Shown one piece after another: positions 1 to 32,000 of a stretch of 32,000 bases of DNA. Position numbers and translations under genes: made by a program. This DNA comes from Candidatus Saccharimonadota bacterium. GTDB taxonomy: Bacteria > Bacteroidota > Bacteroidia > Cytophagales > Amoebophilaceae. The notes beneath the pieces were generated by a model that made no database searches, was not told where the DNA came from, and saw nothing but the letters and a program-made list of their open reading frames with translations. Every line of letters begins with the position of its first letter. Positions within the stretch are counted from its first letter, which is position 1. The stretch spans positions 120,001 through 152,000 of the forward strand of contig NZ_CP022339.1 of NCBI RefSeq assembly GCF_003351905.1, read 5' to 3'.

Positions 1-88
1 ACTAAAAGTCAGCCCTTAGCCTGCCTAAACAGGAAAGATAATAGTTGATTATTTGATTATGAATATAAATTAAAAATATAACAGTTAT

Positions 89-136
89 GATGTGGATTTA
101 TGGATAACTTTATCAAGTTATCCATAAATCCACATC
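89..136. repeat. Perfect 22-bp inverted repeat with 4-nt spacer (GATGTGGATTTATGGATAACTT tatc AAGTTATCCATAAATCCACATC)
   Basis: Read directly from the sequence. The arms at 89-110 and 115-136 are exact reverse complements. It lies in a non-coding AT-rich stretch left of the IS. No flanking T-run. Confidence 0.85.
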
Positions 137-401
137 TCAATCAAAATAAACCTTAAAAATGAAATATTTTTCTAACAAAAAATTTGCTTATTAACATAGT
201 GCGTGTAAATTATTTTTTTGGTTTGTCAAATTCTATTTTCAAATTTAATTAAAAAATGTGCCATAGCCTCACTCCAATTATGAATAGGGATAGTCCACTT
301 GTGTGTCGTAGAGAAGTATTATCATGAAAAAAAAGGTGGTAATATAAGCTTCATATAAGATGAAGGTAGGAATAAGGGGGAAATAAAGCTTGAAGATATA
401 G

Positions 402-1749
402 GGAAGTGTTCAATTAACTGTGTCAGTTTCGGGCTTCACGTCAACTCAGATTTGACTCTTCCAGGAAAAAAGATGTCTATCTGAGATATGGTCAGTGCCC
501 AGTTTCTGAGCGGCATAGTCCATTTATCCTCCATCTTCTTGATAGCGCAATATACTGATTTATACAAAGCATTGACACTGGTAAATGCCCCTTTTGTTTT
601 GGTAAACTGTCTAATTTGTCTATGGAGGCTTTCTATTGGATTGGTCGTATAAATTAGCCTTCTGACAGGATCTGAATATTTAAAGTAACCAGACAAATGC
701 TCCCAGTTGTTTTGCCAAGATTTGATAACCATTGGATACTTTTCTCCCCATTTTTCTTCTAATTCCAATAGATAATGTTCTGCAACTTCCTTATTTGAAG
801 CTTGATATACTTGCTTTAAATCAGTTAAAAAACGTTTTACATCTTTGCTAGCTACATACTTGATGGAATTGCGTATCTGGTGTACTACACAGACCTGCAC
901 CTGTGCATTGGGAAAAGCGTTATTAATGGCTGCAGGGAAGCTTTTTAGTCCATCAACACAGGCAATAAGGATATCTTCTACACCCCTTGCCTTAAGCTCG
1001 TTGAGTACACCTAACCAGAAATTAGCTCCCTCACTTTCAGATAAATAGAAGCCTAACACTTCTTTTTTACCCTCTTGATCTATGCCTAATAAGGTATACA
1101 GACATTTACTTACACATTTCCCATCTTCTTTAACCTTAAAAAACATACCATCCATAAAAACTATGGGGTAGACCGATTGAAGAGGACGGTTACGCCATTC
1201 ATTTATTACTGGCAATAAGCTATCTGTAATAGCCGATATTTCAGCAGCTGATACTTTATGATCATAGATTTCTTCAATATGAGCGGCTATAGACTTATAG
1301 CTCATACCACTAGAAAACATGCTTAAAATCTTGGTTTCCAGTTCAGGATGAAGATTTGTTTGACGCTTTTTAACTATTTGTGGATCGAAACTACCTGTTC
1401 TATCTCTAGGGGTTACCAAGTCAAAGGAACCAGAGCTTGTACGAAAAGTTTTACAACTTTTACCATTCCTTCGATTATTTACTATCCTCTCACTAGACAA
1501 ATGATGGGCCATCTCACCTTCTAGACTCGCCTCTAGAAGCTTTTTTATCAGAGGGGTTAATGCCCCACCTTTGCCTGTCAATGGCTTACCTAAACGGATA
1601 GAGGACAAAATGTTTTCCTCCAAATCTTTATAATCTACTAAACCAACGTAATCATTGTTCATATGCTCTTCCATGTCTAAAAACCTTTAGTCGTTAATTA
1701 TTTAATTTATAACTCTTTTAGGAATTGACACAGTTCATCGAACACTTCC
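402..1749 (-). mobile_element. IS256-family (Mutator-type) insertion sequence, about 1.35 kb
   Basis: A single transposase ORF is bracketed by imperfect terminal inverted repeats. The left repeat is GGAAGTGTTCAATTAACTGTGTCA (402-425). The reverse complement of 1726-1749 is GGAAGTGTTCGATGAACTGTGTCA, giving 22/24 identical. Size and IR length fit the IS256 family. No flanking direct repeat was found (AGATATAG versus AAATGGCT). Confidence 0.8.
436..1674 (-). CDS. IS256/Mutator-family transposase
   Basis: The 412-aa ORF has the typical family N-terminus (LTGKGGALTPLIKKLLEASLEGEMAHHL). The central region (VYPIVFMDGMFFKV, DILIACVDGLKSFPAAI, VQVCVVHQIRN) and the C-terminal TTNPIESLHRQIR motif also match the family. 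Confidence 0.9.
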   Translation of the reverse strand: MEEHMNNDYVGLVDYKDLEENILSSIRLGKPLTGKGGALTPLIKKLLEASLEGEMAHHLSSERIVNNRRNGKSCKTFRTSSGSFDLVTPRDRTGSFDPQIVKKRQTNLHPELETKILSMFSSGMSYKSIAAHIEEIYDHKVSAAEISAITDSLLPVINEWRNRPLQSVYPIVFMDGMFFKVKEDGKCVSKCLYTLLGIDQEGKKEVLGFYLSESEGANFWLGVLNELKARGVEDILIACVDGLKSFPAAINNAFPNAQVQVCVVHQIRNSIKYVASKDVKRFLTDLKQVYQASNKEVAEHYLLELEEKWGEKYPMVIKSWQNNWEHLSGYFKYSDPVRRLIYTTNPIESLHRQIRQFTKTKGAFTSVNALYKSVYCAIKKMEDKWTMPLRNWALTISQIDIFFPGRVKSELT

Positions 1750-2666
1750 AAATGGCTTATGGTGGCACTTCGAACTTGTTTTTTGATAGTTTCATCCATC
1801 AAAGCCCACAGTGGATTTGCGCCATAATCTATCAATAATCTAACCGTTTTTTCCTGATCCTTAATATTTTTAATCTCTTTTACCAATTCTAGTGGCGTTT
1901 GCATCTTATTGCTTATGCTATTAGGATTTGCACCCGCTTCCAGTAGTAATTGGATAACCGCTATCTGTCCAGGACTATCTCCATTTTTTATTACTTCTGT
2001 AAGCAATGTTTCTCCACGCATATTCCAGCCATTTAAATCTATCTTATGTTCGATTAAGCGCTTCATAAATGCGATATAAGCAGGCGTCTCAGTCACTTCT
2101 TCATAGGAAGGGGGGGCACTATCTGTAGCTTTTTCATAGGAAGGTGGTGGCGCTGTTGGGTCTTTATATGGGTCATCTAAAGATGTTACCATAAGGGTAA
2201 CTGGTTGTGCGTTTGATTGCTTTTTATATGATAAACTACTCTTACACGCATATTCCAGTATTAATGAGATGCCGCTATTTTTCACAATAGCCACCCTGAC
2301 TGATCCAGACTTATATGGAGTATGCATATCTATATATTTTCCTCTTCTTACTAAGAAATCCATGGCGCCTGTATCACCTTTTAGTGCCTTTGAAACTTCA
2401 GACAGACATCTATCAAGATCATTATAATCTTCCGAAACATCCTGATCACTTCTATCACATGGAGGCTTATCAGGCAGACTATCCTGCTTTATACTGGGAG
2501 TGTTGTTTAGATTCCTAGTACAAGTAACCAATGCTGTACAAAAATAAAAGCAGCCTAACATAGCAATGATCTGTTTGGCACGCAGTATACTACTCGCATG
2601 CTGCTTTGTTATTTGATGCGTATTAGGTACCATAACGATAGTTTCCAATTTATATTGGGTTAACAA
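1707..2666 (-). CDS. Membrane-anchored ankyrin-repeat protein with two PPxY motifs; the last ~13 codons and the stop lie inside the IS terminal repeat
   Basis: Hydrophobic helix at aa ~30-50. C-terminal ANK-like repeats (GETLLTEVIKNGDSPGQIAVIQLLLEAGANPN; QTPLELV...TVRLLIDYGANP). PPPSY and PPSY occur at aa 173-177 and 185-188. The reading frame runs into the IS end at 1749. Start codon uncertain (M1, M12 or M36). Confidence 0.7.
   Translation of the reverse strand: MLTQYKLETIVMVPNTHQITKQHASSILRAKQIIAMLGCFYFCTALVTCTRNLNNTPSIKQDSLPDKPPCDRSDQDVSEDYNDLDRCLSEVSKALKGDTGAMDFLVRRGKYIDMHTPYKSGSVRVAIVKNSGISLILEYACKSSLSYKKQSNAQPVTLMVTSLDDPYKDPTAPPPSYEKATDSAPPSYEEVTETPAYIAFMKRLIEHKIDLNGWNMRGETLLTEVIKNGDSPGQIAVIQLLLEAGANPNSISNKMQTPLELVKEIKNIKDQEKTVRLLIDYGANPLWALMDETIKKQVRSATISHLEVFDELCQFLKEL
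2103..2150 (-). other. Tandem PPxY short linear motifs (PPPSY-x7-PPSY)
   Basis: The reverse complement of 2136-2150 reads CCA CCA CCT TCC TAT. The reverse complement of 2103-2114 reads CCC CCT TCC TAT. Confidence 0.75.
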
Positions 2667-2781
2667 CTATATAATTGAATCGTAATACACAGTAAGCATT
2701 ATTAATAGAAAATACAATAGTTGAAACTCTATTTCTTTTGCCAGAGAAAAGCAGCATGGCTGCCGTTTGCCTATCTACATT

Positions 2782-4749
2782 TTACCGTAGCAGCTTTGCA
2801 ATTTCACTGATTTGTAATTGGCCAGGGGTTTGATAGTATATTTCTTTGGCATCTAACATCTCTCGAATCGTATCCAGTAGGGCTTTTTCTTTTTCATGAG
2901 GCACCGATGCAGTAAGTTTTTTTAAGTCCTGGTTGCCTTGCCTAATGGCATCCATAATATACTTGCGATGGGCGATCCTATCATTAGGGTCTATCGTTGG
3001 GTTTGCCTTTTCTTTGCAGCTATCACATTGGGTACAAATTGCTTCTGTTTCATCGAAGTAATCCAACAAAGTAGCCAAACGGCAGCGCCGGTTATTGGTA
3101 ACATATTGTATAACCGCTTCTATTTGTTGATAAGCTATTTTATTTTTTTGTTCAATTTTATGAATTGGTAAAGGTAATTCGGAAGCAAGATAGCGGGATG
3201 TTAAAAAAGTAATTTGTGGACTTGCTTTTTGAGGGAGGTATTCCAATACCTTTAACCGATGTAAAGCGTATAATTGCTCTTGTACCTTATATTCTGTAAG
3301 TTGAATCAACTGAGCTATTTTTTTTTCAAAAACTGTACAATAAGGCGTAAAAAGTGTACCACCATAGAGCCTTAAAAGGGCTTTGATGCATAAATCAAAA
3401 GCAGGATGACGCAATTGAAAGGCATACAATGCTTCCCTAGATAGGGGTATATAGATTTTAGATGGCTGGTAATAGGCTTCATTGAGTTGTATAAAACCCT
3501 CTGACTCTAATGCTTTTAATCCATAGTAGGCTTCTTTCGTATAGAGTCCGGTTGTCTGTTTAAAATCCGCTAAGTCAAAATCATAGCTTACAAAGGCATG
3601 TGAACCTACTGCTATTTTATAGTAATTAACCAGATGCTGGTAGACTTTTCGTACTTGGTCAATAGTGGGATAACTCTCCTTCCATTTTTGTTTTAACTGT
3701 GCAATATCTTGTAAATCATACCAAAGAATGGCATAGGCTATGGTATTATTGCGACCTGCCCTGCCTGCTTCTTGGCAATAGGCTTCTAATGAAGTGGGTA
3801 GGTCTAAGTGTACTACTAAGGAAACATCTGCTTTATCAATGCCCATACCAAATGCTGCTGTAGCCACCATGGTACGTACTTTGTTTTCACTCCATATGGC
3901 TTGTTTCATTGCTCTATCCGCCATGGTTAAACCGGCATGGTAAAAGGCACTGGTGATCCCATTGTTATGCAGAAAAGTAGCGATGGTTTCTGTTTTTTTG
4001 CGTGTGTTTACATAGATAATAGCCGGTCCAGAAGTGTGTTGTAAAGCTTTCAGCAGCTGTGCTTCTTTGTGCGCTGTTTTGCGCACCCAATAGACTAGAT
4101 TGGGTCTATAAAAAGTTTGTGCAAAAAGAAGGGGATGATTGAGTTGTAAACGATCTTTAATATCCTGTTTAACCGCTTTAGTAGCTGTAGCGGTAAAGGC
4201 TACAGTGTTGGCCTTTGGAATCATTTGCTTAAACTGCGCAATGTTTAAATAGGAGGGCCTAAAGTCATATCCCCATTGGGAAATACAATGGGCCTCATCT
4301 ACTACTAGCGTGGTAATAGACATGGTAGGGGCACGAAGCTTAAAGAGGTCTGTCTGTAAGCGTTCTGGGGATACATATAATAACTTCACGTTACCATATA
4401 CACAATTATCTAGTCTACGCTCTATTTCTACACTAGACATACCTGAAAAAATAGCCTCTGCATGAATGCCTCTCTGGGCAAGTTGGGTGATTTGGTCTTT
4501 CATCAGTGCAATAAGGGGTGTAACCACAAGGGTTAAGCCCTCTTTGCATAAAGCTGGTAATTGAAAACAAAGTGACTTTCCACTACCAGTAGGTAAAATA
4601 ACCAATAGATCTTTACCATCTAATATACCCTTAATGATGGATTCCTGAAGGGGTCTAAAGGAATGATATCCCCAATGGTTGCTTAATAGGTCATAAATAT
4701 GGTCCATGGTTGGGGGATAGCTTCCTAGCTGATGCAATGTATAGCACAC
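2782..4749 (-). CDS. recQ: ATP-dependent DNA helicase, RecQ family
   Basis: FRPLQ motif, Walker A PTGSGKS, DEAH box (VVDEAHCISQWGYDFRPSY), TATAT and QEAGRAGR. A RecQ-type Zn cluster C-x15-C-x2-C-x2-C sits at aa 556-578. The true start may be M15 (ATG at 4707). Confidence 0.85.
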   Translation of the reverse strand: MCYTLHQLGSYPPTMDHIYDLLSNHWGYHSFRPLQESIIKGILDGKDLLVILPTGSGKSLCFQLPALCKEGLTLVVTPLIALMKDQITQLAQRGIHAEAIFSGMSSVEIERRLDNCVYGNVKLLYVSPERLQTDLFKLRAPTMSITTLVVDEAHCISQWGYDFRPSYLNIAQFKQMIPKANTVAFTATATKAVKQDIKDRLQLNHPLLFAQTFYRPNLVYWVRKTAHKEAQLLKALQHTSGPAIIYVNTRKKTETIATFLHNNGITSAFYHAGLTMADRAMKQAIWSENKVRTMVATAAFGMGIDKADVSLVVHLDLPTSLEAYCQEAGRAGRNNTIAYAILWYDLQDIAQLKQKWKESYPTIDQVRKVYQHLVNYYKIAVGSHAFVSYDFDLADFKQTTGLYTKEAYYGLKALESEGFIQLNEAYYQPSKIYIPLSREALYAFQLRHPAFDLCIKALLRLYGGTLFTPYCTVFEKKIAQLIQLTEYKVQEQLYALHRLKVLEYLPQKASPQITFLTSRYLASELPLPIHKIEQKNKIAYQQIEAVIQYVTNNRRCRLATLLDYFDETEAICTQCDSCKEKANPTIDPNDRIAHRKYIMDAIRQGNQDLKKLTASVPHEKEKALLDTIREMLDAKEIYYQTPGQLQISEIAKLLR

Positions 4750-4804
4750 TTTTTGCTTGCTTTACCATAAATGACAAACAATAGAGCGGGCTAGTGCAGA
4801 ATAG

Positions 4805-5743
4805 CTATGTATGTAAATTGGATACCAGTCGAAGATAGATTGTTAATGCTTGTATATCTTTGCTATCTTTTGCCTCTAACCCTACTTCATATACAATATC
4901 ATTGAATAGCTTAATCCCATGTGGGAGCGTTTCTAATAGATCCTTATAACTCAAATTATACAGCTGATCTGCTAGCTGATCTATGATTTTTAGACTTTGT
5001 ACAATGGCTTCCTGGTTCTTTTTATATTTATATAGCGTACTACATGCCAGTTCTTTCTGGTGCGTTTGCTTAATTTTTTCCCATAGTGTTTGCCCATTAG
5101 TATGACAATCTGTGTGCCATTTTTTTATATTAGCTTGACATCGTTGTAGCTTACTAAGCAGTGAATCATATGTTTCTGAAATAAAGCAGATGAACCTGTT
5201 GTATGCTAGTTTTTCCTTAGTAAGTAGGATGGACCCTGGGTTATTATAGTGTGCTTTTATGCACGCTTTAAATGCCTGCATCAGCTTAGCATCCGCTTGG
5301 ACCTTTTTGATTGCCGCTATCAACGCTTGTTCATTGTCTTTTGTGGTTGCCCTTAATAGGTTGCCGAATGCATCATAACAGTTTTCTAAAAGCGTGGTAT
5401 CACGTTCTTTTTTTAATTTTGCTACTATTGTTACTGTTATTTCTTTAGTAAAGAAGTCATTCCATAGTGTATAGGGCTCTGACTCTGTACCCGTTATACG
5501 CCATTCAGGGTTTCGCTTTGCTAGTTTTTGGCTCCAATCAGTAATGGTATCGGGTGTGGATAGTATAAATGCTTCTTCCAATGAATCTAATAGGCCTAAC
5601 TTATAGGAATTTTGCGTATAATACCCCTCTTCTTCCTCATAGATGTAGGACTTATTTTTACATCCATCTGTACATCTACAGAAAAGAATCAGCACAAAAG
5701 TATAACAGAAATATTTTTTCAAATGCATTGTATGGTATCTCAT
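4805..5743 (-). CDS. Hypothetical secreted/lipoprotein-like, predominantly helical protein
   Basis: 312-aa ORF with a hydrophobic, Cys-containing N-terminus (KKYFCYTFVLILFCRCTDGC). No motif I recognise. The start may be M6. Confidence 0.5.
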   Translation of the reverse strand: MRYHTMHLKKYFCYTFVLILFCRCTDGCKNKSYIYEEEEGYYTQNSYKLGLLDSLEEAFILSTPDTITDWSQKLAKRNPEWRITGTESEPYTLWNDFFTKEITVTIVAKLKKERDTTLLENCYDAFGNLLRATTKDNEQALIAAIKKVQADAKLMQAFKACIKAHYNNPGSILLTKEKLAYNRFICFISETYDSLLSKLQRCQANIKKWHTDCHTNGQTLWEKIKQTHQKELACSTLYKYKKNQEAIVQSLKIIDQLADQLYNLSYKDLLETLPHGIKLFNDIVYEVGLEAKDSKDIQALTIYLRLVSNLHT

Positions 5744-5983
5744 CCCTGCTTAAAAGATTTATTCGATTGCTATTTTAGCATTACTTAATGCCCTATCTAG
5801 AATATTAAGCAAGATAGTTTTTTATCTCTTTTTTTCCTATTTCTAGCTTTGCATTTTTATGAATGGGTGCATGGCCTAAGCATCCAGTGGGTGGTTGATT
5901 TGTCTGTATACTTTTTTTGTCGTAGTTTTAGAAACTATAGGTATTATACTTTTGCAATTACTTTCACATTTTGATACTTACTT

Positions 5984-6838
5984 ATGGTGCTTGTACAATA
6001 CTTAAAGAAGTTTTTTCTCTGTTGCCTAATGGGTCTTTTTTTAAGTAGCGTATATGCTCAAGAAGCTAGTGATAGTGCGGAACGTCCTTTTCGCCAAGGA
6101 GAATGGTTAGAGTATCAGGTCTACTATGGTGGTTTTATACATGCTGGTACGGCCACTATGTGTGTGGATGAACAGTTGCATAAGCTCGAGGAGCATGTTT
6201 GCTATAAGATTCACGTACAAGGTGCCTCTAGTAAGGCATTGGGCCTTTTAGGTTTTAAGGTTTTAGATACATGGGAAACCTATTTAGATGTAGATAAGGC
6301 CTATCCATTACGCCCGCATAGATGTGTTGCGCACCTTCAAGAAAACGGCTACCTACGAAAAGAGCAGGTTGACTTTGATTATCAGTCTTATCAAGCTAAG
6401 GTAGAAATAACTGAGAGTAGCAAAAATATGGAGCGTGAGGTGAATTATCATCCACTTCCTAGTGCAAAAGACATTAAAGATCTAATTGGTGGCTATTATG
6501 CGTTGCGTTCCATTGATACGACAAAACTCAAACCAGGTGATAAGCTTATACTAACCGTTTTACATGATCAGCAGCTTTATGAAGATGTGGACATCTTATT
6601 TCTTGGGAAGAAGACCATTGCTACCAAACTAGGCAAAACATCTGCATTGGTTTTTGCCCCCTTAGTACCTATTGAGGATAGCATATTTTCTGGAACGCGT
6701 CCAGTGGAAGCATATATTTCGGATGATGTCAACAAAGTGCCTCTGAAATTAAAAGTTAACCTTGTAGTAGGTGCAGTAGAAATCGAACTCACAAACTATA
6801 AAGGTTTGAAAGAGGATATTCATTTCCAGCTATCTTAA
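5984..6838 (+). CDS. DUF3108-like exported protein
   Basis: Signal peptide (FLCCLMGLFLSSVYAQE). The GEWLEYQVYYGGFIHAGTATM block is typical of the DUF3108 family in Bacteroidota. A TAnnTTTG motif (TACTTTTG, 5947-5954) lies 30 bp upstream. Confidence 0.55.
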   Translation: MVLVQYLKKFFLCCLMGLFLSSVYAQEASDSAERPFRQGEWLEYQVYYGGFIHAGTATMCVDEQLHKLEEHVCYKIHVQGASSKALGLLGFKVLDTWETYLDVDKAYPLRPHRCVAHLQENGYLRKEQVDFDYQSYQAKVEITESSKNMEREVNYHPLPSAKDIKDLIGGYYALRSIDTTKLKPGDKLILTVLHDQQLYEDVDILFLGKKTIATKLGKTSALVFAPLVPIEDSIFSGTRPVEAYISDDVNKVPLKLKVNLVVGAVEIELTNYKGLKEDIHFQLS

Positions 6839-6859
6839 TCTTTATCATTTTGTATCTAT

Positions 6860-8278
6860 ATGCGCTCTGACTCTTTTAGTGCACTTCGCCCATTACTCGC
6901 ATCGCAAAACCTTACTACTATAGTTAGGCAGCTATTGCAGCATATTCAAGCGCAGCAAGATTTAAATGCGTTTGTAAATGTTTATGATCAAGAAATAATA
7001 GCAAATGCTGCTGTAGTCAACCAGAAAATAAAAGAAAATAAGGGCGGTCCTTTGGCAGGCATGGTAGTTGGTTTGAAGGATATGATTGCCTACAAAGACC
7101 ATCCATTGCAAGCGGGTAGTAAAATTTTGACCAATTATATATCGCCTTTTGATGCAACGGTTACAGAACGACTTTTGGCAGCTGACGCATTGATTATTGG
7201 CCATCAGAATTGTGATGAGTTTGGTATGGGCTCCTCGTCAGAAAATGCTTATTTCGGTACAGTGCTTAATCCTTTAGATAAAACAAGGGTAGCAGGTGGT
7301 TCTTCTGGTGGATCTGCAGCAGCTGTAAAAGCAAAAATGTGTCATGTTTCTATTGGAACAGATACAGGTGGATCTGTTAGGCAACCAGCTGCATTTTGTG
7401 GCCTTGTGGGCCTTAAACCTTCTTATGGCAGGGTTTCTAGACATGGCTTGGTGGCTTATGCTTCTTCTTTTGATACAGCTGGCATCTTTGCGCATACCGT
7501 AGAAGATTGTGCGGGTGTACTAGAGGTCATAGCGGGTCCTGATGCATTTGATGATACCGCAGCCGATCGAGCAGTTCCGCGTTATACCAATGCGTTGCCT
7601 GAATCAGGACGTTATAAAGTAGCCTGCTTAGCAGGAACACTTAGCCATGATGGGTTACAGCCAGAAATAAAAGCACATACATTGCGTGGCTTGGAACTTT
7701 TGAAAAAAGAGGGCCATCAAGTAGACCATGTCCATTTTGAACTACTCAAATATGCACTACCTACTTACTATATATTGGTGAATGCGGAAGCAAGTACCAA
7801 TCTAGCACGCTTTGATGGCATTCGGTATGGCTATCGCAGCAGTTATGCTACCACACTGGAGGAAGTCTATATCAAGACAAGAACGGAAGGTTTTGCTAAG
7901 GAGGTAAAAAAGCGGATTATGCTGGGTTCCTTTGTGCTCAGTGCCTCTCAATGTGAGACACACTATGTTAAAGCCCTAAAAGTACGTAACCTGATTAAAA
8001 AGGCTTTGCAAGATATCTTGAACCAGTATGATTTTATCATATTGCCTACCACTACTACTACTGCTTTTCGGGTGAATAGTTTTGCAAACAATCCAATATC
8101 CATGTATTGGAGTGACCTCTATACCGTGTTAGCATCGGTAGCTGGTTTGCCGGCTATTTCTTTACCTAATGGAGTAGATAATAAGGATTTGCCCATTGGC
8201 ATTCAAATCATTGGTAATTATTTTGAGGAGGCTAAGCTGCTTGCTTTTTCAAGTCACTTTGAGGCTATTGTACAATAG
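6860..8278 (+). CDS. gatA: Glu-tRNA(Gln)/Asp-tRNA(Asn) amidotransferase subunit A
   Basis: Amidase signature GGSSGGSAAAV...GTDTGGSVRQPAAFCGLVGLKPSYGRVSRHGLVAYASSFD. GatA-type N-terminus (LAGMVVGLKDMI) and 472-aa length. Confidence 0.9.
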   Translation: MRSDSFSALRPLLASQNLTTIVRQLLQHIQAQQDLNAFVNVYDQEIIANAAVVNQKIKENKGGPLAGMVVGLKDMIAYKDHPLQAGSKILTNYISPFDATVTERLLAADALIIGHQNCDEFGMGSSSENAYFGTVLNPLDKTRVAGGSSGGSAAAVKAKMCHVSIGTDTGGSVRQPAAFCGLVGLKPSYGRVSRHGLVAYASSFDTAGIFAHTVEDCAGVLEVIAGPDAFDDTAADRAVPRYTNALPESGRYKVACLAGTLSHDGLQPEIKAHTLRGLELLKKEGHQVDHVHFELLKYALPTYYILVNAEASTNLARFDGIRYGYRSSYATTLEEVYIKTRTEGFAKEVKKRIMLGSFVLSASQCETHYVKALKVRNLIKKALQDILNQYDFIILPTTTTTAFRVNSFANNPISMYWSDLYTVLASVAGLPAISLPNGVDNKDLPIGIQIIGNYFEEAKLLAFSSHFEAIVQ

Positions 8279-8418
8279 GCAAAAAAACATGGTTCGTTGT
8301 GCTTGTCTTGGGTAATATGACCAAAAGGCTCAATGGGTATATTTTTTTATTGCGTAACATAGCTATGGTCTATTTTGCATAGTGGCTGTAGCGTGTAACA
8401 TTTTAAATGATTGATTGT

Positions 8419-8853
8419 ATGAAAGTTCCAATTATGAACCAATCCAACCATCCATTACCTGCCTATGCTACACTAGGGGCTAGTGGCATGGATTTACGTG
8501 CTTGTACCCCTATCCCTATTGCTTTGACGCCTGGACAAAGGGTACTGATTGCCACCGGTCTTTATATGGCTTTACCACAAGGTTATGAGGCTCAAGTAAG
8601 GCCACGTAGTGGCTTGGCGTTACACCATGGCATTACCGTTTTAAATAGCCCTGGAACTATTGATGCAGATTACAGAGGGGAAATAAAAGTATTGCTTATT
8701 AACCTCTCTGATCAGCCCTTTGTAGTCCAAGATGGAGATAGAATTGCACAGCTAGTAGTGGCCAACTGTGCCTCCGTTCAGTGGCAAGTAGTATCTGGTC
8801 TAGACCAAACCGATAGGGGAACGGGAGGTCATGGCAGTACCGGTAAAGACTAA
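8419..8853 (+). CDS. dut: dUTP diphosphatase
   Basis: dUTPase motifs [38 protein letters not shown] and C-terminal [10 protein letters not shown]. The ORF track starts at 8407, but the ATG at 8419 (MKVPI) fits homologues better. Confidence 0.9.
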
Positions 8854-15986: not shown

Positions 15987-16646
15987 ATGAAACATACACA
16001 TGCAGAAGAGAATTATTTAAAAGCCATTTATATGCTTTCGGAAAGGCAAGAGACGTTGGTTGCCACTACGGCTATGGCCGAGTTTTTACATACCAGTGCT
16101 GCATCCATTACCGATATGATGCAAAAACTACATAATAAGGGGTTGGTGATCTACCGTAAATATCAAGGTGTAATGTTGACAGAAGTAGGGAAGCAATCTG
16201 CTATAAAGATTTTGCGCAAACATTTGCTTTGGGAGGTTTTCTTAGTAGATAAATTAAAATTTGGGTGGAGTGAAATAGATGAGATAGCAGAGCAGTTAGA
16301 GCATATTGACTCCGATATCTTGATTGATCGATTAGACCATTTTCTAGGTAATCCATATTGTAATCCTCATGGTATAGTGATTCCAAATGCCCATGGAAGT
16401 ATTGTAGCCAAGCCTAGATTATTGATGACAGATCTAGATGAGGGAGCAAGTGGCATAATCAGTGCCATTAAAGATGATTCAGCTTCTTTTTTACAATATT
16501 TAGGTAAAAGAAATATCTATTTAGGGGCTAAAATCACCGTTGTTGAAAAAATTCAATTCGATGAATCTATGGATGTAACTATTGATCACCAGTATAAAAT
16601 TAATATATCCCGTAAGATAACAGATCACATTTTAATAACTTTATAA
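15987..16646 (+). CDS. DtxR/MntR-family metal-dependent transcriptional regulator with C-terminal FeoA/SH3-like domain
   Basis: N-terminal wHTH (EENYLKAIYMLSE...TTAMAEFLHTSAASITDMMQKLHNKGLV), a dimerisation/metal region (HLLWEVFLVDKL...AEQLEHI...CNPHG), and a ~70-aa C-terminal domain. Confidence 0.85.
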   Translation: MKHTHAEENYLKAIYMLSERQETLVATTAMAEFLHTSAASITDMMQKLHNKGLVIYRKYQGVMLTEVGKQSAIKILRKHLLWEVFLVDKLKFGWSEIDEIAEQLEHIDSDILIDRLDHFLGNPYCNPHGIVIPNAHGSIVAKPRLLMTDLDEGASGIISAIKDDSASFLQYLGKRNIYLGAKITVVEKIQFDESMDVTIDHQYKINISRKITDHILITL

Positions 16647-16654
16647 CATTGACT

Positions 16655-17587
16655 ATGCTAGCTATTTTTTTTAAATGCCTATTGTCTAATAAGTACAAGA
16701 TTTTTTGTTTGTTTTTTTGTTTAAGCCTATTTGCGTGTGCTGGTCATACTACGGACCAACCATTTACTATTTTAACCACCACAGGTATGCTCGGAGATGC
16801 TGTTAAAAACATTGTAAAAGAGGATGCACAAGTGGTCAGCCTTATGGGGCCTGGTATAGATCCGCATACCTATCAAACGACTCAAAAAGATGTGCAACAG
16901 CTTAGGTGTGCAAGTATGATATTTTATAATGGTCTTGACTTAGAGGGAAAAATGACGAATTTGTTGAAAGAAGTCGCCAAAGATAAAGCGGTGTATGCGG
17001 TTAGTGATGCCCTGAATAAAACAGCGCTACTATGTGATGGTCCTGTTGGGATAGACCCCCATATCTGGTTTGATGTCAATATATGGAAACAGATAGTTGG
17101 TTTTATTAGCCAAAAGCTACAAGCAGCCAGGCCTGAATCAGCGGCTTATTATAAAAGTAATACATTGGCTTATATGGAAGAACTAACGCAGTTACATCAA
17201 TCGGTTACTGCTCAAATTCAATCTATTCCAGAAAAACAGCGGGTATTGATTACGGCACATGATGCTTTTGGTTACTTTGGCAAGGCTTATGGTATAGAAG
17301 TAGTTGGTTTACAGGGTATTTCTACTGTATCTGAGTGTGGGTTACAAGATATTAAACGCATTGTAGACCTTATTATCAATCGGAATGTTAAAGCGGTTTT
17401 TTTTGAAACGTCTGTTTCAGACAAATCTATGCGGGCGGTACTGGAAGGGTGTGCCCGTTATGGGCATAAGGTAACGGTAGGAGGGTACCTCTATTCAGAT
17501 GCGCTTGGTGCGCCTGATACCTTAGAAGGTAGCTATTGTGGGATGATCCACACCAATACTACAACAATTGTCAATGCATTAAGATAA
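16655..17587 (+). CDS. Metal (Mn/Zn/Fe) ABC transporter substrate-binding lipoprotein, TroA/ZnuA/PsaA cluster, copy 1
   Basis: Lipobox LFAC. Metal-ligand blocks GPGIDPHTYQ, GIDPHIWFD, ITAHDAFGYF and FFETSVSDK. The ORF track starts at a TTG at 16649, so the ATG at 16655 is used here. Confidence 0.85.
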   Translation: MLAIFFKCLLSNKYKIFCLFFCLSLFACAGHTTDQPFTILTTTGMLGDAVKNIVKEDAQVVSLMGPGIDPHTYQTTQKDVQQLRCASMIFYNGLDLEGKMTNLLKEVAKDKAVYAVSDALNKTALLCDGPVGIDPHIWFDVNIWKQIVGFISQKLQAARPESAAYYKSNTLAYMEELTQLHQSVTAQIQSIPEKQRVLITAHDAFGYFGKAYGIEVVGLQGISTVSECGLQDIKRIVDLIINRNVKAVFFETSVSDKSMRAVLEGCARYGHKVTVGGYLYSDALGAPDTLEGSYCGMIHTNTTTIVNALR

Positions 17588-17763
17588 AGTGTGTATCTAA
17601 GAACGCAGTCTAAAAGGTCATAATTTTTATCTATAGAATAGCAAATTTCTAGGGAAAAAGTTAGCTTTGCATTGCCTGCTCATAAAATTATAAAGCGTGC
17701 AATCGCATGGGGTGTATAATCTTAAATATAATGTTCTGTATGATAGCCAACTTTACTAGATGC

Positions 17764-18675
17764 ATGTGGTCGAATTTGTATAAAGTTTTTTGTTTATTGG
17801 CTTGTTGGCTTTTATCCTCTTGTTTGGAGACTACTATGAATGAAAAATTTATTATTTTAACTACTACGGGTATATTAGGAGATGCTATTAAAAATATTGT
17901 AAAAGGGGATGCGCATGTAGATGTGGTTAGCCTTATGGGGCCTGGTATAGATCCGCATATGTACCAAACTACTCCAAAAGATGTGCAACAGTTTAGGCGC
18001 GCGCGTATCATATTTTATAATGGTCTTGATTTAGAAGACAAAATGAAAGATCTTTTGGCTAAAGAAAGGAAAGCGTATGCAGTTAGTGAAGCCATCAATA
18101 AAGCACAGCTATTATTTGAGGATATGTTCCCTGTTGGCATAGATCCCCATATCTGGTTTGATGTAAAGCTATGGAAACAAGTGGTTGGTTTTATCAGTCA
18201 AAAGTTGCAAGAAGTCAGACCTGAATCAGCGGTTTACTATCAAAATAATACCTTGGCGTATATGGAAGTACTAGAGCAATTGCATCAATCGGTTACTGAA
18301 CAGATTCAATCTATTCCAGAAAAACAGCGGGTATTGATTACGGCACATGATGCTTTTGGTTATTTTGGTAAAGCTTATGATATAGAAGTAGTTGGTTTGC
18401 AGGGTATTTCTACTGTATCTGAGTGTGGGTTACAAGATATCAAACGCATTGTAGCGCTTATTATAAAACGAAATGTTAAAGCGGTTTTTTTTGAAACATC
18501 TGTTTCAGACAAATCTATGCGGGCGGTACTGGAAGGGTGTGCCAATTATGGGCATGAGGTAGTAGTAGGGGGGTGTCTTTACTCAGATGCACTGGGTGCA
18601 CCTAATACTTTAGCAGGAACCTATTGTGGCATGGTTCGTGCCAATGCTACAACCATTGTTAATGCACTCAAATAA
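17764..18675 (+). CDS. Metal ABC transporter substrate-binding lipoprotein, copy 2 (tandem paralogue)
   Basis: Same ligand blocks as copy 1. Lipobox LSSC. The ORF track starts at 17707. The ATG at 17764 (MWSNLYKVFCLLAC) parallels the copy 1 signal peptide. Confidence 0.85.
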   Translation: MWSNLYKVFCLLACWLLSSCLETTMNEKFIILTTTGILGDAIKNIVKGDAHVDVVSLMGPGIDPHMYQTTPKDVQQFRRARIIFYNGLDLEDKMKDLLAKERKAYAVSEAINKAQLLFEDMFPVGIDPHIWFDVKLWKQVVGFISQKLQEVRPESAVYYQNNTLAYMEVLEQLHQSVTEQIQSIPEKQRVLITAHDAFGYFGKAYDIEVVGLQGISTVSECGLQDIKRIVALIIKRNVKAVFFETSVSDKSMRAVLEGCANYGHEVVVGGCLYSDALGAPNTLAGTYCGMVRANATTIVNALK

Positions 18676-18680
18676 GCATC

Positions 18681-19442
18681 ATGCAGACAGAAAAGCATAT
18701 CGTAACCATAAAGGATTTAACCGTTGGCTATGCAAACAGCAAAACTGTCTTGGAAGAAGTTAGTTTTGATTTACCATCCCATAAAATTATTGGAATCATA
18801 GGTCCAAATGGGGCAGGAAAATCTACCCTATTGAAGGCTGCTATGGGGCTTGTTCCCTATCAAAAGGGTGAAATAAAATTATTGGGCGCACCTATCCATA
18901 AGGTAAGAAGGTGTATCAGTTATGTGCCTCAAAAGGAATCCGTAGATTGGGATTTCCCTGCGTCTGTTTTTGACATTGCGCTTTTGGGCAGGTATAATAG
19001 ATTGGGATTTTTTGAACGTCCTAATAAAAAAGATAAAGCTATAGCTATGCAGTGCTTAGAGGAGTTAGGCATAGCACACCTTGCCAAGCGCCAAATTGGC
19101 GAACTATCTGGAGGGCAACAACAACGCGTATTTTTAGCCAGGGCATTGGCACAAGATGCAGCATTGTATTTTATGGATGAACCTTTTACAGGTATAGATG
19201 TGACTACAGAGAAAATGGTTATTAGGCTTTTAAAAAACATGGTAGCGGCAGGAAAAACAATTGTGGTCGTACACCATGATTTGGGGTCCGTACATAGCTA
19301 TTTTGATTGGCTGATATTACTGAATCATAAGCTTATAGCTTCTGGTGATACAAAAAAGGTTTTTACAGCTGATTTATTAGAAAAAACATATGGTAGCAGA
19401 TTCCCTTGTTTTCAAGCGTACTCAAACAAGTGTCCATTATAA
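18681..19442 (+). CDS. Metal ABC transporter ATP-binding protein (ZnuC/TroB/MntA-like)
   Basis: Walker A GPNGAGKST, Q-loop, signature LSGGQQQR, Walker B LYFMDEP, H-loop VVHHD. It starts 6 nt after the copy 2 stop. Confidence 0.9.
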   Translation: MQTEKHIVTIKDLTVGYANSKTVLEEVSFDLPSHKIIGIIGPNGAGKSTLLKAAMGLVPYQKGEIKLLGAPIHKVRRCISYVPQKESVDWDFPASVFDIALLGRYNRLGFFERPNKKDKAIAMQCLEELGIAHLAKRQIGELSGGQQQRVFLARALAQDAALYFMDEPFTGIDVTTEKMVIRLLKNMVAAGKTIVVVHHDLGSVHSYFDWLILLNHKLIASGDTKKVFTADLLEKTYGSRFPCFQAYSNKCPL

Positions 19443-19452
19443 CAGGATAGGT

Positions 19453-19480
19453 GCTAACTTTTTAAGAAGTTAGCTATTTT
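19453..19480. terminator. Candidate terminator hairpin between convergent ATPase and HIT genes
   Basis: GCTAACTT (19453-60) pairs with AAGTTAGC (19467-74) around a 6-nt loop, followed by TATTTT. It overlaps the last codons of the HIT ORF. Confidence 0.35.
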
Positions 19481-19972
19481 CGCTAGTTTTTCATCTGATT
19501 CTCGCGCCGCATCATGAGAGGAAATATAGCCAGGGTAGCTAGCAAATTTAGTTTTAATATTGTGTGATACCCTTTTTTGCCAACTACCACCTTTCGTTCC
19601 ATGCAGAGGGATTAATTTAGCATGTAAATGATTGACCCCATATCCTTCAAATATAAGGGCTGTTCTGGCAACAGTTGGAAACCTACGAACCAATAAGTCG
19701 GATACTTCTTTAGCGGCTCCCATTAACCCATTGATTTCTTCTGATGTATGATCAAAAATATAGCTGCTCAGATGGCGTTTAGGTATTACTACTGTAAATC
19801 CTTCTGTGTTAGGAAATATGGATAAAAAAGCCATATAATTGTTATCTTCCCATATTTGATGACAAGGTGCTAACCCAGCTACGATTTCACAAAAGATACA
19901 TGTTTGTGTGGGTAGATCAGTAGGCATGTGCATAATGGCTGAGTGATATTTGTTTGCAAGTGTTTTAAACAT
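19454..19972 (-). CDS. HIT (histidine triad) family protein with atypical triad
   Basis: CIFCEIVAG, FLSIFPNTEGFTVVIPKRH and the motif region GVNHLHAKLIP (H-L-H-A-K instead of H-x-H-x-H). The start may be M14 or M16 rather than 19972. Confidence 0.8.
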   Translation of the reverse strand: MFKTLANKYHSAIMHMPTDLPTQTCIFCEIVAGLAPCHQIWEDNNYMAFLSIFPNTEGFTVVIPKRHLSSYIFDHTSEEINGLMGAAKEVSDLLVRRFPTVARTALIFEGYGVNHLHAKLIPLHGTKGGSWQKRVSHNIKTKFASYPGYISSHDAARESDEKLAKIANFLKS

Positions 19973-19973
19973 C

Positions 19974-20223
19974 GTATCTATTCAAGTCACTGGTTTTTTG
20001 TTAAAAGAATAGCGCTCCTGTAAAAAGTCGAGATGCAGCAAGTGGCATCTGACAGATGATTGTAAAAAATAGTTTCCTTTGAAGTCCCCAAAAAGGGGGC
20101 TTGCTGTTTTTTCAGCTGTAGGATACCACTTTCAGCGACTTTCTACCGAGGGCTTGATTTTTTACACTTTTTTATCAAGAAAAAAATAAAAATACCTTAT
20201 TAACCAGTTGCGTGAAGAGACAC
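19974..20223 (+). mobile_element. MITE-like element, copy C (full length, 250 bp) with perfect 8-bp target-site duplication
   Basis: TIRs are GTATCTATTCAAGTCACTGGTT (19974-95) and AACCAGTTGCGTGAAGAGACAC (20202-23). It is flanked on both sides by TAAACATC (19966-73 and 20224-31). Internal long inverted repeats are present. No ORF. Confidence 0.8.
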
Positions 20224-20369
20224 TAAACATCTATTTATTCCAACCGGATAAACTACTAGATGCATGAGTATAGTTTAGCTTCCATGAACTGCTTTAAATC
20301 TAGTCAACAAATCTAAATAAACCAAGCCATACCTTACATCAAATTCCATGGCAAGAGTTACGCCATGAT

Positions 20370-21428
20370 CTATTGCACATGATTAGTTTGTTGGCATGTA
20401 GCATTTTGGATCGCTACTTGTTGTGCGACCATTTCAGCCATCTTATTAAAAGGCATCATGGTCGATAGGGTACCTAAATCTCCCTGTTGGCAAATCATAG
20501 GGAGCAGGGGAATTTGGCCTAAAAAAGGTATAGATGTTTTTTCTGCCAATAGTTTTCCCCCATCTTTTCCAAAGATATAGTGGGGATGGCCTTCATCTAG
20601 GAAATAGGACATATTTTCTATTAATCCCAAGATGGGCACCTTAATCTGTTCTTTTTTAAACATGGCAATTGCCTTTATGGCATCTATTAATGCGATTTTT
20701 TGTGGTGTTGTTACTACTACAGCGCCTGTAATGGCAACCGTTTGTACCAATGTAAGGTGAATATCACTGGTTCCAGGGGGAAGATCGATCAATAAGTAGT
20801 CTAGTACGCCCCACGCTGCTTCTTGTAATAATTGCTTAAAAGCCGCACTGGCCATAGGTCCACGCCATACAATGGCCTCTTGCATATTGGACAAAAAGCC
20901 AATAGAAAGCAACTTTACATTATGACGACTTATAGGAATGATATGGTGCTTTCCTTCCTGTTTGACTACAGCTGGCTTGGCGGTTTCGCAACCCCACATG
21001 GTTGGAATAGATGGTCCAAAAATATCCCCATCTAAAAGGCCTACCTGTGCACCATGGTTGGCCAACGCGCACGCCAAATGCGTAGCAATGGTAGACTTAC
21101 CCACACCACCCTTTCCAGAAGTGATAGCAATAATATTTTTAACGCCAGGCAGTATGGAAGGCTTAAAACGCCCTGACGTAACTTTCGATTTGAACTTAAT
21201 GACAATTTCAAAATCATTCGTTACTGTTTCACGAATAGCATTTATACATGCCTGCTTTATTACTTCTTGTAATGGACAAGCTGGCGTAGTAAGTATAATG
21301 GTAAAAGAAATAGTTGCGTTATCTATACAAAGATGCTCAATCATACCCAGCGAAACGAGATCTTTCTTTAAATCAGGATCGTCTACCCTACGTAAAGCTT
21401 CTAGCACCTTTATTTGTAACGTGTTCAT
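20370..21428 (-). CDS. apbC: Mrp/ApbC/NBP35-family Fe-S cluster carrier ATPase
   Basis: N-terminal DUF59-like domain (DPDLKKDLVSLGMI), deviant Walker A SGKGGVGKST, DLPPGTSD and GLIENMSYF. Confidence 0.9.
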   Translation of the reverse strand: MNTLQIKVLEALRRVDDPDLKKDLVSLGMIEHLCIDNATISFTIILTTPACPLQEVIKQACINAIRETVTNDFEIVIKFKSKVTSGRFKPSILPGVKNIIAITSGKGGVGKSTIATHLACALANHGAQVGLLDGDIFGPSIPTMWGCETAKPAVVKQEGKHHIIPISRHNVKLLSIGFLSNMQEAIVWRGPMASAAFKQLLQEAAWGVLDYLLIDLPPGTSDIHLTLVQTVAITGAVVVTTPQKIALIDAIKAIAMFKKEQIKVPILGLIENMSYFLDEGHPHYIFGKDGGKLLAEKTSIPFLGQIPLLPMICQQGDLGTLSTMMPFNKMAEMVAQQVAIQNATCQQTNHVQ

Positions 21429-21767
21429 GTATAGTGACTTGCTTTATCTGGACAGTTTTTGCTTACTTTTATTTACTACTTTTTTTCCATTTGCTAGCCT
21501 ACCATTTTTAAATGGTAGAAGTTCATAGGTTTTTGATGGTTCATACTAGCATAAAACCTAGTTATATTTAGCCCTCTTTTATTGATAAACATACCATTAT
21601 ATTTTAGGGTTCTCTTAGTAAAGCCAGTACGATCTTTGTTTTTTTTTCGAACTAAAGCCTAATCTTATTGCTAGACATCTGATTAATTTTTTTAAAACAT
21701 GAAAACTAAGTTCCTGCAGCAAATAAATTAAAAGATTCTTGTCCGATTTTTTCAGGCCACTACGCTG

Positions 21768-23945
21768 CTAGCATAGCCAAAAATTAATATGTCGTTTATC
21801 CAAATCGCAACTTTTGACTTTTACCTTTACAATATCCCCCAAACGGTAACATTTTTTCGAGCGTTGGCCAACTACCTGAAAGCTATCTGCTTCAAAAACA
21901 TAGACATCATCGGTAAGGTCGGCCAAGCGCACCATACCTTCACAGCCATTCGATAGGATTTCTATGTAGATATTCCATTCGGTTAGACCACTAATGATGC
22001 CCTCCAATGTTTCTTCCTTTAAGTTTTGTATAAACTCTACTTGTTTGTATTTTATGGAGGCCCTTTCTGCATGCACAGCGAGGGATTCTCTTTCTACCGC
22101 ATATTGACATTTTTGTTCATAGGATGCGTTATCATAGATGCGTTCACCTTTTAAATATTTTTTCAAAAGACGATGGGCTAATAGATCCGAGTATCTTCTG
22201 ATCGGAGAAGTAAAATGGGTATAATGGGTAAACGCCAATGCAAAGTGCGGATCGGGTTTTGTAGTGTAGAGCGCTTTAGCCATAGACCGAATGGCCAGTG
22301 CTTGTATAATGTGCTCTTCTTGTTTGCCTTGAATCATCTGTTCTAGTTCATGCATGGCTTTATATACAGGTTTGTTCGTGCTGTTTATTTTATAGCCTAA
22401 TTGGTTCACAAATAAAAAGAATGTATGTAACTTATCTGGGTCTGGATCGTCATGGGTCCGATAGATAAAAGTGGGGCCTTCTTTTTCCTGTTTTTGTTTT
22501 AGTTTGGCTACATGGGTAGCTACTGCTTGGTTGGCCAGTAACATAAATTCCTCAATGAGCCTATGGGCGTCTGTACGGACCTTGGGCATCACTTGAAGTG
22601 GTTTTCCAGTGGCATCTAGTTCAAATGACAGCGATCTGGTTTCAAAATTAATCGCTCCTTTTTCTGAGCGTTTTGTTCGAAGTTGTTGGGCTAAGTGATT
22701 CAATAGGGTAAGTGCTTGGTAAAAATCTCCGCTTTGTCTCTCTATGGCTGCTTGGGCTTCTTCATAAGAAAATCGCTTATCAGAATAGATAATAGTTTCT
22801 CCTAGCCATGTATCATAAATTTTTCCTGTTGCATCTAATTCGAAAATAGCTGAAAGGGTTAATTTAGGTTCATTTGGGCGTAAAGAACATACTACATTAG
22901 AAAGTAGTTCTGGCAGCATAGGAATACAGCGATCTACTAGATAGACAGAGGTATTGCGTGCATAAGCTTCTTTATCCAGCAAACTTTCTGGCAACACATA
23001 ATGGCTTACATCTGCAATATGAATCCCTACTTGATGGCGGCCATTGGCTAATGGTTGATAGGAGAGGGCATCGTCAAAATCCTTGGCGTCTGCTGGATCT
23101 ATGGTAAAAGTAGGTATATGCCGAAGGTCTCTTCTTTGCGTTATTTCTTCTTCGGTAATTACCAAAGGTATGTTTTGAGTGCTTTCAAGCACGTTTTCTG
23201 GAAAAGTATCCTTTAAACCAAATTCAGCCATAATGGCATGCATCTCTACCTCATGTAGACCAGCCTGACCCAGATGTTGTACTACTTTACCTGTCCCTTG
23301 CCTATTCAGCATAGAGGTTAACGTAATGACTACTTTATCATTTTTTTGCAGTATAAGGTTTGGTTCTTTTTCTAATAACACAGTGTAAGTCATGCGTTTT
23401 TGTTCAACTATGGCTTGGGGTTGCTTGCCAGCCACAGTGACGCGCCCAATGATCGTGTTGCGTTCAATAATTTCCACTACTACACCTTCTGGACGCCTGC
23501 GGCCCCTCGTTGGCAGCAAGCAGACTTTAACCAAGTCGTTATCTAATGCAGATAGTAGGTTGTTTTGACGCACCAGTACATCTTTGGGCTGACTCGGTGC
23601 CACAATATAAGCATATTCAGTATGGACATAATCTACGCGTCCTGTGATGTAAATAGGCGCGGTGGGGTGCAGATAACGTCCTTTGCTTATTTTTTTAATC
23701 ATACCTTCTTGCAAAAGATCTAATAGAACTTTTTTGACCTTTGCTTTATCTGATTTTATTTTAACCTTTAATACCGTACAGAGTTGTTGTATGGTATAGG
23801 CTTGATTGGGCTCCTTTTGTAGGGTATGCACAATACGTGTTGCATAGTTTTGCACTGATTTTTTCTTTTTAATGTTAGGAGGGTGGGATGCTTGCATAGG
23901 TAATATTACTTGGAATGATGCAACCCATCTAAGATTGCTGTACAC
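21768..23945 (-). CDS. rnr: Ribonuclease R
   Basis: RNB catalytic motifs (FTIDPADAKDFDDALS, VGIHIADVSHYV, TSVYLVDRCIPMLP, HFALAF--YTHFTSPIRRYSDL). A C-terminal S1 domain (LEGIISGLTEWNIYIEI...VKVKVKSCD) and N-terminal cold-shock-like regions. Confidence 0.9.
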   Translation of the reverse strand: MYSNLRWVASFQVILPMQASHPPNIKKKKSVQNYATRIVHTLQKEPNQAYTIQQLCTVLKVKIKSDKAKVKKVLLDLLQEGMIKKISKGRYLHPTAPIYITGRVDYVHTEYAYIVAPSQPKDVLVRQNNLLSALDNDLVKVCLLPTRGRRRPEGVVVEIIERNTIIGRVTVAGKQPQAIVEQKRMTYTVLLEKEPNLILQKNDKVVITLTSMLNRQGTGKVVQHLGQAGLHEVEMHAIMAEFGLKDTFPENVLESTQNIPLVITEEEITQRRDLRHIPTFTIDPADAKDFDDALSYQPLANGRHQVGIHIADVSHYVLPESLLDKEAYARNTSVYLVDRCIPMLPELLSNVVCSLRPNEPKLTLSAIFELDATGKIYDTWLGETIIYSDKRFSYEEAQAAIERQSGDFYQALTLLNHLAQQLRTKRSEKGAINFETRSLSFELDATGKPLQVMPKVRTDAHRLIEEFMLLANQAVATHVAKLKQKQEKEGPTFIYRTHDDPDPDKLHTFFLFVNQLGYKINSTNKPVYKAMHELEQMIQGKQEEHIIQALAIRSMAKALYTTKPDPHFALAFTHYTHFTSPIRRYSDLLAHRLLKKYLKGERIYDNASYEQKCQYAVERESLAVHAERASIKYKQVEFIQNLKEETLEGIISGLTEWNIYIEILSNGCEGMVRLADLTDDVYVFEADSFQVVGQRSKKCYRLGDIVKVKVKSCDLDKRHINFWLC

Positions 23946-23987
23946 ATCTTCTGAATCTTAACTGTTAATTGCGTAATGCCTACAGAT

Positions 23988-32000: not shown

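What the first reader, a model, noticed from the sequence alone, without database searches (positions are those of the whole stretch)
19966..20231. Undescribed MITE-like family; the full-length copy has a perfect 8-bp target-site duplication and IS256-like termini
The 250-bp element at 19974-20223 has 22-bp terminal inverted repeats (GTATCTATTCAAGTCACTGGTT / reverse complement GTGTCTCTTCACGCAACTGGTT) and long internal inverted repeats. It has no ORF. It is flanked on both sides by TAAACATC (19966-73 and 20224-31), which is direct evidence of transposition. Two more copies occur in this window: 14393-14551 (inverted, internally deleted) and 15672-15788 (truncated). An 8-bp duplication is the size made by IS256-family transposases. 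An ungapped alignment of the MITE terminus with the IS256-family IR at 402-425 (GGAAGTGTTCAATTAACTGTGTCA) gives 14/22 identities by my count, including the TTCAA and ACTG cores. The element may therefore be a non-autonomous derivative mobilised by a related IS256-family transposase.
Basis: partly seen in the sequence, partly recalled or inferred. Interest (0 to 1): 0.65.

Follow-up and report, generated by a model that had tools for sequence, protein, structure and literature searches.

The report
New MITE family in Cardinium symbionts
A 250-base, gene-less mobile DNA element has jumped into the spacer between two genes of a Cardinium insect or mite symbiont; it belongs to a family of such elements that I did not find described, and it was probably moved by a transposase of the IS256 type.

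Summary
Window 19974-20223 is a 250-bp element with no coding capacity. It has 22-bp terminal inverted repeats (17/22 between the two ends), a fold-back body, and TAAACATC on both sides.

The duplication is real. In two related Cardinium lineages (cTPut and cOegib) the same Mrp-HIT spacer has no element and only one copy of the 8-mer. The reverse case also exists: cTPut carries a copy between the RNase R and Mrp genes where the window is empty.

The family has 3 copies in the window. It has dozens of copies and fragments in Cardinium cTPut, including two more perfect 8-bp duplications. Diverged copies occur in assembly JAACGD01 and in cOegib.

It is not the published Cardinium MITECca01/02, which are IS982-derived and have different ends. 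I found no description of it.

The IS256 link is supported but not proven:
- Cardinium IS256-family copies also make 8-bp duplications.
- Their ends match the MITE ends at 11-15 of 22 positions, only when aligned end to end. IS481, IS6 and IS982 ends match at 10/22 or fewer.
- Nothing beyond the ends is similar, and no full-length partner with matching ends was found.

Verdict: a real, apparently undescribed MITE family, which is a new member of a known kind. Interest is modest. Copies sit next to tRNA genes more often than expected.

The parts
19966..19973 (+). Left copy of the 8-bp target-site duplication, TAAACATC
   Evidence: Related genomes have a single copy at the empty site.
19974..20223 (+). 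Full-length 250-bp MITE (copy A). It lies between the Mrp/NBP35 gene (20370-21428, minus strand) and the HIT-family gene. It is 40 nt upstream of the HIT start codon that I place at 19933 by comparison with the cTPut gene call.
   Evidence: nhmmer matches the family model end to end, E = 1e-74. No ORF over 36 aa. No Rfam family.
19974..19995 (+). Left terminal inverted repeat, GTATCTATTCAAGTCACTGGTT
   Evidence: It differs at 1 position from the family consensus GTATCTGTTCAAGTCACTGGTT.
20007..20158 (+). Internal fold-back (long imperfect palindrome). Its tip is the G+C-rich hairpin at 20082-20102, followed by a run of T on the + strand.
   Evidence: The family model matches its own reverse strand over about positions 33-193.
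20202..20223 (-). Right terminal inverted repeat. It reads GTGTCTCTTCACGCAACTGGTT on the minus strand and differs at 4 positions from the right-end consensus GTATCTGTTCACGTTACTGGTT.
20224..20231 (+). Right copy of the 8-bp target-site duplication, TAAACATC
14393..14551 (-). Copy B: a 159-bp internally deleted member that keeps both ends and a perfect terminator-like hairpin. It lies 10 nt from tRNA-Ser(tga) at 14293-14382. It is orthologous to cTPut L014 16847-17011, so it was inserted before the two lineages split.
14552..14581 (-). Decayed 'outer' second copy of the left end (8-nt spacer plus a 22-nt end-like sequence) outside copy B. Many cTPut copies carry the intact form, GTATGTGTTCAGCGCAGTGGTT plus the spacer TTTATTAG.
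15672..15790 (+). Copy C: the left half only. Its end is interrupted by a small insertion and the rest is truncated.
   Evidence: (D5)
402..1749 (-). IS256-family insertion sequence and candidate source of a transposase. It has an intact 412-aa transposase gene (436-1674) and the ends GGAAGTGTTCAATTAACTGTGTCA and GGAAGTGTTCGATGAACTGTGTCA. This copy has no target-site duplication.
   Evidence: I2. (Transposase_mut, E = 1e-98, profile positions 19-377 of 379). (homologues of the same length).
21734..21741 (-). Empty target site (CAAGAATC) for a family member that is present in cTPut at L014 9383-9671, where it is flanked by CAAAAATC and TAAAAATC.

Best explanation
The window comes from a Cardinium endosymbiont (Bacteroidota, Amoebophilaceae); its closest sampled relative is the symbiont of the mite Tyrophagus putrescentiae (cTPut). 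The 250-bp element is a non-autonomous DNA transposon (a MITE). It has two 22-bp terminal inverted repeats around a fold-back body and encodes no protein.

Shown: it inserted into the sequence TAAACATC in the Mrp-HIT spacer after this lineage split from cTPut. The insertion duplicated 8 bp, as expected from a transposase that cuts the target with an 8-bp stagger. The family has moved in both lineages since they diverged. It is old: copies are 58-91% identical. It also decays into about 120-165-bp hairpin forms and half copies.

Inferred: the transposase was supplied in trans by an IS256-family (Mutator-type DDE) insertion sequence. It was probably a relative of the intact copy at 402-1749 rather than that copy itself.
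For: Source organism: the terminus pattern hits 10 contigs of Candidatus Cardinium sp. TP. The Mrp protein is 95% identical to cTPut and 83% to cOegib.

Transposition:
- cTPut (three assemblies) and cOegib have an empty site with one copy of the 8-mer.
- The reverse case: cTPut has a copy where the window is empty.
- Other 8-bp duplications score 8/8 at L010 7531-7788 and L012 266-523, 7/8 at L007 3804-3925 and L014 9383-9671, and 6/8 at L003 6066-6306.

Family size and spread: there are 3 copies in the window, 20 copy or fragment clusters in about 75 kb of cTPut loci chosen through the terminus, 2 clusters in a 21-kb cTPut locus not chosen that way, 5 in JAACGD01 and 2 in cOegib.

Non-coding. 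Fold-back structure.

IS256 link:
- End-anchored identity is 11-15 of 22 to four IS256-family ends from two Cardinium lineages (window and cOegib). Shifted registers give 2-8 of 20-22 compared positions.
- IS481, IS6 and IS982 ends give 10/22 or fewer.
- The binomial probability of 14 or more matches is 2.7e-4. Among all 22-mers of the window, the frequency of 14 or more matches is 1.4e-4 to 3.3e-4.
- A third IS256-family copy, on metagenome contig L032, has both ends GGAAGTGTTCGCTTAACTGTGTCA. By my hand count it matches the left-end consensus at 13/22.
- The cOegib IS256-family copy is flanked by the 8-bp duplication GCCGTATA.
- IS256-family elements make 8-9 bp duplications (PMC3189936).
- An intact IS256-family transposase gene lies in the same window.
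Against: - The ends differ from the IS256-family ends at 7-11 of 22 positions, including position 2 (GT versus GG).
- Nothing inside the ends resembles the IS; local alignment scores are within the shuffled range. The element is therefore not a simple deletion derivative, unlike MITECca01/02.
- No full-length element bounded by these ends was seen in about 390 kb of Cardinium sequence held here.
- No IS256-family transposase gene was found by tblastn in the 18 loci held at that point, which include all the cTPut loci.
- The second IS256-family type reported in cOegib (the paper lists ISCca9 and ISCca10) and the IS66, IS4, IS5 and IS1634 ends could not be compared.
- An IS481-family element that is polymorphic among cTPut assemblies also leaves a duplication of about 8 bp. 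The duplication size alone therefore does not single out IS256.
- Only 32 kb of the source genome is available.
Confidence: 0.8

Rival explanations
1. It is a MITE, but a transposase of another family moves it. Families that make duplications of about 8 bp include IS6 (ISCca2, the most abundant IS in cOegib), IS481 (polymorphic among cTPut assemblies), IS66, ISL3 and IS1595. The partner could also be an element now extinct in these genomes.
For: - IS6 makes 8-bp duplications (my own knowledge of the family).
- The cTPut IS481-family element is flanked by AGCTAAAT and is present in L015 and L016 but absent from L014.
- The MITE starts with GTA, as IS66-family ends do (my own knowledge, not tested here).
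- No IS256-family transposase gene was seen in the cTPut loci held.
- The MITE body is unrelated to the IS256-family element.
Against: End-anchored identity to the IS6 end (GGTTCTGTCGCGTCTAT) is 8-10/22. It is 5-9/22 to the IS481 end and 10/22 or fewer to the IS982 end, against 11-15/22 for IS256-family ends. IS66, ISL3 and IS1595 ends were not available for testing.
Confidence: 0.3
2. It is a copy of the already published Cardinium MITE (MITECca01 or MITECca02, derived from the IS982-family element ISCca4).
For: Same genus, similar size (about 240 bp), and no ORF.
Against: The published left ends are ACGTGAATTCGGGATT and ACCTGAGTTCGGGATT. They match the MITE ends at only 3-9 of the compared positions in any register tested. 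No match to the MITECca01 end exists in the window, even with 3 mismatches. MITECca01 was reported as confined to cOegib, whereas this family occurs in at least four lineages.
Confidence: 0.01
3. It is not mobile DNA. Instead it is a structured host repeat (REP-like, a terminator or a small-RNA gene) spread by recombination, and the flanking 8-mers are coincidence.
For: - It forms a strong hairpin.
- The short forms look like two-way terminators.
- Orthologous copies keep the stem despite changes on both arms.
- Copies lie between genes and next to tRNA genes.
Against: Precise presence/absence with one copy of the 8-mer at the empty sites. Three perfect and three near-perfect 8-bp duplications, each of a different sequence. 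Conserved terminal inverted repeats. No Rfam match. A later host use of some copies is compatible with a mobile origin.
Confidence: 0.02

Closest known systems
MITECca01 / MITECca02 of Cardinium cOegib (Halter et al. 2022, PMC9769881)
   Same: Same genus. About 240 bp, no ORF, terminal inverted repeats, many copies, mostly between genes. Presumed to be moved in trans by a resident IS.
   Different: The ends are unrelated (ACGTGAATTCGGGATT versus GTATCTGTTCAAGTCACTGGTT). The published MITEs derive visibly from the IS982-family element ISCca4, sharing sequence inside the ends, and were reported only in cOegib with 169 copies. This family shares only its ends with any IS seen here, is much more diverged (58-91% identity), occurs in at least four lineages, and makes 8-bp duplications.
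IS256-family insertion sequences of Cardinium (ISCca9/ISCca10 type; window 402-1749, cOegib L027, metagenome contig L032)
   Same: 8-bp target-site duplication. The ends share G.A..TGTTC.....ACTG..T in the same register, 11-15 of 22 positions. They co-occur in the same genome.
   Different: The IS is 1348 bp and encodes a 412-aa transposase. Its ends start GG, not GT. Nothing beyond the ends is similar.
Fold-back or palindromic bacterial MITEs such as Correia elements of Neisseria and RUP of Streptococcus pneumoniae (from my own knowledge)
   Same: Short, non-coding, terminal inverted repeats, hairpin-forming, placed between genes, and able to carry terminator-like or promoter-like signals.
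   Different: Different ends, different duplication size (2 bp, TA, for both of those) and different presumed transposases. No sequence similarity was tested or is claimed.

Membership tests
Bacterial MITE | Short (under about 500 bp) with no coding capacity | tested here: met
   250 bp. The longest overlapping ORF is 36 aa. No Rfam family.
Bacterial MITE | Terminal inverted repeats | tested here: met
   22-bp ends, 17/22 between the two ends of copy A. The ends are conserved across copies.
Bacterial MITE | Target-site duplication, confirmed by an empty site | tested here: met
   TAAACATC on both sides. cTPut and cOegib have one copy of the 8-mer and no element. A reciprocal case exists. Five further duplications score 6-8 of 8.
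Bacterial MITE | Multiple dispersed copies | tested here: met
   3 copies in the window, 20 clusters in the terminus-selected cTPut loci, and copies in JAACGD01 and cOegib. The source genome outside the window could not be searched.
Bacterial MITE | An autonomous partner with matching ends | tested here: inconclusive
   The best candidate, an IS256-family element, matches at 11-15/22 in register. No element with the same ends was found.
IS256-family-related element | 8-9 bp target-site duplication | tested here: met
   8 bp for the MITE. 8 bp (GCCGTATA) for the cOegib IS256-family copy. Family property stated in PMC3189936.
IS256-family-related element | Ends recognisably like IS256-family ends | tested here: inconclusive
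   11-15/22 in register, against 2-8 when shifted and 10 or fewer for other families. Probability about 5e-5 to 1e-3 for 13-15 matches, before correction for about 45 comparisons. This is significant but far from identity.
IS256-family-related element | Internal sequence derived from the parent IS | tested here: not met
   Local alignments of the MITE halves against both IS ends score within the shuffled range.
IS256-family-related element | Mobilised by an IS256-family transposase | not testable with these tools
   This needs a transposition or binding assay.
MITECca01/02 (IS982-derived) | Ends ACGTGAATTCGGGATT or ACCTGAGTTCGGGATT and the AGMTTGTW motif inside the left end | tested here: not met
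IS6-related element | Ends like GGTTCTGTCGCG (ISCca2) | tested here: not met
   8-10/22
IS481-related element | Ends like TGTAGTAGTCAAG | tested here: not met
   5-9/22

The most novel reading that the evidence does not exclude
The family is not scattered at random. It preferentially lands, or is preferentially kept, right beside tRNA genes. Its decayed short forms survive because their perfect hairpin, flanked by a run of A and a run of T, works as a two-way transcription terminator or insulator in these shrinking genomes. On this reading, a selfish element has been turned into regulatory punctuation in an endosymbiont.
Probability: 0.15. Interest if true: 0.55.

Novelty: new member of a known kind. 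Interest (0 to 1): 0.4.

Why it matters
Cardinium genomes are among the most repeat-rich endosymbiont genomes. The only curated MITE report for them presents MITECca01 as unique to one strain and as the first MITE seen in a maternally inherited endosymbiont.

This second family is older and more widely distributed. It is present even in that curated genome. Its insertions differ between close lineages.

- It is therefore useful as a marker of lineage history.
- It affects annotation, because copies sit in promoter and terminator positions, including 40 nt upstream of a HIT-family gene here.
- It is a candidate case of an IS256-type transposase acting on a non-autonomous partner.

It does not change the understanding of how MITEs work.

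Tried and rejected
- BLASTN of the element against PLSDB plasmids gave no match.
- The metagenome scan with the terminus pattern gave 8 hits, all bare 22-mers with no family match, so they are chance. Three of the 13 genome-scan hits (Granulosicoccus, Thermofilaceae) are chance for the same reason.
- Exact-protein look-ups of two window proteins failed, so the source genome is not in that collection or its genes are called differently there.
- I looked for an IS-sized pair of MITE-type ends in all loci and found none.
- tblastn with the window IS256-family transposase found no copy in the 18 loci held at that point, which include all the cTPut loci.
- Local alignment of the MITE body against the IS256-family ends showed nothing above shuffled sequence.
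- Rfam gave only sub-threshold small-RNA matches centred on the tip hairpin, which I rejected as chance.
- The cTPut paper (PMC12039267) uses the word 'MITE' for transposase fragments, not for this element.
- Large MITE surveys (PMC11602168, PMC10969869) mention Cardinium only by citing Halter et al..
- The sigma-70 promoter scan was not informative, and that promoter model may not apply to Bacteroidota.

Full report
**1. What is in the sequence**

TAAACATC lies at 19966-19973. A 250-bp element follows at 19974-20223, and TAAACATC occurs again at 20224-20231. The left end is GTATCTATTCAAGTCACTGGTT. The right end, read on the other strand, is GTGTCTCTTCACGCAACTGGTT. The two agree at 17 of 22 positions.

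A degenerate pattern covering both ends finds four sites in the window (14393, 14530, 19974, 20202) and none in shuffled sequence. The two other copies are real. The copy at 14393-14551 is an inverted 159-bp form with an internal deletion. The copy at about 15672-15790 is a left half whose end is interrupted.

No ORF over 36 aa overlaps the element. No Rfam family matches it. It folds as one long hairpin, z about -5 as DNA or RNA. A family model matches its own reverse strand over positions 33-193, so the body is an imperfect palindrome.

**2. Where the window comes from**

The genes include ankyrin-repeat proteins, a C2H2 zinc-finger array, RNase R, Mrp/NBP35, a HIT-family protein and a metal-uptake operon, in DNA of 33-42% G+C.

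The Mrp protein is 95% identical to that of Cardinium from the mite Tyrophagus putrescentiae (cTPut) and 83% identical to that of cOegib. The window is therefore from a Cardinium endosymbiont close to, but not the same as, cTPut.

**3. The duplication is a real transposition footprint**

I fetched the Mrp-HIT spacer from three cTPut assemblies and from cOegib and aligned them with the window.
- cTPut reads ...GGAATAAATA GATGCTTA AAACACTTCC...
- cOegib reads ...AAATAGATGATTAAAAAG...
- The window reads ...GGAATAAATA GATGTTTA [element] GATGTTTA AAACACTTGC...

The relatives carry one copy of the 8-mer and no element.

The reverse case also exists. Between RNase R and Mrp, cTPut has a member at L014 9383-9671, flanked by CAAAAATC and TAAAAATC. 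The window has only CAAGAATC there (21734-21741).

Copy B, by contrast, is shared with cTPut at the orthologous place. The family was therefore active before and after the two lineages split.

**4. The family**

A profile built from six full-length copies finds the following:
- 3 members in the window;
- 20 copy or fragment clusters in about 75 kb of cTPut loci selected through the terminus;
- 2 clusters in a 21-kb cTPut locus selected through Mrp;
- 5 clusters in 11.5 kb of assembly JAACGD01;
- 2 short copies in one of two 21-kb samples of cOegib;
- none in single 21-kb samples of four other Cardinium genomes, which is weak evidence of absence.

Full-length copies are 250-258 bp. Within cTPut they are 78-91% identical. 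Copy A is 78-84% identical to them. The JAACGD01 copy is 58-66% identical to the others.

Flanking 8-mers match 8/8 at L010 7531-7788 (TAAATGTT) and L012 266-523 (TGTGCATT). They match 7/8 at L007 3804-3925 and L014 9383-9671, and 6/8 at L003 6066-6306. The target sequences share no obvious motif.

Many copies carry a second, 'outer' left end, GTATGTGTTCAGCGCAGTGGTT, 30 nt outside the inner one and separated from it by the 8-nt spacer TTTATTAG. The L014 insertion shows that this longer form transposed with the outer end as its boundary.

**5. Which transposase**

I collected the IS ends available in Cardinium:
- the IS256-family element in the window (402-1749, intact 412-aa transposase);
- its cOegib relative, flanked by the 8-bp duplication GCCGTATA;
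- a copy on a metagenome contig;
- an IS481-family element that is present in two cTPut assemblies and absent from a third, with a duplication of about 8 bp;
- the cOegib IS6-family end;
- the published ends of the IS982-family ISCca4 and of MITECca01.

Aligned from the terminal base, the MITE ends match the IS256-family ends from the window and cOegib at 11-15 of 22 positions. Shifting by 1-2 bases drops this to 2-8 of 20-22 compared positions. All other families give 10 or fewer. The binomial probability of 14 or more matches is 2.7e-4, and only 1.4e-4 to 3.3e-4 of all 22-mers in the window reach that level. By my hand count the metagenome copy's ends match at 13/22. The shared positions, TGTTC and ACTG, are also the ones conserved within each group.

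Against this, the first two bases differ (GT versus GG). Nothing inside the ends is similar. No autonomous element with these ends was found.

I conclude that a relative of the Cardinium IS256-family elements is the most likely source of the transposase, at about even odds. The resident copy in the window is a possible but unproven helper.

**6. Comparison with what is known**

Halter et al. 2022 (PMC9769881) curated cOegib and described MITECca01 and MITECca02. These are about 240 bp, derive from the IS982-family element ISCca4, and were reported only in that strain. Their ends, ACGTGAATTCGGGATT and ACCTGAGTTCGGGATT, are unrelated to the ends seen here and are absent from the window.

The cTPut paper uses 'MITE' for transposase fragments. 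Other Cardinium genome papers and two broad MITE surveys do not describe this element. Within the searchable literature the family is undescribed, although it is present in the curated cOegib genome (L027 12719-12875).

In kind it is an ordinary bacterial fold-back MITE.

**7. Possible effects**

Copy A lies 40 nt upstream of the HIT-family start codon, which I place at 19933 by comparison with the cTPut gene call. It lies downstream of Mrp on the same strand, so it now separates the HIT gene from its former upstream DNA. No effect on expression can be inferred from sequence alone.

The short derivatives keep a perfect G+C-rich stem between a run of A and a run of T, which looks like a terminator in both directions. 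The orthologous short copies in the window and cTPut differ on both arms of that stem. This could reflect selection for the stem or self-templated repair of a palindrome.

**8. Verdict**

The MITE interpretation and the 8-bp duplication are shown. The IS256 link is supported statistically but not demonstrated. The family is a new member of a known kind, of modest interest. The association with tRNA genes is a side observation worth testing genome-wide.

Noticed in passing
window 14293-14551; L027 12719-12973; L018 304-733; L003 5911-6410; L007 3713-3925; L012 162-523: Family members sit right beside tRNA genes:
- 10 nt from tRNA-Ser(tga) in the window;
- 5 nt from tRNA-Ser(gga) in cOegib;
- on both sides of tRNA-Ser(cga) in JAACGD01;
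- between tRNA-Gly and tRNA-Leu in cTPut;
- next to tRNA-Arg and tRNA-Met in cTPut.

In the three loci not chosen through the MITE, 3 of 4 tRNA genes lie within 50 nt of a copy, although only about 2-10% of each locus is that close to one.
   Followed up: partly
window 14455-14530; L014 16880-16960; L027 12755-12830: The short (157-165 bp) derivatives keep a perfect G+C-rich hairpin between a run of A and a run of T, which looks like a terminator on both strands. The orthologous copies in the window and cTPut differ on both arms of the stem but still pair.
   Followed up: partly
L001, L003, L007, L014 (for example L014 16817-16868 and 9620-9671); window 14552-14581: Many copies have two left ends in tandem, 30 nt apart. 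The outer one is GTATGTGTTCAGCGCAGTGGTT, followed by the 8-nt spacer TTTATTAG and then the inner end. At least one insertion used the outer end as its boundary.
   Followed up: partly
window 12787-14229 (90-nt tandem repeats at 13380-14309): A 480-aa protein combines ankyrin repeats with an array of C2H2 zinc fingers encoded by eight 90-nt tandem repeats. This is a eukaryote-like protein in a bacterial symbiont. The cTPut counterpart appears shorter (L014 18274-18906, 210 aa).
   Followed up: no
L015 5767-6970 and L016, compared with L014 9846-9853: An IS481-family element (ends TGTAGTAGTCAAGATTTAATCTGACA, duplication AGCTAAAT) lies between the MITE and Mrp in two cTPut assemblies and is absent from a third. 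It has therefore moved very recently.
   Followed up: yes
window 402-1749: The IS256-family element has an intact transposase gene, but its flanks do not match (AGATATAG versus AAATGGCT). It abuts an ankyrin-repeat ORF (1707-2666). This suggests rearrangement between IS copies after insertion.
   Followed up: no
window 16649-18675: Two adjacent ZnuA-type metal-binding protein genes are tandem paralogues with 79-89% DNA identity over their repeated segments. One related assembly (L015) carries only one.
   Followed up: no
L013 3384-3792: A pair of MITE ends lies 409 bp apart, with about 245 bp of unrelated sequence between the two halves. This may be a nested insertion or a composite. I did not examine it.
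   Followed up: no
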